NCBI GenBank assembly: GCA_965116665.1 | Contig: OZ220709.1 | Location: 1,940,062-2,004,061, forward strand | Reading direction: 5' to 3' | DNA length: 64,000 bases | DNA from: Acidimicrobiales bacterium | Lineage (GTDB): Bacteria; Actinomycetota; Acidimicrobiia; Acidimicrobiales; Aldehydirespiratoraceae | Shown here: one piece after another, positions 1-64,000 of the stretch | How positions within the stretch are numbered: position 1 is the first letter of the stretch | How the letters are laid out: each line of letters starts with the position of its first letter | Program-made: the position numbers and the translations under genes | The notes under the pieces: model-generated | Database searches by the model: none | Told to the model about the DNA's origin: nothing | The model's input: only the letters and a program-made list of their open reading frames with translations

Positions 1-272
1 AACTCGGCCACCGCGGACCGCCACTCTTTCTCGGCCTGAGTTGGCTCACGGCGGTTCTCGGCGCCTGTCTTGGCGATGTGGCAGCCCCGGCAGAGCACCT
101 GGAGGTTGGCCGGATCCCACGGGTCGCCACCCCGGCTCAGCGGCACCCGGTGATCAACCTCCAAGCGCCCGGAGCGTCCACACGCCTCGCAGCGCCACCC
201 TGCGGCCTCCAAGGCCCTCCGGCGTGTCCTGAGCCAGCGTGGGCCGCTCAGCGCCCGGTGACGGCGACTCAC
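1..272 (-). CDS. HNH endonuclease, phage-type (C-terminus runs off the left window edge)
   Basis: My own minus-strand translation from GTG at 272 reads VSRRHRALSGPRWLRTRRRALEAAGWRCEACGRSGRLEVDHRVPLSRGGDPWDPANLQVLCRGCHIAKTGAENRREPTQ... The pattern CxxC...DH...N...CxxCH is the HNH/zinc-ribbon signature. The start lies 5 nt after the terminase stop. The ORF track misses it because it is edge-truncated. Confidence 0.8.
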   Translation of the reverse strand, partial: MSRRHRALSGPRWLRTRRRALEAAGWRCEACGRSGRLEVDHRVPLSRGGDPWDPANLQVLCRGCHIAKTGAENRREPTQAEKEWRSAVAE

Positions 273-276
273 TGGC

Positions 277-1887
277 CTACCCGGCCAGCGCCGAGCGCAG
301 CGGACGGCGGGGCCGGTCCATCATCGGCTCCGCGAGGCCCGCGGCGATCACCGCAGCCGACAGCAAGTCGATACGGCCCCGGCTGGTGGCCTTGTCCAAC
401 GCCGGGTTGCCGTTGCTGTCGCGGCGCAGCGACGAGTTCGCCACCGCCGTCGCGAACGCCAACGATTCGCGCATCGCCAGCCTCCCGGTCAGCACAAGCC
501 GCTGAAGCGCCCGAACGTCCCTGGAGCCGTCCTTGCCCGCCCCGACCCGGCGGAACTCGTAGGGCCAGCGCAGCCCCGCCCGGTCCCGGAAGTCCTTGAT
601 CTCGGCGTCCTTGTAGCCGTCCGCCGCGAGGCGATGCACTCGACACCCCGACAGGTCCGCAGCCACATCACCCAGGAACGCCGCGACTGGCGTCACCCGG
701 CCGGGATAGGCGCGAAGCTCGCCCCGGTCGGCCATCACGTCATAGCGGGCGCCATCCCGGCGACCCCGCTCGACCAGCGACGGCACATCCCCGAACGCCA
801 GCCACGCCTCACAGCGACCCGACGCGGGCCAGATCGCGAACGCCGCCGTCGCGCTGGTGGCCTCGCCCATGTCCAGCCCGACAACCACCGGCCCCGACCG
901 CGCCGGCAGGTCCTCGACGATGCAACGCCGCCAGTCGCCCACAGTGAAGATCACCTCACGGGTCGGGGACTGCGGCAGGTTCAGATCGAACGCCAAGAAC
1001 GACGCCCGATCCGTCGGGGTGGCCTCCACCCGAGCCGCCTCGTCAGCCATGTAGGCCGCCGACTTGATCCCGACACCGAGGCCAGGGTTGCCCGCAGCCC
1101 ACACCGCCGGGTCGTGAATATCTACCTCCTCGCCGTCGGCGACCTTCGGGGCGTAGAGATGCACCGCCGTCGTCGAAAGCTCCCGCCGAGCGATCATCTC
1201 CTCCACCATCGGCGACTCGCCCCGAATCGTGATGGCGATGAACCGCCCGTCACGCGCCGACGTGGCCGAGCGCATCCCCGCCACCAGTTCCCGGTCCCGC
1301 TCGCCCATGAGCCCCAACTCGTCCACGACCACCACATCGAAGCCCGACGCGTGGCCCGCCGACTTATCCGCCGACAAGAACTCGGCGCTCGACCCCTCCG
1401 GGGTGCGGACCCAGCCCGGCGCCGGGCTCCGCAAGAACTCCAGCCCCTCCAGCCGCGACGCCTCGGCGATCTCGCGCATCTGGCGCAGCAACTCCGCCGC
1501 CTTCTCGCGGGTGACGGAGGCCGTCCCGATCCGCAGCCCCGGACGCCGCAACGGTCCCGCCAGCAGCCCCAACGCCAGCACCGCGCAGATCCCGGACTTG
1601 GAGTTCTTGCGGCCCATGCACAACAGGCTCTCGCGGTGGCGCAGCGCATCCCGCAGGAACGCCGCGCCGTAGTCCGGCAACGCCATCGGCCCACCCGCCA
1701 ACGGATGCCCCGCCGGGACCACCAACCGCTCAGCGCTCCACGCCGCCAGAGCCGCCGCCGGATCATCCGGCGCCACCACCGGCGCCACCGACTGCTCCGC
1801 AGCCCGACGCGCCCGCTGCCGCGCCCGATACCGGCGCGACCGCTCCCGAGACGCCAACCGAGCCGCCACCGGATCCTTGTACGGCAC
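277..1887 (-). CDS. phage terminase large subunit (TerL-like)
   Basis: 536-aa ORF. The ATPase half has CMGRKNSKSGICAVLAL (P-loop-like) and FDVVVVDELG (Walker B-like), followed by a nuclease-like C-terminal half. It sits between a rep-type gene and an HNH gene inside an int/xis element. The N-terminal ~35 aa are Arg-rich. Confidence 0.8.
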   Translation of the reverse strand: MPYKDPVAARLASRERSRRYRARQRARRAAEQSVAPVVAPDDPAAALAAWSAERLVVPAGHPLAGGPMALPDYGAAFLRDALRHRESLLCMGRKNSKSGICAVLALGLLAGPLRRPGLRIGTASVTREKAAELLRQMREIAEASRLEGLEFLRSPAPGWVRTPEGSSAEFLSADKSAGHASGFDVVVVDELGLMGERDRELVAGMRSATSARDGRFIAITIRGESPMVEEMIARRELSTTAVHLYAPKVADGEEVDIHDPAVWAAGNPGLGVGIKSAAYMADEAARVEATPTDRASFLAFDLNLPQSPTREVIFTVGDWRRCIVEDLPARSGPVVVGLDMGEATSATAAFAIWPASGRCEAWLAFGDVPSLVERGRRDGARYDVMADRGELRAYPGRVTPVAAFLGDVAADLSGCRVHRLAADGYKDAEIKDFRDRAGLRWPYEFRRVGAGKDGSRDVRALQRLVLTGRLAMRESLAFATAVANSSLRRDSNGNPALDKATSRGRIDLLSAAVIAAGLAEPMMDRPRRPLRSALAG

Positions 1888-1997
1888 CGCTACCCGTCAC
1901 CCCCAGCCCCGGGTGTGACGGCACCCGAAGGCCGACAGGTACCCCCGACGGCCGCGGCGCCCCTTCGACGGTCTGGCGGTGCCATACGTGGGCCTGC

Positions 1998-2243
1998 TCA
2001 GGCTCGGAGATGGTCTTCGGCGATGACGGCGATGATGTCGGCGGCGATGATCTTCGCTCCTTCGTCGCTGAGGCCAGCCACGGCCGTGATGGTCTTGGTG
2101 GGGTCGTGGGGGTCGAGGTTGGAGATGAGGATGCCAACGCCGAGTCGTTCGCCGGTTGGCGTCAACAGCGGGCAGATAATGGGCTCGCCGGGGGCTTGGC
2201 GGGCGAGTTCGTAGGCATTGGCTGGAGGTTGCGGGTTGCTCAT
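1998..2243 (-). CDS. hypothetical small protein (81 aa) of the phage-like element
   Basis: A strong RBS (AGGAG, 6 nt before the ATG at 2243), high GC3, and the same strand as its neighbours. I recognise no motif. Confidence 0.55.
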   Translation of the reverse strand: MSNPQPPANAYELARQAPGEPIICPLLTPTGERLGVGILISNLDPHDPTKTITAVAGLSDEGAKIIAADIIAVIAEDHLRA

Positions 2244-2270
2244 GGTGGTCTCCTTTGGTTGTGGTCGGAT

Positions 2271-2393
2271 GAGCCCGTCCCGAGCCCGTCCCGTGGGGTC
2301 GTCCCGGTTGATCGTCCCGCAGCCCGTCCCCCTAAGGGGTCGGACGGGCGGACGGTCCGTCCCGGACGGACGCGGACGGACTGGGACGGGCTC
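2271..2393. repeat. iteron-like array of CGTCC / GGACG motifs with dyad symmetry (candidate origin or operator array)
   Basis: CGTCCC occurs at 2276, 2287, 2300, 2313, 2325 and 2358 (11-13 bp phasing). GGACGG occurs at 2342, 2350, 2364, 2374 and 2384. There is a perfect tandem GAGCCCGTCCC x2 at 2271-2292. Its exact reverse complement GGGACGGGCTC lies at 2383-2393. The centre is CCCCTAAGGGG. Confidence 0.75.
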
Positions 2394-3576
2394 ATGGTTC
2401 GGGGTCGAGCGGCAGCATGGTGGAGGGGTCGAGCAGCTCGTAGATCTTCGCGTTGTTCGGGCCGTGCCTCATGCCGACTTCGCCGCGGCTGGTGAGATGC
2501 CGGAGCGCGGCGCGCACGTCTTGGGCGCGGGCTTCGAGGTTGTCGATGATCTGTTGGGTGTTGGCGGGGCCGTCGCGTTCGAGGAGCGCCCACACGCGGT
2601 CCACGATGGCGCTGGTGTGTTCGGGCGCGTCGGCGGGTGGCAGCACTTCGAGCCGGATGGTGCGGGTGTCCGCGTCGGGTGCGCCGGTGATCCGGGCGAC
2701 GGTCTGGCCGACTTGCCCGACGCCGCCTTCGCGGTCTTTGCGGACGACAGCAGCGAGGGTGCCGCTCTTGGTCGGGGTCCATGCGGCGCCGCGCAGTTCG
2801 ATGCTGGCGCCGGTGACCGTGGCGACCTTCTGGACGCTCCCGAGCGGGCTGGCGAGCCGGTCAGGGTCTCGGCGCTTCGGCAAATGATCCGCGACGGTCA
2901 CGCCGACCCCGGCGGCGGTGAGCGGGTCGATGAACGCGGCCCGCCACGCCATGAACGCCGCGGCGTCCTCGCCCGCGCCGGTGCTGCTGGCGGCGTCGAT
3001 GAACGCGTGGCCTCCGGTGGCCCACGCGGCGGCCGCGCGTTGGGCCTCGGGGCCTGCGAACCGCCAGTCGTCGGCGGCGACCCAGCGCACCAGGCCGCTG
3101 GCGGCGACATCGCCTCGGCCGAGGATGTGGAGCCGCTTGGCGAACACTCGCGGGCTGTCCTCGCCGTCGGCCCAGATCACGCGCCGGCCGTTGTCGATGA
3201 GGTCCGCGACCATCCACAGCATGATCCAGCTCTTGGCGAGGCCGGGGTGGGCTGCGAGCCAGTTCACCTTGCCCGAGTAGGCGATGCCGAGCAGGTCGGC
3301 GGTCTCGGGTTCGCGGTCTGGGTCGCCGGTCGTGTCCGCGCACGGGATCGCGAGCGGCCAGCCCTCGGCGTCGAGTAGGTGCTCCGGCTCGCCGGGGTCG
3401 GGGTCTGGTTGGGGCCACGGCTCCGGCTCCGCCTTGGAGTCACTGTCAGCGTCCATGTCCATGTCCGGCTCGATGCCTCGGGCGCGGAGTTCGTTCTCGA
3501 TCCATGCGGCGAGGCCGCCGTCGTCGAGCACCGCCACCGCGGTTGCGGCTGCGTCGTGGTCGGCTATCGTGGCCAT
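2392..3576 (-). CDS. RepA/AAA_25-like (RecA-fold) replication ATPase with C-terminal winged-helix domain
   Basis: Start chosen at ATG 3576 (AGGAG 5 nt upstream). The motif AYSGKVNWLAAHPGLAKSWIMLWM resembles a degenerate P-loop of plasmid/phage RepA-type proteins. The acidic linker is rich in D/E/P. The C-terminal ...QQIIDNLEARAQDVRAALRHLTSRGEV... looks wHTH-like. Confidence 0.65.
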   Translation of the reverse strand: MATIADHDAAATAVAVLDDGGLAAWIENELRARGIEPDMDMDADSDSKAEPEPWPQPDPDPGEPEHLLDAEGWPLAIPCADTTGDPDREPETADLLGIAYSGKVNWLAAHPGLAKSWIMLWMVADLIDNGRRVIWADGEDSPRVFAKRLHILGRGDVAASGLVRWVAADDWRFAGPEAQRAAAAWATGGHAFIDAASSTGAGEDAAAFMAWRAAFIDPLTAAGVGVTVADHLPKRRDPDRLASPLGSVQKVATVTGASIELRGAAWTPTKSGTLAAVVRKDREGGVGQVGQTVARITGAPDADTRTIRLEVLPPADAPEHTSAIVDRVWALLERDGPANTQQIIDNLEARAQDVRAALRHLTSRGEVGMRHGPNNAKIYELLDPSTMLPLDPEP

Positions 3577-3654
3577 GCGAACTCCTTTGTCCAAAGATGT
3601 CGTTCGCTTGGGGCCGCCCGGTGCGTAGATCGGGCGGCTCCGCTATTTCACGGG

Positions 3655-3846
3655 TCACGCCTGGGGCCGGTTGTCGATCCAGGCTTGGATGTCCTCGGCG
3701 GGCCAGCCGATCCGGTTCGGGCCGAGTCGGCGCGCCGGCGGGAATGCTCCCGACTCGCGCCAGCGGCTCAGCGTTGATCGGGCGATGCCAAGCCGTTCAG
3801 CCACTTGGGCAGGGCTCAGAACGCCGGCGGCCGCGGCTGCGGGCAT
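3655..3846 (-). CDS. xis: excisionase / AlpA-family HTH DNA-binding protein
   Basis: 63 aa. LSPAQVAERLGIARSTLSRWRESGAFPPARRLGPNRIGWPAEDIQAWI is the typical MerR-like excisionase fold signature. It lies directly downstream of int on the same strand. Confidence 0.8.
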   Translation of the reverse strand: MPAAAAAGVLSPAQVAERLGIARSTLSRWRESGAFPPARRLGPNRIGWPAEDIQAWIDNRPQA

Positions 3847-4001
3847 GGCAAGAACCTCCTAAATCGGGGAGGCGCTGTCACCGCCTATGTAGCTGGCGGC
3901 CCGCTGTCAGGGGTGTTCAAGTCATGCCATGCCGACAGCGCGGTTTGGTTGTGTGCCCAGCACCGTAGCGTCCGGGCCGCGATAGGGCGCGGATGGTCGC
4001 G

Positions 4002-5162
4002 TCAGGATGCGATGTACGCCGCCCAGGTGTCCATGAGCGAACGGCGACGGTCGAGCATGTCGCTTCGGGCGTAGGCCGCTTCGACGCCGCGCACGGCGTG
4101 GCCTAGCGCCGCCTCGGCGAGGTCTCTCGGCACGGCGGTGTCGCTGCACCACGACCGGAAGCTCGACCGGAACCCGTGGGCGGTGGCGTCGAGGTCGTGC
4201 TCTCTCAGGAGCTTGTTGTAGGTGGCGTCCGACACTGCCCGGCCGGTTGCGCTCGGGAGCGCGAGGCCCTGGCCGCCGTTGAGGCTGCGGGCCTGGTCGA
4301 GCACTTCCAGCGCCCGGCCCGACAGGGGCACCCGGTGGGAGGCGCCGGTCTTGGCGCGCGCGGCTGGGATCGTCCACACCGCGGCGTCGAGGTCGAACTC
4401 GGACCAGTCGGCGAAGCGGACCTCGCCGGGTCGGGTCGCTGTCAACGCGAGCAGCTCCAGCCCAAGACGGCACGCCGGGGTCGCCTCGGATGCCCGCACC
4501 CGGTTCAGCGCGTCGGCCACGTCGGTGTGGTGCAGGGCGCGGCGGTGCTCGACCTTGGCCCGGTGCTTGGGCATGGACGCCTTGGCCGCGGCGGTGGGGT
4601 CGGACTCGGCGAGGCCGCGGCCCATCGCCCACTGCATCGTCACGGAGATCCTGCGGACGGTGCGGCGGGCGAGTTCGGGACGGTCCCACACCCGGTCGAG
4701 CACGGCCACGATGTCGGCGGCTGTCACATCGGCGACCGGCTTGGGGCCGATGGTGGGCTCGATGTGGTGGGCGAGCAGAGACCGCCACTGCTGTTCGGTG
4801 TTGGACGTGGGCTTCCAGTTGGGGCGGTGCAGGTCGATCACGGCCGTCATGGCGTCCGCGAAGGTGACGGCGTGGCGGTGGCGGGGGTCGCGGCCCTCCT
4901 CGACGGCCTGGCGGTTCGCCAGCGCCCGCTCGCGGGCCAGTGCGAGACTGACGGCGGGGTAGCTGCCCAGGCCGAGGCTGGCCGTCCTGCCGCCGATGCG
5001 GAGGCGCTGTGCCCAAGTCTTGGACCATCGGCCGTTCGCGGTGGGCTTCACCAGTAGGCTCAGACCGTGCGAACCGCGGCCGTCGCCGTAGCGTCCGGGC
5101 CGGTTGATCGTGCGCACGAAGGCGGCTGTGAGCGTCTTCGGCCGGGCGGGACTCGAACTCAT
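4002..5162 (-). CDS. int: tyrosine recombinase, P4-type integrase
   Basis: An arm-binding N-terminus (LTAAFVRTINRPGRYGDGRGSHGLSLLVKPTANGRWSKTWAQRLRIGG), and a catalytic C-terminus with HGFRSSFRSW and LGHAVRGVEAAYARSD. The start was moved from 5267 to ATG 5162 because GGGG sits 5 nt upstream. Confidence 0.9.
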   Translation of the reverse strand: MSSSPARPKTLTAAFVRTINRPGRYGDGRGSHGLSLLVKPTANGRWSKTWAQRLRIGGRTASLGLGSYPAVSLALARERALANRQAVEEGRDPRHRHAVTFADAMTAVIDLHRPNWKPTSNTEQQWRSLLAHHIEPTIGPKPVADVTAADIVAVLDRVWDRPELARRTVRRISVTMQWAMGRGLAESDPTAAAKASMPKHRAKVEHRRALHHTDVADALNRVRASEATPACRLGLELLALTATRPGEVRFADWSEFDLDAAVWTIPAARAKTGASHRVPLSGRALEVLDQARSLNGGQGLALPSATGRAVSDATYNKLLREHDLDATAHGFRSSFRSWCSDTAVPRDLAEAALGHAVRGVEAAYARSDMLDRRRSLMDTWAAYIAS

Positions 5163-5209
5163 GGGTACCCCTTTCGTTACCACTTCACCGACAGGATCGG
5201 ATGGTACAC

Positions 5210-5228
5210 GGTAGGACAGGGTAGGACA
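5210..5228. repeat. two direct copies of GGTAGGACA, 10-bp register (candidate arm-type integrase sites)
   Basis: GGTAGGACA at 5210-5218 and 5220-5228, between the int start and the tRNA-like fragment. Confidence 0.4.
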
Positions 5229-5315
5229 ACCCGAACGGCAGAAAGTGGCCTCGAAGTGTCCATTCACCTCCAGTTATTGGCACCCGCCGGGGCAGAATGG
5301 GACATCATGGCGCAC

Positions 5316-5341
5316 GAGGGTTCGATGCTCTCTCCGGCACC
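5316..5341 (+). other. tRNA 3-prime-end-like fragment (T-arm + acceptor strand), candidate att core
   Basis: GAGGG-TTCGATG-CTCTC forms a 5-bp stem (one G-T pair) with a canonical GTTCGA-type T-loop, followed by 7 nt TCCGGCA plus C. No D-arm or anticodon arm can be folded upstream, so this is not an intact tRNA. Confidence 0.35.
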
Positions 5342-5511
5342 GATGTGATGTGTCAAGACATCGGAACCTTGTGAACCCACGCGTCGGTGTTTCGGTGGGA
5401 CTCCGATGGCGCCCAATCCGATCCAGAGTCGGTGCTGGCTACGGAGCCACTCGACGGTTGTCCGAGACCTCTGACTTGTAATCGCGTGCCTTCGTCTTGT
5501 AAAGTACTGGT

Positions 5512-5754
5512 GTGTCGATCGTTCGTCATCACGTCTCCCACCGGGGCCAAGTGGCGCTGCCCGCCGAGACCCGTCGCCGATGGAACATTGCCGACGGCGG
5601 ACCAGTCGAGATCGCTGATCTCGGCGCCGCCGTTCTGATCGTCCCCGCAGACGGCGACGGGCTGCGCGGCCTGCTCGCTGAGGCAATCGAGGAAGCGGGC
5701 GGATACGCGGCGCTCGCCGCCGGCGTCGCGGCCGAAGATCCCGACTTGGCATAA
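5512..5754 (+). CDS. AbrB/MazE/SpoVT-family antitoxin
   Basis: 80 aa with a GTG start. SHRGQVALPAETRRRWNI is the swapped-hairpin AbrB-type motif. It ends 6 nt before the next ORF. Possible -35 TTGTAA (5476) and -10 TAAAGT (5500) would give a near-leaderless transcript. Confidence 0.75.
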   Translation: MSIVRHHVSHRGQVALPAETRRRWNIADGGPVEIADLGAAVLIVPADGDGLRGLLAEAIEEAGGYAALAAGVAAEDPDLA

Positions 5755-5760
5755 GCGTCA

Positions 5761-6204
5761 GTGGGCGACACTGTTCTCGTCGATGACCACTTGCTGCTAA
5801 CAGTGCTGCTCGGCCGCGAGCCGGCGGACCTCCGACTCAGCGATGCCCGCATCGCGACGACGGGCCTGTGGTATCACCGATTGTGCCGGGCGTTGATCGA
5901 CTCGACGGTGGTCGGCTCCATGTCGCGCCGACTGTCCGGGCTCGCCCCTGCCGCCGCCTCAGCGGCAATTGCGTCGGTTGTGCGACTTCCAGCGGACATC
6001 GAGATGGTGTCGTTACGCACACTCGGGTGGCCGATGGCCGAACTGCCGTCAGGCGGGTTACGGCTGAACCTGCTGTCACTGGAGGCAATCGCCACCGCAC
6101 GCGTGATCGACGCCGAGATATGCCTCGCCCCCGTCGACCGTAACGAGGCATTAGTGGACGCCGCCCGCACACTCGGGGTGAGCGTGCGAACAATCGAGAC
6201 CTGA
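5761..6204 (+). CDS. divergent PIN-like protein, putative toxin partner of the AbrB antitoxin
   Basis: 147 aa with a GTG start. N-terminal VLVDDHLLL, mid LNLLSLEAIATA and C-terminal CLAPVDRNEAL line up with the PIN acidic-residue positions, but with E in place of one D and poor overall resemblance to canonical VapC. Confidence 0.5.
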   Translation: MGDTVLVDDHLLLTVLLGREPADLRLSDARIATTGLWYHRLCRALIDSTVVGSMSRRLSGLAPAAASAAIASVVRLPADIEMVSLRTLGWPMAELPSGGLRLNLLSLEAIATARVIDAEICLAPVDRNEALVDAARTLGVSVRTIET

Positions 6205-6301
6205 GCCCTTCCCGGCCCACAGCACCCAGCTGCGGACCCTCAGATCACGCCCGATACACAAAACTCCTGGCAGGCCCGTGGGTGGCCGCGGCTCTGGAAA
6301 C

Positions 6302-6334
6302 ATCAGAGCATCATCTGATAGAGATGTTATGATG
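6302..6334. promoter_or_regulatory. nested palindromes upstream of vapB (candidate VapB operator / promoter)
   Basis: ATCAGA(6302)-N6-TCTGAT(6314) and CATCAT(6309)-N14-ATGATG(6329), in an AT-richer stretch that ends 5 nt before the vapB ATG. TATGAT is a possible -10. Confidence 0.4.
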
Positions 6335-6339
6335 TCTAC

Positions 6340-6597
6340 ATGCGAACAACGTTGACTCTCGACGATGACTTGGCCGCGGCCCTCAAGGAACAGGCCCGGC
6401 GCGCCGATCAGCCGTTCAAGCAGGTCGTCAACGACACCCTGAGGCGAGGTCTGTCCCCGGCACTCGCACAGTCGGAGTCCGGCTACCGGGTCACGCCCCA
6501 CGACAGCGGCTTCAGGCCCGGCGTCGATCCTTTGCGGCTGAACCAGCTCAACGACTCGATCGAGGCTGCCGACTTCGCGGGCTCGCCGCCGCTGTGA
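6340..6597 (+). CDS. vapB: VapB-type antitoxin (ribbon-helix-helix)
   Basis: MRTTLTLDDDLAAALKEQARR is the typical actinobacterial VapB N-terminus. It overlaps vapC by 4 nt. Confidence 0.8.
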   Translation: MRTTLTLDDDLAAALKEQARRADQPFKQVVNDTLRRGLSPALAQSESGYRVTPHDSGFRPGVDPLRLNQLNDSIEAADFAGSPPL

Positions 6598-7019
6598 TCG
6601 TCCCGGACCTGAACCTGCTCGTCTACGCCCACAGCGCCGGCGCGCTGCTGCACGAGCCGGCGCGCCACTGGTGGGAAGATCTCGTGAACGGAACCGAGCG
6701 CGTGGGTGTTCCGTGGCTTGTGGCGGCAGGGTTCGTGCGGCTGCTCACTCACCCCAGCGTTCTGAGCACCCCGGCGGCTCCCGAGCACGCCGTTGACCTC
6801 ATGGCCCAATGGTTTCGCTCACCCAGCGTCACACCGTTGAACCCAGGCACTCAGCACATCGCCATCTTCCGCCGCATGCTGGCCGCCGCCGGCGTAGCGG
6901 GGAACCTCGTCACCGACGCCCACATCGCCGCGCTGGCCATCGAGCACCAAGCCGAGGTTCACTCCAACGACCGCGACTTCGCCCGCTTCCCGGGGCTGCG
7001 CTGGCGCAACCCGCTCTAG
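6594..7019 (+). CDS. vapC: VapC PIN-domain toxin
   Basis: IVPDLNLLVYA ... LVTDAHIAALAIEHQAEVHSNDRDFARF shows the canonical PIN acidic motifs. Confidence 0.85.
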   Translation: MIVPDLNLLVYAHSAGALLHEPARHWWEDLVNGTERVGVPWLVAAGFVRLLTHPSVLSTPAAPEHAVDLMAQWFRSPSVTPLNPGTQHIAIFRRMLAAAGVAGNLVTDAHIAALAIEHQAEVHSNDRDFARFPGLRWRNPL

Positions 7020-7243
7020 CCTCGCACAGTCCCATGGACTCGGATCGTGGCTAGCGCGTTTGCGTTCGAGGAGGGCGCTAGAGGCTCCTGCGGTGTGCTC
7101 AGGTGACGATGCTGTCGAGGACGCCGTCGGCGATCTGAGTGCACAGCGCGTCGCCGGTTCAGACGTCGTGGGTTGAGCGCACCACGGCGTCGTCCCAGCA
7201 GCGGCCGGTAGCGGCCGACCTGCTGGGACCGTCTAGAGGCTTC

Positions 7244-8110
7244 TCAGGCCTCTACGCCTGGTACTGGCCGGTTCGGCGAAGGCCCGTCGGGGATGTGGAG
7301 GTCGGGGTGTGTGGCTGTGTAGTCGTTAAGGGCGTGTTGTGCGGCGTCCGTGACGGTGTCGAGCATGGCGGCGAAGTCTTGGTGTGGGTGTTGGATCATG
7401 CCTGTTCGGGTGATCTCGGTCCATCTTTCGGCGAGTTCTGCTTCGTGTTGGTATGCGTTGTCGAACAGGATGTCGAACCAGTCGTGGCCTGCTGTGGCGG
7501 GGTGTGCGGCTTGGTGGCGTGCGGTGAACTCGTCGAGGGCCGCGTTGGTGTCTATCGAGGGGTCTTGGAGGAGGCGGTTCAGGTCGTAGTAGTCGCGTGG
7601 GGCGAGCCGGTAGGGGTTCGCGATGCAGTCGAGTTTCGCTGCCAACATCGAAGCCGGCGAGTATCCCAAGATGGGGTTGGCGGTGTCGATGTGTGGGTAT
7701 CTGTCCAGGATTGTCCAGTGCGCAGCGGTGGGCCCGGCACCGGGGTGGTGGCGGGGTTTGACGTCGGCGTAGATGACGCCGGTTGTGGCGTTGGGCAGCT
7801 CCCAGTAGATGTTCAGCTTGTTGGCGCCCCATTTCGTGTCGAACGCGGTCTGGTGAGTCCTCGACGCCGCGTTGAGAACTCCGTCGAAGAAGTCCTGTAT
7901 GGCTGGTCTGGTGTCGACGGGGTGGATCCAGTCGAAGTCCAGGTCCTCTGAGAACCGCCAGTCGCGCCGGTAGCAGACCCGAAGCAGGGTCCCGCCTTTG
8001 AACATCACCCGTGGGACGCTTTGTTGGCGCGCCGCGACCGCGGAGACTATGTGGTGCTGGACCAGGTCGACGGGCTCCCATCTGTTATGCCGACTGGTCG
8101 GAGTGCTCAT
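7244..8110 (-). CDS. abiEii: AbiEii/DUF1814-type nucleotidyltransferase toxin
   Basis: FKGGTLLRVCYRRDWRFSEDLDFDW is the hallmark motif. The start was set at ATG 8110, which overlaps the upstream gene's stop as ATGA. The longer track ORF (to 8737) is an out-of-frame extension across abiEi. Confidence 0.85.
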   Translation of the reverse strand: MSTPTSRHNRWEPVDLVQHHIVSAVAARQQSVPRVMFKGGTLLRVCYRRDWRFSEDLDFDWIHPVDTRPAIQDFFDGVLNAASRTHQTAFDTKWGANKLNIYWELPNATTGVIYADVKPRHHPGAGPTAAHWTILDRYPHIDTANPILGYSPASMLAAKLDCIANPYRLAPRDYYDLNRLLQDPSIDTNAALDEFTARHQAAHPATAGHDWFDILFDNAYQHEAELAERWTEITRTGMIQHPHQDFAAMLDTVTDAAQHALNDYTATHPDLHIPDGPSPNRPVPGVEA

Positions 8111-8958
8111 GTCGAGACCACAGAAGCGACAGCGTCGGGGACCGCCGCCCAGTTGACTTTGCGGGCCGTGTCCCGGTATGCGACACGGGGCGGGCTGCCG
8201 GCGCGGCGCAGCGGCGCGAGGTGTATCCAGTCGTCGCCGCGAACCGCGGCGGAGCTCAGTTCGGCCCACCGGTGGTCGATGTCGAACCCCAGACTCTGCC
8301 CTGTCGAGAACTCGGCGAGGCCCTGCGCCAACGACGAGATCCGCCGCAGGCCGGCGCGCCAGCCCAAAGCGCCCGCAACCTCGGCGACCTCGGCTGGCGA
8401 GCACACCTCGAAGCGGTAGGCCAGCATGCGGCCCAGATACTCCTCCCATCGGTGTGCGCGGTGCGGCCAGTGGGCGCACTCCAGCACCGCCCGAGCGGGC
8501 GTCGACACCGATGTGCGCTCCGTCAGCTGCACCGCGCCCACCAGCAGCGATTCGGGGTTCTCGCGATATGACACGAACCCGAACGGATCGGTGTCGAACG
8601 CGACGCCGCCGGCCACGCTGACCTCCGGCCGGCAGATCAACGCCACCCCCGCCATCCCCAAAGCGGTCAGCCCCGAGATCCGGCGAACAGCGCAGCCGTA
8701 GGCCGCCTCCAGCTCCGCCTCCCACTGCGGAGTCCAATGATGCGAAACAGAGCCAGGGCCGACCAACAGTTCAGCTGCCGACGGCAATGAGACACCGAAG
8801 TTGCGCCATGTCCCCCGGCGGATCTTCTCCACCCGCCCCACGGCCGCCAACTCGCCCAGCGCCCGCGACGCCGAAGACGGACGCACCCCAGCCGCCCGCT
8901 CGAACTCCTGCGTCGAGAACACCGGCGCCAGACTCCCCAATACTTCGACAGATCCCAT
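8107..8958 (-). CDS. abiEi: AbiEi-type antitoxin / transcriptional regulator
   Basis: 283 aa with an N-terminal wHTH-like FSTQEFERAAGVRPSSASRALGELAAVGRVEKIRRGTW. It is translationally coupled (ATGA) to abiEii. Size and order match the AbiE type IV TA layout. Confidence 0.75.
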   Translation of the reverse strand: MGSVEVLGSLAPVFSTQEFERAAGVRPSSASRALGELAAVGRVEKIRRGTWRNFGVSLPSAAELLVGPGSVSHHWTPQWEAELEAAYGCAVRRISGLTALGMAGVALICRPEVSVAGGVAFDTDPFGFVSYRENPESLLVGAVQLTERTSVSTPARAVLECAHWPHRAHRWEEYLGRMLAYRFEVCSPAEVAEVAGALGWRAGLRRISSLAQGLAEFSTGQSLGFDIDHRWAELSSAAVRGDDWIHLAPLRRAGSPPRVAYRDTARKVNWAAVPDAVASVVST

Positions 8959-8960
8959 AC

Positions 8961-8994
8961 GAGAAGTATACCCGAGCCGATATGAGAAATATAC
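8961..8994. promoter_or_regulatory. direct repeats GAGAA(G/A)TATAC x2 abutting the abiEi start (candidate AbiEi operator)
   Basis: GAGAAGTATAC at 8961-8971 and GAGAAATATAC at 8984-8994, offset by 23 bp, in an AT-richer segment. The proximal copy is 3 nt from the ATG. Confidence 0.4.
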
Positions 8995-9036
8995 AATACG
9001 GCCGCTCGATCCCGCACCGCCGCCAACCCAGGGGAG

Positions 9037-9198
9037 TCAACGGCCAGCGGAGGGCCGGTTGCCGAGCCACTCATCGATGATGTGACGAGGCCAGCCGATG
9101 GTGTTCGCGCCCCTGGGGAACGTGCCGTCGGAGCGCCAGCGACGCAGCGTCCGGCAGCTGCCGCAGATGCAGTCAAGCACATCAGGCACTCGCAACAT
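9037..9198 (-). CDS. AlpA/excisionase-like HTH protein, orphan (53 aa)
   Basis: MLRVPDVLDCICGSCRTLRRWRSDGTFPRGANTIGWPRHIIDEWLGNRP parallels the Xis at 3655-3846 (RWR..G.FP....IGWP..I..W..NRP). No integrase lies next to it. Confidence 0.55.
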   Translation of the reverse strand: MLRVPDVLDCICGSCRTLRRWRSDGTFPRGANTIGWPRHIIDEWLGNRPSAGR

Positions 9199-9244
9199 GG
9201 CATTCGCACAGGGGCTGACGGCTGGAGGCCTCCCACTGAGGCTC

Positions 9245-9304
9245 AACCGCCAAGTCCATGCCGGCGGGTCCGCTGCCGATGATGGCCACACGGGTGTCGG
9301 GCAT
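9245..9304 (-). pseudogene. 5-prime stump of an FAD/NAD(P)-dependent oxidoreductase
   Basis: The minus strand from ATG 9304 reads MPDTRVAIIGSGPAGM..., a textbook GxGxxG dinucleotide-binding N-terminus. Family-like sequence then stops and the frame ends at 9182. Confidence 0.55.
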
Positions 9305-9505
9305 GCGTTCGGCTCCGCGGGTTCTTGGATCGGCTGGTCGTCGAGGCGGGCGACAATCCCGCCGCCTGCCAGACGGCGACGAGAGTATTGACTTTCGGAC
9401 GCTAACTGGTCCGTTCAGTGAGCGTGCAGGCCGGTCGGGGCTTGCTGCCCCAACCGGATCGCCATCCGGCCAGGGTCCCGACCGACGGCACCTAGACTGG
9501 GCCTC

Positions 9506-9793
9506 ATGTCCCGGGACCGGATCGAGCGCCGTCTGCGGGGAATCGGGCGGCAGTTGAGCGCCCTGCGGACCGATCTGCGCGTCTGCGAGGAGCAACTGCT
9601 GCAGGTCAGCGACGAGGCCGACGAGAGCCGCCTGCGAGCGCTGGTGTCCGAGACGCCGATCGCGGAGCGCGAGTACCGGGAGACCAGCCGGCACGCCGAG
9701 CGGCTGCGGCGCCACCGTGACGAGATCGCGGAGCGGATCGCCCGCCTCGAAGCCGATCAGGACGCCCTGCTGGATCGGTTCAGCGCGTCGTGA
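9506..9793 (+). CDS. small coiled-coil protein (95 aa), hypothetical
   Basis: Heptad-like, charged sequence (RLRGIGRQLSALRTDLRVCEEQLLQV...RIARLEADQDALLDRF). The stop overlaps the pdtaR GTG as GTGA. Confidence 0.5.
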   Translation: MSRDRIERRLRGIGRQLSALRTDLRVCEEQLLQVSDEADESRLRALVSETPIAEREYRETSRHAERLRRHRDEIAERIARLEADQDALLDRFSAS

Positions 9794-10383
9794 GCGCTGG
9801 CCCGGGGGACGCGGTCCGGGTGGTGGTGGCCGAGGACGAGTCCATCATCCGGCTCGACCTGGTCGAGACCCTGCGCGAGGAGGGCTACGACGTGGTGGCC
9901 GACACCGGCCGGGGCGACGAGGCGGTGGGGCTGGTGGCCGAGCACCGTCCCGACGTGGCCATCCTCGATGTGAAGATGCCGGGTCTCGACGGGATCGAGG
10001 CCACCCGCCGGATCGCGCCGCAGCGGGGAACGGCCGTGGTGATCCTCACCGCCTTCAGCCAGCGCGAGCTGATCGAGCAGGCACGTGAGGCCGGAGCCAT
10101 GACCTATCTCGTGAAGCCGTACCGGCGCGACGCCCTGGTACCCGCCGTAGAGCTCGCCCTGGCCCGCTTCAGAGAGATGGAGGCACTCGAAGGCCAGGTC
10201 GGTGACCTCGAGGGCCGCTTGGAGGTGCGCAAGCTCCTCGATCGGGCCAAGGGACGGCTCATCGACAGCCACGGGATGAGCGAGCAGGACGCCTACGTGT
10301 TCATCCAGCGCACCGCCATGTCGCAGCGCCGCACCATGCAGGCAGTGGCCGACGACGTGCTCGAGGACCGCCTCGCCCCGTGA
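9790..10383 (+). CDS. pdtaR: ANTAR-domain response regulator
   Basis: A receiver domain (VVVAEDESIIRLDL...DVAILDVKMPGLDG) plus ANTAR (KGRLIDSHGMSEQDAYVFIQRTAMSQRRTMQAVADDV). Its position upstream of polA matches mycobacterial pdtaR. Confidence 0.85.
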   Translation: MSAGPGDAVRVVVAEDESIIRLDLVETLREEGYDVVADTGRGDEAVGLVAEHRPDVAILDVKMPGLDGIEATRRIAPQRGTAVVILTAFSQRELIEQAREAGAMTYLVKPYRRDALVPAVELALARFREMEALEGQVGDLEGRLEVRKLLDRAKGRLIDSHGMSEQDAYVFIQRTAMSQRRTMQAVADDVLEDRLAP

Positions 10384-10416
10384 CTCACCGGCGCCGCTTG
10401 CCGTAGATTCTCCGCC

Positions 10417-13128
10417 ATGCGCTCGAAGGTGATGCTGATCGACGGCAACTCGCTGGCCTACCGGGCCTTCTTCGCCCTGCCGACCGACATGGCCACCGCC
10501 TCGGGCCAGATCACCAACGCGGTCTTCGGTTTCACGTCGATGCTGATCAACCTGTGGCGCGACCACCAGCCCGACCAGGTCGTGGTGGCCTTCGACCGCC
10601 CCGAGCCGACCTTCAGGCACGAGATGGTCCCCACCTACAAGGGGACCCGCGACTCCGCGCCCGACATCCTGCGCCAGCAGATGGGCCTGGTCCGGGAAGT
10701 CCTGGAGGCCCTGGCCGTGCCCACCGTCGACGCCCCCGGCTTCGAAGCCGACGACGTGATCGCCACCCTGGCCACCGAGGGCCGCGACGCCGGCGACGAC
10801 GTGATCGTGGTAACCGGCGACCGCGACACCTACCAGCTGGTGGAGGACCCCTCAGTGAGGGTGCTCTACAACCTGCGGGGAGTGTCCGACTACAAGCTGT
10901 ACGACGAGGCCGGCATTCTGGCCCGCACCGGCGTGACGCCCGCCGACTACGTGCAGTACGCGGCTCTGAGGGGCGACAACAGCGACAACCTTCCCGGCGT
11001 GCCCGGGGTGGGGGAGAAGACCGCGGCCAAGCTGATCAACACCAGGGGCGGCCTCGACGGCATCTTCGCCTCACTCGACGAGCTCACGCCCAAACTGCGG
11101 GAGAACCTCGCGGCCGCTGAGGAGCAGGTCCGCACCAACGCGGAGGTCATGCTGCTGGTGCGCGACGTGCCGCTGGAGGCCCGGCTCGACGATCTCACCC
11201 TCGGAGAGGTGGACGCCCAGGCGGTGCGCAAGCTGTTCGACTTCCTGGAGTTCCGCTCGCTGCACGCCCGGCTGGCCGAGGCTCTGGGTGACTCGCTCGG
11301 CGAAGACGCCGCCGGCGCAGACCCGTCGACGAGGGTGCTCTCGCCGGACGTCCTGGTGCTGGAGACGCCCGCGGCGGCGGCCGAGGCCCTGCGAGCTGCG
11401 GCCGCACAGGGTGCATCGGCCCCGCCCCTGGCGCTGACCGCTCCGGCCGGGGGACTCGCCGGTGGTCTGGCCTGGGTGGTCGGCGGGGCTGCCGGCCGGG
11501 TGGCCTTCATCTCCGGCCCGCTCCTCGACGATGCCGACGTGTCAGCTGCGCTCGCCGGTCTCCTGTCCGGGCCCGCCGGCCGCGCCGACCGCAGCTCGAG
11601 CCGTCCGCTGGCCGTTCACGGGGCCAAGACCTTGATGCGCCCGCTGCTGGACCGCGGCATCGACATGCGCGACCCGCTGATCGACACCATGCTGGCGGCC
11701 TACCTGCTCGACCCGGCCGACGCCCGCTACGACCTCAGCGACCTGGCCGGCCGCTATGCCGGCATCGACCCGCCCTCCCACGCCCCCCAGGAGGGTCGGC
11801 TGGACCTCGACGGCGACTCCATCGAACCCCACGATCAGGCCGGATGGGCCGCGCTGGCCATCGACCGCCTGGTCATGCCGCTGCGGGAGGCGCTGGCCGC
11901 GCAGGGTCTGGAGAGCCTCAACGACGAGGTGGAGGTGCCGCTGGTGCGGGTACTGGCCCGCATGGAGCACATCGGCATCGCGGTGGACCGCCCGGTCCTG
12001 GAGGGAATCCGCGACGAACTCGACACCGAGGCCGAGGAACTTCGCCACCAGGTGCTGGCCGACGCGGGGCGGCCCATCAACGTCAACTCGCCCAAGCAGC
12101 TGGCCGAGGTCCTATTCGAAGACCTCGGTCTCACACCGGTCAAGCGCACCAAGACCGGCTTCTCCACCGACGCCCAGTCCCTCGAGAAGCTCCGGGGCGA
12201 GCATCCCATCGTCGACCATCTGCTCGGCTACCGCGAGGTGGAGAAACTGCGCTCCACCTACGGGGTCGGCCTGCTGGCCGAGATCGGCCCCGACGAGCGC
12301 ATCCGGGCCACCTTCAACCAGACCGTGGCCCGCACCGGCCGGCTCAGCTCCGACGCTCCCAACCTCCACAACATCCCGGTGCGGTCCGAGCGCGGCCGGG
12401 TGTTCCGCACCGCGTTCGTGGCTCCCGCCGGCTGCAAGCTGCTGGTCGCCGACTACGACCAGATCGAGCTCCGGTGCATCGCCCACCTGGCCGAGGATCC
12501 CGGACTGATCGCGGCGTTCGAGGCCGGCGACGACATCCACACCGCCACCGCCGCCCGGGTGTTCGACGTCGACCCCTCAGAAGTCGGTGTGGAGAAGCGG
12601 TCCACCGCCAAGATGGTGTCCTACGGCCTGGCCTACGGGATGGAGGCCTACGGCCTGGCCCAACGCCTCAACATCGCCACCGGCGAGGCCGCCGAGATCC
12701 TCGACGCCTACTTCGAGGCGTTCCCCTCGGTGCGCCAGTACATGGACCGCACCGTGGCCGAGGCTCGCAGCAAGGGCTACACCGAGACCCTGTTCGGGCG
12801 GCGCAGGCAGATCCCCGAGCTGGCCAGTTCCAACGTGCGGCTGCGCCAGGCCGGCGAGCGCCAGGCGATGAACGCGGGCATCCAGGGGCTGGCCGCCGAC
12901 ATCTTCAAGGTTGCGCTGGTGCGGCTGCACCGGGCCCTGGAGGACCGGGCGCTGGAGTCCCGCATCGTGCTGCAGGTCCACGACGAGATCATCCTGGAAG
13001 CTCCCGACGCCGAGATCGAACCGGCGTCGGAGCTGACCCGGGAGGTGATGCGGGGCGCCTTCGAGCTGCGGGTGCCCCTGGAGGTCGACCTCCAGGTGGC
13101 GGCCACCTGGGCCGGCGCCAAGGGCTAG
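10417..13128 (+). CDS. polA: DNA polymerase I
   Basis: 903 aa. It has a 5-prime nuclease N-terminus (LIDGNSLAYRAFFAL) and Pol A motifs (LVADYDQIELR, RSTAKMVSYGLAYG, QVHDEIILE). Confidence 0.97.
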   Translation: MRSKVMLIDGNSLAYRAFFALPTDMATASGQITNAVFGFTSMLINLWRDHQPDQVVVAFDRPEPTFRHEMVPTYKGTRDSAPDILRQQMGLVREVLEALAVPTVDAPGFEADDVIATLATEGRDAGDDVIVVTGDRDTYQLVEDPSVRVLYNLRGVSDYKLYDEAGILARTGVTPADYVQYAALRGDNSDNLPGVPGVGEKTAAKLINTRGGLDGIFASLDELTPKLRENLAAAEEQVRTNAEVMLLVRDVPLEARLDDLTLGEVDAQAVRKLFDFLEFRSLHARLAEALGDSLGEDAAGADPSTRVLSPDVLVLETPAAAAEALRAAAAQGASAPPLALTAPAGGLAGGLAWVVGGAAGRVAFISGPLLDDADVSAALAGLLSGPAGRADRSSSRPLAVHGAKTLMRPLLDRGIDMRDPLIDTMLAAYLLDPADARYDLSDLAGRYAGIDPPSHAPQEGRLDLDGDSIEPHDQAGWAALAIDRLVMPLREALAAQGLESLNDEVEVPLVRVLARMEHIGIAVDRPVLEGIRDELDTEAEELRHQVLADAGRPINVNSPKQLAEVLFEDLGLTPVKRTKTGFSTDAQSLEKLRGEHPIVDHLLGYREVEKLRSTYGVGLLAEIGPDERIRATFNQTVARTGRLSSDAPNLHNIPVRSERGRVFRTAFVAPAGCKLLVADYDQIELRCIAHLAEDPGLIAAFEAGDDIHTATAARVFDVDPSEVGVEKRSTAKMVSYGLAYGMEAYGLAQRLNIATGEAAEILDAYFEAFPSVRQYMDRTVAEARSKGYTETLFGRRRQIPELASSNVRLRQAGERQAMNAGIQGLAADIFKVALVRLHRALEDRALESRIVLQVHDEIILEAPDAEIEPASELTREVMRGAFELRVPLEVDLQVAATWAGAKG

Positions 13129-13293
13129 CACCGGCGCGCCTCAAATCTGCACGGGTATTGCTCCCCTGCGACGGGTTTCTCTACTTATTTCGATTCGGGG
13201 ATCAGGCCGTGGCCGGCACGGCACCAACTCGGATGCTCGGCCGGTAGTCTCACTGGGTCCCATCCGCCTATTCAACCTGCCCGGAAAGACACC

Positions 13294-14685
13294 GTGACCG
13301 ACACTGCTACCGCCATCCTCGACCCGGCCCCGCCCATCGACATGGGCACCTTCGCCGAGGACGGCACCTACATCCCACGCCAGATCGTCGAGGACGATCT
13401 GGGCGACATCAGCCTCGACGACGCCTACGCCTCGACCATGGTGGTCGTAGAGGACGGCCAGATCGTGGAGGGCACGGTCGTCCGGATCGACAAGGAAGAG
13501 GTCCTGCTCGACATCGGCTACAAGTCCGAGGGCGTCATTCCGGCCCGCGAGCTGAGCATCCGCCACGACATCGACCCCGGCGACGTAGTCGCACTGGGCG
13601 AGGGGATCGAGGCACTGGTCATAACCCGCGAGGACAAGGAGGGTCGGCTGATCCTGTCCAAGAAGCGGGCCCAGTACGAGCGGGCCTGGGGCCGCATCGA
13701 GGAGCTCCGGGAGTCCAACGCCGCGGTGAAGGGCCTGGTGATCGAGGTCGTCAAGGGCGGGCTGATCGTGGACATCGGCCTGCGGGGCTTCCTGCCGGCG
13801 TCGCTGGTGGAGTTGCGCCGGGTGCGCGACCTCCAGCCGTACGTGGGCCGTGAGCTCGACGCCAAGATCATCGAACTCGACAAGAACCGCAACAACGTGG
13901 TCCTGAGCCGCCGGGCGTGGCTGGAGGAGACCCAGCGGGAGCAGCGCGAGGCCTTCCTCGACAACCTCCGGCCGGGCGAGATCCGCAGCGGCGTGGTGTC
14001 GTCGGTGGTGAACTTCGGTGCTTTCGTCGACCTCGGCGGCATGGACGGTCTCGTCCATGTGTCGGAGCTGTCCTGGAAGCACGTCGACCACCCCAGCGCG
14101 GTGGTGTCGGCCGGCGACCGCATCGACGTCCAGGTGCTGGAGGTCGACCTGGAGCGGGAGCGGATCAGCCTGTCGCTCAAGGCCACCCAGCAGGATCCCT
14201 GGCAGGAGTTCGCGGCCAGCCACCGGGTGGGGGAGCTGGTCTACGGCCGCATCACCAAGCTGGTGCCGTTCGGATCCTTCGTTCAGGTCGGCGACGGCAT
14301 CGAGGGCCTGGTCCACATCTCGGAGATGTCAGCCCACCATGTGGAGCTTCCCGAACAGGTCGTCACCCCCGGCGAAGAGCTGTGGGTGAAGATCATCGAC
14401 CTCGACCTGCAGCGCCGCCGCATCAGCCTGTCGATCAAGCAGGCCGCCGAGGGCGGCGTGGTCGCGGCCGAGTACCAGGAGCACTTCGGTGACCACGCCT
14501 ACGACGAAGAGGGCAACTACATAGGCACCGGCGGCTCCGAGGGCCAGCAGGCCTGGGAGGACTACTACTCCGAGGCCGGCGATGACTACATCGACGAGGC
14601 CGAGCACGCCGGCGCGGGGCCGGACGGCGGCGAGGCCGAGGATGTGGCCGACGAGGCCTCCGGCAGCCCCGCCGACGAGACCTGA
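13294..14685 (+). CDS. rpsA: 30S ribosomal protein S1
   Basis: 463 aa with a GTG start and four S1 repeats (e.g. GVVSSVVNFGAFVDLGGMDGLVHVSELSW). The C-terminal tail is acidic. Confidence 0.95.
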   Translation: MTDTATAILDPAPPIDMGTFAEDGTYIPRQIVEDDLGDISLDDAYASTMVVVEDGQIVEGTVVRIDKEEVLLDIGYKSEGVIPARELSIRHDIDPGDVVALGEGIEALVITREDKEGRLILSKKRAQYERAWGRIEELRESNAAVKGLVIEVVKGGLIVDIGLRGFLPASLVELRRVRDLQPYVGRELDAKIIELDKNRNNVVLSRRAWLEETQREQREAFLDNLRPGEIRSGVVSSVVNFGAFVDLGGMDGLVHVSELSWKHVDHPSAVVSAGDRIDVQVLEVDLERERISLSLKATQQDPWQEFAASHRVGELVYGRITKLVPFGSFVQVGDGIEGLVHISEMSAHHVELPEQVVTPGEELWVKIIDLDLQRRRISLSIKQAAEGGVVAAEYQEHFGDHAYDEEGNYIGTGGSEGQQAWEDYYSEAGDDYIDEAEHAGAGPDGGEAEDVADEASGSPADET

Positions 14686-14688
14686 GCT

Positions 14689-15309
14689 CTGCCTGAGATC
14701 GCACTGACGGGGGGGATCGGCGCCGGCAAGTCGACGGTGGGCGCCGGACTGGTCGAGCGGGGCGCGATCCTCATCGACGCCGATGAGATCGTGCGGGACC
14801 TCCAGCAGCCCGGCGAGCCCGTGTTCGACGCCATCGTGCGGCGTTGGGGGCCGACCGTGATGGCCGCCGACGGCACCCTCGACCGGGCCGCGGTGGCTGC
14901 GGTGGTGTTCAAGGACGCCGACGAGTTGGCCGCCCTCAATGCCATCGTCCATCCCGCGGTGGGCGAGGAGATGGTCAGGCGCAGGGCCGCGGCATCCGAG
15001 CATTCGCCCGGCGCGGTGGTGGTGCTCGACATCCCGCTGCTGGTCCGACCCGACGGGGAGCCGATCGCGAAGCGCTACCGCGACCTGGCCGGCATCGTGG
15101 TGGTGGACATCGATCCTGAGGTCGCGGTGCAGCGCCTCGTGGCCCAGCGGGGCCTGTCCGAGGACGACGCCCGGGCCCGCATCGCCAACCAGGCCAGCCG
15201 CGAGTCGCGCCTGGAGGTGGCCGACTTCGTGATCGACAACAACGGCACCGTCGCCGAATTGGAGCCCCAGATCGACGCCTGCTACCGCTGGGCCGCCGCT
15301 CTCGGCTGA
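14689..15309 (+). CDS. coaE: dephospho-CoA kinase
   Basis: The P-loop [13 protein letters not shown] lies upstream of the track's first GTG (14737), so the start must fall between the in-frame TGA at 14683 and 14704. Only CTG (14689) or ATC (14698) are available there. The start coordinate is uncertain. Confidence 0.85.
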
Positions 15310-15338
15310 CCCCCGGCGCGCCAGTACGATCTGGTGAC

Positions 15339-17411
15339 ATGGCGCCGGTGACCGTTCCCAGCGACCGGCGGGCCTTCGAGGTGGTGGCCCCGTTCGAGCC
15401 CGCCGGCGACCAGCCCGGAGCCATCGAGGCGCTGGCCGAGGGCGTGGCCGAGGGGCACCGCTTCCAGACGCTGCTGGGCATCACCGGCTCGGGCAAGAGC
15501 GCCACCATCGCCTGGACCATCGAGCAGGCCCAAAGACCGACACTGGTTCTGGCCCCCAACAAGTCGCTGGCCGCCCAGCTGGCCAACGAGCTGCGGGAGC
15601 TGTTCCCGCACAACCGGGTGGAGTACTTCGTCAGCTACTACGACTACTACCAGCCCGAGGCGTACATGCCGGCCAGCGACACCTACATCGAGAAGGACTC
15701 GTCGGTGAACGACGAGATCGACCGGCTGCGCCACTCGGCCACGTCGGCCCTGCTCACCCGCCGCGACACCATCGTGGTGGCGTCGGTGTCGGCCATCTAC
15801 GGCCTGGGCTCGCCCGAGGAGTACGAGACCCAGCTGCTGGTGCTTCACGAGGGCGGCGAGTACGACCAGCGGTCGATACTGCGGCGCCTGGTGGACATGC
15901 AGTACGAGCGCAACGACATGAACCTGGTGCGGGGCAAGTTCCGGGTTCGGGGCGACACCATCGAGATCCATCCCGCCTACGACGAGACCCTGGTCCGGGT
16001 GGAGCTCTTCGGCGACGAGGTGGAGCGCATCACCGTGGTCGATCCGCTCACCGGCGAGCGGATCGAGACCCTCGAGGACCTGGTGGTGTTCCCGGCCACC
16101 CACTACGCCACCAGCGCGGCCCGGATGCAGGCCGCGGTCGAGCGCATCGAGGCGGAGCTGGCCGAGCGGCTGGCCCACTTCGAGGCCGAGGGCAAGCTGC
16201 TGGAGGCCCAGCGCCTGCAGATGCGCACCAGCTACGACCTGGAGATGATGGCCGAGCTGGGCTACTGCAACGGCATCGAGAACTACTCGGCGCCCATCGA
16301 CGGCCGGAGCCCGGGCGAGTCGCCGTACACGCTGCTCGACTACTTCCCCGGTGATTTCCTGATGGTGGTCGACGAGTCGCATGTGGCCGTGCCCCAGTTG
16401 CACGGCCAGTACGAGGGCGACCGTAGCCGCAAGGAGACCCTGATCGACCATGGCTTCCGGCTGCCGTCGGCGGCCGACAACCGGCCGCTGCGCTTCGACG
16501 AGGTGATGAGCCGGCTCAACCAGGTGATCTTCATGTCGGCCACGCCCGGGGCCTACGAGCTCGACGTGTCGGACCGGGTAGTGGAGCAGATCGTGCGGCC
16601 CACCGGCCTGGTGGATCCCGAGGTGGTGGTGAAGCCGACCAAGGGTCAGATCGACGACCTGCTGGACGAGATCTCGGCTCGCACGGACCGGGATCAGCGG
16701 GTGCTGGTGACCACCCTCACCAAGAAGATGGCCGAGGACCTGGCCGAGTACCTGCTGGAGCGGGGGCTGCGGGTGCGCTACCTGCACAGCGAGGTCGACA
16801 CCATCCAGCGCATCGAGATCCTGCGGGACCTCAGGCTGGGGGAGTTCGACGTGCTGGTCGGGATCAACCTGCTGCGGGAGGGCCTGGACCTGCCCGAGGT
16901 GTCGCTGGTGGCCATCCTCGACGCCGACAAGGAGGGCTTCCTGCGCAGCGAGACGTCGCTGATCCAGACCATCGGCCGGGCGGCCCGCAACGTCGACGGC
17001 CAGGTGATCATGTACGCCGACGAGGTGACCGACTCGATGCGCCGGGCCATCTCGGAGACGAACCGCCGCCGGGGCCTGCAGCAGGCCCACAACGAGGCCC
17101 ACGGGATCGATCCGACCACGATCCGCAAGGCGGTCACCGACATCCTGGCCATGATCCGGCCGGACCGCGACGGCGCTCCGGTGCCGGACGCCGACGTGGG
17201 CGGCGAATCGGGCGGGGGACTGGCCGAGGCCCGCCGCCGGCGGGAGGGCCCCGACCTGGGCGACCTGCCCGATGCCGAGCTGGAGCGCCTGATCCGCACG
17301 CTGGACGAGGAGATGCGCGAAGCCGCCGGCGACTTGCGATTCGAGTACGCGGCCCGCCTGCGCGACGAGATCAAGGACCTCCGCCGCGAACTAGCCGAGA
17401 TCCGCGGATAA
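15339..17411 (+). CDS. uvrB: excinuclease ABC subunit B
   Basis: 690 aa with GITGSGKS, helicase motifs, and the C-terminal UVR domain ([20 protein letters not shown]). Confidence 0.97.
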
Positions 17412-17440
17412 CATGGGTTGTCAACTCATTATCATGAACT

Positions 17441-17707
17441 ATGCTGCCCTTCGTGACTGACACGCTCCCGTTCTCCGAGGTGAAGGCTCATCTCTCAGAG
17501 ATGGCCGATCGGGTGGAGCGTCAGCACGATCGCATCTTGGTGACCCGCAACGGCCGGCCCTCGTTCGTTCTGATGAGTCCCGACGACCTCGAATCGCTCG
17601 AGGAGACTCTCGACATCATGAGCGACCCGGAGCTGATGGAATCGATACGGGAGTCACGACGAGAAGCCGCCGATGGAAAGCTGCTGCGCCTGCGCGATCA
17701 CATCTGA
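17441..17707 (+). CDS. Phd/YefM-family antitoxin
   Basis: LPFSEVKAHLSEMADRVERQHDRILVTRNGRPSFVLMSPDDLESLEETLDI is the typical Phd/YefM sequence. Confidence 0.85.
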   Translation: MLPFVTDTLPFSEVKAHLSEMADRVERQHDRILVTRNGRPSFVLMSPDDLESLEETLDIMSDPELMESIRESRREAADGKLLRLRDHI

Positions 17708-17716
17708 GGGTCCTCG

Positions 17717-17980
17717 GTGTACGAGATCAAGATCGCGGCCGCGGGCCTCCGCCATCTCGACCGCCTGCCCGACAAGGTGCGCCAGGCCGCGCTGGAGACG
17801 ATCTTCGGCCCGATCGCCGAGAACCCTCATCGGGCCGGCAAGCCGCTCGGCGACGAACTCGAGGGATTGCGATCAGCTCGCCGCGGCGACTACCGCATCG
17901 TCTACGAGATCCTGGAGGACGAGTCGGTCGTCGTTGTCCACCGGGTCCAGCACCGCCGGCACGCCTACCGCCCAAGCTGA
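17717..17980 (+). CDS. RelE/ParE-family toxin
   Basis: 87 aa with a GTG start. LPDKVRQAALETIFGPIAENPHRAGKPL...GLRSARRGDYRIVYEILEDESVVVVHRVQHRRHAY is the RelE/ParE fold signature. Confidence 0.85.
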   Translation: MYEIKIAAAGLRHLDRLPDKVRQAALETIFGPIAENPHRAGKPLGDELEGLRSARRGDYRIVYEILEDESVVVVHRVQHRRHAYRPS

Positions 17981-18005
17981 CCAAGGCAACTCAGAACCGC
18001 CAGTC

Positions 18006-20063
18006 TCAGCCGTCGGACAGTGCCCTTCCGAGAATCTGCAGCCGCTCCGCGGTCACCGTGGGCGAGCACGCCAGCACGTAGCCCGTTGCCTCTTCACCCT
18101 GGATCGCGCCGATCAGCGGCGACGCAAGCGACTTCAAGAGACCCCGTATTTGGTGTTCGGATGCGACAGGCTTTCCCGCCTCTCGATAGAGCCTGCCGTG
18201 GAGGTCGCGAGCCGTTCGTGGACCCAAGTGTTCAGCCTCTTCACGAATGGCATCCAGGAGCTGCCTTGAAAGCGCCACGAGCCGATTGGCTTCATCGAAC
18301 CTCTTACGAACAGCCGACAGGTCGGTCCGGCCGCCGCTCTCAAACAAGACCCTGTAGTGATCGAGCCCAGGTGGCTGCTCGGCGTGACGGAGGCACAGAT
18401 CCGCCAGTTCCTCCGCGGACAAGACAGCAACTCCCAACTCCTCTGCTCGATTGAACAGCCGTCTTCCCGATGGATTCGGCCCAATCAGCATCAGAAAGTC
18501 TGCAGCGTGATTCCTGCGGTGATCGTCAAGCGCTAGCCAGTCAAACCCTTCCCTCAGCCCTCCAGAGCCAGAAGTCTTGGCGTCGATGGCCACGCTAAAG
18601 CTCGCATCGCGCCCAAGTTGAGCCTCCAGTAAGACATCCGTACGCCCCGAGCCGCCGAGATGTCTCGCGTTGAATCCGAGGAATCGAAACGCATCACGCA
18701 CCACCAACTCGAACTGAGTGTGGTTTGCACTGTCCGTCGAGGAAGCAAGTATCCGATCGACTAGTTCAGCGACCCCTCCGTTCGACTGAGCCTGCTCATG
18801 GTCTGACATCGGATCGGGGGGCTGCGGCTCCTCCTCGACGATGCCGCTGCTGAGCGGCTCAGTCTGGGGCTGCGGATCGATTGGGGGTTGCACCGATACG
18901 TGCTCCAAGAAATCTGTGCCCTTGTCGGTCCGGTGCAGGTGTCGGCTGCGCTTGTCATACCGAATCAGCCCCGCGGACTGGAGCCAGCCTCTTCGGTTCT
19001 CGATTTGCGTGGAGGTTTGCCAGCCCATCGAGTACCGCTCGCATGCAAGGCGATGTAGTTCGACTGTGGTTGTAGGTTCCTGAAGCACGCTCAGCATCTC
19101 ACCGACGAACTGCGCACTGAGGTGCAGCTGCACGATCACCCGGGTCGAGTCCCCATCCCGCAGCCAGGACTTCATGAAGTCGGGAAGAACAACACTGCCA
19201 GATTCGATCCGAAGGAAGCCAACCTTTTGGAGGAAGCTCAGCCTTGTCTCGACCGAAGTGCCAGTCAGCTTGAACCGATTAGCCATCCTGTTGGCGAACT
19301 CCGCCCGTGTCGGCGGAGCCTCCTCCAGGCTCTCCGCCAACCAGCGCAGCGAGTCCATGTAACCGGCATAACCGCCGGGCATTGGCAGCACGCCGCTTGC
19401 CCGATCCTCCCACGAGACGTGTGCAGCTCGCCTCATCGCTTCCGTCGTAGCCCGGCGCACACCGAGGCCCCCGAATGACGGCTCGACCGCCACGCACTCC
19501 AGGAACGCAGTGCCCTTATCGGTGCGATACAGAACCCCGTCGTTCCGGCGTCCCATAAGGCCCGCTGATTGGAGCCAGCCTCTGCGGTGGTCGATTTGGT
19601 TGTTTGTGCTCCAGCCCATCAGATACTGCTGATTCGCGTAGTCACGGAGATCCGCGGTCGCCATCGGGGCGTCCAGTGCCTTCAACATCTCACCGACAAA
19701 CTGAATCTTCAGGTGCATCGTCACCAGAAGAGGGGTCGAGTCTCGATCCAACAGCCAAGTCTTGATGACTTGGGGAAGGTGCAGTCCCTTCGGGTCCTCT
19801 AGCAGGAATCCCACCTTCGTCAGATAGCCCACGCGCAACTCTGCTGACTTGGCGCTGATGCCGAGATGGTCAGCGGCCTGGACAACGAGCTCCACCTTCG
19901 GGAGCGAACCATCACGCAAGATGTCAGCCACCTGCCGAAGCGAGTCAAGGTACCCGCGATAGCCGCCAACCAGGGGCATTACGCCCTTCGTGCGACGGTT
20001 CCAAGGCACCTTGACCGGCTGCGAAGAGTCCCGTTCGGCCGCCACGACGCCCAACCGTAGCAA
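18006..20063 (-). CDS. Mrr-type PD-(D/E)xK restriction-endonuclease-like protein with tandemly duplicated N-terminal winged-helix module
   Basis: 685 aa. Residues ~20-200 and ~215-395 are clear paralogous repeats: VPWNRRTKGVMPLVGGYRGYLDSLR... vs VSWEDRASGVLPMPGGYAGYMDSLR..., and ...DHRRGWLQSAGLMGRRNDGVLYRTDKGTAFLE vs ENRRGWLQSAGLIRYDKRSRHLHRTDKGTDFLE. A P/Q/E linker follows, then FELVVRDAFRFLGFNARHLGGSGRTDVLLEA...SVAIDAKTS (Mrr catalytic-domain-like D...D-x-K). Sampled lines are 55-60% G+C against ~67% in uvrB. Confidence 0.7.
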   Translation of the reverse strand: MLRLGVVAAERDSSQPVKVPWNRRTKGVMPLVGGYRGYLDSLRQVADILRDGSLPKVELVVQAADHLGISAKSAELRVGYLTKVGFLLEDPKGLHLPQVIKTWLLDRDSTPLLVTMHLKIQFVGEMLKALDAPMATADLRDYANQQYLMGWSTNNQIDHRRGWLQSAGLMGRRNDGVLYRTDKGTAFLECVAVEPSFGGLGVRRATTEAMRRAAHVSWEDRASGVLPMPGGYAGYMDSLRWLAESLEEAPPTRAEFANRMANRFKLTGTSVETRLSFLQKVGFLRIESGSVVLPDFMKSWLRDGDSTRVIVQLHLSAQFVGEMLSVLQEPTTTVELHRLACERYSMGWQTSTQIENRRGWLQSAGLIRYDKRSRHLHRTDKGTDFLEHVSVQPPIDPQPQTEPLSSGIVEEEPQPPDPMSDHEQAQSNGGVAELVDRILASSTDSANHTQFELVVRDAFRFLGFNARHLGGSGRTDVLLEAQLGRDASFSVAIDAKTSGSGGLREGFDWLALDDHRRNHAADFLMLIGPNPSGRRLFNRAEELGVAVLSAEELADLCLRHAEQPPGLDHYRVLFESGGRTDLSAVRKRFDEANRLVALSRQLLDAIREEAEHLGPRTARDLHGRLYREAGKPVASEHQIRGLLKSLASPLIGAIQGEEATGYVLACSPTVTAERLQILGRALSDG

Positions 20064-20267
20064 GGCCGTCGAACCACCTCCGTCCTAGAGCCGTACATGG
20101 TTGGCTCTAGTGCAGCACCGTCTGAGACGGGACAGCAAAGGTTGTTCGAGTTCCTGACCGCCGTGTCAGACGAGTTCCTCCCGATCGGAGATGCCCGCAT
20201 CAGCGCCAAGCCACCTATGTGGCTAGTGTGCTTGACTTATAGTGTCTAGGCTTGTAGCCAACCTCAC

Positions 20268-20468
20268 GTGAAGAAGCGAGAACTCATGAGTCGCATCAGA
20301 TCAATGGCCAACACTGGTGGAGTCGACCTCAGGTTCGTTCGCCAGGGTGGCAGTCATGAGATCTGGACACTGGGAGGGAAGAGACTCGTGATCCCGCGCC
20401 ACAGGGAGATAAACGAGCGAACCGCCGAGGGCATCCTCGCGGATGCGAGACGGATCACCGGACAATGA
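20268..20468 (+). CDS. hicA: HicA toxin
   Basis: 66 aa with a GTG start. RFVRQGGSHEIWTLGGKRLVIPRHREINERTAEGIL is the HicA/YcfA motif. About 52% G+C. Confidence 0.85.
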   Translation: MKKRELMSRIRSMANTGGVDLRFVRQGGSHEIWTLGGKRLVIPRHREINERTAEGILADARRITGQ

Positions 20469-20863
20469 CGATGGATCCGACGCATCAGGGCTACCGGGTC
20501 GATGCGGTTCGCTCCGGCGACTGGTGGGCGATCAGCGTGCCGGACCTGCGGGGAGTCTTCTCGCAAGCCAAGCGCTTGAACCGGGTCGAGGCGACGGCCC
20601 GCGAGGCAATAGCGATGATGCTCGACATCGAAGAGTCAGAGGTTGGGAACATCGACGTGCAGGTGCAGCCTCCACAGGAGGTAGCGGGCCTTCTGGACGA
20701 GCTGCACCACTCCGTCTCGGTCGCCGAGGAAGCGAGCGCAACCGCAGCGAGGGCGAGGCGGGAGGCGGCGAAGTTGCTCCGCGACGCTGGGTTCCCGATG
20801 CGCGACATCGGGCAACTCCTAGGCGTGTCCCATCAGCGCGTCAGCCAGATCCTCGCCCAGTAG
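20465..20863 (+). CDS. hicB: HicB antitoxin with C-terminal HTH
   Basis: Overlaps hicA by 4 nt. The N-terminus is a HicB fold (YRVDAVRSGDWWAISVPDLRGVFSQAKRLNRVEATAREAIAMML). The C-terminus is RDIGQLLGVSHQRVSQIL. Confidence 0.8.
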   Translation: MTMDPTHQGYRVDAVRSGDWWAISVPDLRGVFSQAKRLNRVEATAREAIAMMLDIEESEVGNIDVQVQPPQEVAGLLDELHHSVSVAEEASATAARARREAAKLLRDAGFPMRDIGQLLGVSHQRVSQILAQ

Positions 20864-20975
20864 CACTTCTCTCGACCTCTGTGTACCGCACTGGCACCGT
20901 CAGGCTTTGCCAAGATGTGAGCCGAAAGCCAGAATCTGCTGCCTCGTCGAGGTTGCGATGACCGGACCGCGAAGA

Positions 20976-21419
20976 TCAGGTTGCTTCGAAGACCTCGGCG
21001 CCGCTCCAGCAAGTCACCGTGTCCGGGTCGACGGCGATGCCGCCGCCGCAGGTGCACTTCGGACGCTCGTCGTCGAGGAGGCGGCCGTCTGCGTCCCACA
21101 GTTGGAACGTGTGGGCGCGCAGGGGTTCGCGGACGACTCTGAGCCAGCGGCCGCGGCCTCTGGCAGTGAGGGCCTCTATCAGTGCCGAGACCAAGTCCGG
21201 CGGTGGCGGCTCGTTGGTCTTGATCAGGTAGAACGTCCCACCGATGCCGAGTTCGTGGGGGCCGTCCTCGTACCTGTCGAGGTAGTCCACCGTGCGCTGG
21301 GGGCTGTAATCCGGCGGCGGCACGCCGTCGAGGGTCAGGGTCTGGCGTCCATCGGTGCGCATCGAATACAGATTCACCGCAACCCACGAGTCGCGGCCGA
21401 AGGGAATGGTGCCGGTCAT
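20976..21419 (-). CDS. hypothetical protein (147 aa)
   Basis: A clean ORF, divergent from the HNH gene across an AT-rich 115-bp spacer. I recognise no motif. Confidence 0.5.
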   Translation of the reverse strand: MTGTIPFGRDSWVAVNLYSMRTDGRQTLTLDGVPPPDYSPQRTVDYLDRYEDGPHELGIGGTFYLIKTNEPPPPDLVSALIEALTARGRGRWLRVVREPLRAHTFQLWDADGRLLDDERPKCTCGGGIAVDPDTVTCWSGAEVFEAT

Positions 21420-21498
21420 CAGCTTGCCTCCTCACGGGTCTGTCAGGTTTTGAATTGCAGGCTAGATGCTCTAATAGATTAATACAACATATAAATGC

Positions 21499-21534
21499 TT
21501 GACAAATGTCACACCCCTATGGCAGTATGTGAAC
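21499..21534 (+). promoter_or_regulatory. candidate sigma-70-type promoter of the DUF222-HNH gene
   Basis: TTGACA (21499-21504), an 18-nt spacer, CAGTAT, then 6 nt to the ATG at 21535, in an AT-rich spacer. The track's TTG start at 21499 is this -35 box. Confidence 0.4.
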
Positions 21535-22824
21535 ATGGTGTTGGAAGCGGCGCAGCGGGTGCGGGAGGGTCTGGCGGAGTTGATCCGTTTGGTCAACTCC
21601 GGGAGCGCATCGACCGTCGATGCTCGGCGAGTGCTGTCGGAGTCGAAGGCGTTCGCGGCGCAGGTGGCGGTGTTGCAGGCCGATGCGGCTGCGCTGGTCG
21701 CCGCCGCAGAGCAACACGGCGACGGCGGGTCCGGGGTGCTGGCCCAGGCCGCGGGGCTGGCCCGTAGGGATGCAGCCGTGCAGGTCAAGACCGTCGAGCA
21801 ACTGCAGTCGATGCCCGGCCTGCGCGATGCGGTGACGGGCGGCGAGATCCCGATGGCCAACGGCAAGACCCTCGCTCAGGCCTCAGAGAAGACCAGCGCT
21901 GATCAGGTCCGGCAGGACGGCGACCTGCTCGAGAAGGCCGCGTCGCTGTCGCCGGAGCAGTTCGTACGGGAGGCGAACCGGTGGGCCGCGCAGCGCCAGG
22001 ACGACGGCGGGGAGAGCTCCTACCGGCGTCAGCGGGCCCGCCGCCGGCTAAGTATCTGGACGGACGACGGCGACGGCATGGTCCATCTGCGGGGCGAACT
22101 CGATCCCGTAGCCGGAGCCAGGCTGCACAAGCGGCTCCTGAAGGAGGCCGAGCGGCTGCGACGATGCGACCTAAACAGGCCCGGCGGTGAGAAGCGCAGC
22201 CTCCGGCAGCGCCTTGCCGACGCACTGGACACGCTTAGTGCGACCGGCTCGAGTGGGGGGACCAGGGGGGCGCCTTCGGCTGACATCGCCATCGTGCAGC
22301 ATCTGGACCCGGACGGCGACAAGGCGTTCGCAGAGGTCGCCGGGGGCGGGGTGATCCCCCAGAGCGTGCTCGAGGAGCACTTCTGCAACGCCAGGATCGT
22401 GGGCGTGGTCTACAGCAGCAAGGGCGTGCCGTTGTGGCGGGGCCCGGCGCTGCCGCGGCCCACCAAGGCCCAGATGGACGCGCTGATCGCCCGCTACGGC
22501 GGATGCGGAGGCTGCAACGAGCACTACGCGGTGTGCCAGGCCCACCACATACGGCCCCGCTCTCAGGGCGGCCCGACTGACATCGACAATCTGATGCTGC
22601 TGTGCTGGGGGTGCCACGACAAGGTCCACCACCACGGCTGGCGAGTCGTGCCCAATGGCGACTTGCACACGATCGCGCCCCCCGAGCGCATCCGTCATGG
22701 CCCCGCCCGGGCGCCCGACCCGCCCCTGATCCACGGCCCGCCATGCCGTGGCTCATCGGGCGGCCGGCAATTGCCCGCTCGGGCGCCGACCTGGAACCCG
22801 ATCGTGTCGCCGCAGCTATGGTGA
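21535..22824 (+). CDS. DUF222 + HNH endonuclease (REP13E12-like family of Actinobacteria)
   Basis: C-terminal CGGCNEHYAVCQAHHIRPRSQGGPTDIDNLMLLCWGCHDKVHHHGW, preceded by the long helical N-terminal region typical of this family. Confidence 0.85.
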   Translation: MVLEAAQRVREGLAELIRLVNSGSASTVDARRVLSESKAFAAQVAVLQADAAALVAAAEQHGDGGSGVLAQAAGLARRDAAVQVKTVEQLQSMPGLRDAVTGGEIPMANGKTLAQASEKTSADQVRQDGDLLEKAASLSPEQFVREANRWAAQRQDDGGESSYRRQRARRRLSIWTDDGDGMVHLRGELDPVAGARLHKRLLKEAERLRRCDLNRPGGEKRSLRQRLADALDTLSATGSSGGTRGAPSADIAIVQHLDPDGDKAFAEVAGGGVIPQSVLEEHFCNARIVGVVYSSKGVPLWRGPALPRPTKAQMDALIARYGGCGGCNEHYAVCQAHHIRPRSQGGPTDIDNLMLLCWGCHDKVHHHGWRVVPNGDLHTIAPPERIRHGPARAPDPPLIHGPPCRGSSGGRQLPARAPTWNPIVSPQLW

Positions 22825-22828
22825 CGCC

Positions 22829-23179
22829 ATGACCGTGGCACGGAACGCCACCGCTGCGCACCTACGCCGCGGCGACACGATCACCGCCATTGCCGGCGAA
22901 CCGGTAGGCCGCGAGACCGTCGCCGCGATCACCCTCGAAGACGGCACGGCCACTATCACCACCCGCAGCGGACCGCAGAAGCGCCGCAACGTCCGCCAGC
23001 TACCGGCCACCGTCCCCGTCACCACGGACCCGCCGCTACCCGCGTGGCGCTATACCGACCGCCGCCACGAACCATCCGGCGCGTGGAACGCGAACGCCGC
23101 CGCGTTCGGGGTCGGGGTCGTGATGGGACTCGCCCGGACGGCGTCCGCACGATCAAGGTCCGCCGCTGCTAGGCGGTGA
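22829..23179 (+). CDS. hypothetical protein (116 aa)
   Basis: The ATG lies 4 nt after the HNH stop and GC3 is high. There is a possible C-terminal TM segment (AAAFGVGVVMGLA). No recognised motif. Confidence 0.4.
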   Translation: MTVARNATAAHLRRGDTITAIAGEPVGRETVAAITLEDGTATITTRSGPQKRRNVRQLPATVPVTTDPPLPAWRYTDRRHEPSGAWNANAAAFGVGVVMGLARTASARSRSAAARR

Positions 23180-23213
23180 TCGAGCATCAGAGCGGTGACG
23201 ACGCTGCGGTGGC

Positions 23214-24020
23214 ATGATCGGGGACGTGGCTGGCTCCCTGACAGCCGACTCGCATGCGCCCCGGCCGGAGGCGTCCGTGGCGACCGTGAGCGATATCGGG
23301 CCTCGGCGGGTGAACGAGGACCGGGCGCTGGCAGTGCTGAACGAGGACGACGGCAGCTGGGTCATCGCAGTGGCCGACGGGCTGGGCGGGCACACCCGCG
23401 GCGATGAGGCGGCCCAAGCTGCGATCGACGGGCTGCCCCGGCGGATTGCCAACGCCGACGAGATGGCGGTCGCCTTCGGGGAGGCCAACGAGCGGGTACT
23501 CGCGCTGACCGGCCCGGAAGACTGGCAGCGACGCCTGCCGCTGTTCATGTTTCCGATGAGCACCCTGACCGTGGCCTCCTGGACCCCCGAGGGCGGTCTC
23601 CTGATCGGTTGGATGGGCGACACGCTGCCGTTCGTGGCCACCGCCGGACCCGACGGCTTCTCGGGGTCCTGCTGCGGCCGGCCCCACCGGCAACCCGGCG
23701 GCAGCATCGACATCTGCCTGGGGATGCCGCCCATGGATGCCGAGGCCGGAGCCGGGTTCGTCGAGGTCGAGATGGTGGGGGAGTCCGGTGAAGGGTCACG
23801 GCCCGACGCGGTGATTCTCGCCAGCGACGGCGCCTGGGAGCCCTTCGTGTACCGGCACGGCACCGACTGGCTGTCGGACGACACCGCCACGGGCGGCATG
23901 GGCGCGGCCTGCGGACCCAGCGCCGACACTGCCGAGGACGTAGCCAAACACGTCCTGGCCGAGGCACTGGACTTGGGCCTCAACGACAACGCCACCATCG
24001 CAGTCGCCCTCTGGCGCTGA
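23214..24020 (+). CDS. PP2C-family Ser/Thr protein phosphatase
   Basis: VSDIGPRRVNEDR, VADGLGGHTRGDEAA, ILASDGAWEPF and NDNATIAVAL are the PP2C metal-binding motifs. Confidence 0.8.
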   Translation: MIGDVAGSLTADSHAPRPEASVATVSDIGPRRVNEDRALAVLNEDDGSWVIAVADGLGGHTRGDEAAQAAIDGLPRRIANADEMAVAFGEANERVLALTGPEDWQRRLPLFMFPMSTLTVASWTPEGGLLIGWMGDTLPFVATAGPDGFSGSCCGRPHRQPGGSIDICLGMPPMDAEAGAGFVEVEMVGESGEGSRPDAVILASDGAWEPFVYRHGTDWLSDDTATGGMGAACGPSADTAEDVAKHVLAEALDLGLNDNATIAVALWR

Positions 24021-24192
24021 CCCTCCGCGACTGGCGCCACCGAACGATTCGTGGCTAGCCCTTCGCGGGCTCGACACGCTGAGCGCCGACAACCGAGTCA
24101 ACGTCTCCCGGAGACCGGGGATCGGCGAGGCAAACGCGAGGCTATGAACATACGTTCGCCATGCTTGAAGGGCCAGCGGGTAGAGTCTGATC

Positions 24193-27087
24193 GTGGCTGA
24201 GCGGCTGGTTATCTCGGGGGCGCGCGAGCACAACCTCAAGGACGTTCACCTCGACCTGCCGAGGGACGAGCTGATCGTGATCACCGGCCTGTCGGGCTCG
24301 GGCAAGAGCTCGCTGGCGTTCGACACCATCTACGCCGAGGGCCAGCGCCGGTACGTGGAGTCGCTGTCGGCCTACGCCCGGCAGTTCCTGGGCCAGATGG
24401 ACAAGCCAGACGTCGATTTCATCGAGGGCCTGTCGCCGGCCATATCCATCGACCAGAAGAGCGCCTCCCGCAATCCCCGCTCCACCGTCGGCACCATCAC
24501 CGAGGTCTACGACTACCTGCGGCTGCTGTACGCCCGCATCGGCGTGCCCCACGACCCCGAGACCGGCGAACGGCTGATCCGTCAGACCCCCCAGCAGATC
24601 GTGGACCGGATACTGGAGATGGAGCCGGGGACCCGCTTCCAGGTGCTGGCCCCGGTCGTGCGGGGACGCAAGGGCACCTACGACACGCTGCTGGCCGACC
24701 TGGCCGGCCAGGGGTACGCCCGGGCCATCGTCGACGGAGAGCTGGTCGAGCTGGCCGACATGGCCGGGACTACCGGCCTCTCCGGGGGCGCCGACGGCCT
24801 GGAGCTGGCCCGCTACGAGATGCACGACATCGCCGTCGTGGTGGACCGGCTGGTGCTGCGAGAGGGCGTCGAGCGGCGGCTGACCGACTCGGTGGAGACC
24901 GCGCTGCGGCTGGCCGACGGCATTGCCGAGATCGAGATCGTCCCCAGACCGGACGACGCAGCCGGTGCGGGCGATGCCGCAGAGACCCGGCGGATCGTGT
25001 TCAGCCAGCACCTGGCCCGGCCCTCCGACGGCAAGTCCTTCGAGGAGCTCGCCCCCCGCAACTTCTCGTTCAACTCTCCCTACGGGGCCTGCACCCACTG
25101 CGACGGCCTGGGCACGGTGTTCGAAGTAGACCCCCAGCTGGTGGTCCCCGATCCCGACGCCACCGTGGCCGGCGGGGCGATCACACCGTGGGCCGACAGC
25201 CGGTCGCGCTACTACCCGCGCCTGCTGCAGGCGGTCTGCGAAGAATACGCGATCCCCCGCGACGTGCCCTGGCGCCAGCTGAGCCAGCGCCAGCGGGACA
25301 TGCTGCTGTACGCCAGAGGCGTCACCGGCCGGGTGCAGGTCCGCTACCAGAACCGCTTCGGCCGCCACCGGGTGTACCAGGCCCGATTCGAGGGGATCGT
25401 CCCGCACCTGATGCGCCGCCACAACGAGTCGGAGAGCGACTCGGCCCGGGAGAACATCGAGGGCTACATGCGCCAGGTGCCGTGCCCCGACTGCGGAGGG
25501 GCCCGGCTCAACCCGCTGGCGCTGGCCGTGACCGTCGACGGCCGCAACATCCACGAGCTGTGCGCCATGTCGATCGCCGACGCGGCCAAGACCCTCGCCG
25601 AGCTGCACCTCGACGACCGCGACACCATGATCGCCGAGCAGGTCCTCAAGGAGATCCGGGCCCGGCTCGGCTTCCTGCTCGACGTCGGCCTCGACTATCT
25701 CAACCTGTCCCGCAGCGCGGCCACGCTCGCCGGGGGCGAGGCCCAGCGCATCCGGCTGGCCAGCCAGGTCGGCTCGGGCCTGGTGGGGGTGCTGTACGTG
25801 CTCGACGAGCCTTCGATCGGGCTTCACCAGCGCGACAACCGGCGCCTGATCGACACGTTGCTGCGGATGCGCGACCTGGGAAACACCGTCCTGGTGGTGG
25901 AGCACGACGAGGAGACCATCCGGGTTGCCGACCATGTGGTCGACATCGGGCCCGGCGCAGGCGAGCACGGCGGGACCATCGTGCACTCCGGGTCGTTCGA
26001 CGGCCTGCTCGGCGTGGAGGAGTCGGTCACCGGGCAGTACCTGTCGGGTCGCCGCCGCATCGAGGTGCCGCAGATGCGGCGGGTCGGCGACGGCACCCGA
26101 TTAGTGGTTCGCGGCGCCAGGGAGAACAACCTCGCCGACATCGACGTCGCCTTCCCGCTGCAGCGCTTCGTGTGCGTGACCGGGGTGTCGGGCTCGGGCA
26201 AGTCGTCGCTGGTCAACGAGATCCTGCACCGGGCGCTGATGCAGCACATCTACCGGTCCAAGACCCCGCCCGGGCGCCACACCCGGATCGACGGCACAGG
26301 CCACCTCGACAAGGTGATCGCCATCGACCAGTCGCCCATCGGCCGTACTCCCCGGTCCAACCCGGCCACCTACACCGGCGTGTTCGACCACGTCCGCAAA
26401 CTGTTCGCCAACACCGCCGAGTCCAGAGTGCGGGGCTACATGCCCGGGCGGTTCTCGTTCAACGTCAAGGGCGGGCGCTGCGAGGCCTGCCGGGGCGACG
26501 GCACCATCCGCATCGAGATGCACTTCCTTCCCGACGTGTACGTGCCGTGCGAGGTCTGCAAGGGCAAGCGCTACAACCGAGACACCCTGGAGGTGACCTT
26601 CAAGGGCCACAACATCGCCGAGGTGCTCGACATGCCCTGCGCCGACGCGCACCAGTTCTTCGCCAACCAGCCGGCCATCGCCCGCCATATGGGCACCCTG
26701 GTAGACGTCGGGCTCGGCTACGTGCGCCTCGGCCAGCCCGCCCCCACGCTGTCGGGGGGCGAGGCCCAGCGGGTGAAGCTCTCCAGCGAGCTGGCCAAGC
26801 GCTCCACCGGCCACACCATGTACATCCTCGACGAACCCACCACCGGGCTGCACTTCGAGGACGTGCGCAAGCTGCTGGGCGTCCTGGGCCGGCTGGTCGA
26901 CCAGGGCAATACCGTGGTGGTGATCGAGCACAACCTGGACGTGGTCAAGACGGCCGACTGGCTCATCGACCTGGGGCCCGAAGGCGGCTCCGGCGGGGGC
27001 CGGATCGTGGCCGAGGGCACCCCCGAGCAGGTGGCCGAGGTCCCCGAGAGCCACACCGGCCGCTATCTGCGCCCGATGCTGTGCTGA
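24193..27087 (+). CDS. uvrA: excinuclease ABC subunit A
   Basis: 964 aa with a GTG start. Two ABC modules ([27 protein letters not shown]), zinc fingers, and LSGGEAQR x2. Confidence 0.97.
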
Positions 27088-28937
27088 ACCGGCCGGCGTC
27101 GGGGTCCATCCCCGACTCGCCCGGGTCCTACCAGTTCCTCGACGCCGAGGGTCGGGTCATCTACGTCGGCAAGGCCAAGAGCCTGCGGTCGCGTCTCAAC
27201 AACTACTTCGGCTCGCACCTGCCGCTCCGCACCCGCCAGATGGTCGACGCGGCCGCGTCGGTGGAGTGGATCCAGGTGGCCAACGAGGTCGAGGCCCTGA
27301 TGCTCGAGTTCTCGCTGATCCAGCGCCACCGGCCCCGGTTCAACGTGCGATACACCGACGACAAGTCGTACCCGTTCCTTTGCGTGACCATGCTCGACGA
27401 ATGGCCGAGGGCCATGGTCATGCGGGGCCGGCGCCGCAAGGGCAACCGCTACTTCGGCCCCTACGGGCACGCCTACGCCATACGCGACACCCTCGACCTG
27501 CTGCTGCGCACGTTCCCGATCCGCACCTGCACCGACGGCAAGTTCCGCCGGTACGCCAGCCTGGGCAAGCCCTGCCTGCTGTACCACATCGAGAAGTGCT
27601 CGGGTCCGTGCGTGGGCGAGGTCACCCCCGACGACTACGCCGCGATGGTGGCCGAGCTTCTGGAGTTCCTGGCGGGCGACACCGAGCCGGTGATCGACCG
27701 TCTCAGCGCCGAGATGGCCGCCGCCGCCGAAGAGCTGGAGTACGAGCGGGCCGCCCGGCTCCGGGACCGGCTCGACTCGGTCCGCAAGGCGGTGGAGACC
27801 CAGCAGATGGTGGGCTCCCGCAGCGAGGACTTCGACGTGATCGGCTTGGTGGAGGACGCACTGGAGGCGGCTGTGCAGGTGTTCTTCGTGCGCCGGGGCC
27901 GGGTGATGGGGCGCCGGGGCTTCATGATCGACAAGGCCGAGGAGCTCGACCGGGCCGAGCTGGTGAGCCGGACCCTCGAGCGCCTCTACTTCGACGACAA
28001 CCCGCTGGGCTGGCCCAAGACGGTGCTGGTGCCCGACATGCCCGCCGCGGCCGGCCTCTACACCGAGTGGCTCACCGAGATGCGCGGCTCCCGGGTGCAG
28101 GTCCGGGTGCCCCAGCGCGGCCCCAAGCGGGCCCTGCAACAGACCGTGACCCGCAACGCCGAGGAGTCGTTCACCCGGCACCGGCTCAAGCGCAGCACCG
28201 ACCACAACAGCCGGGCCCGGGCCCTCAACGAACTCCAGGAGCACCTGAGGCTGGCCGAGGCCCCGCTGCGCATCGAATGCTACGACATGAGCCACCTGTC
28301 GGGCCAGGACTATGTGGGCTCGATGGTGGTGCTAGAGGACGGCCTGCCGAAAAAATCCGACTACCGGCGCTTCCGGTTGCGCTCGGTGCCCGGCAACGAC
28401 GACTTCGCGGCCATGCACGAGGTGCTCACCCGGCGCCTGAGCGGCTACCTGGAACAGCGGTCCCGGCCGGTGACGGAACGCGACGGGAGATTCTCCTATC
28501 CGCCGCAGCTGCTGCTGGTGGACGGCGGCAAGGGCCAGCTGGGGGTGGCGGTGCGGGTGCTGGAGGAGCTCGGCCTCGAAGAAGAGATCCCCGCCGCGGC
28601 CCTGGCCAAGCAGTTCGAGGAGGTGTTCGTGCCCGGGCGGACCGAGCCGGTGCGCCTGCCACGCCAGTCCGAGGCCCTGTACATGCTGCAGCGCATCCGT
28701 GACGAGAGCCACCGGTTCGCCATCGCGTACCACCGCACCCTGCGAGGCAAACGGATGACGGGCTCGGCCCTCGACGGCATCGCCGGCCTCGGCCCGGTCC
28801 GCAAGGCCCGGCTCACCAAGGAGCTCGGCGGCGTCAGGGCCGTCCAGCGGGCCGAATTGAGCGAGCTCAAGGCCCTGGGCTGGCTGCCCGACGCAGTGGC
28901 CGACAACGTCCACGCCGCCTTCCACGGTCGCGGCTGA
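27081..28937 (+). CDS. uvrC: excinuclease ABC subunit C
   Basis: The GTG at 27081 overlaps the uvrA stop by 7 nt. It has the GIY-YIG motif ([29 protein letters not shown]), the UVR domain ([11 protein letters not shown]) and a C-terminal HhH. The 1249-aa track ORF is this frame run backwards through uvrA. Confidence 0.95.
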
Positions 28938-29088
28938 GCCCGGCCCCTCCCGTCCCCGAACTGGCAGCCCAGAACACCCGAACCGGCACCCTCCACTGCC
29001 AATCCGCTACCTCCGCTGGCCGGGGACTGCTCGGGCCGCGGGGGACGGGGAATAGGCTGCTGCGGAGCGCTACCGACGGAGGTGCCCG

Positions 29089-29892
29089 GTGCACGACTCC
29101 TTGAGCGGCAGGATCGTCCTGGTGACCGGAGCTGGGCGCGGCATCGGCCGAGCTATCGCCGAGCGCTTCGCCGGAGCGGGATCGACGGTCGCGGTCAACG
29201 ACATAGACGGAGAGGCTGCGGCCGGCACCGCAGACGCCATCTCGCAGCGGGGCGGCACCGCCATTGTCACGCCGGCCGACGTGTCCGACAGCTCCGGGGT
29301 GGCCGCCATGGTCGACGCGGTCATGGCCGAGTACGGCCGCATCGACGTGTTGGTGAACAACGCCGGGATAGTCAGCCCGATGCTCCACTTCCTCGAGGCC
29401 GACGAGGCATGGTGGCGGCGCATCATCGACGTCAATCTGACCGGTCACTTCCTGGTGTCGCACCCGGTGGCCCGCATCATGGCCAAGAACGGCGGCGGCA
29501 GCATCATCAACATGAGCTCGGGCGGCGCCACCCGGGCCCACCGGTCCTTCACCGCCTACGACGCCACCAAGGGCGGGATCGAGGCCCTCACCCGGGCCAT
29601 GGCGCTGGACCTCGGCCCCTACAACGTGAGGGTCAATGCGCTGGTTCCCGGCGCGATCGACACCAGCGGGATGTCGGCGGACGAGCGGGTGCTGCGGGGT
29701 GAGAACGTGCCGCTTGGCCGGGTCGGCGAGCCCCTCGACCTGACCGGAGCGGCGCTGTTCCTGGCCTCCGACGACGCCACCTACATCACCGGCGAGACGC
29801 TGCGGGTGGACGGCGGGATGCTGGCCCAGCAGCGCTCGGCCACGGTCGACATCGTGAGCCCCGACAGTTTTCCCGCCCTCGAGGACCTGTAG
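29089..29892 (+). CDS. SDR-family oxidoreductase
   Basis: VLVTGAGRGIGRAIA, NNAG, and Y..K (TAYDATKGG). Confidence 0.85.
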   Translation: MHDSLSGRIVLVTGAGRGIGRAIAERFAGAGSTVAVNDIDGEAAAGTADAISQRGGTAIVTPADVSDSSGVAAMVDAVMAEYGRIDVLVNNAGIVSPMLHFLEADEAWWRRIIDVNLTGHFLVSHPVARIMAKNGGGSIINMSSGGATRAHRSFTAYDATKGGIEALTRAMALDLGPYNVRVNALVPGAIDTSGMSADERVLRGENVPLGRVGEPLDLTGAALFLASDDATYITGETLRVDGGMLAQQRSATVDIVSPDSFPALEDL

Positions 29893-29894
29893 CC

Positions 29895-32800
29895 GTGCCC
29901 GCGCCCCGGATCGGAGTGGATGTCGGGGGCACCTTCACCGACGTCGCCCTTGAGCAGGATGGCGGCAAGTTCTCGTCCATCAAGGTTCTCACCACCCACG
30001 AACGGCCCGAGGAGGGGATTCTCGCCGGAATCGCGTCCGTCGCCAGCCGCGAGGGCGTGGCCATGCAGGAGGTGACACAGATCATCCACGGCACGACGCT
30101 GGCCACCAACGCCCTGATCGAGCGCCGGGGGGCCCGCACCGCTCTGGTCACGACCGCCGGGTTCCGTGACGTGATCGAGACCCGTACCGAGAGCCGCTTC
30201 GAGCAGTACGACCTCAACATCGTGCTGCCCGCGCCGTTGATCGAGCGCAAGGACCGCTTCGTGGTGCCCGAGCGGATCAGCGCCTCGGGCGAGGTGCTGC
30301 TGGACTTCGACGAGCGGGCCGCCCGCGAAGTCGTGGACCGGTTGGTGGCCGGAGGGTACGCCTCGGTGGCCGTCGGGTTCATGCACAGCTACCGGAACCC
30401 GGACCACGAGCGCCGCTTCCTGGAGCTGCTGCTGGAGGCTTCCGATGGCATCGCGGTGTCGCTGAGCTGCGAGGTCTCACCCCAGATGCGGGAGTTCGAG
30501 CGGTTCAACACGGTCTGCGCCAATGCCTACGTCCAGCCGTTGATCGCCTCGTACCTGCGCAGGCTCGAGTCCGAGCTTCGCCTCATGGGCGCGTCGTGCC
30601 CGCTGATGCTGATCCATTCGGGCGGCGGCCTGATGAGCAGCGCCGCGGCGGCCTCGTTCCCGGTGAGGCTCATCGAGTCGGGACCGGCCGGGGGAGCGAT
30701 CTTCGCCGCGCACCTGGCGCGGACCCATCGCCGTGACCGGATCGTCTCGTTCGACATGGGCGGGACCACGGCCAAGATCGCCCTCATCGAGGACTGCTCG
30801 CCGCGCACGGCCAAGACGTTCGAGACGGCCCGAACCGCCCGCTTCAAGAAGGGCAGCGGCATGCCGATCTCGGTTCCCACCATCGAGATGATCGAGATCG
30901 GCGCGGGGGGCGGCTCCATCGCCACCGTCGACGCTCTGGGCCAGGTACGGGTGGGACCCCACAGCGCGGGCGCCCACCCCGGCCCGGCGTCCTACGACCT
31001 GGGCGGAACAGCCGCGACCGTCACCGACGCCAACGTGCAGATGGGCCGGCTGCAGCCCGACACGTTCGGGGCGGCCGACATCTCGCTGTCGCCCGCGCTG
31101 GCCGCCGAAGCCCTGGGGTCCTCGGTGGGAGGGGCGCTCGGGCTCGACACCGACGCGGCCGCGGTCGGCGTGGCCGAGGTGGTGGACGAGAACATGGCCA
31201 ACGCGGCCCGAACCCACGCGGTGGAGAGCGGCAAGGACCTCACCGGATACTCCATGGTCGCCTTCGGGGGCGCGGCGCCCCTCCATGCCGGTCGGCTCAT
31301 CGACAAGCTCGGCATCGACGAGGTGCTGGTACCGCCGGGTGCAGGGGTGGGCTCGGCGATCGGGTTCTTGCTGGCGCCGTTCTCCTACGAGGCCACCCGC
31401 AGCTTCTACGCCACCTCCGAAGACTTCGACACCGCCGGTGTCAGGATCGTGCTCGACGAGCTGGCCGCCGAGGCTGAGGCCTTCGTCCGGACGGGCACGA
31501 CCGAAGCGGTGACCACCGAACGCGAGGTGCTGATGCGCTACCGCGGGCAGGGATGGGAGATCCCGGTGACGCTGCCCCAGGGCGAATTCGACGACATCGC
31601 CGCCCAGGAGCTCCTAACCGCCTTCGTCAAGGCCTACGAGGCCTTCTTCGGGCGAGCCATCGACGGCTTGACCATCGAGGCGGTGAGCTGGTCAGTCAGG
31701 GTGTCCTCGGTGCGCGACGCGCCCCGCACGGTTGAGCCGGCCGGCGCGGCCGAGCCTCTGGCGGTGAGCGGCATCCGGCTGGTGCACGACGGGGCCGCAG
31801 GCACCACGGTGGCTACGGCCCTCTACGAGCGCAGCGCCCTCTCCGCCGGTGACACCGTGAACGGTCCGGCCCTGATCACCGAGGACCAGACCACCACCGT
31901 GGTCGGGTCGCAGCACACCGCGGTAGTCCAGCCCGACCTGACGCTGAGGATCGCCCGCAACCGCCAGGACACGACCTTCAGCCGGACCACCGCCAGCCAT
32001 GCCACCACCAGCCGGCAGCACAGCAAGGGGGAAGCCCGCAGCGGGAGACCAGGCGCCGCCCAGCGCGAGGTCGCTCTGCAGATCATGTGGAACCGGCTGG
32101 TCTCGGTGGTCGAGGAGCAGGCGCTCACGCTCGTGCGGACCGCCTTCTCGACGTCGGTCCGCGAGGCCGGGGACCTGTCGGCGGGCGTGTTCGACCGCGC
32201 CGGACGGATGATCGCCCAAGCTGTCACCGGTACGCCCGGCCACGTCAACACCATGGCCGCGTCGCTCGGGCACTTCATCAACGAGATCGGCTCCGACAGC
32301 ATGAGGCCGGGGGACGTGTACCTCACCAACGACCCGTGGAAGGCCACCGGCCACCTTCACGACTTCACCGTGGCCACGCCGGTGTTCGCCGGCGACGGCT
32401 TGAGCGACTCCCGGCAGCTGATCGGCTTCTTCGCCTCGACCGCGCACGTGGTGGACATCGGCGGTCGGGGCTTCGGCCCCGACGGGCGCGAGCTGTACGA
32501 GGAGGGCCTCCGCATCCCGATCATGCGCTGGGCCGATCGGGGCCGGCTCAACCGCGACCTGGTCGAGATCGTGCGGGCCAACGTGCGCGAGCCCGACCAG
32601 GTGGTCGGCGACATCCACGGCCTGGCCGCCTCCAACGAGACCGGCCGGCGGCGGCTGCTCGACATGCTGGCAGAGTTCGGGCTGCCCGACCTCGACGAAT
32701 TGGCCGGCTTCGTGTTCGACCGCACCCGCCGAGCCACCCTCGATGCGCTGGGCCGGGTGCCCAACGGCGTCTACCGCAACACCATGCGGGTGGACGGCTA

Positions 32801-33683
32801 TGGAGACCCGGTGACCCTGGCGACCGCCGTGACCGTGACCGACACCGGCATGCACGCCGACTTCACGGGGACATCGACGCTCAGCTCATTCGGCATCAAC
32901 GTCCCGATCACCTACGCGCAGGCATACTTCACCTACGGGATGCTGGTGGCGCTGGCTCCGGAGCTGCCCAACAACTTCGCATCGCTGGAACCGTTCACGG
33001 TCAGCTCGCCGCCGGGCACCATCCTCAACGCGGCGGAGCCCGACCCGGTGGCGGTGCGTCACGTGATCGGCCACTTCGTGACCGACCTGTGCATGGGCGC
33101 CATCGCCGAGGCCCTGCCCGAGGTGGTGCCGGCCGAGGGTTCGGGGGCGTTGTGGAACTTCCAGGCCAGCGCCCGCAGCGCCGACCCGGCCGACCCCCGG
33201 CCGCCGGTGGAGATGCTCATGTTCAACAGCGGCGGCAGCGGCGCCCGGCCCGGACTGGACGGGCTTACCGCCACCGCCTTCCCGTCGGGTGTTCGGACGA
33301 TGAGCGTCGAGGCGACCGAGCAGGTCGGACCGATAGTGGTGTGGCGCAAGGAGATCCGCAACGGCAGCGGGGGCGAGGGCCGGTTCCGGGGCGGGCTGGG
33401 GCAGGTCATCGAGATCGGCCCGGCGGAGGGGTACCTGTTCGAGTTCTCGGCCATGTTCGACCGGGTGGAAAATCCGGCCCGGGGCCGGGCCGGCGGAGCG
33501 GACGGAGCCCGCGGCCGGGTCGGTCTCGACGACGGCACCCCCTTCTCGGCCAAGGGCAAGCAGACGGTCGCGGCCGGGCGCCGGCTCATCCTCGAGCTGC
33601 CCGGCGGGGGAGGCTTCGGCGACCCGGCCGGGCGCGATCCGGCCGCGGTCGCGAACGACATCGCCCAGGGCTACGTGACTTGA
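29895..33683 (+). CDS. fused hydantoinase A / hydantoinase B (oxoprolinase-family) protein
   Basis: A single 1262-aa ORF. The N-terminal half starts RIGVDVGGTFTDV (HyuA-type). The C-terminal half (from ~aa 720, IMWNRLVSVVEEQALTLVRTAFS...) is HyuB-type. Confidence 0.9.
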   Translation: MPAPRIGVDVGGTFTDVALEQDGGKFSSIKVLTTHERPEEGILAGIASVASREGVAMQEVTQIIHGTTLATNALIERRGARTALVTTAGFRDVIETRTESRFEQYDLNIVLPAPLIERKDRFVVPERISASGEVLLDFDERAAREVVDRLVAGGYASVAVGFMHSYRNPDHERRFLELLLEASDGIAVSLSCEVSPQMREFERFNTVCANAYVQPLIASYLRRLESELRLMGASCPLMLIHSGGGLMSSAAAASFPVRLIESGPAGGAIFAAHLARTHRRDRIVSFDMGGTTAKIALIEDCSPRTAKTFETARTARFKKGSGMPISVPTIEMIEIGAGGGSIATVDALGQVRVGPHSAGAHPGPASYDLGGTAATVTDANVQMGRLQPDTFGAADISLSPALAAEALGSSVGGALGLDTDAAAVGVAEVVDENMANAARTHAVESGKDLTGYSMVAFGGAAPLHAGRLIDKLGIDEVLVPPGAGVGSAIGFLLAPFSYEATRSFYATSEDFDTAGVRIVLDELAAEAEAFVRTGTTEAVTTEREVLMRYRGQGWEIPVTLPQGEFDDIAAQELLTAFVKAYEAFFGRAIDGLTIEAVSWSVRVSSVRDAPRTVEPAGAAEPLAVSGIRLVHDGAAGTTVATALYERSALSAGDTVNGPALITEDQTTTVVGSQHTAVVQPDLTLRIARNRQDTTFSRTTASHATTSRQHSKGEARSGRPGAAQREVALQIMWNRLVSVVEEQALTLVRTAFSTSVREAGDLSAGVFDRAGRMIAQAVTGTPGHVNTMAASLGHFINEIGSDSMRPGDVYLTNDPWKATGHLHDFTVATPVFAGDGLSDSRQLIGFFASTAHVVDIGGRGFGPDGRELYEEGLRIPIMRWADRGRLNRDLVEIVRANVREPDQVVGDIHGLAASNETGRRRLLDMLAEFGLPDLDELAGFVFDRTRRATLDALGRVPNGVYRNTMRVDGYGDPVTLATAVTVTDTGMHADFTGTSTLSSFGINVPITYAQAYFTYGMLVALAPELPNNFASLEPFTVSSPPGTILNAAEPDPVAVRHVIGHFVTDLCMGAIAEALPEVVPAEGSGALWNFQASARSADPADPRPPVEMLMFNSGGSGARPGLDGLTATAFPSGVRTMSVEATEQVGPIVVWRKEIRNGSGGEGRFRGGLGQVIEIGPAEGYLFEFSAMFDRVENPARGRAGGADGARGRVGLDDGTPFSAKGKQTVAAGRRLILELPGGGGFGDPAGRDPAAVANDIAQGYVT

Positions 33684-34861
33684 GAGACTCCTACGATGTC
33701 ATCATCGTGGGCGGGGCGATGATGGGCTCCGGAGCCGCCTGGTTCCTGTCCCGCAACCCGGACTTCGACGGCACCGTCCTGGTGGTGGAACGCGACCCGT
33801 CGTACCAGGAGAGCTCCACCGCCCGCACCAACAGCTGCATGCGCCAGCAGTTCTCCCGCGAGGTGAACATCCGCATCTCGCAGTTCGGCGCCGAGTTCGT
33901 GCGGGACTTCCGGTCCTGGGTGGACGATCCCGAAGCGCCGGAGATCCCGGTCAACCACTTCGGCTACATGTACCTCGCGTCCGATGCGGCCGCAGCCGAG
34001 GTGCTGGAGGCCAACCAGCGGATCCAGGCCTCGCTGGGAGCGGGCACCAGGATCATGGCCCCGTCCGAGATTGCGGCCGAGTACCCGTTCTACAACGTGG
34101 ATGACATCGTGTGCGGCAGCCACAACCTCGTCGGGGAGGGCTGGTTCGACTCGGGGACCATCTTCGACTGGTGGCGACGGCAGGCCCGCCGCAACGGCGT
34201 CGAATACCACACCGGCGAGGTAGTCGGAATCGGTCGCCGCCGCGACGCGGTGACCGGTGTGGCCCTCGCGTCGGGCCTCCGCATCGGCTGCGGCACCCTG
34301 GTCAACGCCACTGGTCCGCGGGCCGCCCGCACGGCCGCCATGGCCGGCCTGGAACTGCCGGTGGAGCCCCGCAAGCGGTTCACGTGGATGTTCGAGGCGG
34401 CCGAGCCGCTGGAGCAGGACCTGCCACTGACCATCGACCCCACCGGCGTGCACGTCCGCACCGACGGTGGCGCCTACATGGCCGGCTGCTCGCCGGAGCA
34501 CGACCCTCCGGTGGACCACGACGACTTCGACATGGACCACGACATCTTCGAGTCCAAGGTGTGGCCCGCGCTGGCCCACCGCATCCCCGCCTTCGAGCGG
34601 ATCAAGGTCACCAGCCGCTGGGCCGGGCACTACGCCTACAACCGCTTGGACCACAACGCGGTGGTCGGCCCCCATCCCGAGGTGTCGAACTTCCTCTTCG
34701 TGAACGGCTTCTCCGGCCACGGCATGCAGCAGTCCCCGGCCGTGGGCCGGGCCGTGGCGGAGCTGATCGCCTACGGCGAGTACCGGACGCTCGACCTGTC
34801 GGCGCTCGGATACGAGCGCATCGCCCGGGGCGAGCCGTTCGTTGAGACGGCCATCATCTGA
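33680..34861 (+). CDS. FAD-dependent oxidoreductase (DAO/sarcosine-oxidase-beta-like)
   Basis: A TTG start overlaps the upstream stop (TTGA). YDVIIVGGAMMGSGAAWFL is the dinucleotide-binding fold. The upstream part of the track ORF is out-of-frame read-through of the hydantoinase gene. Confidence 0.8.
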   Translation: MRDSYDVIIVGGAMMGSGAAWFLSRNPDFDGTVLVVERDPSYQESSTARTNSCMRQQFSREVNIRISQFGAEFVRDFRSWVDDPEAPEIPVNHFGYMYLASDAAAAEVLEANQRIQASLGAGTRIMAPSEIAAEYPFYNVDDIVCGSHNLVGEGWFDSGTIFDWWRRQARRNGVEYHTGEVVGIGRRRDAVTGVALASGLRIGCGTLVNATGPRAARTAAMAGLELPVEPRKRFTWMFEAAEPLEQDLPLTIDPTGVHVRTDGGAYMAGCSPEHDPPVDHDDFDMDHDIFESKVWPALAHRIPAFERIKVTSRWAGHYAYNRLDHNAVVGPHPEVSNFLFVNGFSGHGMQQSPAVGRAVAELIAYGEYRTLDLSALGYERIARGEPFVETAII

Positions 34862-34930
34862 GCCCGACCGGGCCGCGATCCGCCGCACAACGGCGAGCGC
34901 TGCGGGACCCGCAACTACGATGGTGGTCGA

Positions 34931-35785
34931 GTGAGTGCCTTCGTCGTCATTGCGGGGATGTCGGGAGCGGGTCGCAGCCACGCGGCCAACAACCTTGAGG
35001 ACCTCGGCTGGTTCGTGATGGACAACCTGCCGCCGTCGCTCATCTCGAAGGTGGCCGAACTAGCCGGGCCGCCGGGCACCGGCACCGACCGGCTGGCGCT
35101 GGTGGTGGGCAGCGGTCGCTACTACGACGAGGCCGCGGGCATGATCGACGACCTGCGGGCCCAGATACCGGGTCTGCGGATCCTTTTCCTCGACGCGGCC
35201 ACCGACGTGCTGGTGCGCAGGTACGAGTCCACCCGGCGCCGCCACCCGTTCTCGGAGACCGGCACGCTGGCCGAGGCCATCGAGGCTGAGCGGATCGCGC
35301 TGGAGCCCGTGCGGGCCACCGCCGACGTGGTCGTGGACACCACCGAACTCAACGTCCACCAGCTGCGCGACCGCATGTCCGAGCTGTTCGAAGAGGGCGA
35401 GGGTCACACCATGCGGGTCACGGTGCTGTCCTTCGGCTACATGCACGGCATCCCGCTCGACGTCGACATGGTGATCGACTGCCGGTTCCTGCCCAACCCC
35501 TACTGGGTGGAGGACTTGAAGCCGCTCAGCGGCCTGGACGCCGCGGTCGTCGATTTCGTGATGGACCAGCCGGTCACCGGCGAGTTCCTCGACCGGATGG
35601 AGTCGCTGCTGGCTCTGCTGGTGCCCCAGTACGTGGCCGAGGGCAAGTCGTACCTAACTGTGGCTTTCGGATGCACCGGCGGCCGGCACCGCTCGGTGGC
35701 GGTCACCGAGCACTTCGCCAAGGTGCTGGCAGCCATCGGCCACGAGCCGGCGGTGGTGCACCGCGACATCGACAAGGACAAGTGA
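34931..35785 (+). CDS. rapZ: RNase adapter protein RapZ
   Basis: 284 aa with a GTG start. It has the P-loop IAGMSGAGRS and the motif GCTGGRHRSV. Confidence 0.9.
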   Translation: MSAFVVIAGMSGAGRSHAANNLEDLGWFVMDNLPPSLISKVAELAGPPGTGTDRLALVVGSGRYYDEAAGMIDDLRAQIPGLRILFLDAATDVLVRRYESTRRRHPFSETGTLAEAIEAERIALEPVRATADVVVDTTELNVHQLRDRMSELFEEGEGHTMRVTVLSFGYMHGIPLDVDMVIDCRFLPNPYWVEDLKPLSGLDAAVVDFVMDQPVTGEFLDRMESLLALLVPQYVAEGKSYLTVAFGCTGGRHRSVAVTEHFAKVLAAIGHEPAVVHRDIDKDK

Positions 35786-35875
35786 CCGCCCGGCTCGGCG
35801 GCGCATGTGCGAGCCCGATGACCAGCGCTCGGAGATCCGCCCGGTGGGCGTCCGGCCCGGCCTAGCCTCTGGCTC

Positions 35876-36886
35876 ATGAGCATTCGAGTGGGCATCAACG
35901 GCTTCGGCCGAATCGGCAGGAACTTCTACCGGGCCGCCCGGAGTCAGGGCGCCGACCTGGACGTTGTGGCGGTCAACGACCTCGGGTCTATCGAGACCAT
36001 GGCCCATCTGCTGGCCTACGACTCGGTCCATGGCCGTCTCGGGTCCGGTGTCTCTGTCGACGGCGACGTGCTGAGCGCCGGTGACGATTCGCTGCGGGTG
36101 CTGTCGGTCCGCAACCCCGAGGAACTCCCGTGGGGCGATCTCGGAGTGGATGTGGTGGTGGAGTCCACCGGCATCTTCACCAAGCGCGACGCCGCAGCCC
36201 GCCATCTCGACGGCGGCGCCCCCCGGGTGCTGGTCTCGGCTCCCTGCTCGGGCGCTGACGCCACGTTCGTGGTAGGGGTGAACGACTCGGACTTCGACCC
36301 TGAGAAGCACACGGTGGTGTCGAACGCGTCCTGCACCACCAACTGCTTCGTGCCCATGGTCAAGGTGCTGGACGACGCCTTCGGCGTGGAGCGGGGCCTC
36401 ATGACGACGGTGCACGCCTACACCGGCGACCAGGCCCTGGTGGACGGCCCCCACTCCGACCTCCGGCGGGCGCGGGGGGCGGCAGTCAACATCGTGCCCA
36501 CCTCCACCGGGGCGGCCCGAGCCACCGGACTGGTGCTGGAGGCCATGCAGGGACACCTCGACGGCATCTCGCTGAGGGTGCCCATCCCCGACGGGTCCAT
36601 CACCGACTTCACCGCCAAGCTGGCCTCCGAGCCCAGCGTCGACGAGGTCAACGCTGCGTTCGCCAAGGCCGCCGCCGACGGCCCTCTGGCCGGCGTGCTC
36701 GACTACAGCGAGGCTCCACTGGTGTCGGCGGACATCGTCGGATCACCGGCGTCGTGCGTGTTCGACTCGGGGCTGACCATGGCCATGGGCGACCTGGTGA
36801 AGGTCAACGGCTGGTACGACAACGAGTGGGGGTACTCGAACCGCCTGGTGGACATGGCGATGATCGTCGGCGCGGCCAACCGCTGA
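35876..36886 (+). CDS. gap: type I glyceraldehyde-3-phosphate dehydrogenase
   Basis: INGFGRIGRN and SNASCTTNC (active-site Cys). Confidence 0.95.
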   Translation: MSIRVGINGFGRIGRNFYRAARSQGADLDVVAVNDLGSIETMAHLLAYDSVHGRLGSGVSVDGDVLSAGDDSLRVLSVRNPEELPWGDLGVDVVVESTGIFTKRDAAARHLDGGAPRVLVSAPCSGADATFVVGVNDSDFDPEKHTVVSNASCTTNCFVPMVKVLDDAFGVERGLMTTVHAYTGDQALVDGPHSDLRRARGAAVNIVPTSTGAARATGLVLEAMQGHLDGISLRVPIPDGSITDFTAKLASEPSVDEVNAAFAKAAADGPLAGVLDYSEAPLVSADIVGSPASCVFDSGLTMAMGDLVKVNGWYDNEWGYSNRLVDMAMIVGAANR

Positions 36887-36907
36887 ACGGCCGCCGCGCC
36901 CGCAGCT

Positions 36908-38056
36908 GTGCTGCCCCTTCCCGGCCTGGAGGATCTAGGACCCCTGAACGGCCGTTCCGTGCTGGTGCGAGTCGACTTCAACGTGCCGCTCGCCAGCAGC
37001 GGCGCAGGCTCCGTCGCGGGGATCGCCGACGACCTGCGCATCCGGGCCGCGCTGCCCACGCTGCGCTGGCTCCGGACCCAGGGGGCCGAGGTGTCGGCCT
37101 GCACCCACCTGGGACGCCCCCAGGGCCGCCCTGACCCCCGTTTCTCGGTGGAGCCGGTGCGCCGCAGGCTGGCAGAGCTGGCGCCGGAGGTGAATCTGCT
37201 GGAGAACCTGCGTTTCGATGCGGGTGAGACCGCCGCCGACCCGGCCTTCGTCGACCGCCTCGTCGAGGGCCACGACGCCTACGTGAACGACGCCTTCGGG
37301 GCGTCGCACCGGGCCCACGCCTCGATCATCGGCCCGCCCCAGAGGCTGCCGTCGGCTGCGGGCCGGCTGCTGGCCCGGGAGGTGGAGGTGCTGGGCGGGC
37401 TCCGGGAATCGCCCCGGCGGCCGTTCGTGGCCGTGCTGGGCGGGGCCAAGGTGTCCGACAAGCTCGGCGTGATCGACGCGCTCCTCGAGATGGTGGACTC
37501 GCTGGTGATTGGCGGGGCCATGTGCTTCACGTTCCTCAGGGCCCAGGGACACAGCGTGGGCGCCTCGCTGTGCGAGGACTCGATGGTGGAACGCTGCCAG
37601 GAGCTCCTTGCGGGCGGGACCCCGATCCACCTGCCCTATGACCTGACCGCGCTCGGCCCCGGCGGGGTGCCTGGTGACCCCGCCGCCGGCGGGGAGGTGC
37701 GCCAGGTCGGAGCCGATGTCCCCGACGGCTGGAAGGGCGTGGACATCGGACCGGGGAGCGCGGCCGCCTTCAGCGACGTTGTCCACGAGGCGGGCACGGT
37801 GCTGTGGAACGGGCCGATGGGAGTGTTCGAGGACCCCCGCTTCGGCGGAGGCACCGGCGCGATCGCCGCGGCCATGGCCGAGACCCGGGCCTTCACCGTG
37901 GTCGGTGGCGGCGACAGCGCGGCCGCGGCAAGACGCTTCGGCGTGGACCGCGACATGGACCACGTGTCCACCGGCGGGGGAGCCTCGCTGGAGCTGATAG
38001 AGAAGGGTGACCTGCCGGGACTGGCGGCACTCAGAGGAGCAATCAATGCGACCTAG
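36908..38056 (+). CDS. pgk: phosphoglycerate kinase
   Basis: VLVRVDFNVPL with a GTG start; 382 aa; conserved gap-pgk-tpiA order. Confidence 0.95.
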   Translation: MLPLPGLEDLGPLNGRSVLVRVDFNVPLASSGAGSVAGIADDLRIRAALPTLRWLRTQGAEVSACTHLGRPQGRPDPRFSVEPVRRRLAELAPEVNLLENLRFDAGETAADPAFVDRLVEGHDAYVNDAFGASHRAHASIIGPPQRLPSAAGRLLAREVEVLGGLRESPRRPFVAVLGGAKVSDKLGVIDALLEMVDSLVIGGAMCFTFLRAQGHSVGASLCEDSMVERCQELLAGGTPIHLPYDLTALGPGGVPGDPAAGGEVRQVGADVPDGWKGVDIGPGSAAAFSDVVHEAGTVLWNGPMGVFEDPRFGGGTGAIAAAMAETRAFTVVGGGDSAAAARRFGVDRDMDHVSTGGGASLELIEKGDLPGLAALRGAINAT

Positions 38057-38882
38057 ACGCAGGGCGGCGGGGCGCGAACCGGCGGGCACCGGACGCACGA
38101 AACCGGGCCGGATGCCGCTGATCAGCGGCAACTGGAAGATGAACCACAACCACTTCGAGGCGATCCAGACGATCCAGAAGCTGGCCTACGCGCTGAACTC
38201 CGACGACTACCAGCACGTGGACGTGTCCGTGCATCCGCCGTTCACCGACCTGCGTTCGGTGCAGACCGTGCTGCAGGCCGACGACATCCCGATCGCGCTG
38301 GGCGCCCAGGACTGCCACACCGCCGATTCCGGCGCCTTCACCGGCGAGGTGTCGGCCGTCATGCTGGCCAAGCTGGACGTGGCCTACGTCATCGTCGGGC
38401 ACAGCGAGCGCCGGGGGTTGTTCGGCGAGGACGATGCGCTGGTCAACGCCAAGGCTCGGGCCGTTCTGCGCCACGGCATGGTGCCCATCGTGTGTGTGGG
38501 CGAGACGATCGAGCAGCGCCGGGCCGGCCAGGCCCACGACGTGGTGGCCGGCCAGCTGACCGGCAGTCTCGACGGGCTCGACGCCGAGGTGGTGGCCGGG
38601 CTGGTGGTGGCGTACGAGCCGGTTTGGGCCATAGGCACCGGAGAGACGGCTACCCCCGTCGATGCCCAGGACATGTGCAGCCACGTGCGGTCGCTGGTGG
38701 CGGCCGGCTGGGGGAGCGACGCCGCGGCGGCGCTGCGGATCCAGTACGGAGGGTCGGTCAAGCCGTCGAACGCCCCGGATCTGATGGAGCGGCCCGACAT
38801 CGATGGCGCCCTGGTGGGCGGAGCCAGCCTGGACGCTGCCGACTTCGCCCGCATTGTGAACTACCGCCTGTACGCGGCCTGA
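38046..38882 (+). CDS. tpiA: triosephosphate isomerase
   Basis: ISGNWKMN and VAYEPVWAIGTG. The start is set at ATG 38046 (AGGAG 7 nt upstream, overlapping the pgk end). An alternative ATG at 38112 would remove a 22-aa basic N-terminal extension. Confidence 0.9.
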   Translation: MRPRRRAAGREPAGTGRTKPGRMPLISGNWKMNHNHFEAIQTIQKLAYALNSDDYQHVDVSVHPPFTDLRSVQTVLQADDIPIALGAQDCHTADSGAFTGEVSAVMLAKLDVAYVIVGHSERRGLFGEDDALVNAKARAVLRHGMVPIVCVGETIEQRRAGQAHDVVAGQLTGSLDGLDAEVVAGLVVAYEPVWAIGTGETATPVDAQDMCSHVRSLVAAGWGSDAAAALRIQYGGSVKPSNAPDLMERPDIDGALVGGASLDAADFARIVNYRLYAA

Positions 38883-38948
38883 GCTACCCCGCGCCCGGCG
38901 GCACCGGCGGCAGCGGAGCGGGAGCGTGAGACTGGTAGCCTCGGCACC

Positions 38949-39173
38949 GTGATCTGGTTCATCGCCCCGGTGCAGGTGATCTCCGCGCTCGTGCTGGTGT
39001 TCCTGGTGCTGCTGCACAGTGGCAAGGGCGGCGGCCTGTCGGACATGTTCGGCGGCGGGCTCGGCGCACAGGCCGCCGGATCCACCGTGGTGGAGCGCAA
39101 CCTGGATCGCATCACCGTCGTCGCCGCGCTGGTCTTCGCGTTCGCCTCCATCTCCTACGCCCTGGTCGCCTGA
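38949..39173 (+). CDS. secG: preprotein translocase subunit SecG
   Basis: 74 aa with two TM segments and LLHSGKGGGLS. Confidence 0.85.
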   Translation: MIWFIAPVQVISALVLVFLVLLHSGKGGGLSDMFGGGLGAQAAGSTVVERNLDRITVVAALVFAFASISYALVA

Positions 39174-39222
39174 GCAGAGCCGGAAGCGGAGTTCCCGGAC
39201 CGTGGGAGCCGCCGGCAGCCGG

Positions 39223-39915
39223 TCAGGCGACAGTGAACGCGACCAGGTAGGCCAGGTGGTTGGGGTTGCCGACGTCGATGTTCTCGTACACCTGTCGCAG
39301 CCGTACCTCGAGGCTCTCGATCACGCCTTCGGCGGCGTAGCGCTCGAAGCGATCCTTGAATCCGTTGGACTCGAAGAGCGCGGAGTTGACCCCGACCACG
39401 CCGGCAGAGCCCGAACGAACCACTCGCAACAGCTCCGACAACGCTTCGGGCCCGAGGTGTCCGTGAGTGAACACGCCCGAGCTGACGATGCCTGCGTAAC
39501 TGCCGGTCTCGAGATCGATGGATCCGGTGAGGTCGGCTTCCATGAGGCGGCGGTAGGAGGGTGCGCCGTCGGGTCCTGACATGGTGCGGGCCTTGTCCAG
39601 CATTTCGGGCGAGATGTCGATCCCGTCGACGGGCGAGATCCCGAGCCGGGAAAGCTCCAGCCCAACACGGCCGGTGCCGCAGCCCGCGTCGAGCACGGCC
39701 CCGGTGCGCGCCGGTGACCGCTCTGCGAAGATCTCGGCCACCTGCCGCGCGTAGATGTAGCGGTTGTCGTCGAGGAACTGCTCGTAGGTGGCCGCCCACT
39801 TGGCGTACAACTCCCGGTTGTCGTCGGGGTTCTTGACCGCGTAGGCGGCGTTGAGGCAAGCGGCCAGTTCGGTGTCGGCTTCGTCGGCTGCTCGGGGCGT
39901 GCGCTCGTCCGTCAC
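39223..39915 (-). CDS. class I SAM-dependent methyltransferase
   Basis: VLDAGCGTGRVGLEL (motif I). Confidence 0.8.
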   Translation of the reverse strand: MTDERTPRAADEADTELAACLNAAYAVKNPDDNRELYAKWAATYEQFLDDNRYIYARQVAEIFAERSPARTGAVLDAGCGTGRVGLELSRLGISPVDGIDISPEMLDKARTMSGPDGAPSYRRLMEADLTGSIDLETGSYAGIVSSGVFTHGHLGPEALSELLRVVRSGSAGVVGVNSALFESNGFKDRFERYAAEGVIESLEVRLRQVYENIDVGNPNHLAYLVAFTVA

Positions 39916-39934
39916 GGACAGAACGCTAGCTGCG

Positions 39935-40111
39935 TCAGAGCGCGGGGTGAGCGGGGCGGCGGGTCTCCCACTCTGCGAGCTGGCGCCGCACTCGGTCGAC
40001 GTCCTCGCGGCTGACGGGCCGGGAGATCGAGACGTGGTCGTCGCCGGCCCTGACGGTGAAGCGGAAGCCTCCGGAGGAGGCGGGGGCCGGACCGCTGCCG
40101 TTGTTGCTCAT
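39935..40111 (-). CDS. hypothetical small protein (58 aa)
   Basis: Own translation: MSNNGSGPAPASSGGFRFTVRAGDDHVSISRPVSREDVDRVRRQLAEWETRRPAHPAL. Its ATG overlaps the upstream stop as ATGA. It falls below the track's length cut-off. Confidence 0.4.
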   Translation of the reverse strand: MSNNGSGPAPASSGGFRFTVRAGDDHVSISRPVSREDVDRVRRQLAEWETRRPAHPAL

Positions 40112-40401
40112 GTTTCCTCCTTGGGTGGTCTCGGCGTTATCCGCCCGTGTTGCTGCTCGTACCGGTCGATGTTGGCCGACATGGCCTGGACGATCCGGAA
40201 CATGGCGCTGGTCGGGATCTTCATCCGCGCCACCACCAGCACATCGTGGGCGTCGCCTTCATGAGTCGGTGAACGGTGCGACGTGAAATCAATCGTGAAC
40301 TCATGCGGGGTGTTCCACACGAGCGCGCCGTTGGCGTAGGTGCCGCCCATGGGAACCGACTCACTGAACGTGACATCCATGACTGTATCATCTGATGCCA
40401 T
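40108..40401 (-). CDS. DUF3467-like protein
   Basis: The start is trimmed to MASDDTV. YANGALVWNTPHEFTIDF...VVARMKIPTSAMFRIVQAMSANIDRYEQQHG resembles the DUF3467 family as I remember it. Confidence 0.65.
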   Translation of the reverse strand: MASDDTVMDVTFSESVPMGGTYANGALVWNTPHEFTIDFTSHRSPTHEGDAHDVLVVARMKIPTSAMFRIVQAMSANIDRYEQQHGRITPRPPKEET

Positions 40402-40565
40402 GTCATGCACTATACCGTGCTGACAGTCTCTTGCGCAACATGCCCGTTGAAGAGATGGCAGATTCCCCGCCCGTAGCTCCATCGTCGCCGATGGAACGGC
40501 CGGTGGAATAGCGACCGCCTGCGTAAGGTTCACACCCAGATGGCACGAGCAAGAAACTCCACCTA

Positions 40566-41201
40566 ATGGCGCTGACGACACCCAAGACCCGAGCCGAGGC
40601 CTTGACCCGGCAGAAGTGGCTGACGGCTGCCACCATCGGCTGGAACGTCGTCGAGGGCGTGGTCGCGGTAGCGGCGGGTGTCGCCGCAGGGTCGGTGAGC
40701 CTCATCGGCTTCGGGCTGGACTCCGGCATCGAGGTCTCGGCCGCGGCGATCCTGGCATGGAGGCTGGCCCAGGAGCGCCGCGCGGGCTGCAAGCAGGACG
40801 CCGACAAGCGGGCCCAGCGCCTGATCGCGGTGAGCTTCGCGGCCCTGGCCCTCTACGTCGGGGTGGAGTCGGTGCGCGACCTGATCCTCGCCGACCAACC
40901 CGACGCGTCGCTGACCGGGATCGTGATCGCCGCCCTGTCGCTGGTGGTGATGCCCGTCCTGGCCCGAACCAAGCGGAGGCTGGCCCCGCTGATGGGTTCG
41001 CGGGCGGTGGAGGCCGAGGCAAAGCAGACGTTGCTGTGTGCGCTCATGTCAGGCGGGCTGCTGGTGGGCCTGGGCGCCAATGCCGCCTTGGGATGGTGGT
41101 GGGCCGACCCGCTGGCCGGGCTGTTCATCGCCTCACTGGCCGCCTACGAGACCGTGTCGGTGTGGCGGGCCGACTCCCTTCAAGACACCTGCTGCGCCTG
41201 A
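40566..41201 (+). CDS. cation-diffusion-facilitator-like membrane protein (TM domain only)
   Basis: 211 aa with about 5-6 TM helices. AATIGWNVVEGVVAVAAGVAAGSVSLIGFGLDSGIE resembles CDF TM1-2. There is no cytoplasmic C-terminal domain. Confidence 0.65.
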   Translation: MALTTPKTRAEALTRQKWLTAATIGWNVVEGVVAVAAGVAAGSVSLIGFGLDSGIEVSAAAILAWRLAQERRAGCKQDADKRAQRLIAVSFAALALYVGVESVRDLILADQPDASLTGIVIAALSLVVMPVLARTKRRLAPLMGSRAVEAEAKQTLLCALMSGGLLVGLGANAALGWWWADPLAGLFIASLAAYETVSVWRADSLQDTCCA

Positions 41202-41251
41202 GTTCGGCCCGTGGTGGCGGGCACCCTCGCCGCTAGCATCGGACGGCTCAC

Positions 41252-41336
41252 GTCGGAGTGGCGGAATTGGCAGACGCGCTAGCTTGAGGGGCTAGTGCCC
41301 AGATTGGGCGTGGGGGTTCAAGTCCCCCCTCCGACA
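41252..41336 (+). tRNA. tRNA-Leu (anticodon GAG), long variable arm
   Basis: Folded by hand. The acceptor is GTCGGAG/CTCCGAC. The anticodon stem CTAGC/GCTAG has loop TTGAGGG (anticodon GAG). There is a long variable arm, the T-arm is GGGGG-TTCAAGT-CCCCC, and the discriminator is A. Confidence 0.9.
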
Positions 41337-41353
41337 CTAATATAATACAAAAA

Positions 41354-41380
41354 ATGGGGGATTATATATGAAGGTTGCGA
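41354..41380. repeat. terminal inverted repeat (distal from tnp)
   Basis: See the mobile element entry. It lies 17 bp after the end of tRNA-Leu. Confidence 0.8.
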
Positions 41381-41411
41381 GGGTGGGTCGGGCCAACCCA
41401 ACTTTGGTCGA

Positions 41412-41678
41412 TTAGGTAGCCGGGTAAATCTTGGCGTTGAGTTCCTCAATGAGGCTCTTGCCGTCGGTGACCTTCCACTCGTAGGACGCTCCGCTGGTGT
41501 CGAGGCGCACCCGGTCGCGTCCGACGCGGCGGTCGTGGTGCACAGCGGTGATGGCCCGGATCGGGATGGTCTGGGTGTCGTCGCGGCCCAGCCGCTTGCG
41601 CAGAGTGCGCACGATACGGTCGTCGAGGATCTCGACGGTGCCGTTGCGGCCACTCTCGTGGATTCTGTAGGTAGCCAT
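41412..41678 (-). CDS. hypothetical protein (88 aa), possibly bacterial PH-like
   Basis: GTVEILDDRIVRTLRKRLGRDDTQTIPIRAITAVHHDRR...VRLDTSGASYEWKV. The pattern resembles short bacterial PH-domain proteins, which is a weak assignment. Confidence 0.45.
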   Translation of the reverse strand: MATYRIHESGRNGTVEILDDRIVRTLRKRLGRDDTQTIPIRAITAVHHDRRVGRDRVRLDTSGASYEWKVTDGKSLIEELNAKIYPAT

Positions 41679-41855
41679 TGCTAATCGGTGTCGGTGGGTG
41701 TGGTCCGTCGTAGCAATGCGCCGACAACTTGTTCGGGGGTGGCGTCGGGGTCTTGTTGCAACACTGGCGGTGGCATCGACGACTCGCGTTCGGGATGGCC
41801 ACGGTCGGAGTCAGTTGCGGTCATGACATGGCCTCTCTCGTGTCGTTCGCCGCAT

Positions 41856-43544
41856 CTACTCTAGCCGTTCGATCATCACTGTGATTTCGGGTTGGCCATC
41901 GGTGCCGACGTTGCGGTCCACGACTGAGATGCGATAGCCGTGGGCGGTGAGTTCGGTGGTGTAGTAGTCGTTCACTGGGATACCGGTTTGCGGCCATCCG
42001 CCGCTGGGGGTGAACCATTGGCCTACATGGCCCAGCGGGCTGTGGCTCGTCGTGATCTGGGCATGCTCGGCTGGGGTGACCATCGCGGTGGTCGGATTCA
42101 GCATACGTTGCGGTCTGTTGCCTGTCGGCAGTGTGGTGTCAACTGCGTAGACGATGACATCGCCGATCTCGCGGGTTGTACGCTCTGTCGGGAGTTCTCG
42201 GGGTCCGCACCGCGGAGTGTCGGATCGTCCCTTGGCGGTAAACGGATCGGCCTCGACGACCAGCGCGGTCGTGGCCGAGGTCGGAATGATGGCAATGACT
42301 GGGGCTGCCGCGGCCGTCCCCCATATGGGTCCGCCGGATCTCCAGCAGTTCGCTCCCGGTGATCCCGCGGGGTACAGGTCGCGGTACGGTTGATATGGCA
42401 CCGACTCGACGTGTTGGTGCGGACGCAGAACCACGGTCGTGGGCTCCGTGGGTGTGATGCATGCCACTTCGGGGCCGTCGAGCCATCCGAGCAGCCACTT
42501 GTTCCATCCGGTGACCGGCTCGTGCATCCGCTGATGATGCAATCCGCTGGTGCTGCCGCGTCCCCATCCGTAGGCCCGCAACCCCATCATGGACCATTCA
42601 CCACCCGCAGATGACGGGTCGCGTTCGGTGGTGGCATACAGATCATCGAGTCCGAGCATGTGCAACAGTTCGTGAGTGGCCGCTGACCTGGCCCAGTAGA
42701 AGCGGATGTCGGGGTCCAGGGGGTTGTCGGGTCGTGGTCCTTCGACTCCGACGACGGCGGAGCTGCCAGTCTGGAACGACGTGGTCGCGTGCTCCACCGT
42801 CGTGGCGGTGAATATCATCATGTTGGCCATGTCGGGATGCGTCTTGCGGACCTCGGCGATGAGCCCCAGCCGTATCCGGTTGCCCAAGAAATCCGGGCCG
42901 ATGGTGTAGTCGTCGGGGTTCGCGTTCAGGATGATGTCGTCGTGCTGGTAGAACACCACGTCGGTGCGGCCATGGGATAGCTGTTCGATCTGCGTCTCGA
43001 CCGCGGCGAGGACTTCGTCGCGGCGGAACTCCGGGACGGGCAGATCATCGAAGAACCCCGGCGGATCGAAACCGACCGAGACGACATTGACATCGAACCG
43101 TTCGACGGGATTCCCCGGATATGTGTAGCTGGACGTGCGACGCAGAGCGCGGCAAGCATCGGTGTCCACTGATCCATGGTTGGGCACCGGCTGGGTCGGC
43201 GTTCCCGTGGATGCGTCGGCGTCGTTGATGGCTTTGAGCAATGCCATCATGTCGCCGCGGGTGAACCCGGGCGATTCGTCGGCTTGGAGTATCTGGTCGT
43301 AGTAGCGGTCCATGAACACCAGCGCGTGGCTTTTCGACAACGGCTGCTCCGGCCGGAACGTGCCGTCGGTGTAGCCCGCGGTGATCCCTACCTCAGCCGC
43401 CCACTCAATGGCGTCCACTTCGGGATGATCCGACGGCACATCCGGGAACCGCTGCACCGTCTGCGCGGTGACAGCGCCCCCCACCATGAGCATGAGCGCC
43501 GCAACGGCCACAGTGACGACGGTTCGGCGAATGGGTCTGGGCAT
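41856..43544 (-). CDS. secreted SLH-domain + M6 (InhA)-like zinc metalloprotease
   Basis: It has a signal-peptide-like N-terminus (VVTVAVAALMLMVGGAVTAQ) and an SLH motif (FPDVPSDHPEVDAIEWAAEVGITAGYTDGTFRP). HELLHMLGLDDLY resembles the M6 HEFGHxLGLPDLY zinc site. Confidence 0.7.
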   Translation of the reverse strand: MPRPIRRTVVTVAVAALMLMVGGAVTAQTVQRFPDVPSDHPEVDAIEWAAEVGITAGYTDGTFRPEQPLSKSHALVFMDRYYDQILQADESPGFTRGDMMALLKAINDADASTGTPTQPVPNHGSVDTDACRALRRTSSYTYPGNPVERFDVNVVSVGFDPPGFFDDLPVPEFRRDEVLAAVETQIEQLSHGRTDVVFYQHDDIILNANPDDYTIGPDFLGNRIRLGLIAEVRKTHPDMANMMIFTATTVEHATTSFQTGSSAVVGVEGPRPDNPLDPDIRFYWARSAATHELLHMLGLDDLYATTERDPSSAGGEWSMMGLRAYGWGRGSTSGLHHQRMHEPVTGWNKWLLGWLDGPEVACITPTEPTTVVLRPHQHVESVPYQPYRDLYPAGSPGANCWRSGGPIWGTAAAAPVIAIIPTSATTALVVEADPFTAKGRSDTPRCGPRELPTERTTREIGDVIVYAVDTTLPTGNRPQRMLNPTTAMVTPAEHAQITTSHSPLGHVGQWFTPSGGWPQTGIPVNDYYTTELTAHGYRISVVDRNVGTDGQPEITVMIERLE

Positions 43545-43574
43545 GGTGGCTCCCCTCGTGTGGGCTGGGTGTCG

Positions 43575-43688
43575 TGTCGTATCAACACCGTGTGCCGGAC
43601 CCGAGGGGAGCCATGCGGCATCCTCAACCCACTAGGTGGTGGTCTGGCACGAGAAGATCCACGACCGGACCTCGGTGTTGATACGACA
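43575..43688. repeat. 16-bp perfect inverted repeat flanking an 82-nt spacer in the protease upstream region
   Basis: TGTCGTATCAACACCG (43575-43590) and CGGTGTTGATACGACA (43673-43688). Confidence 0.8.
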
Positions 43689-43851
43689 GCACCGACCCTA
43701 GAACATCGAGGCCAGCCCGGCAGTCTGACGGGTCGCCCATGGCCGAATGCAGCCCCCATAAGCTCGCGCTAAGCGCGAACAAGCCGGGACTCGGAATCCC
43801 GGCTTGCAAGCGATCTCACCCGACGAGTCGGGAGAAAGGATCAATCAAGTC

Positions 43852-44052
43852 ATGAAGACTCTAGATGAGCGCGTGGATGAACGCAAGGACAGACACCCGT
43901 TCGGGTTCGTGTCCAGCGGTGCCTACCCGCTGCACCGCCAGAAGATCAAGGGACGCATCCTCGACGAAGCCGTCGCCGAGACCGAAGCCAAGATCGCAGA
44001 GTACGACAAGCTGATCGAAGCTGAGGCTCAGGCAGCTACGAGTTCGCGGTAG
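43852..44052 (+). CDS. hypothetical small protein (66 aa)
   Basis: ATG preceded by GGAGAAAGGA. The sequence is a charged helix (ILDEAVAETEAKIAEYDKLIEAEAQ). The 3-prime end overlaps the convergent tnp by 25 nt. Confidence 0.35.
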   Translation: MKTLDERVDERKDRHPFGFVSSGAYPLHRQKIKGRILDEAVAETEAKIAEYDKLIEAEAQAATSSR

Positions 44053-44993
44053 GTGATGTCGCGGCCGAACATCGAGGCCACCACTGCGGCCATCTGGTCG
44101 GCGGTGTCGGCGTCACGGATGTTGCGCTTCGCCGCGAACGAGTCCACGTAGCGTTGCAGATGCTTGACGGACAGTTTGTGGTAGACGCCCTTGTGGGCTC
44201 GCTTCAATGTGGACCACAGCGACTCGATGGCGTTGGTGTCGATGTTCACGCCGTCCAGATAGCGGACGTACTCACCCGCCGAGTGGCGCACCGTTTCGTG
44301 ATGCGGCAGATGATGGTAGGCGCGGGCATCATCCGAGTAGACCGTCGCAGATGCAGCAACGTGGTCGGCCAGGAACGCCCCAGTCGTCGCGGCGTCCACT
44401 CGGTCGATGACCGCGGCAGTGACCTTGCCGGTCGCTCTGTCGCGAGCCCCGATCACTGCGGTCTTGCCCACCGGACCACGGCCAGCGTTCAGCCGCTTGT
44501 TGGCGTGCTTGTTGCGTTCCAGCCCGCCCACGAACGTCTCATCAACCTCGACCGGGCCTGCCATCTCCACGACATCGGCCAGCACCGCGAATGCTTCGCG
44601 GATGCGGTGCAACATGTACCAGGCCGTCTTCTGTGTCACGCCGATGTCGCGGTGCAGCTTCATGGACGAGACGCCCTTCAGTGAGGTCAGTTCCAGATAG
44701 ATGGCGATGGCCCACTTGCGCAGCCCGATCTTGGACGACGCGATGGCCGTGCCGGTCTTGACGGAGAAATACTGGGAGCAGTCGCGGCACCGGTACGGCA
44801 TCGACCGATGCACCGCCTCGATGGTGTTCGCAGAGTCGCAATGACCGCAGCGCCGTCCGGCGGGCCAGATGATCGACTCGAACCAGACACGGGCCGCGTC
44901 ATCGGTCGGGAACCGGTCCATCAACTCGATCAGATCAATGCCCCGACGATGGTTGCGACCGGGTGCTTTATGCGTCTCTACCTCGGGGTTCAT
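44028..44993 (-). CDS. tnp: IS1595-family transposase
   Basis: An N-terminal zinc ribbon (RRCGHCDSANTIEAVHRSMPYRCRDCSQYFSVKTGT), then an ISXO2-like DDE domain (GPVEVDETFVGG...VYSDDARAY). Confidence 0.9.
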   Translation of the reverse strand: MNPEVETHKAPGRNHRRGIDLIELMDRFPTDDAARVWFESIIWPAGRRCGHCDSANTIEAVHRSMPYRCRDCSQYFSVKTGTAIASSKIGLRKWAIAIYLELTSLKGVSSMKLHRDIGVTQKTAWYMLHRIREAFAVLADVVEMAGPVEVDETFVGGLERNKHANKRLNAGRGPVGKTAVIGARDRATGKVTAAVIDRVDAATTGAFLADHVAASATVYSDDARAYHHLPHHETVRHSAGEYVRYLDGVNIDTNAIESLWSTLKRAHKGVYHKLSVKHLQRYVDSFAAKRNIRDADTADQMAAVVASMFGRDITYRELVAA

Positions 44994-45023
44994 ACCCCTT
45001 AGTGTACCGCACTTCTACGACAT

Positions 45024-45050
45024 TCGCAACCTTAGTATATAATCCCCCAT
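45024..45050. repeat. terminal inverted repeat (tnp-proximal)
   Basis: TCGCAACCTTAGTATATAATCCCCCAT. See the mobile element entry. Confidence 0.8.
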
Positions 45051-45449
45051 CAATAACTCCCGCGGTTCTCCATACCTAGGGCCGCTCAGTCGTCGCGTCC
45101 ACAACCGCTCCCTGACCACCTGCACGTTCGGCCGAACCGCCACCTCTAGGTCGAGGTGATATCGGTAGCCGTCGACAACAACAGAACAGCCAACCGCGAA
45201 CGAGTCCTTGCCTAACGGCGCGCATCCCTCAGAGCCGCCTCGCACCAACGGCCCCGAACGGCCACCATCGAGCGCGTCCCGAATTGTCCCGCCGCCCGCA
45301 AGTGAAGACAGAACGGCCAAAGCATCGAGAACATTCGACTTGCCGCTGCCGTTTCGACCAACGAGCAACGTCAGCGGGCGTAGCGGAATGTGCGGCATTC
45401 GCAGGCTCTTGAACGCTGGGAGACGCAGCTCTACCAAGGTGGCGGCCAT
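45051..45449 (-). pseudogene. N-terminal ~133 codons of a P-loop (AAA_15/21, OLD/RecF-like) ATPase, cut off by the IS
   Basis: MAATLVELRLPAFKSLRMPHIPLRPLTLLVGRNGSGKSNVLDALAVLSSLAGGG... The frame runs straight into the IS inverted repeat and stops. The rest of the gene is not on the other side of the IS. Confidence 0.7.
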
Positions 45450-45619
45450 GCGGTGGAGAGTACCCGCGTGCAGTGCCGCCCACCGACATTGCATGGTGAA
45501 TCGCAGTGGCCCGAACCGGAGATCTCGTTGATCGCCGTCATGGCGCAGAAGGGATCAGCCGTAACGTCTGCTCCGATCGGGATCCGCTGCCGACCACCGT
45601 GGCAGGGTCGCCGCCGTCT

Positions 45620-45849
45620 ACGGCCACATGCAACCGGCGCATGAGCACGACTGACGGCAAGTTACTCGTCGCAGCTGTCCTAACGCTGTCTACAGCCGGT
45701 GTGAGACGTAGTTCCTGAACTCGTGGTCTCCGCGAACGCCGCATCCGCCTGCAGCGCTGGGTCCACGACTACAACTGTCACCGACGCCACACCGCCGTAG
45801 GCGGCCCGCCCGCATCACGCGCCAACAACCTCACGCGAACTGACACCTA
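45620..45849 (+). pseudogene. C-terminal remnant of an IS481/rve-type DDE transposase
   Basis: ...TTDGK...RRSS*TRGLRERRIRLQRWVHDYNCHRRHTAVGGPPASRANNL parallels the conserved ...TNGK...W...YNxxRPHxALGGxxPxSR tail. There is an in-frame TGA at 45716, the N-terminal part is missing, and the left limit is approximate. Confidence 0.55.
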
Positions 45850-46167
45850 GCCAGGGGACTCAGCAGTCAGGTGGGCCGGGATGTCGCGCCGGGCGTGGAG
45901 GACTCGCCAGATGTCGATGCGATCGTCCTGAGGCACGTAGATGATGAGGTAGGGAAACCTCAGTAGAGACCAGCTCCGCAACTCCGGGATCTCGAGTTCG
46001 AACGCAAATCGGAGGGAGCCGCTGTTCGGATAGTGGCGGAGATGGTCGATGGCGGCCTCAAGCGCTTCTACGAAGTTGAGTGCTGCCCGCGAGCCAGCTT
46101 CCTCGCGGTAGTGGTCGACCGCGGCCTCAATGTCGGCGACGGCGAGGGCGCGAAGGTCAACCTGCAC
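45847..46167 (-). CDS. parE: ParE-family toxin
   Basis: ADIEAAVDHYREEAG...ALNFVEALEAAIDHLRHYPNSG...FPYLIIYVPQDDRIDIWRVLHARRDI. Confidence 0.85.
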   Translation of the reverse strand: MQVDLRALAVADIEAAVDHYREEAGSRAALNFVEALEAAIDHLRHYPNSGSLRFAFELEIPELRSWSLLRFPYLIIYVPQDDRIDIWRVLHARRDIPAHLTAESPG

Positions 46168-46175
46168 CGACTCGT

Positions 46176-46409
46176 TCAGGCGTCGGCTTGGGCTTGGTGT
46201 CGGAGCGACGCGAAGTAGGCGGCGTCTGCGCTGCCGGCAACAGGGCTGCGAGCTCCCTCAAGGACGGCGGCTCGGAGTTGGCGACGGTCGAGGTCCCGCC
46301 GGATCAGATCACGCACATACTCACTCGTCGAGCCGTAGTGGCCATGGTTGACCTGTGAGTCGACGAAGCTCTTGAGTTCGTCGGGCAGTGACACGTTCAT
46401 CGTTGTCAT
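46176..46409 (-). CDS. parD: ParD-family antitoxin (RHH)
   Basis: MNVSLPDELKSFVDSQVNHGHYGSTSEYVRDLIRRD is the typical ParD sequence. Confidence 0.85.
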   Translation of the reverse strand: MTTMNVSLPDELKSFVDSQVNHGHYGSTSEYVRDLIRRDLDRRQLRAAVLEGARSPVAGSADAAYFASLRHQAQADA

Positions 46410-46428
46410 GCCTGCCGATCATACTGTG

Positions 46429-46445
46429 TTGGCAAGAATTGCCAA
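46429..46445. promoter_or_regulatory. palindrome TTGGCAA-N3-TTGCCAA upstream of parD (candidate operator overlapping a -35)
   Basis: On the minus strand the sequence reads TTGGCA-N16/17-TATGAT, then 8 nt, then the parD ATG. Confidence 0.45.
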
Positions 46446-46555
46446 GGGATTCAGGCCGCGCCGGAAGCAGACCCGACCGAGCGCTGATCCCCGCAGTACA
46501 GTCGGCGCGAGATCAGGCCCGGCGGGACAGGGAGGGCGCTACGAGCGGACCGCGG

Positions 46556-46978
46556 TTGAACGAGCACGGGGCCGCGCTCACCACCCAGCGCATCTTCAGC
46601 TGGGAGGACCTCGATGCGGTGCGCTGGCACGACGACAGGGTCGACGCGCAGATCGTGACCGGCGAGCACATGCACCTCATCCGGGCCGTCTACGAGCCAG
46701 GCGCCACGTACCCGATGCACAGCCATCCCCACGAGCAGTTCAGCCTGCTGCTGTCGGGCCGCCTGCTGCTGACCGTCGGCGACGAGACCCGCGAGATCGG
46801 ACCGGGCGACGGCTGGTACGCGCCCGGAGGCGTGCCCCACGGGGGCCAGGTCCTCGGTGACGAGCCGGCCGTCTTCCTCGACATCTACTCCCCGGCAACG
46901 GCCTGGATCCTCGACGTGTTCGCAACCGGCAGGCCGGTCCCGGCCCCCGGCCGAAGTGGGACTGAGCCGCAGAGTTGA
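46556..46978 (+). CDS. cupin-domain protein
   Basis: TYPMHSHPHEQFSLLLSG...GGVPHGG are cupin motifs 1 and 2. The TTG start at 46556 is an inference. Confidence 0.7.
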   Translation: MNEHGAALTTQRIFSWEDLDAVRWHDDRVDAQIVTGEHMHLIRAVYEPGATYPMHSHPHEQFSLLLSGRLLLTVGDETREIGPGDGWYAPGGVPHGGQVLGDEPAVFLDIYSPATAWILDVFATGRPVPAPGRSGTEPQS

Positions 46979-47895
46979 GCATGGAGAACGTCTTCGGAGC
47001 CGGCGCCGACACCTCAGAGGTCGCAGCCGCGGTGGCCCGCGACGGGTACGCGGTGGTTCGCGACGCCATCGACGCGGCCACCGTCGCGGCGGTCGCCGCC
47101 GACCTGCAGCCGCATCTGGATGCCGCCCATGCCGGCCACGAGGAGTTCATGGGCAGCCTCACCAAGCGGTTCGGCGCGCTGATCGCGAAGTCGACCGCGG
47201 TGCAGGCGCTGATCATGCACCCCACCGTGATGGCCGTGGCCGACCATGCCCTGCTGCCGAGCTGTGCGGCGTACCGGGTCCACTACACCGGGGTGATGCA
47301 CCTCGAGCCGGGGGAGAAGCAGCAGGTGCTGCACCGCGACACGTCGGTCTACCCCTTCGCCAACCCCTGCCCCCCGCTCACGGTGGCCACGATGTGGGCG
47401 ATCACGGACTTCACCCGCTCCAACGGCGCCACCCGGGTCTGCCCAGGCAGCCACCGGTGGACCAACGACCGCGTGCCGGCGGCTGACGATGTGGTCGCCG
47501 CCGAGATGGCGGCCGGCTCGGTGCTCATCTACGTCGGCAACGTCATCCACGGCGGCGGATCGAACCGATCCGACCGGGCCCGCACCGGCGTGGCGCTGCA
47601 CTACTCCCTCGGATGGCTGCGCCAGGAGGAGAACCAGTACCTGGCCGTCCCCCCGGAGCTGGCCCGCGCGCTGCCCGGCAGGCTCCAGGAGCTGATGGGA
47701 TACGCCCTCGGGTCGTCCAACCTCGGCTTCGTCGACCATGTGGCGCCCAGGGACTTCCTCCACGGCGTGCGCGACCCGTCCGAGAGCGAACTCAGCCCCG
47801 CCGGCCTGAGCGAGCGGGTCGACCGGCTGGAACGCTTCCACGTGAGCCACACCGCCCGGGGCCCCGCCCGCCACTACGACATCGACACCGACTGA
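46975..47895 (+). CDS. phytanoyl-CoA dioxygenase (PhyH)-family Fe(II)/2OG oxygenase
   Basis: 306 aa with QVLHRDT (H-x-D) and IHGGGSNRS. Confidence 0.75.
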   Translation: MSMENVFGAGADTSEVAAAVARDGYAVVRDAIDAATVAAVAADLQPHLDAAHAGHEEFMGSLTKRFGALIAKSTAVQALIMHPTVMAVADHALLPSCAAYRVHYTGVMHLEPGEKQQVLHRDTSVYPFANPCPPLTVATMWAITDFTRSNGATRVCPGSHRWTNDRVPAADDVVAAEMAAGSVLIYVGNVIHGGGSNRSDRARTGVALHYSLGWLRQEENQYLAVPPELARALPGRLQELMGYALGSSNLGFVDHVAPRDFLHGVRDPSESELSPAGLSERVDRLERFHVSHTARGPARHYDIDTD

Positions 47896-47952
47896 TCCCG
47901 CTGGCAGCCTTACGGGCAGCGAGCGCCGACTCACCCCAAGACGCGGCGCCGC

Positions 47953-48291
47953 TCAGTGGTTGAGCAGCGTCTTGAGGACTGAGGTGACTTGATGGCTCGC
48001 GCCGGAATCGACCTGACCCAGGCGGTGCACGAGACGGCGGCGGTTGATCGATCTGATCAGCTCGCACTGCGCGTAGCTGGTCTCGTCGAGACCGGTCTCT
48101 GGTCCCGACTCGATCTCCACATGTAGCGAGAGCCCGCGCCGGGTTGTTGTCAACGGTGCCACGATCACGAACGGGAAGTCTGGACCGAACGTGTCCGGCG
48201 GCCCGAGAACGAGCGCGGGCCGTAGCGCGGCCGGCTCACCGGCATACGGGTCGCCGAAGTCCACGAGCCACAGATCGTCAACCGAGGCCAT
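47953..48291 (-). CDS. mazF: MazF/PemK-family endoribonuclease toxin
   Basis: DLWLVDFGDPYAGEPAALRPALVL...VIVAPLTTT...SYAQCELIRSINRRRL. Confidence 0.8.
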   Translation of the reverse strand: MASVDDLWLVDFGDPYAGEPAALRPALVLGPPDTFGPDFPFVIVAPLTTTRRGLSLHVEIESGPETGLDETSYAQCELIRSINRRRLVHRLGQVDSGASHQVTSVLKTLLNH

Positions 48292-48514
48292 CGTCCACCG
48301 AGGTGCTCTCGGCCTCGGCCAGGTAGGCCGCCCACCCCTCGGGGTCGCTTCGCAATTCGGCGATCTCGGCCGTTACTCGACGGGCGAACCGCTGGCGCCG
48401 GAGCGCCTCGACGGCGTCCCGCACCGTGTCGATGAGCGACGCGCCCGCGGCGTTGCTGAGTTCGACGAGCCGGGCGTGGGTGTCGGCGTCGATGCGGATC
48501 GTTGTCGTAGCCAT
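48278..48514 (-). CDS. RHH-type antitoxin partner of MazF
   Basis: TTIRIDADTHARLVELSNAAGASLIDTVRDAVEAL. It overlaps mazF by 14 nt. Confidence 0.7.
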   Translation of the reverse strand: MATTTIRIDADTHARLVELSNAAGASLIDTVRDAVEALRRQRFARRVTAEIAELRSDPEGWAAYLAEAESTSVDDGLG

Positions 48515-48521
48515 ACAGCGA

Positions 48522-48550
48522 GTCTACATTATGCATGCATATTTATCTAC
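48522..48550. promoter_or_regulatory. AT-rich operator-like region upstream of the MazF antitoxin
   Basis: A perfect 12-bp palindrome TATGCATGCATA (48529-48540), flanked by direct TCTACA copies (48522 and 48545). Confidence 0.4.
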
Positions 48551-48581
48551 ACAGTGAACATCCGCCGCAGCAGCTCGTCGA

Positions 48582-49106
48582 TCACCGCGACCGTCCCGGC
48601 TCGAGCTCGAAGAGGCGGAACTGGCGGTCCGTGACGGTGACGTAGTCGGTCCATCCCGGGAACCAGCCCACCGCGGTCTGCCAGCGCCGGGCCCGCTCGT
48701 CGCCTGCGAGGAGCCTGGCCCGAACCGGCGTCCGCCGGCCCCGGAACACGATCTCGGCCTCGGGGTTGGCGATGAGGTTGGCCGTCCAGGCCGGGTGCCG
48801 CTCGCGGGCGAAGTTGCTGCCCACCACCAGAAAGCGGCCCTCCTCCAGCGGCACGGCCGCCAATGGCGTCTCGCGTAGTTGGCCGGTGCGGGCGCCCCTG
48901 GTGTGGAGCATGAGCATGGGCTGGGCCGCGGAGTCGAGCAGGGTGCGACCCCCGGTCAGCCGGCTGACGGCCCGATGGAACGGCGGGATCACGCGGGGCC
49001 CGATGGCCCGGAAGGGCCGAGACACCAGCACCCGGCCAGGCACGCGGAACCCCGTCGCGGGGGCCGGCGCCTCTCCAGGGTCGCGACCGGGACTCTCCTC
49101 ATTCAT
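48582..49106 (-). CDS. deazaflavin (F420)-dependent nitroreductase-family protein (Ddn/DUF385-like)
   Basis: LMLHTRGARTGQLRETPLAAVPLEEGRFLVVGSNFARERHPAWTANL. The start is trimmed to ATG 49106. Confidence 0.75.
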   Translation of the reverse strand: MNEESPGRDPGEAPAPATGFRVPGRVLVSRPFRAIGPRVIPPFHRAVSRLTGGRTLLDSAAQPMLMLHTRGARTGQLRETPLAAVPLEEGRFLVVGSNFARERHPAWTANLIANPEAEIVFRGRRTPVRARLLAGDERARRWQTAVGWFPGWTDYVTVTDRQFRLFELEPGRSR

Positions 49107-49119
49107 CGCGGAGTCGAAT

Positions 49120-49920
49120 CTAGAGCGCGGCGACACCGACCGCGGAAGCGACCACAAGTGCCAGGCCGAGAACCATCTGGCCGATGCCGATGACCTTCAC
49201 CGGAGCGACCGGCCGGCGGCGGCGGAATCGCTGGAAGGCGGCGATGACTGCCAGGACCGCTGCGCCCACGACGATCCGGCCGTCGAGAGCTACGGCGGCC
49301 GCCGCGATGGCCAGCGCCACGAGGTCGGTAACGGTGACGAGGCGCGGCTGCCAGTCCCGGTCGTGCAGTCGTGCGATCTGGGCCCGCACGTGGGGGACGG
49401 AGGTCGTGACCCGCGCCGCGAGGATCAACCAGGCGCCAACCGCCAGGCGGGGGTCGCCATCACCGGCAATTACGACCGCAGCCGCGACCGCGGCAATGGC
49501 GACCGCGCCGGTGAGTTCGGGCACCATGCGCCGCCGGCGCGATCGGATGTCGTAGGCGAGCTCCACGGCCACGAGAGGAGCTGCGGCAACGGCCGGAATC
49601 CACCAGCGGCCGTCTGCAGCCGTGGCCCCGGCGACCGCGATCAACGTCGTAAGCAGCCCAGCCTCGATCACCGCCACGCGTTCAGCGAGGAGCGTACGAG
49701 CCAGCCGACGATGCCGCCTGCGGTCCACGAGAGCCAACTCCAGGGGCGTTCGCATCACGAACAGCACGAGTGCGCCGAGCGCCAGGCAGGCACCGGCGAT
49801 GCTAGGCGCAACCAGCAGCCCGAGCAGCCCCGGCTCGATGGTCAGGGCCCACCCGCCGTGCTCGGCCGGAATGGCCACCGCGAGGATCGGGTTGCGACGC
49901 GATGCGGGAGTGTCGGTCAT
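49120..49920 (-). CDS. YwiC-like integral membrane protein
   Basis: 266 aa with about 8 TM segments. The N-terminal AIPAEHGGWALTIEPGLLGLLVAP resembles the YwiC-like family as I remember it. Confidence 0.6.
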   Translation of the reverse strand: MTDTPASRRNPILAVAIPAEHGGWALTIEPGLLGLLVAPSIAGACLALGALVLFVMRTPLELALVDRRRHRRLARTLLAERVAVIEAGLLTTLIAVAGATAADGRWWIPAVAAAPLVAVELAYDIRSRRRRMVPELTGAVAIAAVAAAVVIAGDGDPRLAVGAWLILAARVTTSVPHVRAQIARLHDRDWQPRLVTVTDLVALAIAAAAVALDGRIVVGAAVLAVIAAFQRFRRRRPVAPVKVIGIGQMVLGLALVVASAVGVAAL

Positions 49921-50030
49921 TGCTTGGGGATTCTTCTAGATCTGCGACCCGGTCGCGATTGCGGCACGCGGCCGAGAACGTTGTCGAGGTCAGGCGAAAA
50001 GAACCGGCAGTTCGCGGACAAGAAACAGAG

Positions 50031-50567
50031 ATGGCCGACGATCCGCCGAGCCAGCCATCCGGCTCCGACCGGGAGTGGTTCCGCTCCCTGTTCCACGGGA
50101 ACTACCGCCCGCTGCTCGCCTACGCGCGCCGGCGGGTGGACGCGGGGACCGCGGACGACGTCGTAGCCGAGACTCTCCTGGTGGCCTGGCGGCGCCGCGA
50201 TGCCGTTCCATCGGGCCACGAGAGGCCGTGGCTCTACGGCATCGCGCGCAACGTGATCCGCAACTCGGTCCGGTCGGCGCGGCGCCAGCAGGCCTTCCAG
50301 CAAACGCTTCGCGGCCTGCCTCAACCGAGACCCTCCGACGCGGAGGCGGTTGACGAGCAAGCCGAGGTCATGCGGTCGGCCCTGTGCGAACTCTCCGAGG
50401 ACGACCGGGAGATCCTGATGCTGGTCACCTGGGAGGAACTGTCCTACGCCGACGTCGGACGGGTTCTCGACATCTCCGCCAACGCCGTCGCGATCCGGGT
50501 TCACCGGGCTCGCAAGCGGCTGGCGGAACAAGTCGCGAAGCACCTCGGGAAAGATCCTGAGCGATGA
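50031..50567 (+). CDS. ECF-type sigma-70 family factor
   Basis: Region 2 (FHGNYRPLLAYARRRV...DVVAETLLVAWRR) and region 4 (LSYADVGRVLDISANAVAIRVHRARKRL). The start is trimmed to ATG 50031. Confidence 0.85.
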   Translation: MADDPPSQPSGSDREWFRSLFHGNYRPLLAYARRRVDAGTADDVVAETLLVAWRRRDAVPSGHERPWLYGIARNVIRNSVRSARRQQAFQQTLRGLPQPRPSDAEAVDEQAEVMRSALCELSEDDREILMLVTWEELSYADVGRVLDISANAVAIRVHRARKRLAEQVAKHLGKDPER

Positions 50568-50627
50568 GGGACACAAGAGTTGACATGCGAACTCGTGCTG
50601 CAAGTCTTCAATACCAAAGGGGGCAAT

Positions 50628-50801
50628 ATGATCGGTGAAATACCAAGGCTGGGTGAGGAGGTGCTTGACGAGCTACGTCAAGCAAACCCTGTGGACGCCG
50701 ACGCGCTGCCCTCCTCCCGAAGCCCGGAACCGGCGGCGCGACTAGAAGAGATCCTCGAGTCGATCGACGGGACGCCGAGACGCTACCGGTCGCAGGACTA
50801 G
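50628..50801 (+). CDS. hypothetical small protein (57 aa) downstream of the ECF sigma
   Basis: ATG preceded by AAGGGGG. The position is that of an anti-sigma or partner gene, but it has no TM segment and no zinc motif. Confidence 0.4.
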   Translation: MIGEIPRLGEEVLDELRQANPVDADALPSSRSPEPAARLEEILESIDGTPRRYRSQD

Positions 50802-50905
50802 AGTCGTTCGCCGGCATGAGGCCGGTGTCGGACCGAGACGATGCACCGCAAGGCGAGACGGCGGGAGGAGCCGGAGTGGGAAAGAACCAGCGCTCGCAGA
50901 TCGAG

Positions 50906-51400
50906 ATGACCGACGGCGAGGTTGCTCTATTCCTAGATCAGTCGCGCACCTGCACGATGACGACCATCGGCCCCGGCGGGATGCCCCACCTGGTGGCCAT
51001 GTGGTACGCCTGGCTCGACGGGCACGTCTGGCTGGAGTCCAAGTCCAAGGCTCAGAAGATCGTCAACCTGCGCCGTGACGACCGCCTCGCGGTGATGGTC
51101 GAGGCGGGCAACACCTACGAGACCCTGCGGGGCGTGTCCCTCGAGGGCCGCGGCGTCATCGTGGAGGATCCCGACGTGATCTGGCGGGTCGGGGTCAACG
51201 TGTGGGAGCGCTACACCGGCCCGTACTCCGAGGAGTTCCGGACCTTCGTGGAGGCCATGCTGCGCAAACGGGTAGCGGTGCGCCTCGATGTGGAGAGGGT
51301 CCGCACCTGGGACCATCGCAAGCTGGGAATGGGCCCGACGGAGGTCGGCGGCACGACAGGACCCCACATCGACGGCCCCGGCCTGCCGGGACCCGGCTGA
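50906..51400 (+). CDS. PPOX-class (pyridoxamine 5-prime-phosphate oxidase-like / F420-dependent) protein
   Basis: FLDQSRTCTMTTIGPGGMPHLVAMWYAWLDGHVWLESKSKAQKIVNLRRDDR. Confidence 0.75.
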   Translation: MTDGEVALFLDQSRTCTMTTIGPGGMPHLVAMWYAWLDGHVWLESKSKAQKIVNLRRDDRLAVMVEAGNTYETLRGVSLEGRGVIVEDPDVIWRVGVNVWERYTGPYSEEFRTFVEAMLRKRVAVRLDVERVRTWDHRKLGMGPTEVGGTTGPHIDGPGLPGPG

Positions 51401-51427
51401 GCGCTGCGCCCACCGGGCCGCTAGGAA

Positions 51428-51571
51428 TCAACGGGCCGCCAGCAGCAGGCGCGCCCCCTCCCGGGCGAAGACGGCCAGCATCTGCTCGCGGCTCAAGTGC
51501 TGGTCGGGGGACTCGCCCCGGCCGACGCTCAGGTCGCTCCGATCGTCACCGTCCCGGTGCGTGCTGGCCAT
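51428..51571 (-). CDS. possible small ORF (47 aa)
   Basis: Own translation: MASTHRDGDDRSDLSVGRGESPDQHLSREQMLAVFAREGARLLLAAR. GGAAGG lies ~13 nt upstream and GC3 is very high. No homology was assessed. Confidence 0.3.
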   Translation of the reverse strand: MASTHRDGDDRSDLSVGRGESPDQHLSREQMLAVFAREGARLLLAAR

Positions 51572-51696
51572 GTGCCGTGCCCGCCTTCCTGGTTGCCCGG
51601 TGGCGCGCCCATCCGGGATTATCGTCGATCAAGGATGATGATAGTCAGGCTGCCGCAGCCACCTATCGGGGCAACGAGCGGGACGGGAGCGGGGCG

Positions 51697-54063
51697 GTGA
51701 CCCCGAGCCCCGCATCGCCGGACCGAAACGCCCAGGCAGCCGGGGTCGAGGCCTCGGAGGCGGCGGGCCGGTTCGTCGGGCAGTCTGTCAGGCGCGTCGA
51801 GGACCGGCGCCTCGTCTCCGGCACCGGCGTGTACGTCGACGACGTCCGCGTGCCGGGAATGCTCCACGCCGCGTTCCTGAGGAGCGACCTGGCCAGGGCC
51901 CGCATCCGGAGCCTCGACCCCTCGGCGGCCGCGGCCGCGGACGGCGTGATCGCGGTGCTCACCGCCGAGGACCTGAACCATCACGTCGATTCCCTGCGAT
52001 CCTCGGTCAACCCTCCGGAGGCGGCCACCGTCCCGGGCCATGTGCTGGCCCCCGGCGATGTGCGCTTCGCGGGCGATCCGGTAGCGCTGGTCGTCGCCGA
52101 GGACCGGTACCTGGCCGAGGACGCCCTGGAACTCATCGACGTCGATTACGAGCCCTTGGCTCCGGTGGTCGACTACGAGCAGGCCGCCACCAGCCCCCAC
52201 CTGGTCCATCCCGAGTTGGGAACCAACCTGGGCGCCTCCGGCTCCGGTCCGGATCCAGAGCTGGCTCGAGTGCTCGAGTCGGCCCACCTCGTTGTGACCG
52301 AGACCTTCCATCAGCAGCGGCAGTGCAACATGCCCATGGAGACCCGGGGCCTGGTCGCCCACTGGCAGCGGCACGCCGGACGCCTCGACCTGTGGGCATC
52401 AACCCAGAGCCCCCACGAGTTGGCGTTCACCGCGGCCCGCATCCTCGGAATCGGCGAGCACCAGGTGCGAGTCCACATGGGAGACGTGGGCGGAGCGTTC
52501 GGCCAGAAGGCGTACTCGGGACGCGACGAGATGGCCGTGCTGCTCGCAGCCCGCGACCTGGGCCGGCCCATCAAGTGGATCGAGGACCGCCGCGAGAACC
52601 TGATGGCCTCCAACTCGGCCCGGGTGGACCGGCTCACCGTGACGATGGCAGTCGATTCCGGCGGGCGGATCCTGGGAGCGGAGATCGACCACCTCAGCGA
52701 CAGCGGCGCCTACCCCCTGGGGGGCGCGCCCGCCAAGAGCGCGCTGATGGTCTCGATGTTCCCCGGCCCGTACCGCGTCGGAAGGCTGGGATGGTCCACG
52801 GCCACCGTGTTCACCAACACGGTGGGCCGGGGCGCGTACCGGGGTCCGTGGCAGATGGAGACGGTGGGCCGGGAGCTGATGATGGACCTCGTGGCCCGGG
52901 AACTGGGCATGGACCCTCTCGACTTCCGCCGCCGCAACGTGATCGAGCGGGCCGAGCTGCCTTATACGTCGGCCACGGGACGGGTCTACGAGCGGATCTC
53001 CCCGGCGGAGACGCTGGAGCAGGCGGCAGAAATGATCGGCTACCGGGCGTTCCGGGTGGAGCAGGCCGACGCCCGCGCCGAGGGGCGCCTGCTGGGGATG
53101 GGCCTCAGCCTGTTCGTCGAGCCGACTTCGATGGGCATGGGAGCGTTCGGCGCCGATGGGGCGGTGGTCAGGGTCGAACCTGACGGCAGCGTCACGGTGT
53201 ACATGGGGACCGGCTCTCACGGCCAGAGCCTGGAGACCACCATCGCGCAGGTGGTGGCCGACGAGCTCGGCGTCGACATGGACAAGGTCGCGCTCCGCCA
53301 GGGCGACGGCACTCCCTACGGCTTCGGGACAGGGGGCAGCCGCAGTGCGGTGATCGCGGGCGGGGCGGCCCGGGCCGCGGCCTCGGGTGTGCGGTCCCGG
53401 ATAGCGCGGATCGCCGCCCACCTGCTGGAAGCGGCCCCCGAGGACGTGATGGTCGATCGGGGATCGGCGTTCGTGGCGGGGACGCCGGCCCGGCGCGTCT
53501 CCGTGGCTGAGGTGGCCGATGTGGCCTACCGGCGCCCGCAGTCGCTCCCGGAGGATGTGCCCGAGGGCCTCGAGCACACCGCCCGCTACCGGGCGCCCGA
53601 GGTCACCCACTCCAACGCGGCCCATGCCTGCATCTGCGAGGTCGACTCCGACACCGGGATGGCGCGAATCCTGAGGTACGTGGTCAGCGAGGACTGCGGC
53701 AACATGGTCAACCCGACGGTCGTCGAGGGCCAGATCGCGGGCGGTGTCGTGCAGGGGATCGGCGGGGCCCTCTACGAGTGGGCGCCCTACGACGAGGACG
53801 GCAACCCGCGGGCCACCACCTTGCTCGACTATGTGATGCCCGCCGCGGCGGAGGTGCCCATCCTTGAGTACGGCCATGTGGTGACTCCGTCGGACACTCC
53901 CGGCGGGCACAAAGGGGTGGGGGAGGGCGGCGCCATCGGCGCGCCGGCCTGCGTCGTGAACGCGGTGAACGACGCGCTGGCGCCCCTCGGGGTCAGGCTC
54001 ACCCGCCAGCCGCTCACACCCGACGCGATCCTGTCGGCCATCGCGGCTAGGGAGCGGCGCTAG
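51697..54063 (+). CDS. xanthine dehydrogenase-family molybdopterin-binding subunit (CoxL-like)
   Basis: GTG start at 51697. RRVEDRRLVSGTGVYVDD and GDVGGAFGQKAY; 788 aa. Confidence 0.85.
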   Translation: MTPSPASPDRNAQAAGVEASEAAGRFVGQSVRRVEDRRLVSGTGVYVDDVRVPGMLHAAFLRSDLARARIRSLDPSAAAAADGVIAVLTAEDLNHHVDSLRSSVNPPEAATVPGHVLAPGDVRFAGDPVALVVAEDRYLAEDALELIDVDYEPLAPVVDYEQAATSPHLVHPELGTNLGASGSGPDPELARVLESAHLVVTETFHQQRQCNMPMETRGLVAHWQRHAGRLDLWASTQSPHELAFTAARILGIGEHQVRVHMGDVGGAFGQKAYSGRDEMAVLLAARDLGRPIKWIEDRRENLMASNSARVDRLTVTMAVDSGGRILGAEIDHLSDSGAYPLGGAPAKSALMVSMFPGPYRVGRLGWSTATVFTNTVGRGAYRGPWQMETVGRELMMDLVARELGMDPLDFRRRNVIERAELPYTSATGRVYERISPAETLEQAAEMIGYRAFRVEQADARAEGRLLGMGLSLFVEPTSMGMGAFGADGAVVRVEPDGSVTVYMGTGSHGQSLETTIAQVVADELGVDMDKVALRQGDGTPYGFGTGGSRSAVIAGGAARAAASGVRSRIARIAAHLLEAAPEDVMVDRGSAFVAGTPARRVSVAEVADVAYRRPQSLPEDVPEGLEHTARYRAPEVTHSNAAHACICEVDSDTGMARILRYVVSEDCGNMVNPTVVEGQIAGGVVQGIGGALYEWAPYDEDGNPRATTLLDYVMPAAAEVPILEYGHVVTPSDTPGGHKGVGEGGAIGAPACVVNAVNDALAPLGVRLTRQPLTPDAILSAIAARERR

Positions 54064-55355
54064 GGGGCGGAGACGGCCATCGCTTCGGCGATCACCTCCA
54101 GCGTCTCGCCGATGTCCTCGCTGGTGTGGGCCACCGAGACGTAGAACTTGCCGGAGCTGAGCACGCCTCGTCGGGCGCACTCCAGCAGGAACCGCCCGGC
54201 TCTGGCCGAGTCGGCTCGCTTGAGGTCAGCGACGTCACCAATGGGGTGCTCGGCGAAGGCGATCTGCACGACTGGGCCGTCACCGAGCAACTGCACTCCG
54301 GCGCCCTGACTGGCCGCGATCCGCTCGATGCCCTGCCTGAGCAGGCGGGTCGTCGACTCGAGTCGGTCGTAGGTGCCGGGCCGGCTGAGCACGCCGAGGG
54401 TGGCCAGCCCGGCCGCGGCGCACAGCGGGTTGCCGTTGAGGGTGTTGCCGTAGTAGGCGGCGCCGGTGCTGGCGAGGCCGCCCTGGGGCCGGGCCACGTT
54501 GATGATCTCCGCGGCGCCGGCGATGCCGGTCATCGGCATCCCGTTGGTGAGGGCCTTGCCGAACGTGGCCAGGTCGGGCACCACCCCGTAGCGCTCCTGG
54601 GCCCCACCTAGCGCGAAGCGGAAGCCCGTCACCATCTCGTCGAAGATGAGCAGCACCTCCTGGCCGGCGGTGACCTCCCGGAGCATCTGGAGGAACCCCG
54701 GCGCGGCGACCAGGCACCTCTGCATGGGCTCGCAGATGACCGCGGCCAGCTCGCCCGCGTTGCGCCGGATCAGGTCCTCGGTCATCGCGAAGTCGTTCCA
54801 GCGTGACACGATCACGTCGTCGGCAACGCCGGCGGGCACGCCTCCCGAGTCGAAGGTCCCGCGCGGGTACTGCAAGGGCTCCGAGAAGGCGTTCATCATG
54901 CCCACGTCGTGCGAGCCGTGGAAGCCGCCCGCGAACTTCAGGATCTTGGGCCTGCCGGTGAACACCCGGGCGAAGCGCAGGGCGTAGAGGGTGGCCTCCA
55001 GGCCGGAGGAGGCGAACTTGACCTGCTGCGCGCACGGCATGACCTCGGTGATGCGTTGGGCCAGCTCGACGGTGGGGGAGTTGAGCACGTAGAACGTGGA
55101 TCCCCGGGCGGCCTGCTCGGCGATCGCGGCCGCCACCTCGGGATGGGCGTGACCGAGCAGCGCCGGGCCGCTGCCCAGCATGTAGTCGATGTAGCGGCGG
55201 CCGTCGAGGTCGTGGAGATGGGCTCCCGATCCTGCGGCCGCCACCACGGCCAAGTCGTCGGGCATGCGGAACTGCCCGCTCACGGTGCCGTCCATCAACT
55301 GGTGGGCCAGCCTCAAGACTTCGTGGCGCTCGAGCGGGGGCTGGGACTCCTCCAA
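54060..55355 (-). CDS. class III PLP aminotransferase (glutamate-1-semialdehyde aminomutase-like)
   Basis: YIDYMLGSGPALLGHAHPEV, SGLEATLYALRFAR and LLIFDEMVTGFR. The TTG start at 55355 is inferred, with an alternative ATG at 55295. Confidence 0.85.
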   Translation of the reverse strand: MEESQPPLERHEVLRLAHQLMDGTVSGQFRMPDDLAVVAAAGSGAHLHDLDGRRYIDYMLGSGPALLGHAHPEVAAAIAEQAARGSTFYVLNSPTVELAQRITEVMPCAQQVKFASSGLEATLYALRFARVFTGRPKILKFAGGFHGSHDVGMMNAFSEPLQYPRGTFDSGGVPAGVADDVIVSRWNDFAMTEDLIRRNAGELAAVICEPMQRCLVAAPGFLQMLREVTAGQEVLLIFDEMVTGFRFALGGAQERYGVVPDLATFGKALTNGMPMTGIAGAAEIINVARPQGGLASTGAAYYGNTLNGNPLCAAAGLATLGVLSRPGTYDRLESTTRLLRQGIERIAASQGAGVQLLGDGPVVQIAFAEHPIGDVADLKRADSARAGRFLLECARRGVLSSGKFYVSVAHTSEDIGETLEVIAEAMAVSAP

Positions 55356-55367
55356 GATGGCTATTCT

Positions 55368-55886
55368 ATGATCATCATGACATCGATTTGGCACTTCGCC
55401 CTGGCCGTGCCCGACCTCGAAGAGGCGATGGTGCAGGTCGGGCGAGCCTTCGGTGTGACATGGCGTCCGATTCACCGGGCCGAGACCGTGCTGCGAGACG
55501 AGCACGGCCAGCAGCACCAGGTGGAGTGCGTCTTCACGTTCTCGGAGGGAGGCCCGCCATCGATCGAAATGTGGCAGGCGGTGCCGGGCACACCGTTGGC
55601 CGCGCCCGGCGACACCTGGTTGCACCACATCGGCTACTGGGTGGACGATCTGCCCGAGGAGTCGGACCGGTTGGACGGTCTCGGCTGGCCGTGCTTCATG
55701 AACGCCCACAGCGTGGCCGTGCACCGCGGGCCTGGCGGGCTGATGCTCGAGCCGTGCGACGTGCACCGGGACCGGCCCTTCCTGCGGGACCTGTTCCCGC
55801 CGGACAGCACCCACCACGGGCCGCCCGACAACAACGACCCCAAGCACTACCGCATAGGGGCCGACTACCACCAGCCGGTCGACTAG
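55368..55886 (+). CDS. VOC (glyoxalase/bleomycin-resistance/dioxygenase) family protein
   Basis: IWHFALAVPDLEEAMVQVGRAFG...LHHIGYWVDDL. The start is trimmed to ATG 55368. Confidence 0.7.
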   Translation: MIIMTSIWHFALAVPDLEEAMVQVGRAFGVTWRPIHRAETVLRDEHGQQHQVECVFTFSEGGPPSIEMWQAVPGTPLAAPGDTWLHHIGYWVDDLPEESDRLDGLGWPCFMNAHSVAVHRGPGGLMLEPCDVHRDRPFLRDLFPPDSTHHGPPDNNDPKHYRIGADYHQPVD

Positions 55887-55917
55887 AGGCCGAACGGGTA
55901 GGCGGCAATGGTGCCCT

Positions 55918-55960
55918 GGTTTCAGGAGTCATGGTTTCAGGAGTCATGGTTTCAGGAGCC
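55918..55960. repeat. 15-bp tandem repeat GGTTTCAGGAGTCAT, 2.9 copies
   Basis: Copies at 55918-55932, 55933-55947 and 55948-55960 (last copy GGTTTCAGGAGCC). It encodes (VSGVM)x2-VSGAG and duplicates the candidate start codon of the sulfotransferase gene. Confidence 0.85.
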
Positions 55961-57169
55961 GGGATCAGTACCGGGTTCGCAGCCCGGCCCGGTGCCAGCC
56001 CGCGACGCCCTCCTGTGGTGAGCGTCGGGCACCTGATCGAACAGGCTCGCCGCCGGGCCGGAGAAGACGCGGGCGAGTTCCAGAGCCGTTCGTTCGAGGA
56101 GGGCCTCGGGGTGCTGGCCAGGTCGATCAACACCTGCGACCGGATCACGCCTGCAGGCCGTAGCCGGCTCGAGGGCCTGATCGTGGACCACCTGGTCCGG
56201 CGGCTGAGCATCGACCGGTACCTCGCCGAGCACCCCGAGGCGACCGCGGCCGAGGTGGCACAGCCGGTGTTCGTGATGGGCATGCCCCGCACCGGCACCA
56301 CTGCGGTCATCAACCTGCTGGCCTGTGACCCAGCCAGGCGGACAGTGCTGCGCTGGACACTGGAGGAGCCGGTCCCGCCGCCCGAGGCCGACCGGCTCTA
56401 CACCGATCCAAGGTGCCTGGCGGCCCTTGAGCGCCAGCAGCGGGCGATAGCGGAGGGCCTGGCTGGCACGAACATCCGGTTCGAGTGGGCCGACTCGCCC
56501 GCGGAGTGCGTCCATGTGATGAACCACGACTTCAAGGCCATGCAGTGGGAGGCGTCAGCCCCCATGCCGGCCTACACCGAGTTCATCTACTCCTGCGACA
56601 TGACCTCGGCCTACACCTTCCATCGCCGCTACCTTCAGGTGCTGCAGCACCGCGCCCCCGGTCCCTGGGCCCTCAAGGGGCCGTCGCATGCCCTGTGGCT
56701 GCCCACCCTGCTCAGCATCTATCCCGACGCCCGGCTGATATGGACCCACCGGGATCCGTGCACCGCGGTCGCTTCGCTGTGCAGCCTCATGGCCAACTCG
56801 CACCGCCGCAACTGTGCGGAGGCCGACCTGGAGTACCTCAGCCGGAACGTCCCGCTCGGCCTGGCCGAGCACGTCGGGCGCCCCATGGCCATGCTCGACG
56901 AGATCGGCGAACGGATCCACCACATCCAGTACGCCGGCCTGGTGGGAGGCGAGATCGACACCATGAGAGGCCTGTACCGGTGGCTCGGCGACGAGCTGAC
57001 CCCGGCCGTCGAGTCCCGGATGCGGACCTGGCTCAGCGAGGGCCGGCAAGCCAGACTGGGGCCGCACCGCTACGCCCTGGAGGAATTCGGGCTGGAGCGG
57101 GCCGCGATCGCGTCCCTCTTCTCGGACTACATCAGCCACTTCGACATACCTGCGGAGACAGGGCGATGA
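55931..57169 (+). CDS. sulfotransferase-family protein
   Basis: VFVMGMPRTGTTAVINLL (a PAPS 5-prime-phosphosulfate-binding-loop-like motif) and LIWTHRDP. The first in-frame ATG lies inside the tandem repeat. Confidence 0.75.
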   Translation: MVSGVMVSGAGISTGFAARPGASPRRPPVVSVGHLIEQARRRAGEDAGEFQSRSFEEGLGVLARSINTCDRITPAGRSRLEGLIVDHLVRRLSIDRYLAEHPEATAAEVAQPVFVMGMPRTGTTAVINLLACDPARRTVLRWTLEEPVPPPEADRLYTDPRCLAALERQQRAIAEGLAGTNIRFEWADSPAECVHVMNHDFKAMQWEASAPMPAYTEFIYSCDMTSAYTFHRRYLQVLQHRAPGPWALKGPSHALWLPTLLSIYPDARLIWTHRDPCTAVASLCSLMANSHRRNCAEADLEYLSRNVPLGLAEHVGRPMAMLDEIGERIHHIQYAGLVGGEIDTMRGLYRWLGDELTPAVESRMRTWLSEGRQARLGPHRYALEEFGLERAAIASLFSDYISHFDIPAETGR

Positions 57170-58422
57170 ACCAGGAAGAACCAGAACTGGCCCGCGTCAC
57201 CCGGCAAGGCGCGTCGACCGACGCATCCATCGATGCGGTGGCGATCAACGACTTCATACACATGTCCTTCGGGGTGACCAACAGCTACCTGGTCACCACC
57301 GCCGACCGGTCGGTCGCGGTGAACGCCGGATCCGAGCAGGAGGCCCGACGGGCTCATCTGCCCCGCTACCAGCGCATAGATCCGCGCCCTCCCGCCTACA
57401 TCATCACCACCCAGAGCCACCGCGACCACATGGGCGGGGTTCCGGTGCTGGCCGGACCGGACACCCGCTGGGTCGCTCACGAGAGCTCCACCCGGTGGCG
57501 GGCCGACGTCCGGATGCTCCACGACGTTTATCTGCGCCGCCGCAACGTGCTGTGGAGCACCGTGCTCAACGACGTGGTGGAGTTGGGGAACCGGGCCGGT
57601 CCCGACCGCGAGCCTGACCTTCTGGTGGGCGACTCATGGACGGCAGAGGTGGGCGGTCGACGCTTCGAGCTGCTGGCCACCCCGGGCGGGGAGACCACCG
57701 ACTCGCTGGTGGTGTGGCTGCCCGACGACGGCGCCGTCTTCACCAGCAACCTCCTCGGCCCCGTATTCGGGGGCATGCCCAACCTGACCACCCTGCGGGG
57801 CGACAAGCTGCGCTCGGCCCAGCAGTTCGTGTCGTCGCTGGAGCGGGTCCGCGACCTCGAACCCGAGCTGCTGATCACCGGCCACGGAGACCCGATCCGG
57901 GGCGCGGGAACGATCCGCGCCGAACTGGACCGGATCCGCGACGCCATCGCGTACGTCCACGACCGGACGGTGGAGGGGATGCTGGCCGGCAAGAGCCTGG
58001 CCGAGGTCATGGCCGAGGCTGAGCCCCCCGAGGATCTGCGCCTGCCCGAGGCCCACGGCAAGGCGTCATGGAACGCCCGGTCGATCTGGCACGAGTACCT
58101 CGGATGGTTCCTGATGGAGTCCACCACCGAGCTGTACCCGGTGCCGGCCTCCTCGGTGGCGGCCGATCTGGTGGAGCTGGCCGGGGCGCCGGCGCTCGCC
58201 GCCCGGGCCCGCGCCCACCTCGACGAGGGAAGACCGGTGGAATCACTCCATCTCAGCGACGTGGTTCTGCACGCCGATCCCGGCCATCGGGGCGCGCTGG
58301 ACGCCCGGCTGGACGCGCTGCAGGAGTTGCTCAAGTGCAGCCGGAGCGAGAACCTGAGCGAGGTGATGTGGCTCCGAAGCCAGATCAGCGACACCGAACG
58401 GAGGCTCGCCGATGAGCGATGA
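57166..58422 (+). CDS. MBL-fold hydrolase, alkylsulfatase-like (no SCP2 tail)
   Basis: The ATG overlaps the upstream stop (ATGA). IITTQSHRDHMGG is an HxHxDH-type motif with Gln in the first His position. HEYLGWF resembles the alkylsulfatase dimerisation domain. Confidence 0.7.
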   Translation: MNQEEPELARVTRQGASTDASIDAVAINDFIHMSFGVTNSYLVTTADRSVAVNAGSEQEARRAHLPRYQRIDPRPPAYIITTQSHRDHMGGVPVLAGPDTRWVAHESSTRWRADVRMLHDVYLRRRNVLWSTVLNDVVELGNRAGPDREPDLLVGDSWTAEVGGRRFELLATPGGETTDSLVVWLPDDGAVFTSNLLGPVFGGMPNLTTLRGDKLRSAQQFVSSLERVRDLEPELLITGHGDPIRGAGTIRAELDRIRDAIAYVHDRTVEGMLAGKSLAEVMAEAEPPEDLRLPEAHGKASWNARSIWHEYLGWFLMESTTELYPVPASSVAADLVELAGAPALAARARAHLDEGRPVESLHLSDVVLHADPGHRGALDARLDALQELLKCSRSENLSEVMWLRSQISDTERRLADER

Positions 58423-59248
58423 GACCCGGGACTGGGCCGAGGTGGCGGCTGAGACGGCGCGTGAGGCAGTGGCCGCGGTCGGATCGTTCGATCTGAGCGG
58501 CAAAGTCGCACTGGTCACCGGCGGCAACCGCGGCATCGGCCTGGCCGCCGCCGCCGGTCTGGCCGCCGCCGGCGCGTCGGTGGCGCTGTGGGGCCGCGAC
58601 GAGGCCCGGAACGCGTCGGCTGCGACCCTGCTCGAAGACCTGGCCACTGCGCCGGTTCTCACCGACCGGGTGGACGTCGCCGACGCGGCCGCGGTCAGGG
58701 CCGGTTTCGGCCGGGTCGTAGCCGATCTCGGCCGGGTCGACTGCGTGTTCGCCAACGCAGGCATCGCCGAGCACGCGGCTTCGTTCCTGGACATCACCGA
58801 CGCCTCCCGCGACCGGGTCCTGCAGACGAACCTCCTCGGCTCGTGGTCCACCGTCGGCGCGGCACTGTCGCACATGGTCGACCGGCACGAACGCGGCGAT
58901 CCGGGCGGATCCATCGTGGTCAACGGCAGCCTGGCCGTCGCCCGCGGGCTGAGCGGAGGGGAGCACTACGCGGTGGCCAAGGCCGGGCTGGGCGCGCTGG
59001 TCAGGGGCGTGGCCGCGGGGTACGGCCGGTTGGGCGTGCGGGCCAACATGGTCTGCCCGGGCTACATCGAGCGGGACGGCATGCCGGGCCGATTCGCGGC
59101 CAAGCTGGCCGCCAGGGGACCGGTGCCGCGCTACGGCCGCCCCGGCGAGATCGCCGGCATCGTCGTCTACCTAGCCAGCGACGCCTCCGCCTACCACAAC
59201 GGCGACACGATCACCATCGACGGGGGATGGTCGATCGATGTCAAGTAA
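58412..59248 (+). CDS. SDR-family oxidoreductase
   Basis: ALVTGGNRGIGLAAA, and Y..K (HYAVAKAG). It overlaps the upstream gene by 11 nt. Confidence 0.85.
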   Translation: MSDETRDWAEVAAETAREAVAAVGSFDLSGKVALVTGGNRGIGLAAAAGLAAAGASVALWGRDEARNASAATLLEDLATAPVLTDRVDVADAAAVRAGFGRVVADLGRVDCVFANAGIAEHAASFLDITDASRDRVLQTNLLGSWSTVGAALSHMVDRHERGDPGGSIVVNGSLAVARGLSGGEHYAVAKAGLGALVRGVAAGYGRLGVRANMVCPGYIERDGMPGRFAAKLAARGPVPRYGRPGEIAGIVVYLASDASAYHNGDTITIDGGWSIDVK

Positions 59249-59747
59249 CACGGAGGCGGCCGGCCCCCTGTCCGGCCTCGGCCTCGGACCGCCCGACCAG
59301 GTCTCCTTCGCGGTGGCCGACATGGCGCAGGCGGTGTCGACCCTCAGCCCCCTCTTGGGCGAGTTCGATGTCCGCGAGGCCGTTCTGACGCCCGGATCGA
59401 TCGTGCACCGGCACCGCGAGGCGGGAGCGCGGCTGCGGCTCGGGACCTGCCAATCCGGCGCGATCGAGATCGAGTTGGTGGAAGTGCTGGAAGGGGACTG
59501 GCCGACGGTTGATCACCTGGAGCGCCACGGGCCGGGCCTGCACCACATTCGCTTCGTGGTCGAGGACCTGGGCGCCAAGTCGTCCCAGATGCAGGCTGCG
59601 GGGTTCAGCGAGGTGCTCCGGGGCGTCTCGCCCCGCGGGTCTAAGTTTGCCTACCTGGAGGCGCCCGGGGTGCTCGGCCCGACGATGGTGGAGCTCCTGC
59701 AGCTACCGCCGGCCGAGGACACCGGCCCCCCGCCGGACCGCTCCTGA
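59238..59747 (+). CDS. VOC-family protein (methylmalonyl-CoA epimerase-like)
   Basis: QVSFAVADMAQAV...IELVEVLEG...GLHHIRFVVEDL. It overlaps the upstream gene by 11 nt. Confidence 0.75.
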   Translation: MSSNTEAAGPLSGLGLGPPDQVSFAVADMAQAVSTLSPLLGEFDVREAVLTPGSIVHRHREAGARLRLGTCQSGAIEIELVEVLEGDWPTVDHLERHGPGLHHIRFVVEDLGAKSSQMQAAGFSEVLRGVSPRGSKFAYLEAPGVLGPTMVELLQLPPAEDTGPPPDRS

Positions 59748-59754
59748 GCCCCGA

Positions 59755-60339
59755 TCACTCAGACTGGCCCAGCCGGTACCACGGATCGAGCCGGTCCCGC
59801 GAGCCGAGCGACCAGTCCGAGCCGAATGACCGCGCCCGCTCCTCGTCGATCGTCACCGTGTAGGTCCAGTCGAAGACCGCGGTGCGGTGGGCAATGAGCC
59901 ACTGCCCGGCCCGTCTCTCGAAACGGTCCACGTACCTGAGGCCGATCACGTAGTCGAAGCGCTGGCCGACCTCGTCGGGCGCGCTGATCTGGTGAGCGAT
60001 GCAGTATGTGTCCACGAAGGCACCGTCGCCGCGGACGCGGATGTTGGGCGGCGCGATGAAATGGTGGGTCGCCTCGTAGCGCTTGGACCGTTCTCCGCAC
60101 ACGAACCCGGCGAACTCTCTGGCCGGGCCCCGGAACATTCCGTGATCGTCGACTGCGTCGTCGTGGTAGCAGGACGCCATGAGGTCGGCGTCGGCGCGGT
60201 CAACGCCCCGCACGTAGCGCTTCAGGACGTCATGTATCTCCTCGCGGGCCAGCAACTCCTCGACGCTGACCGGCCCCAGGGAGGCGGTGGGATCGCCGGT
60301 GTTCACTGACCGCGATGGTACTGCTGACTTCTGCGGCAA
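59755..60339 (-). CDS. SnoaL-like / NTF2-family protein
   Basis: EEIHDVLKRYVRGVDRADADLMASCYHDDAVDDHG. Confidence 0.7.
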   Translation of the reverse strand: MPQKSAVPSRSVNTGDPTASLGPVSVEELLAREEIHDVLKRYVRGVDRADADLMASCYHDDAVDDHGMFRGPAREFAGFVCGERSKRYEATHHFIAPPNIRVRGDGAFVDTYCIAHQISAPDEVGQRFDYVIGLRYVDRFERRAGQWLIAHRTAVFDWTYTVTIDEERARSFGSDWSLGSRDRLDPWYRLGQSE

Positions 60340-60405
60340 TCCTGGAGAACCTAGACGATGCTTACCATTACACTCATCGCCCTACACCCGGATACCGAGG
60401 TGGGC

Positions 60406-61185
60406 ATGGCCGAACGCACCGCAAGCGACCGAGATATCGAAGCCGGCGCGGACCGATGGCTTGGGAATCACCGGTCGGCGAAGGTCTCTGAGCTCCTGGC
60501 CCGCGACATCCTCAGCGACATCGAGGAACGGTCGCTGCAGCCCGGAGCCAAGCTGCTGCCCGAGACCGCCATGCTCAAGCGCTACGGGGTCGGCCGGGCG
60601 TCGCTGCGGGAGGCGCTTCGGATCCTGGAGATCTACGGGATCATCAAGATCAAGCCCGGCCCGGGCGGCGGCCCGGTCGTGGACTCGGTGGACAGTGCCG
60701 ACTTCAGCCGAGCATCCAGCTTCTACCTCAACGTGCTGGGGGCCACAGTGGGGGACCTCCTGGAGGCTCGGGCGGCGCTCGAGCCCTTCATGGCCCGCAT
60801 GGCCGCGGAACGCATCACACCGGAACGGGCCGAGTCGATGCGCGAGGTGCTCAGGCAGGAGCGAGAGGCTGAGGAGGAGTCAGGAGCAGGATGGGGCCGG
60901 GCCAGCGCAGCCTTCCACTCGGAGGTGGCCGGCATGACCGGCAATCCCATCCTCGACCTGCTGGGCCGGACGCTGACCACGATGCTGGCCGAGCGGACCC
61001 GACCGATCTTCCCGCCGGGCGAGCGGGGGGCCACCCGGCGGATCCACCAGCGCATCGCGGAGGCGATCATGCAGGGCTCAGCCGACGAGGCGGCCCGCCT
61101 GTCGGAGGGCCACGTCAAGGCCATCAACGCCAAGATGGTGGAGTTGTTCCCGCACCTGCTCAACGAACCCATCGAGTGGCGCTAG
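60406..61185 (+). CDS. GntR/FadR-family transcriptional regulator
   Basis: LLPETAMLKRYGVGRASLREALRILEIYGII plus a helical FCD-like C-terminus. The start is trimmed to ATG 60406. Confidence 0.85.
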   Translation: MAERTASDRDIEAGADRWLGNHRSAKVSELLARDILSDIEERSLQPGAKLLPETAMLKRYGVGRASLREALRILEIYGIIKIKPGPGGGPVVDSVDSADFSRASSFYLNVLGATVGDLLEARAALEPFMARMAAERITPERAESMREVLRQEREAEEESGAGWGRASAAFHSEVAGMTGNPILDLLGRTLTTMLAERTRPIFPPGERGATRRIHQRIAEAIMQGSADEAARLSEGHVKAINAKMVELFPHLLNEPIEWR

Positions 61186-61204
61186 ACCCCGCCGGCGGGC
61201 GCGG

Positions 61205-62350
61205 TCAGCGGATGGCGCTTATCCCGAGGATCTCCCGGCCGATCAGCAGCTTCTGGATCTCAGTTGTGCCGTCGGGCATGGTCAGCATGCGAGCGTCCCG
61301 GAAGTACTGCTCCAGCGGATACTCGGTCGACAGCCCGTAGGCGCCATGCACTTGAATGGCCAGGCTGGTGACCTTCACCGCGGCTTCGGTGGCGTAGTAC
61401 TTGGCCATGGAGGACTCGAGCCGGGCCTCCACACCCCGATCCAGGAGTTCCAGGGCCCGGTAGCACAGGTACCGGCTGGTGTCGATGAGGGTGGCCATGT
61501 CCACGATCATCGACTGGACCAGCTGGAAGGCCCCGATCGGCTTGCCGAACTGGCGTCGCTCCTTGGCATGGGCCACGCTGGCGTCATAGGCCTTGCGGGC
61601 CAGATGCACCGCCATCAGTCCGAGCAGGGCCCGCTGAGTGAGCCACGACGCCGTCAGCGAGGCCAGCCCGCCCTCGCCGATGAGATTGCCGGCCGGCACC
61701 CGGCACCCGTCGAACACCACCTCGCCCAGGTGGTGGCGTCGAAGTCCCATCAACTCCAGGTCGCGGGTCTCGAAGGAGGACTGCTCCCGGTCGATGAGCA
61801 GGCGGCCCACCACTGCTCGGCCGCGGTCGTCGGTGCCTAGCCGCACCGCGGCCAGCAGGATGTCGGCGATCGTGCAATGGCTGCTCCAGACCTTGCGCCC
61901 ATCGACGACGTAGCTGTCGCCGTCGCGTTCCGCCCGGGTCGTGATGCTGGTCACGTCCGATCCGGCGTCGGGCTCGCTTATCGATGATCCGGCCATGATC
62001 TCGCCCTCTATCAGTCGGGGGAGGTAGCGGTCGACGATCTCCGGGGAGCCGCCGTCCAGCAGCCTGAGGCCGATGATGTCGTTGGCGGATGCGGTGAGGC
62101 TCACATCCGGGGGGAACTCCTCATAGAGGATCCCCAGAGACACGGCGTCCATGCCGGCCCCGCCGAGGTGACCAGGCACCCGTGCGCTGAGCATCCCGAA
62201 GGGCTTGACCATGCCCAGGAGCTCGAACACCGAGTCGCGGGGCAGTGGCTCATCGGGGTGCCGGGCCAGGAAGGGCTCAAGTTGTTGGGCCGCGAAGTCC
62301 CGGGCGGTGGCCTGCAGGAGAGCCTGCTCGTCGTCGAACTCGAGTCTCAT
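61205..62350 (-). CDS. acyl-CoA dehydrogenase
   Basis: 381 aa. It carries the typical ACAD signatures (GSSISEPDAGSD, QVHGAYGLSTEYPLEQYFRDA). Confidence 0.9.
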   Translation of the reverse strand: MRLEFDDEQALLQATARDFAAQQLEPFLARHPDEPLPRDSVFELLGMVKPFGMLSARVPGHLGGAGMDAVSLGILYEEFPPDVSLTASANDIIGLRLLDGGSPEIVDRYLPRLIEGEIMAGSSISEPDAGSDVTSITTRAERDGDSYVVDGRKVWSSHCTIADILLAAVRLGTDDRGRAVVGRLLIDREQSSFETRDLELMGLRRHHLGEVVFDGCRVPAGNLIGEGGLASLTASWLTQRALLGLMAVHLARKAYDASVAHAKERRQFGKPIGAFQLVQSMIVDMATLIDTSRYLCYRALELLDRGVEARLESSMAKYYATEAAVKVTSLAIQVHGAYGLSTEYPLEQYFRDARMLTMPDGTTEIQKLLIGREILGISAIR

Positions 62351-62381
62351 CGTCTCCTCGCGCTCCTATCGGGCCGGCCGG

Positions 62382-63410
62382 TCAGCGGCTGCGCCCGCCG
62401 AGCGGCCGTGGCGGCCACGCGTCGGGATTGGCGACGGTCGCCACCGCCGGCGGGGTCCTCTCCAGCGCGGCCCGCACCGCGTCGGCCACCGCGTCGGCCA
62501 TGTTGCGAGCGGCGATGTCGGTGAGGCCGGCGTTGGCCTCGGTCAGCACCACGTTGCCATGGCCCATCAGCGGGGAGGAGTAGTCGGGGATGTGGTTGGG
62601 CCAGGTGTCGAGGGCAGCGCCGGCGATGCGGTCCTGCACCACCAACTCGGTGAGGGTTTCGAGGTCAAGGACCTCGACCCGGGCTGTGACCACGACGAGT
62701 GCGCTCGGCTTCATGAGGCGTAGCAGCTCTTCGTTGAGAAGGCCCCTGGTTGCCGGGTTGAGCGCGAGATGCACCGACACGACGTCGGCTGTCGCCATGA
62801 GCTCGGGCAGCGGGACGGTCTCGTATCCGGCCGCCTCGGCCGCCTCGGGCTGCCGGCACCACACCAGCACCCTCATTCCGAGCCCGGCCTGCGCGATGCG
62901 GGCCACCCGGCGGGCCACGTGGCCGAACCCGACCAGCCCGATGGTTCGCCCTTGGAACTCCATGCCCCAGGTTCGTACGTGGGCCAGCTTGAACTCGCCG
63001 GAGCGCATACGGCGATCCGAACGCACGATGCCATTGCCAAGCGCAAGGGCCAGGCCGACGGTGTGCTCGGCCACCGCCTGTGCGTTGGCCCCCGGCGCGT
63101 GAAGTACGGCGATCCCGAGGTCGGTGGCCGCGTCGACGTCGCAGTGGATGGCCGTTCCCAGGTCTACGCAGGCCAGCAGCCGGGACGAGGCTTCCAGCAG
63201 ATCGCGGTCCAGGAAGAATCCGGCGAAGGTGCAGAGCACGTCCACGCCGGCCAATCCGGCGACGGTCGGCTGCACGAGGCGCAGCTCTCCCATCTCCTCG
63301 AGGTCGGCCCGCAACCGGTCGGTGATCAGGCATCGCTCGTGCAGGTACCCGATGACGGGCCGTCGGCGAACCGTTCTGTCGGCGGTGGTGGGGGTCGCGG
63401 TCGTGGTCAC
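62382..63410 (-). CDS. D-isomer-specific 2-hydroxyacid dehydrogenase-family protein
   Basis: GRTIGLVGFGHVARRVARIA (GxGxxG), and DVVSVHLALNPATRGLL. Confidence 0.85.
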   Translation of the reverse strand: MTTTATPTTADRTVRRRPVIGYLHERCLITDRLRADLEEMGELRLVQPTVAGLAGVDVLCTFAGFFLDRDLLEASSRLLACVDLGTAIHCDVDAATDLGIAVLHAPGANAQAVAEHTVGLALALGNGIVRSDRRMRSGEFKLAHVRTWGMEFQGRTIGLVGFGHVARRVARIAQAGLGMRVLVWCRQPEAAEAAGYETVPLPELMATADVVSVHLALNPATRGLLNEELLRLMKPSALVVVTARVEVLDLETLTELVVQDRIAGAALDTWPNHIPDYSSPLMGHGNVVLTEANAGLTDIAARNMADAVADAVRAALERTPPAVATVANPDAWPPRPLGGRSR

Positions 63411-63526
63411 GGCCTCTCAGCTCCAGCCCGAGGGCATCGAGTTCGCGTCCTGCGGCTGACGATCGGTGCGAACTGTTGACCTAGATTATCCCTGGTGCCA
63501 TCACACTCCGGCGTTAGGAGCCCTTC

Positions 63527-64000
63527 ATGGAGCTGAGCAGCACGGCCCGACGCTACGTCGACATCGTCAAGGGCTTGGCGCCCGAGCTGGAGGAGCTCTC
63601 CGACCGGGTCGAGGCGGAGGTTCACGACATCGCGGCACGCGAGGACCCGGTGTCGCAGCGCATCTATGAGCTGGTGATCGGCAACGATCTGCACCGGCTG
63701 ACCCTCCCCGAGGAGTGGGGCGGCCGGGGCCTCAGCACCGCGGATTACTTCCCGGTTCTGGAGGAGGTCGCAGGAATCAACGGCGCGCTGCGGATGGTGG
63801 TGCACGGAGCCAACGGCATGTGGCGGCTGGTGCACCAGTACGGCACCGACGCCCAGAAGGCGCACTGGCTGCCCCGCATGGCCGCGGGCGACACCGTCAC
63901 GTTCGGCCTGACCGAGCCCGACAACGGCACGGGGCGCGACATCTCGACCACCGCGGTCCGCGACGGCGACACCTGGGTGATCAACGGGCGCAAGTGGCTC
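63527..64000 (+). CDS. acyl-CoA dehydrogenase, N-terminal part (runs off the right edge)
   Basis: ATG with AGGAG 6 nt upstream. GLTEPDNGTGRDISTTAVRDGDTWVINGRKWL is the ACAD mid-domain signature. Confidence 0.85.
   Translation, partial: MELSSTARRYVDIVKGLAPELEELSDRVEAEVHDIAAREDPVSQRIYELVIGNDLHRLTLPEEWGGRGLSTADYFPVLEEVAGINGALRMVVHGANGMWRLVHQYGTDAQKAHWLPRMAAGDTVTFGLTEPDNGTGRDISTTAVRDGDTWVINGRKWL

Follow-up and report, generated by a model that had tools for sequence, protein, structure and literature searches.

The 123-bp repeat array at positions 2271-2393 of the window, i.e. the whole stretch of 64,000 nucleotides that was analysed, is probably a replication origin whose iterons are bound by the product of the adjacent rep gene. 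Judged from sequence, it would belong with the SaPI or pWTY27 origins, though GC-rich and without an AT-rich centre. The first-pass annotation had proposed the phased iteron origin of a neighbouring rep gene, and comparison favours this proposal as arrays accompany rep homologues regardless of the downstream genes. A search of other genomes for an array beside homologous rep genes, suggested at the same time, was positive in four close relatives and in most of the distant homologues.

Architecture of the repeat array

The array (no strand assigned) comprises 12 CGTCC/GGACG cores with the consensus GCCCGTCC(C). CGTCCC had been reported at 2276, 2287, 2300, 2313, 2325 and 2358, and GGACGG at 2342, 2350, 2364, 2374 and 2384; every coordinate was confirmed. 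The first five CGTCCC copies constitute a rep-distal iteron block on the plus strand (2271-2330). The five GGACGG copies, given in plus strand letters, constitute a rep-proximal block on the minus strand (2342-2393). On the rep strand this block has five copies in one orientation and one inverted copy at 2358, which generates a small palindrome, GTCCGTCC/GGACGGAC, within the block. Between the blocks is a central palindrome, GCCCGTCC-CCCTAAGGGGTC-GGACGGGC (2322-2349, no strand assigned), in which two iterons converge around CCCC-TAA-GGGG. The centre of the array had been described as CCCCTAAGGGG; these 11 bp were placed at 2329-2339 and contain only three A/T pairs. Equally, the coordinates bore out that the array opens with a tandem of two GAGCCCGTCCC (2271-2292) and closes with the exact reverse complement GGGACGGGCTC (2383-2393), which overlaps the end of rep. 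The rep stop codon is a TGA on the minus strand at 2392-2394, thus the last repeat shares two bases with it. The outer arms of the array are perfect over 13 nt and 101 nt apart, with the repeated units between them.

A spacing of 11-13 bp, close to a helical turn, had been claimed for the iterons. This holds for the rep-distal arm from 2276 to 2325 with spacings of 11, 13, 13 and 12 bp, i.e. about one helical turn. It does not hold for the rep-proximal arm where the spacings are 8, 14, 10 and 10 bp and one copy (2358) has the opposite orientation. The two arms differ in spacing and therefore are not mirror images of each other.

The window holds 55 copies of CGTCCC, seven of them inside the 123 bp. 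For the CGTCC/GGACG 5-mer core, the 12 occurrences in the array compare with a genome mean of 0.43 per 123 bp (Poisson P = 5e-14; about 2e-7 after multiplication by all windows), and the array is the densest 123-bp core window of the whole 3.9-Mb genome. Chance or a simple repeat was considered and rejected; the runner-up CGTCC windows were microsatellites or a 15-bp tandem repeat, and none was a dyad array. A second iteron cluster, such as a crr-like site or an operator at the rep promoter, was not found in the island besides the array.

The GC content is 71-80% throughout the array, and a scan of GC content and stability detected no AT-rich unwinding element inside it. Melting of the flanks, which had been put forward for analysis earlier, gave a different picture for the spacer between the array and the 81-aa ORF (2244-2270, minus strand). 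With 47-52% GC and an AAAGGAG ribosome-binding site it is among the ten least stable 20-bp windows in the island part of the window. It is the nearest easily melted stretch and may have a role in melting. The distance to the 81-aa ORF, with its ATG at 2243, measured 27 bp and not 28 bp as had been noted.

The array is located in a satellite-like island

The array is part of an island of about 10.2 kb which is integrated at a tRNA-Leu and has all its genes on the minus strand. The order is int, xis/AlpA, rep, array, 81-aa ORF, TerL, HNH, capsid, prohead protease and three unassigned proteins. Within the window the tyrosine integrase (4002-5162, ATG at 5162 with a ribosome-binding site) has arm-binding, central and catalytic domains. 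It is followed by an AlpA/Xis-type helix-turn-helix protein (3655-3846), and by rep (2392-3576), coding for a 394-aa Rep-like ATPase. Beyond the array are the 81-aa ORF (1998-2243), a variable slot with a strong ribosome-binding site; TerL (277-1887; phrog_9 with E = 1e-54, TerL_nuclease); and an HNH endonuclease (3-272) which runs past the left window end and is complete in locus L003 at 17991-18272. The island boundary (att) is marked on the plus strand by a degenerate repeat of the 3' end of tRNA-Leu (5316-5342). The intact tRNA-Leu(caa) is at 13087-13173 of L003, about 10.2 kb to the left of the att copy.

Family searches identified no TerS, portal or head-tail connector in the island. Tail and lysis families had no match within the 10.2 kb, in which several proteins were without assignment. 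A recognisable primase is not encoded in the island. The 81-, 104-, 138- and 372-aa proteins had no family matches, the 81-aa ORF had no homologue in the sister elements either, and the predicted structure of the 372-aa protein had a pLDDT of 35.5. NCBIfam returned no match for Rep, the 81-aa protein or TerL.

The island is a capsid-encoding, satellite-like element. It resembles the cf-PICIs (prototype EcCIEDL933) as a small integrated island with int, an AlpA-type regulator, rep, HNH, TerL, capsid and prohead protease, in which no tail or lysis genes were recognised. The order small ORF, TerL, HNH, capsid and protease differs from the published cf-PICI orders, which are capsid...hnh-terS-terL or hnh-terS-terL first. 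Further differences to cf-PICIs are that TerS, portal and head-tail connector were not identifiable, that Rep belongs to a different family, that the hosts here are Actinomycetota and Chloroflexota, and that no helper phage is known for the island.

The array is conserved in close relatives irrespective of the packaging genes

Four metagenomic relatives (L009-L012) encode a Rep which is 61-73% identical to that of the island; among all five the identity is 55-86%. We compared the spacers between rep and the next gene, which are 143-160 bp in L009-L012. Each has an array in the same place and of the same architecture, with 9-11 cores. All share one layout, in which a central CCCC-N-GGGG palindrome separates a forward block, containing one inverted copy, from a reverse block spaced by 11-16 bp. 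A centre of the CCCC-N3-5-GGGG type is kept in L009-L012, and analogous centres are present in the more distant loci L007, L008, L018 and L019. The inverted copy inside the rep-proximal block is kept in L009-L012, L007, L008 and L019.

The search for relatives covered 400 genomes from the order plus 400 from the phylum and retrieved G309 only. A search of genome contigs yielded one Dehalococcoidia locus, and searches of viral contigs and metagenome contigs added no further relatives. An exhaustive profile search revealed that the remote Rep family is large, with 3424 representatives at E<=1e-3, about 1100 at E<=1e-10 and 58 at E<=1e-30.

The array precedes the packaging genes, and this raises the question whether it is a cos or pac site, at which the repeats bind a small terminase, e.g. 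the 81-aa protein, or TerL/HNH. An array in front of a packaging operon may be likened to the R-sites of cosB beside terS. Here it is 27 bp upstream of the operon of 81-aa ORF, TerL and HNH; L010-L012 preserve the succession of rep, array, small ORFs and TerL, and a Chloroflexota locus, L013, adds the HNH. An unusual recognition system is conceivable because a TerS is not recognisable. A cos or pac site is expected to co-vary with terminase or TerS, and this was not observed for the array. The spacer of L009 is 82% identical to that of the island, more than the third codon positions of rep (70%), yet the first downstream ORFs are unrelated. The first small ORFs after the array are non-homologous among the five elements, even between L011 and L012 with their 87% identical arrays. 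The TerL of the island shares 30-37% identity with those of L010-L012, which are 57-85% identical among themselves. Going by these identities the TerL of the island belongs to another lineage, yet the CGTCC core is the same. In addition, other candidate packaging or promoter motifs exist: two further conserved non-coding motifs were found, GTATGGCACCGCC before TerL and CATCCGGCCAC-N6-TGCAACCTCGGTGGC before the capsid gene. By comparison of the five elements the array is thus independent of the downstream genes, and we consider a packaging site quite unlikely.

Arrays with other repeat units follow distant rep homologues

Next to the close relatives, seven distant homologues with 25-31% identity or less were checked. 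Five had strong arrays, among them a Streptomyces plasmid and a phage (L018 and L019, see below), one had a weak array and one was negative. The distant arrays are dyads of other repeat units located directly 3' of the stop codon. The units are CTGGGGGCC in L006, GGTGGGTCCC in L007 and L008, ACCTGCCC in L018, ACCTCGTCCC in L019 and CCGTTCCC in L013. The latter, a locus of lower GC content from Chloroflexota, has a short array only, around an AT-rich centre of 12 bp. In pKRAD02, no array was present after its 891-aa ATPase. The 220 bp behind the stop codon were the most repeat-dense window in 10 of the 12 loci. Across lineages the repeat unit varies and the architecture is constant.

The genetic context of the distant arrays is diverse. 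L018 is a 7.9-kb Streptomyces plasmid with a TraB and without a terminase. L019 is a phage in which the gene before the array has DnaB_N and AAA_25 domains. L015 and L016 contain a replication module of WhiB, SNF2, methylase and DnaB_N-AAA_25. Phage and plasmid collections contained no match to the island Rep itself (plasmids, E 1e-6); they were reached only through a DnaB_N-bearing homologue. Arrays of this kind thus also follow the ATPase gene in a terminase-free TraB plasmid and in a WhiB/SNF2/methylase module, which again speaks against a packaging site. In six loci the array is upstream of a packaging operon, so there a role in packaging is conceivable.

The plasmid context bears on a transfer or partition site as well. 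In this case the ATPase would be a translocase or a segregation motor and the repeats a clt- or parS-like site. The logic has a parallel in the Streptomyces TraB, which reads 8-bp clt repeats near its own gene by a C-terminal winged helix (PMC3583192): both combine a ring ATPase that has a C-terminal winged helix with repeats beside its gene. Against this, the core of the ATPase is RecA/KaiC/Twinkle-like (AAA_25), neither FtsK-like nor ParA-like, and the distant homologues bear a DnaB N-terminal domain. Further, the Streptomyces plasmid L018 has its own TraB, a separate FtsK/SpoIIIE protein distinct from the array-adjacent ATPase. A transfer or partition site is therefore highly improbable.

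The C-terminal winged helix of Rep is a candidate iteron reader

Rep consists of an acidic N-terminal region, a P-loop core of the RecA/KaiC/DnaB type (AAA_25) and a C-terminal winged helix. The score against Pfam AAA_25 was 22.1 bits, which is under the cut-off of 27 bits. Distant homologues bear DnaB_N together with AAA_25. The Walker A motif is AHPGLAKS. The notion of a dead Rep was unsupported as the AKS variant recurs across the family (8 of 97 representatives).

The C-terminal wHTH mentioned in the first-pass annotation is confidently predicted as a winged helix by AlphaFold2 and Foldseek. Residues 320-385 (codons at 2422-2619, minus strand) are the putative iteron reader. In the AlphaFold2 model this domain has a pLDDT of 81-93 and the topology H-H-H-strand-strand, and Foldseek matched it to the winged-helix proteins 1sfx and 4lb5. 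The model of the whole Rep has a mean pLDDT of 54.5 and is poor in all parts except the C-terminal domain and the ATPase core. When PDB sequences were searched with the Rep profile, the matches were marginal only, to RAD51 paralogues and winged-helix proteins.

The predicted third helix, RAQDVRAALRHL, is kept in all five close relatives, apart from a single conservative substitution in L010 and another in L011. The CGTCC core is likewise common to all five. The wing variants fall into three groups, the island with L009, L011 with L012, and L010, and the iteron flanks group identically (GCCCGTCC, GGTCGTCC and CCTCGTCCC, respectively). The wing forms EVGMRHGPNNAKIYEL and EVGVRTGPKNARLYSL pair with the flanks GCCCGTCC and GGTCGTCC, respectively. 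Overall Rep identity differs from this grouping and puts L009 nearer to L011. The association of wing and flank is based on five sequences in three groups, and since the array lies next to the 3' end of rep, physical linkage could be enough to explain it. Nevertheless, a repeat unit which varies at a retained architecture, together with arrays which group with the winged-helix variant, points to recognition by a protein.

These points also have to be weighed against a role of the array in transcription alone, i.e. as a GC-rich hairpin which ends or attenuates the int-xis-rep transcript or as an operator which gates read-through into the late operon. The array is exactly between an early gene and the late operon. 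The RNA of the minus strand is predicted to fold with -89.1 kcal/mol (z = -5.1 versus shuffled sequences), and the z-score of the DNA fold is -3.7. The predicted strong hairpin differs from an intrinsic terminator in that no U-tract or T-run follows; terminators of actinobacteria are frequently without U-tracts. A consensus resembling a terminator or promoter was not found in 1800-4000, nor was an Rfam match in 1900-2700. A hairpin requires no internal direct repeats, yet a unit of 5-9 nt recurs 9-12 times and is phased by the helical turn in one arm. Because the arms are asymmetric in spacing, the fold requires many bulges. Together with the lineage-specific unit, the constant architecture and the winged-helix grouping, this makes an element for transcription only unlikely. 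Transcriptional control could be a second function beside the origin. The multi-site operator of the late operon, earlier considered as an option, is possible as such a second role but is not needed, and it fits poorly to plasmids and replication modules which have no packaging operon.

Comparison with known origins and a model for initiation

Based on these comparisons we propose how the array might operate as a Rep-bound origin. The iterons, with the core CGTCC and the consensus GCCCGTCC(C), would be read by the C-terminal winged helix of the Rep encoded upstream. Rep would be a ring ATPase of the RecA/DnaB type (AAA_25) and act as a self-loading initiator helicase. Each of the two opposed iteron sets would recruit one Rep oligomer, so that two oligomers face each other head to head. 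The DNA would next start to open at the central palindrome or at the spacer of lower GC content (2244-2270), leading to bidirectional replication of the excised circle. Binding of Rep, loading of the oligomers, the site of melting and replication itself are inferred. Several observations speak against an origin: the array has no AT-rich element, a primase is not recognisable in the island, Rep scores under the AAA_25 cut-off, and of the homologues pKRAD02 has no array and L013 a short one.

Precedents exist in two systems. In SaPIs the origin is downstream of rep and contains opposed penta- or hexanucleotide iterons, some of which are inverted within a set; these iterons are bound by the C-terminal winged helix of Rep (bioRxiv 10.64898/2026.10.17.759575). 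The SaPIs/PICIs (SaPI1, SaPIbov1, SaPI5), with Rep or PriRep as self-loading helicases, and the island have in common the layout of int, regulator and rep, an origin or array directly downstream of rep, and 5-7-bp iterons in two sets of opposite orientation, within which inverted copies occur occasionally. In SaPIs the iterons are read by the C-terminal winged helix of the initiator, a ring helicase, and the likeness of the island Rep is predicted. The differences are considerable. SaPI origins extend over about 300 bp and have a long AT-rich centre, whereas the island array is about 120 bp with 71-80% GC and a CCCC-TAA-GGGG centre. SaPI Reps are SF3 or MCM-like (SF6), whereas the island Rep is RecA/DnaB-like (AAA_25). 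A sequence relation between them is not detectable, and no primase gene was seen in the island.

The second parallel is pWTY27 from Streptomyces. It has five plus five 7-8-bp repeats on opposite strands in a discontinuous inverted repeat of about 105 bp; this iteron region is required for replication and is footprinted by RepA (PMC3583192). The anatomy of this repeat in pWTY27, one of the Streptomyces theta plasmids with rep/iteron loci (also pFP1 and pFP11), is very close to that of the island array, the host is a high-GC actinobacterium, and the island array shares the discontinuous long inverted repeat beside rep. In contrast, the iteron region of pWTY27 (321-620) is upstream of repA (621-2198) and contains AT-rich parts, and pWTY27 works with a RepB primase/polymerase.

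A similar principle operates in the satellite P4. The C-terminal winged helix of its helicase-type initiator alpha binds short iterons in both orientations. P4 alpha is a primase and SF3 helicase and needs crr as a second site about 4.5 kb away, whereas the island is without a second iteron cluster.

A more far-reaching reading, which we put forward tentatively, is that the array and Rep represent an undescribed cross-phylum class of replicons, characterised by an SF4-like self-loading AAA_25 helicase with a C-terminal winged helix and a GC-rich dyad origin. In this class opening might be accomplished by extrusion or distortion of the central palindrome, without an AT-rich stretch. The module may be common to capsid-encoding satellite-like islands of Actinomycetota and Chloroflexota, replication modules of temperate phages and small conjugative plasmids of Streptomyces. 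Very few phage satellites have been described in high-GC Gram-positive bacteria and Chloroflexota.

If the array is an origin, a cis-site of about 150 bp and an initiator can be assigned to an uncharacterised family of satellite-like islands. The SaPI logic, i.e. a helicase gene followed by opposed iterons which are read by its own winged helix, would then reach another helicase superfamily. It would also cover an origin without an AT-rich region, and this raises the question how GC-rich DNA is opened. The iteron and wing variants that occur naturally (GCCCGTCC, GGTCGTCC, CCTCGTCCC, GGTGGGTCCC, CTGGGGGCC and ACCTGCCC) are suited for specificity swaps, and the rep-plus-array cassette might be a compact replicon for actinobacterial vectors. 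Finally, knowledge of the array pattern would avert spurious CDS annotation over it; at least one phage record has hypothetical CDSs placed across such an array.

The array between rep and the packaging genes

We consider it likely, judging from sequence comparisons, that the array at window 2271-2393 is the replication origin of the island and that its iterons are read by Rep. The island genes in the window are all on the minus strand and are transcribed in the order int (tyrosine integrase, 4002-5162), AlpA/Xis (a helix-turn-helix protein, 3655-3846), rep (2392-3576; a 394-aa Rep-like ATPase which matched AAA_25 at 22 bits, i.e. under the cut-off), array, 81-aa ORF (1998-2243, with a strong AAAGGAG ribosome-binding site), TerL (277-1887) and HNH, which is 3' of TerL.

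The window (G000:C1:1940062-2004061) has about 69% GC and is of the actinobacterial type. Reading of the sequence from 2261 to 2400 and a repeat finder recovered every repeat element listed in the first-pass annotation. A motif count located CGTCCC on the plus strand at 2276, 2287, 2300, 2313, 2325 and 2358; GGACGG was read on the same strand at 2342, 2350, 2364, 2374 and 2384. The tandem GAGCCCGTCCC x2 (2271-2292) has its exact reverse complement at 2383-2393, the centre is CCCCTAAGGGG (2329-2339), and the last repeat overlaps the rep stop codon TGA (2392-2394, minus strand). Seven of the 55 CGTCCC copies of the window are inside these 123 bp. The CGTCC/GGACG core occurred 12 times in the array compared with a mean of 0.43 per 123 bp in the whole 3.9-Mb genome (Poisson P 5e-14), and the array was the top-scoring window genome-wide. 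Microsatellites of the (CCGT)n(CCGA)n type and a tandem repeat of 15 bp in coding DNA ranked next for CGTCC; none of these is a dyad array. Both the existence of the array and its uniqueness are computed results.

The two microsatellites, in each of which (CCGT)n precedes (CCGA)n, are at unrelated sites of the source genome outside the window (G000:C1:2370827-2370910 and G000:C1:1144765-1144845). These compound tetranucleotide tracts may be slippage-prone. Distant from the island, an inverted pair of CCCGTCCC, 93 bp apart (28949-29049), is probably due to chance or a hairpin.

A spacing close to the helical turn had been proposed for the six forward copies. This holds for the rep-distal arm (11, 13, 13 and 12 bp) and not for the rep-proximal arm. 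The latter is tighter and contains one inverted copy; thus, the arms are not mirror images. The array is just upstream of the 81-aa ORF, as noted earlier, yet the gap is 27 bp instead of 28 bp. A plain terminator or RNA hairpin, with which the strong fold of the array (-89 kcal/mol, z = -5) would agree, is disfavoured because neither a U-tract or terminator-like site nor an Rfam match was found, the units are repeated and phased, and the arms are asymmetric. In addition to its proposed role as an origin, the array may have a regulatory or insulating role between early and late genes.

The array is conserved in sister elements

Rep is rare. A search of 5.8 billion proteins yielded only four good homologues. 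Their metagenomic contigs (L009-L012) are sister elements with int, AlpA, rep, spacer, small ORFs, TerL, capsid etc. The spacer from rep to the next gene has 143-160 bp (148 bp in the island) and carries 9-11 CGTCC/GGACG cores versus 0.5-0.75 per 150 bp elsewhere in the locus. The computed conservation comprises the architecture, which is common to all five elements. From the rep stop, three to five units in forward orientation come first. A single inverted unit, which creates a small CGTCC(C)GGACG palindrome, separates them from one or two further forward units; a central palindrome CCGTCC-n-CCCC-N3-5-GGGG-n-GGACGG and a reverse block with 11-16-bp spacing follow. The flanks of the iteron core are GCCCGTCC in the island and L009, (T)GGTCGTCCC in L011 and L012, and GACCTCGTCCC or CACGTCGTCCC in L010. 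Between the island and L009 the spacers are 82% identical whereas rep third codon positions are 70% identical, which argues for selection on this non-coding DNA.

The downstream genes of the five elements were compared by all-against-all BLASTP and a direct pairwise test. The small ORFs 3' of the array were non-homologous throughout, even between L011 and L012, which share 87% identity in their arrays and 86% in their Reps. The TerLs of L010-L012 are 57-85% identical to one another, yet the island TerL shares only 30-37% with them, mostly over the C-terminal nuclease part. Set against 61-73% identity for Rep and 46-86% between elements for the capsid-module proteins, this points to a mosaic island with a replaced terminase. 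Kept beside unrelated small ORFs and a divergent TerL, the array appears to outlast replacement of those genes which a cos or pac site must match. This computed independence from the downstream genes disfavours a packaging site, as do the arrays that follow distant ATPase genes, including one on a plasmid that lacks a terminase (L018, below). The slot between array and TerL, which holds one or two small ORFs, looks hypervariable and accessory; its ORFs do not look like a conserved TerS.

Two other conserved non-coding motifs could be packaging or promoter sites. (C)GTATGGCACCGCC is situated just upstream of TerL in the island (1975-1988, minus strand), L011 and L012, with a shorter core, TGGCACCGCC, in L010. 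It is kept despite unrelated preceding small ORFs and the different TerL lineage of the island, and may act in packaging or as a promoter. CATCCGGCCAC-N6-TGCAACCTCGGTGGC, some 50 bp 5' of the capsid gene, is kept in the island (17741-17780, minus strand, of L003, the source-genome DNA left of the window), L011 and L012, and may be a cos site or a late promoter. The HNH-capsid spacer is much longer in the island (about 298 bp) than in L011 and L012 (about 40 bp).

Rep and the iterons

An AlphaFold2 model of Rep, built on the five-sequence alignment, was poor overall (mean pLDDT 54.5) with two usable parts. The ATPase core was of moderate confidence (pLDDT ~70-83 for residues ~120-190, lower past that), and its best Foldseek matches were KaiC and Twinkle, i.e. 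RecA/DnaB-type rings. Residues 320-385 (pLDDT 81-93) are predicted to form a helix-helix-helix-hairpin winged helix; this computed fold matched 1sfx and a Z-alpha domain in Foldseek. The predicted third helix, RAQDVRAALRHL, is common to all five Reps, apart from a single conservative change in L010 and another in L011. Like this helix, the CGTCC core is constant across the five elements. The wing reads EVGMRHGPNNAKIYEL in the island and L009, EVGVRTGPKNAR(L/C)YSL in L011 and L012, and EVAMRNGPRGARLYSI in L010. These groups are those of the iteron flanks and run against overall Rep identity, as L009 Rep is 82% identical to that of L011 versus 71% to that of the island. The match would fit a single specificity module made up of the Rep C-terminal domain and the iterons. 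Alternatively, in this small sample it may come from physical linkage because the 3' end of rep adjoins the array.

The Walker A motif of the island Rep is AHPGLAKS (residues 109-116, window 3229-3252), whereas in its four close homologues the K is preceded by G. Eight of 97 family representatives have the AKS form; therefore AKS alone is no sign of a dead rep gene. The variant is probably tolerated.

Arrays after distant homologues of rep

Proteins 25-31% identical to Rep are encoded at three loci of G309, a genome from the same order (L006-L008), and in one Dehalococcoidia MAG (L013). Directly 3' of each stop is a dyad array with a different unit: CTGGGGGCC in L006, GGTGGGTCCC in L007 and L008, arranged as in the island (blocks, an inverted copy and a central palindrome), and CCGTTCCC around an AT-rich centre, AATACTAATAAA, in L013. 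At two further loci (L015, L016) the homologue, a DnaB N-terminal domain plus AAA_25, is encoded inside a replication module with WhiB, SNF2 helicase and DNA methylase.

With this DnaB_N + AAA_25 homologue as query, public collections yielded two informative records. In 'Microcystis phage MinS1' (MZ923504.1) the gene of a DnaB_N + AAA_25 protein precedes ACCTCGTCCC iterons, which are arranged alike and have a CGTCCC core identical to that of the island. The 7.9-kb Streptomyces griseoaurantiacus plasmid (L018) has about nine (A/G)CCTGCCC units immediately 3' of its AAA_25 ATPase gene, with a CCCC-TCTA-GGGG centre and inverted copies. It encodes TraB (FtsK/SpoIIIE) and DUF2637, and no terminase. 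The separate TraB and the RecA/DnaB nature of the ATPase disfavour a clt- or parS-type site. In a uniform test the best 7-mer was counted in the first 220 bp 3' of each stop and in every other window of that locus. The post-stop window was the most repeat-dense in 10 of 12 loci; L013 was weak and Kineococcus pKRAD02 was negative.

For a cyanophage, the array-bearing part of MinS1 is unusual in being high-GC and carrying an Lsr2-family gene. At 73-491 of this record two small hypothetical CDSs are annotated over the apparent ACCTCGTCCC array.

Proposed mechanism and related origins

The comparative evidence backs the initial main reading of an iteron origin beside the rep gene. Binding, loading, melting and replication at the array, as we infer them, would proceed as follows. 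The two opposed iteron sets would recruit Rep oligomers via the winged helices and a head-to-head double ring would assemble. The duplex would open at the central palindrome or in the 2244-2270 spacer which, with 47-52% GC, is the low-stability stretch closest to the array. Bidirectional replication of the excised circle by host primase and polymerase would follow.

In function, the nearest parallel is the SaPI origin, located 3' of its rep gene, where the C-terminal winged helix of the SaPI Rep binds opposed sets of penta- or hexanucleotide iterons, some of them inverted (bioRxiv 10.64898/2026.10.17.759575). The SaPI origin is about 300 bp long versus about 120 bp for the array, its helicase is of another superfamily than Rep, and its centre is AT-rich, whereas the array, when tested, had no AT-rich centre. 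Closest in anatomy and host range is pWTY27 from Streptomyces. There, RepA footprints a discontinuous inverted repeat of about 105 bp, which is made up of 7-8-bp repeats, five on each strand, and is required for replication (PMC3583192). The pWTY27 iterons are upstream of repA whereas the array is 3' of rep. Phage P4 alpha, with its ori and crr, offers a less close parallel to Rep and array; a crr counterpart was sought, and no second iteron cluster was present elsewhere in the island. If it is an iteron origin beside the gene of a self-loading helicase, the array differs from those described in its helicase class and in its GC-rich, AT-less design.

The island and its family

An intact tRNA-Leu(caa) marks the left end of the island in L003, and a degenerate copy of the tRNA 3' end is located just past int (window 5316-5342). 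Thus, the element is a tRNA-integrated island of about 10.2 kb which carries head and packaging genes. L003 encodes a Phage_capsid protein (430 aa) and an S78 prohead protease (312 aa); proteins of 104, 138 and 372 aa in this part had no family match. With head and packaging genes and no recognised tail or lysis genes in the ~10.2 kb, the island resembles a capsid-forming PICI. No portal or connectors were identified among its proteins and TerS was recognisable nowhere in the island. The island belongs to an apparently undescribed family of capsid-encoding satellite-like islands from at least two phyla. The Chloroflexota locus L013 (OZ245439.1, 4384-11541) has the synteny of the island, i.e. 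int, rep, array, two small ORFs, TerL, HNH and head genes.

Follow-up and report, generated by a model that had tools for sequence, protein, structure and literature searches.

The recognition domain of the Type IIS restriction enzyme BpuJI comprises two winged-helix (wH) subdomains and an N-terminal arm; the site read by this enzyme is 5 bp long and unmodified, and cognate methyltransferases exist. Winged helices are also fused to restriction-type nucleases in the 6mA-sensing endonucleases (DpnI, HhiV4I, FcyTI and others), which occur in both PUA-wH-nuclease and PD-(D/E)XK-wH orders and rarely have methyltransferase genes nearby (Helbrecht et al. 2024, PMC11037411). A different sensor is found in the END nucleases, where an inactive EndoIII domain is combined with a PLD nuclease: these enzymes are Type IIS-like, lack a methyltransferase, act as single-gene defence against hypermodified phage DNA, and share their sensor with other nucleases and with McrB-like GTPases (PMC12191111).

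The gene described here lies in a 64-kb stretch of DNA that was analysed as a whole (hereafter the window), and belongs to a sizeable family of stand-alone restriction-type nucleases that is uncharacterised in the literature searched. We lean towards the view that it encodes a stand-alone restriction-type endonuclease which combines the build of a Type IIS enzyme with the use of a Type IV enzyme, its predicted DNA reader being a double wH module that is present in two copies.

Domain organisation of the predicted nuclease

The N-terminal half of the protein consists of an internal repeat, in which residues 19-195 and 216-393 share 46% identity across 178 aa (BLASTP, E=2e-55), and in the AF2 model of this half (pLDDT 89.2) each repeat forms two H-H-H-beta-beta units. 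The tandem duplication of a double wH module, which had been proposed in a sequence-only reading of the window, is therefore upheld, and all of the motifs quoted for it are present. Each module has an N-terminal arm (VPWNRRTKGVMPLVGGY in D1, VSWEDRASGVLPMPGGY in D2) and two units, wH-a and wH-b, which span approximately aa 38-95 and approximately aa 110-188 in D1, and aa 232-292 and 307-386 in D2, where the predicted recognition helix of wH-b is TQIENRRGWLQS. In allele comparisons D1, the distal copy, is fast-evolving and swapped, while D2 is the nuclease-proximal copy and is 74-87% identical among close relatives (P0002-P0008). The best-conserved parts of the module are its predicted reading elements, namely the recognition helix of wH-b and the N-arm, which would fit a ligand feature common to the family.

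A Foldseek search of the N-terminal half against the PDB returned the BpuJI recognition domain as the best match (E=2e-4), together with FokI (1.4-2.1e-3), more weakly N.BspD6I (3e-2), and also the tandem-wH arrays of SelB and RPC62. TM scores against the Type IIS recognition domains are low (0.15-0.38, with 12% identity), and the likeness to BpuJI and FokI may thus reflect just a common tandem-wH arrangement. As a named domain the module is absent from Pfam and PADLOC. Its second unit had been likened to the Mrr N-terminal domain, but neither module of the window protein has any match to Mrr_N (PF14338) at E<=1, and that identity is not supported; among the relatives, sub-threshold matches alone occur, in 4 of 74 (e.g. 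aa 137-172 of P0024, which score 21.9 bits where the cut-off is 29.5).

The reader half is joined to the nuclease by a P/Q/E-rich linker, as had been read from the sequence, and this stretch is disordered in the model. For the C-terminal half (pLDDT 92.5), Foldseek matched HindIII (2e52, E=1e-6), FokI (2fok, 2e-6), AspBHI (9e-4) and MspJI (5e-3); the matches to 2fok and 1fok (E=2e-6 to 9e-6) extend over 181-198 aligned columns with an rmsd of 3.9-6.1. Sequence searches of solved structures were fruitless (phmmer with the whole protein gave zero matches, and the family profile gave chance-level matches only), and therefore the fold was established via AF2 and Foldseek.

In BLASTP and HMM alignments, D476, D494 and K496 are placed on FokI D450, D467 and K469, and an HLGGS motif is common to both proteins; the residue numbers of the FokI sequence used agree with the published numbering. 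At least 97% of 215 relatives, the window protein among them, retain the catalytic E, D, D/E and K, and the D...D-x-K arrangement that had been read in the window protein (FELVVRDAF...GRTDVLL...AIDAKTS) is present with its residues conserved in 209-212 of them, so that, judged by its residues, the PD-(D/E)xK nuclease is intact. Its description as an Mrr-type core is not supported: the structure is nearer to FokI/HindIII (E~1e-6) than to Mrr, and Mrr_cat (PF04471) stays below the Pfam cut-off in the window protein (13.9 bits against 21). Mrr_cat matches 55 of 74 relatives at E<=0.01 (best 2.7e-7), and on these profile scores kinship of the window nuclease to Mrr is real at the superfamily level, with membership of the Mrr family below the cut-off. 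FokI_cleav_dom (PF09254) is likewise below threshold in the window protein (12.4 bits against 25, E=0.11), and relatives have weak or faint precomputed matches only. In general, scans of the window protein with Pfam, NCBIfam and PADLOC gave sub-threshold matches only; in PADLOC-DB v2 nothing was significant, the single match being REase_II PDLC03477 (E=0.002, 14.8 bits, aa 434-499). Finally, what had been taken for a helical tail of ~170 aa is really made up of three parts: the FokI-like domain continues to about aa 582, a long helix follows it, and the protein ends in a fifth winged helix, whose Foldseek matches at ranks 20-50 are Z-alpha, linker histone, PadR and cullin WHB domains.

Table 1. 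Features of the nuclease gene and its surroundings (window coordinates; residue numbers refer to the nuclease)
Feature	Coordinates	Strand	Evidence or remark
uvrB, conserved left anchor of the variable locus	15339..17411	+	92-94% aa identity in related genomes
Phd antitoxin (17441-17707) and ParE/RelE-superfamily toxin (17717-17980)	17441..17980	+	context, outside the enzyme
Nuclease CDS, complete, 685 aa + stop	18006..20063	-	TTG start, GGAGG 13 nt upstream
C-terminal (fifth) winged helix, aa 618-683 (coordinates extend to aa 685)	18009..18212	-	DSSP H-H-beta-beta-H
Long alpha-helix between nuclease and C-terminal wH, aa 583-613	18225..18317	-	AF2
FokI/HindIII-like PD-(D/E)xK cleavage domain, aa 428-582	18318..18782	-	AF2, Foldseek, alignment to FokI
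D494-A-K496 codons (AIDAKT), aligned with FokI D467-T-K469	18576..18584	-	D/E in 209/215, K in 212/215
D476 codon (GRTDVLL), aligned with FokI D450	18636..18638	-	kept in 210/215
E452 codon (FELVV), acidic residue of first core helix	18708..18710	-	kept in 211/215 family members
P/Q/E-rich disordered linker, aa 396-427	18783..18878	-	AF2 pLDDT ~53-54
Module D2, aa 214-395	18879..19424	-	repeat, AF2, conservation
Short inter-module linker, aa 198-213	19425..19472	-	low pLDDT
Module D1, aa 17-197	19473..20015	-	repeat, AF2 secondary structure, own HMM
HicA toxin (20268-20468) and HicB antitoxin (20465-20863)	20268..20863	+	divergent from nuclease
Conserved hypothetical, 147 aa	20976-21419	-	island right side (20976..24020)
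DUF222-HNH gene	21499-22824	+	island right side
PP2C-like gene	23214-24020	+	island right side
uvrA	from ~24170		after island right side

The uvrB-uvrA locus and the wider family

The nuclease gene is flanked by the two toxin-antitoxin (TA) pairs that the sequence-only reading had placed there, a Phd with a ParE/RelE-superfamily toxin on one side and HicA with HicB on the other (Table 1). The former pair recurs at this position in L001, L002 and L054, while in L034, which also carries HicA/HicB, Phd alone was matched. No intrinsic terminator-like sites were found in the surroundings of the gene, and no promoter-like sites on the nuclease strand or in the nuclease-hicA intergenic region; the three promoter consensus matches all belong to the + strand and lie close to the start of Phd and at ~20907. 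The sole RNA gene of the window, a tRNA-Leu, is distant from the nuclease locus.

At least five related genomes carry an allelic nuclease at the same uvrB-uvrA locus, with 52-63% identity. Specifically, in the four genomes that were measured uvrB is 92-94% identical whereas the nuclease is 52-61% identical, and in a fifth (L054/P0004) the nuclease at this locus is 63% identical. The L034 nuclease has a single module. Alleles are mosaic: in P0002, D1 is 97% and D2 87% identical but the nuclease just 60%, the pattern of P0014 is the opposite, and D1 of P0005 shares 86% identity with the module found in single-module proteins. We label this combination of allele hypervariability and mosaicism an arms-race signature.

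The gene had also been called compositionally foreign, and its composition is indeed deviant, with a GC content of 61.0% (slightly above the 55-60% originally counted by hand) against 68.6% for the whole window and 69.1% for uvrB, and a GC3 of 0.71 against 0.95 for uvrB. The contrast with uvrB thus stands, but a one-off recent foreign insertion was rejected, since the synteny extends to at least five related genomes and GC3 is low across the family, the homologue lying below the neighbouring genes in 42 of 46 loci. The position of the nuclease is a long-standing variable locus.

Beyond this locus, the module is present in ~390 clusters (50% identity), and the family is found mainly in Acidimicrobiia and other Actinomycetota, with copies also on Firmicute, Gordonia and haloarchaeal plasmids. 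The homologue search and module count proposed in the sequence-only reading were carried out, architectures being counted in 267 retrieved proteins and domains scanned in 74 aligned members: two modules were found in ~70 of the 267 proteins, one module in ~67, and an N-terminal extension in ~90, which is an EVE modified-base reader where checked (EVE lies ahead of the module in 30 of the 74). The architecture had been thought undescribed, which is correct in that it is uncharacterised in the literature searched, but it is not rare in databases, where the two-module proteins include RefSeq plasmid genes; some copies on plasmids and a Tn7-like element are annotated merely as "restriction endonuclease". 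In a single example (P0148, locus L047), the module is the N-terminus of a McrB GTPase (AAA_5, McrB_lid) whose gene overlaps that of McrC. The genome scan was non-exhaustive, seeded by alignment A1 (one peptide pattern), and phage-encoded full-length homologues were not found, nor any direct phage link.

The neighbours of the family were surveyed at 37 loci (147 genes), taking two genes per side from a crude gene caller and including many ordinary metabolic genes; those that recur are TA toxins, HNH nucleases, AriA/PtuA-like ATPases, AbiEii and integrases. Plasmid copies adjoin an ABC-3C system with AbiH and an integrase, follow a Tn7-like tnsA/tnsB, or neighbour an Fst toxin. A gene of ~395-400 aa directly upstream at many loci was considered as a conserved partner and rejected, as it encodes unrelated proteins across lineages: in one genus, where synteny is shared, the product is an amidohydrolase, while elsewhere it is a TPR, aminotransferase or pentapeptide protein. 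The absence of a nearby methyltransferase, already remarked on from the sequence, was confirmed for the genes flanking the nuclease from rpsA to uvrA; in the survey each DNA methyltransferase family is represented by one of the 147 genes at most, and none is listed in the three plasmid contexts, whose gene tables are incomplete.

Proposed mode of action and its alternatives

If the gene is a stand-alone enzyme of Type IIS build and Type IV use, the tandem modules D1 and D2 would bind DNA, and the flexible P/Q/E linker would tether them to a FokI-type domain with one active site (E452, D476, D494, K496). By analogy with FokI, this domain would probably pair with a second copy, so that cleavage would depend on dimers and both strands would be cut some distance from the bound site, and the C-terminal winged helix might add further DNA or dimer contact. 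Since there is no partner methyltransferase, self-DNA would probably escape for want of the feature that the modules recognise, the likeliest candidate being a base modification or hypermodification that is carried by phages or plasmids. The second module, which is the part swapped fastest between alleles, would either lengthen the recognised feature or demand two marks at once.

We infer both a dependence on modification and a role in defence. A type IV-like single-gene defence nuclease, as suggested by the sequence-only reading, is still the most plausible role in the light of the EVE-fused relatives, the module-McrB/McrC pair, the plasmid and transposon copies and the hypervariable alleles at a fixed locus. 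Indeed, two hallmarks of type IV systems are found, one being a nuclease without a cognate methyltransferase (in the window, the neighbour survey and the plasmids) and the other a reader module that other type IV machinery uses (in one example, the McrB fusion of L047). What speaks against a type IV defence reading is that no known modified-base reader was detected in the window protein, that its PADLOC match is weak and phage copies were not found, and that the closest structural analogues of the module, BpuJI and FokI, read unmodified sequences.

This resemblance would suit a genuine Type IIS-style, sequence-specific enzyme which acts on unmodified DNA while the host is shielded by a distant methyltransferase, or by avoidance of a long two-module site. 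The module does match the recognition domains of BpuJI, FokI and N.BspD6I best, the cleavage domain is of the FokI/HindIII kind, and the swapping of D1 resembles the shuffling of target-recognition domains. Such an enzyme is nevertheless unlikely, given that no methyltransferase family recurs at the surveyed loci or appears on the three plasmids or in the window, and that the EVE and McrB fusions indicate type IV usage; moreover, conservation in the module peaks at the predicted reading helix, whereas recognition domains vary with specificity.

The frequent proximity of TA modules (Phd/ParE, HicAB, PemK, MazEF, Fst, PIN) and of AbiEii, AbiH and AriA-like genes could alternatively point to an abortive-infection or toxin-like nuclease, which infection or stress would switch on and which would degrade DNA with low specificity thereafter, the winged helices serving only as general anchors or regulators. 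We consider this improbable, as the protein has no sensor or regulatory domain besides its winged helices, the ~395-aa upstream candidates for a partner gene are unrelated between lineages, and fusions to EVE and McrB typify direct restriction. It is more doubtful still that the gene is a housekeeping DNA-repair or recombination nuclease working with UvrABC, for which its placement between uvrB and uvrA/uvrC, kept in at least five related genomes, might be quoted. No other gene of the region is as divergent as the nuclease, which is also mosaic and has one or two modules depending on the allele; its GC3 deviates, plasmid and transposon copies exist, and homologues of other lineages are not near uvr genes. 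A functional link to UvrABC was consequently rejected. Lastly, a DNA-binding regulator or domesticated protein with an inactive nuclease domain, which the five winged helices (transcription factors typically have this fold) and weak LexA_DNA_bind and MarR-like matches might bring to mind, is scarcely credible given that the catalytic residues are kept almost throughout the family, the window protein included, and align with those of FokI.

Returning to the restriction-type endonuclease of Type IIS build and Type IV use, a broader proposal can be made, albeit tentatively. The module could represent a new sensor class, one that detects modified or hypermodified DNA, has no kinship with the PUA-superfamily readers or the DpnI-type wH, and is used once, twice, behind EVE or on McrB. 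Two-module enzymes might then be coincidence detectors, needing two marks or a bipartite site before FokI-like pairing and cutting, and the uvrB-uvrA locus of Aldehydirespirator-like Acidimicrobiia might be a hotspot at which pressure from phages drives the reshuffling of reader and nuclease cassettes.

If the favoured interpretation is true, the ~390 clusters would amount to a sizeable family of single-gene restriction nucleases with a reader outside Pfam and PADLOC. The ligand of the module, once defined, could add a sensor to the modification-dependent enzymes available for epigenome mapping, and a natural FokI-type domain on a compact, repeatable DNA-binding module would be of interest to engineers of programmable nucleases. 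The allelic series at a fixed locus, with near-identical flanks around 52-63% identical mosaic nucleases, is a natural evolution experiment that shows defence genes diversifying via swaps of domain cassettes. None of this overturns current concepts; rather, it would extend the modular logic already known from enzymes of Type IIS and Type IV.

Comparison with described restriction systems

Like FokI (Type IIS; 1FOK/2FOK), the window protein has an N-terminal array of wH-like recognition domains, a linker and a C-terminal PD-(D/E)xK domain with a single active site, and the two share the placement of D476/D494/K496 and the HLGGS motif described above. The reader, however, is a repeated and conserved two-wH module here, whereas FokI has D1-D3; the window nuclease then carries an extra long helix and a C-terminal wH, there is no adjacent methyltransferase, sequence similarity is marginal (the 12.4 bits to PF09254), and relatives have EVE or McrB fusions. 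The BpuJI recognition domain (2VLA) is the top structural match of the N-terminal half over ~247 aligned columns, and its layout equals that of one module. The TM score is 0.26-0.38 in this case, at 12% identity, and the BpuJI nuclease is of the Holliday-junction-resolvase type and not FokI-like. The overall plan remains that of Type IIS enzymes, with separate recognition and cleavage domains joined by a linker that is disordered in the AF2 model, but the cognate methyltransferase that accompanies Type IIS restriction-modification systems was not found in the window, at the 37 loci or in the three plasmid contexts.

Type IV enzymes (the SRA-PD-(D/E)xK enzymes MspJI and AspBHI, the EVE-HNH enzymes VcaM4I and TspA15I, and Mrr) share the stand-alone reader-linker-nuclease layout without a methyltransferase. 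Specifically, the nuclease domain matches those of AspBHI and MspJI, and many members of the window family have EVE before the module. None of the known modified-base readers (PUA/EVE/SRA/YTH, DpnI-type wH) was detected in the window protein, whose reader is, in contrast to the PUA-superfamily readers of Type IV enzymes, an unnamed tandem-wH module used twice; unlike in Mrr, Mrr_N is not detected. The 6mA-sensing wH-fusion enzymes differ in having a single DpnI-type wH, where the window protein has a fixed, repeated wH pair with a conserved N-arm and a FokI-like nuclease, and no DpnI-type structure was among the top 50 Foldseek matches of either half. Among McrBC systems with variable N-terminal readers, P0148 has the module in the reader position of McrB next to McrC, whereas the window protein is without an NTPase and has its nuclease fused directly to the reader. 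The END nucleases have no homology to the window protein (PLD against PD-(D/E)xK nuclease, HhH-GPD against tandem-wH sensor), but follow the same logic, that of a methyltransferase-free, Type IIS-related nuclease whose sensor is also found on McrB-like GTPases.

Predicted domains of the nuclease

The nuclease gene, with GGAGG 13 nt 5′ of its start codon, encodes two N-terminal repeats whose similarity, already noticed in a sequence-only reading, is far beyond chance within the first 400 aa: BLASTP aligns them over 178 aa with one gap and 46% identity (E=2e-55). These repeats are called modules here, D1 being the distal and D2 the nuclease-proximal copy. Direct scans of the protein gave sub-threshold matches (a LexA-type winged helix (wH), Mrr_cat at 13.9 bits, FokI_cleav_dom at 12.4 bits and PADLOC REase_II at E=0.002); formal Pfam membership failed for FokI_cleav_dom, Mrr_cat and Mrr_N, and no PADLOC system was matched. 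Because the family scans stayed below threshold and the PDB holds no relative detectable by sequence, structures were predicted from family alignments.

Coordinates of the nuclease gene, its protein segments and other features of the window
Feature	Position	Strand	Remark
Nuclease ORF	18006-20063	-	685 aa, TTG start
Repeat D1	aa 19-195
Repeat D2	aa 216-393
P/Q/E linker	aa 396-427		predicted disordered
End of FokI-like domain	to ~aa 582		model
Helix after nuclease domain	~30 residues		model
Fifth winged helix	aa 618-683		model
uvrB-uvrA interval, small variable island	17441-17980, 20268-20863, 20976-21419, 21499-22824
tRNA-Leu(GAG)	41252-41337		sole RNA gene detected in the 64-kb window; distant from and unrelated to the nuclease locus

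In the model of aa 1-420 (pLDDT 89.2, pTM 0.57), each module begins with a structured N-terminal arm, after which come two helix-helix-helix-beta-beta units, a secondary-structure pattern of two predicted winged helices, as had been proposed; the pTM suggests that the two modules may not be rigidly placed relative to one another. The top Foldseek match in the PDB was the BpuJI recognition domain (E=2e-4, ~247 columns), followed by the tandem-wH arrays of SelB and RPC62, by FokI (1.4-2.1e-3) and, more weakly, by the nickase N.BspD6I (3e-2), with low TM-scores (0.15-0.38). A tandem-wH DNA-binding array can be regarded as established at the level of the predicted fold; a particular relatedness to the recognition domains of Type IIS enzymes is no more than suggested. 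The supposed resemblance to Mrr_N is weak, with no match for either window module and sub-threshold matches only in relatives. The top viral structural match of this N-terminal model is a phage protein of 187 aa (BFVD A0A8S5VCW0 from Siphoviridae sp. ctDXu9; E=2.4e-5, 25% identity over 150 columns, TMt 0.56), which has the size of one module without a nuclease and might act as a decoy or regulator; no phage-encoded full-length homologue was found.

Beyond the linker, also correctly recognized from sequence, the model of aa 425-685 (pLDDT 92.5, pTM 0.88) matches HindIII (E=1e-6), the FokI cleavage domain (2e-6, 181-198 columns, rmsd 3.9-6) and the modification-dependent enzymes AspBHI (9e-4) and MspJI (5e-3). 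The D...D-x-K arrangement read earlier is intact, but in a FokI/HindIII-like rather than an Mrr-type fold, and what had appeared to be a helical tail of ~170 aa is the rest of this domain, a helix and a fifth winged helix. In a pairwise alignment, D476/D494/K496 correspond to FokI D450/D467/K469, adjoining a common HLGGS motif (the FokI sequence used was checked against the published residue numbering). Since E452, D476, D/E494 and K496 are kept in 209-212 of 215 family members, the nuclease is almost certainly active, and it is against this conservation that an inactive regulator, the weakest rival, has to be set. Proteins on haloarchaeal plasmids (hits H7-H12; Halobacterium, Haloarcula, Halorubrum, Halorussus and Natrialbaceae) match the nuclease and tail only (23-28% identity over query aa ~426-684), so the unit of FokI-like nuclease and C-terminal wH spreads apart from the module.

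A family built on one module

A word-indexed search yielded 174 relatives, and an exhaustive phmmer search with one module over 1.84 billion representative proteins gave 390 clusters at E<=1e-3 (201 at E<=1e-10). Custom HMMs for module, nuclease and tail were used to sort 267 retrieved proteins by architecture: N-terminal extension-module-nuclease-tail (81), module-nuclease-tail (67), module-module-nuclease-tail (56), further two-module proteins, some truncated (14), N-terminal extension and module with or without nuclease but lacking the tail (10, mostly <560 aa), nuclease-module-nuclease-tail (1; P0040, 705 aa, with an extra nuclease core ahead of the module) and remaining single-module proteins lacking nuclease and/or tail (38, mostly fragments). 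By these counts the conserved core is one module, nuclease and tail, the doubled reader being a frequent variant; the architecture, which the sequence-only reading did not know as a described one, is widespread in databases rather than unique. Public annotation is limited to ‘restriction endonuclease’, ‘EVE domain-containing protein’ or ‘hypothetical protein’.

Duplication of the module has at least two origins. A distant clade contains a Streptosporangium gene on the chromosome and genes on plasmids of Priestia, Bacillus, Staphylococcus and Gordonia; there, the two modules of a protein share 17-30% identity, and D1 clusters with D1, D2 with D2, which indicates a single old event. Within-protein pairs are 40-60% identical in the window clade. 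By far most genome representatives with a family member belong to the Acidimicrobiia, the closest being Ca. Aldehydirespirator; Ilumatobacteraceae and the sponge-associated Ca. Poriferisocius and Poriferisodalis are also among them, and a few others are Micromonospora, Streptosporangium, Nitriliruptoria and Dehalococcoidia.

Three lines point to the module as a putative DNA reader in type IV restriction, namely (i) EVE fusions, (ii) an McrB fusion and (iii) the conservation pattern. EVE is an established modified-base reader, and in the largest sub-family an EVE domain precedes the module in the place of D1 (the N-terminal extension was EVE where checked, in 30 of 74 aligned members scanned, best E=7e-14). 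The N-terminal position of McrB in McrBC systems holds a DNA or modification reader, and there protein P0148 carries the module, ahead of a McrB-type GTPase (AAA_5 and McrB_lid) whose gene is overlapped by one for McrC. By entropy, conservation is strongest in the segments predicted to do the reading, which are the recognition helix of wH-b (TQIxNRRGWLQS, mean 0.75) and the N-arm (WxxRxxGVxPMPGG, mean 1.14), and weakest in the wing tip and one non-contact helix, a pattern that fits a family-wide ligand feature better than freely varying sequence specificity.

Other combinations were seen. In P0222 (998 aa) a sigma-70 region 2 domain comes after the module, and the metagenomic P0146 (1085 aa) joins ADP-ribosylglycohydrolase, dual-specificity phosphatase, EVE, module and Mrr_cat, being either a genuine defence protein with several effectors or a fusion created by gene calling. 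At two Acidimicrobiia loci (L008:11247-12311 and L009:11740-12996) a second gene just downstream of a single-module nuclease encodes one module (aa 9-190 and aa 74-254) and a ~170-aa C-terminal region without Pfam match, and may be a paralogue with another effector. Two contigs of MAG CAXXMY01 (L022 and L024) carry members equal in length (567 aa), domain coordinates and GC3, which suggests a duplicated or mobile segment.

A variable allele between uvrB and uvrA

Domain matches bear out the neighbours first read from sequence: the nuclease gene is flanked by Phd (E=5e-21) with a ParE/RelE-superfamily toxin (E=1.5e-11) and, at its other end, by HicA with HicB, beyond which come a conserved 147-aa hypothetical gene (hyp147), DUF222-HNH and a PP2C-like gene, with uvrB upstream and uvrA downstream of the region. 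Five related genomes (loci L001, L002, L003, L034 and L054) hold a member in the same position and orientation between uvrB and the hyp147/DUF222-HNH/PP2C/uvrA block. Amino acid identities of the flanking genes to the window copies (L001-L003 and L034) are 92-94% for uvrB, 85-89% for HicA/HicB (L034 only), 80-85% for Phd, 79-84% for hyp147, 76-79% for PP2C, 58-79% for DUF222-HNH and 59-64% for ParE, which comes close in divergence to the nuclease (52-63%, the highest being P0004, the L054 allele); the L034 nuclease has a single module. At the DNA level the flanks are 87-92% identical and the nuclease gene is alignable only in part (63-73%). Phd/ParE, HicAB, an IS481-type transposase and an AAA_14 gene (the last two in L001) vary between related genomes, the 147-aa gene, DUF222-HNH and PP2C being steadier.

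The nuclease alleles are mosaic. Specifically, P0002 is 97% identical to the window protein in D1, 87% in D2, 60% in the nuclease and 54% in the tail, and single-module P0014 69-71% in nuclease and tail and 43-45% in the module; among P0002-P0008, D2 is 74-87% identical and D1 falls into several unrelated groups, with 86% identity between that of P0005 and the module of single-module proteins. The pattern looks like cassette exchange in a gene pool under diversifying pressure, as is typical of defence genes. A Uvr-linked repair nuclease would suit the position of the gene, but such divergence and mosaicism at a conserved locus are atypical for a housekeeping repair factor.

The gene had also been called foreign, and its composition is indeed low (61.0% GC, against 69.1% for uvrB and 68.6% for the window), most sharply at third codon positions (GC3 0.71 vs 0.95 in uvrB). 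A single recent insertion is contradicted by the shared locus and by a GC3 below that of neighbouring genes in 42 of 46 loci; the signal reflects a trait of the family as a whole, at a locus that has long been variable.

Neighbours, rival explanations and known systems

Across family loci there is no conserved partner gene. Among 147 flanking genes (37 independent loci, two genes per side), those that recur are of two kinds, ordinary metabolic genes and genes of defence or mobility, the latter encoding toxins (PIN, HicA, AbiEii), HNH nucleases, integrases and ATPases like AAA_21/AriA/PtuA. The Priestia plasmid copy adjoins an ABC-three-component system, an AbiH gene and an integrase, the Gordonia copy comes straight after the tnsA/tnsB/AAA genes of a Tn7-like element, and the Staphylococcus copy is flanked by an Fst toxin and a recombinase. 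Toxin-antitoxin adjacency recurs across clades; a small gene and one for a PemK/MazF toxin come after each single-module homologue in the P0016/P0018 group (L004:9566-10083, L052:9846-10402), and MazEF is also near the Gordonia copy. At L009:8689-9261 a small HhH-GPD (EndoIII-superfamily) gene lies immediately 5′ of the single-module nuclease, co-oriented and with a ~38-nt gap; similar genes occur in L008 and L010-L012 (six such neighbours in the census). In END nucleases the hypermodification sensor is an inactivated EndoIII domain (PMC12191111), and the HhH-GPD neighbour could provide such a sensor in trans, or the arrangement may be no more than synteny in a single genus.

For this solitary, mobile or variable protein of five winged helices, with its intact FokI-type active site and a module common to EVE-nuclease and McrBC type IV machines, we propose that the modules would bind DNA bearing a feature that host DNA lacks, most probably a modification, and that the flexible linker would let the single-site cleavage domain reach distant DNA; the second module may extend or duplicate recognition, and the C-terminal wH may add a DNA or dimer contact. 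Taken as a whole, we rate this mechanism at slightly better than even. The foremost rival is a genuine Type IIS enzyme whose methyltransferase would lie at a distance, to which the layout would be suited; as had been remarked for this gene, no methyltransferase is close by, and no DNA methyltransferase family is found in more than one of the 147 flanking genes. An abortive-infection toxin is the next; the toxin-rich surroundings speak for it and the type IV associations of the module against it.

The feature is real, and the core idea of a type IV-like or otherwise novel single-gene defence nuclease survives, corrected as to its uniqueness, nuclease type and foreignness. No established concept is challenged; for restriction-enzyme specialists, an unnamed reader module, its combinatorial use and its allelic mosaicism merit experiment. 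The same modular logic has been described (Lutz 2019, PMC6765204; Helbrecht 2024, PMC11037411; Bell 2020, PMC7641849; END-nuclease preprint, PMC12191111), and neither module nor family is described in these four accessible papers. Among known systems, the window protein is like FokI and BpuJI in layout and like Type IV enzymes in genetics.
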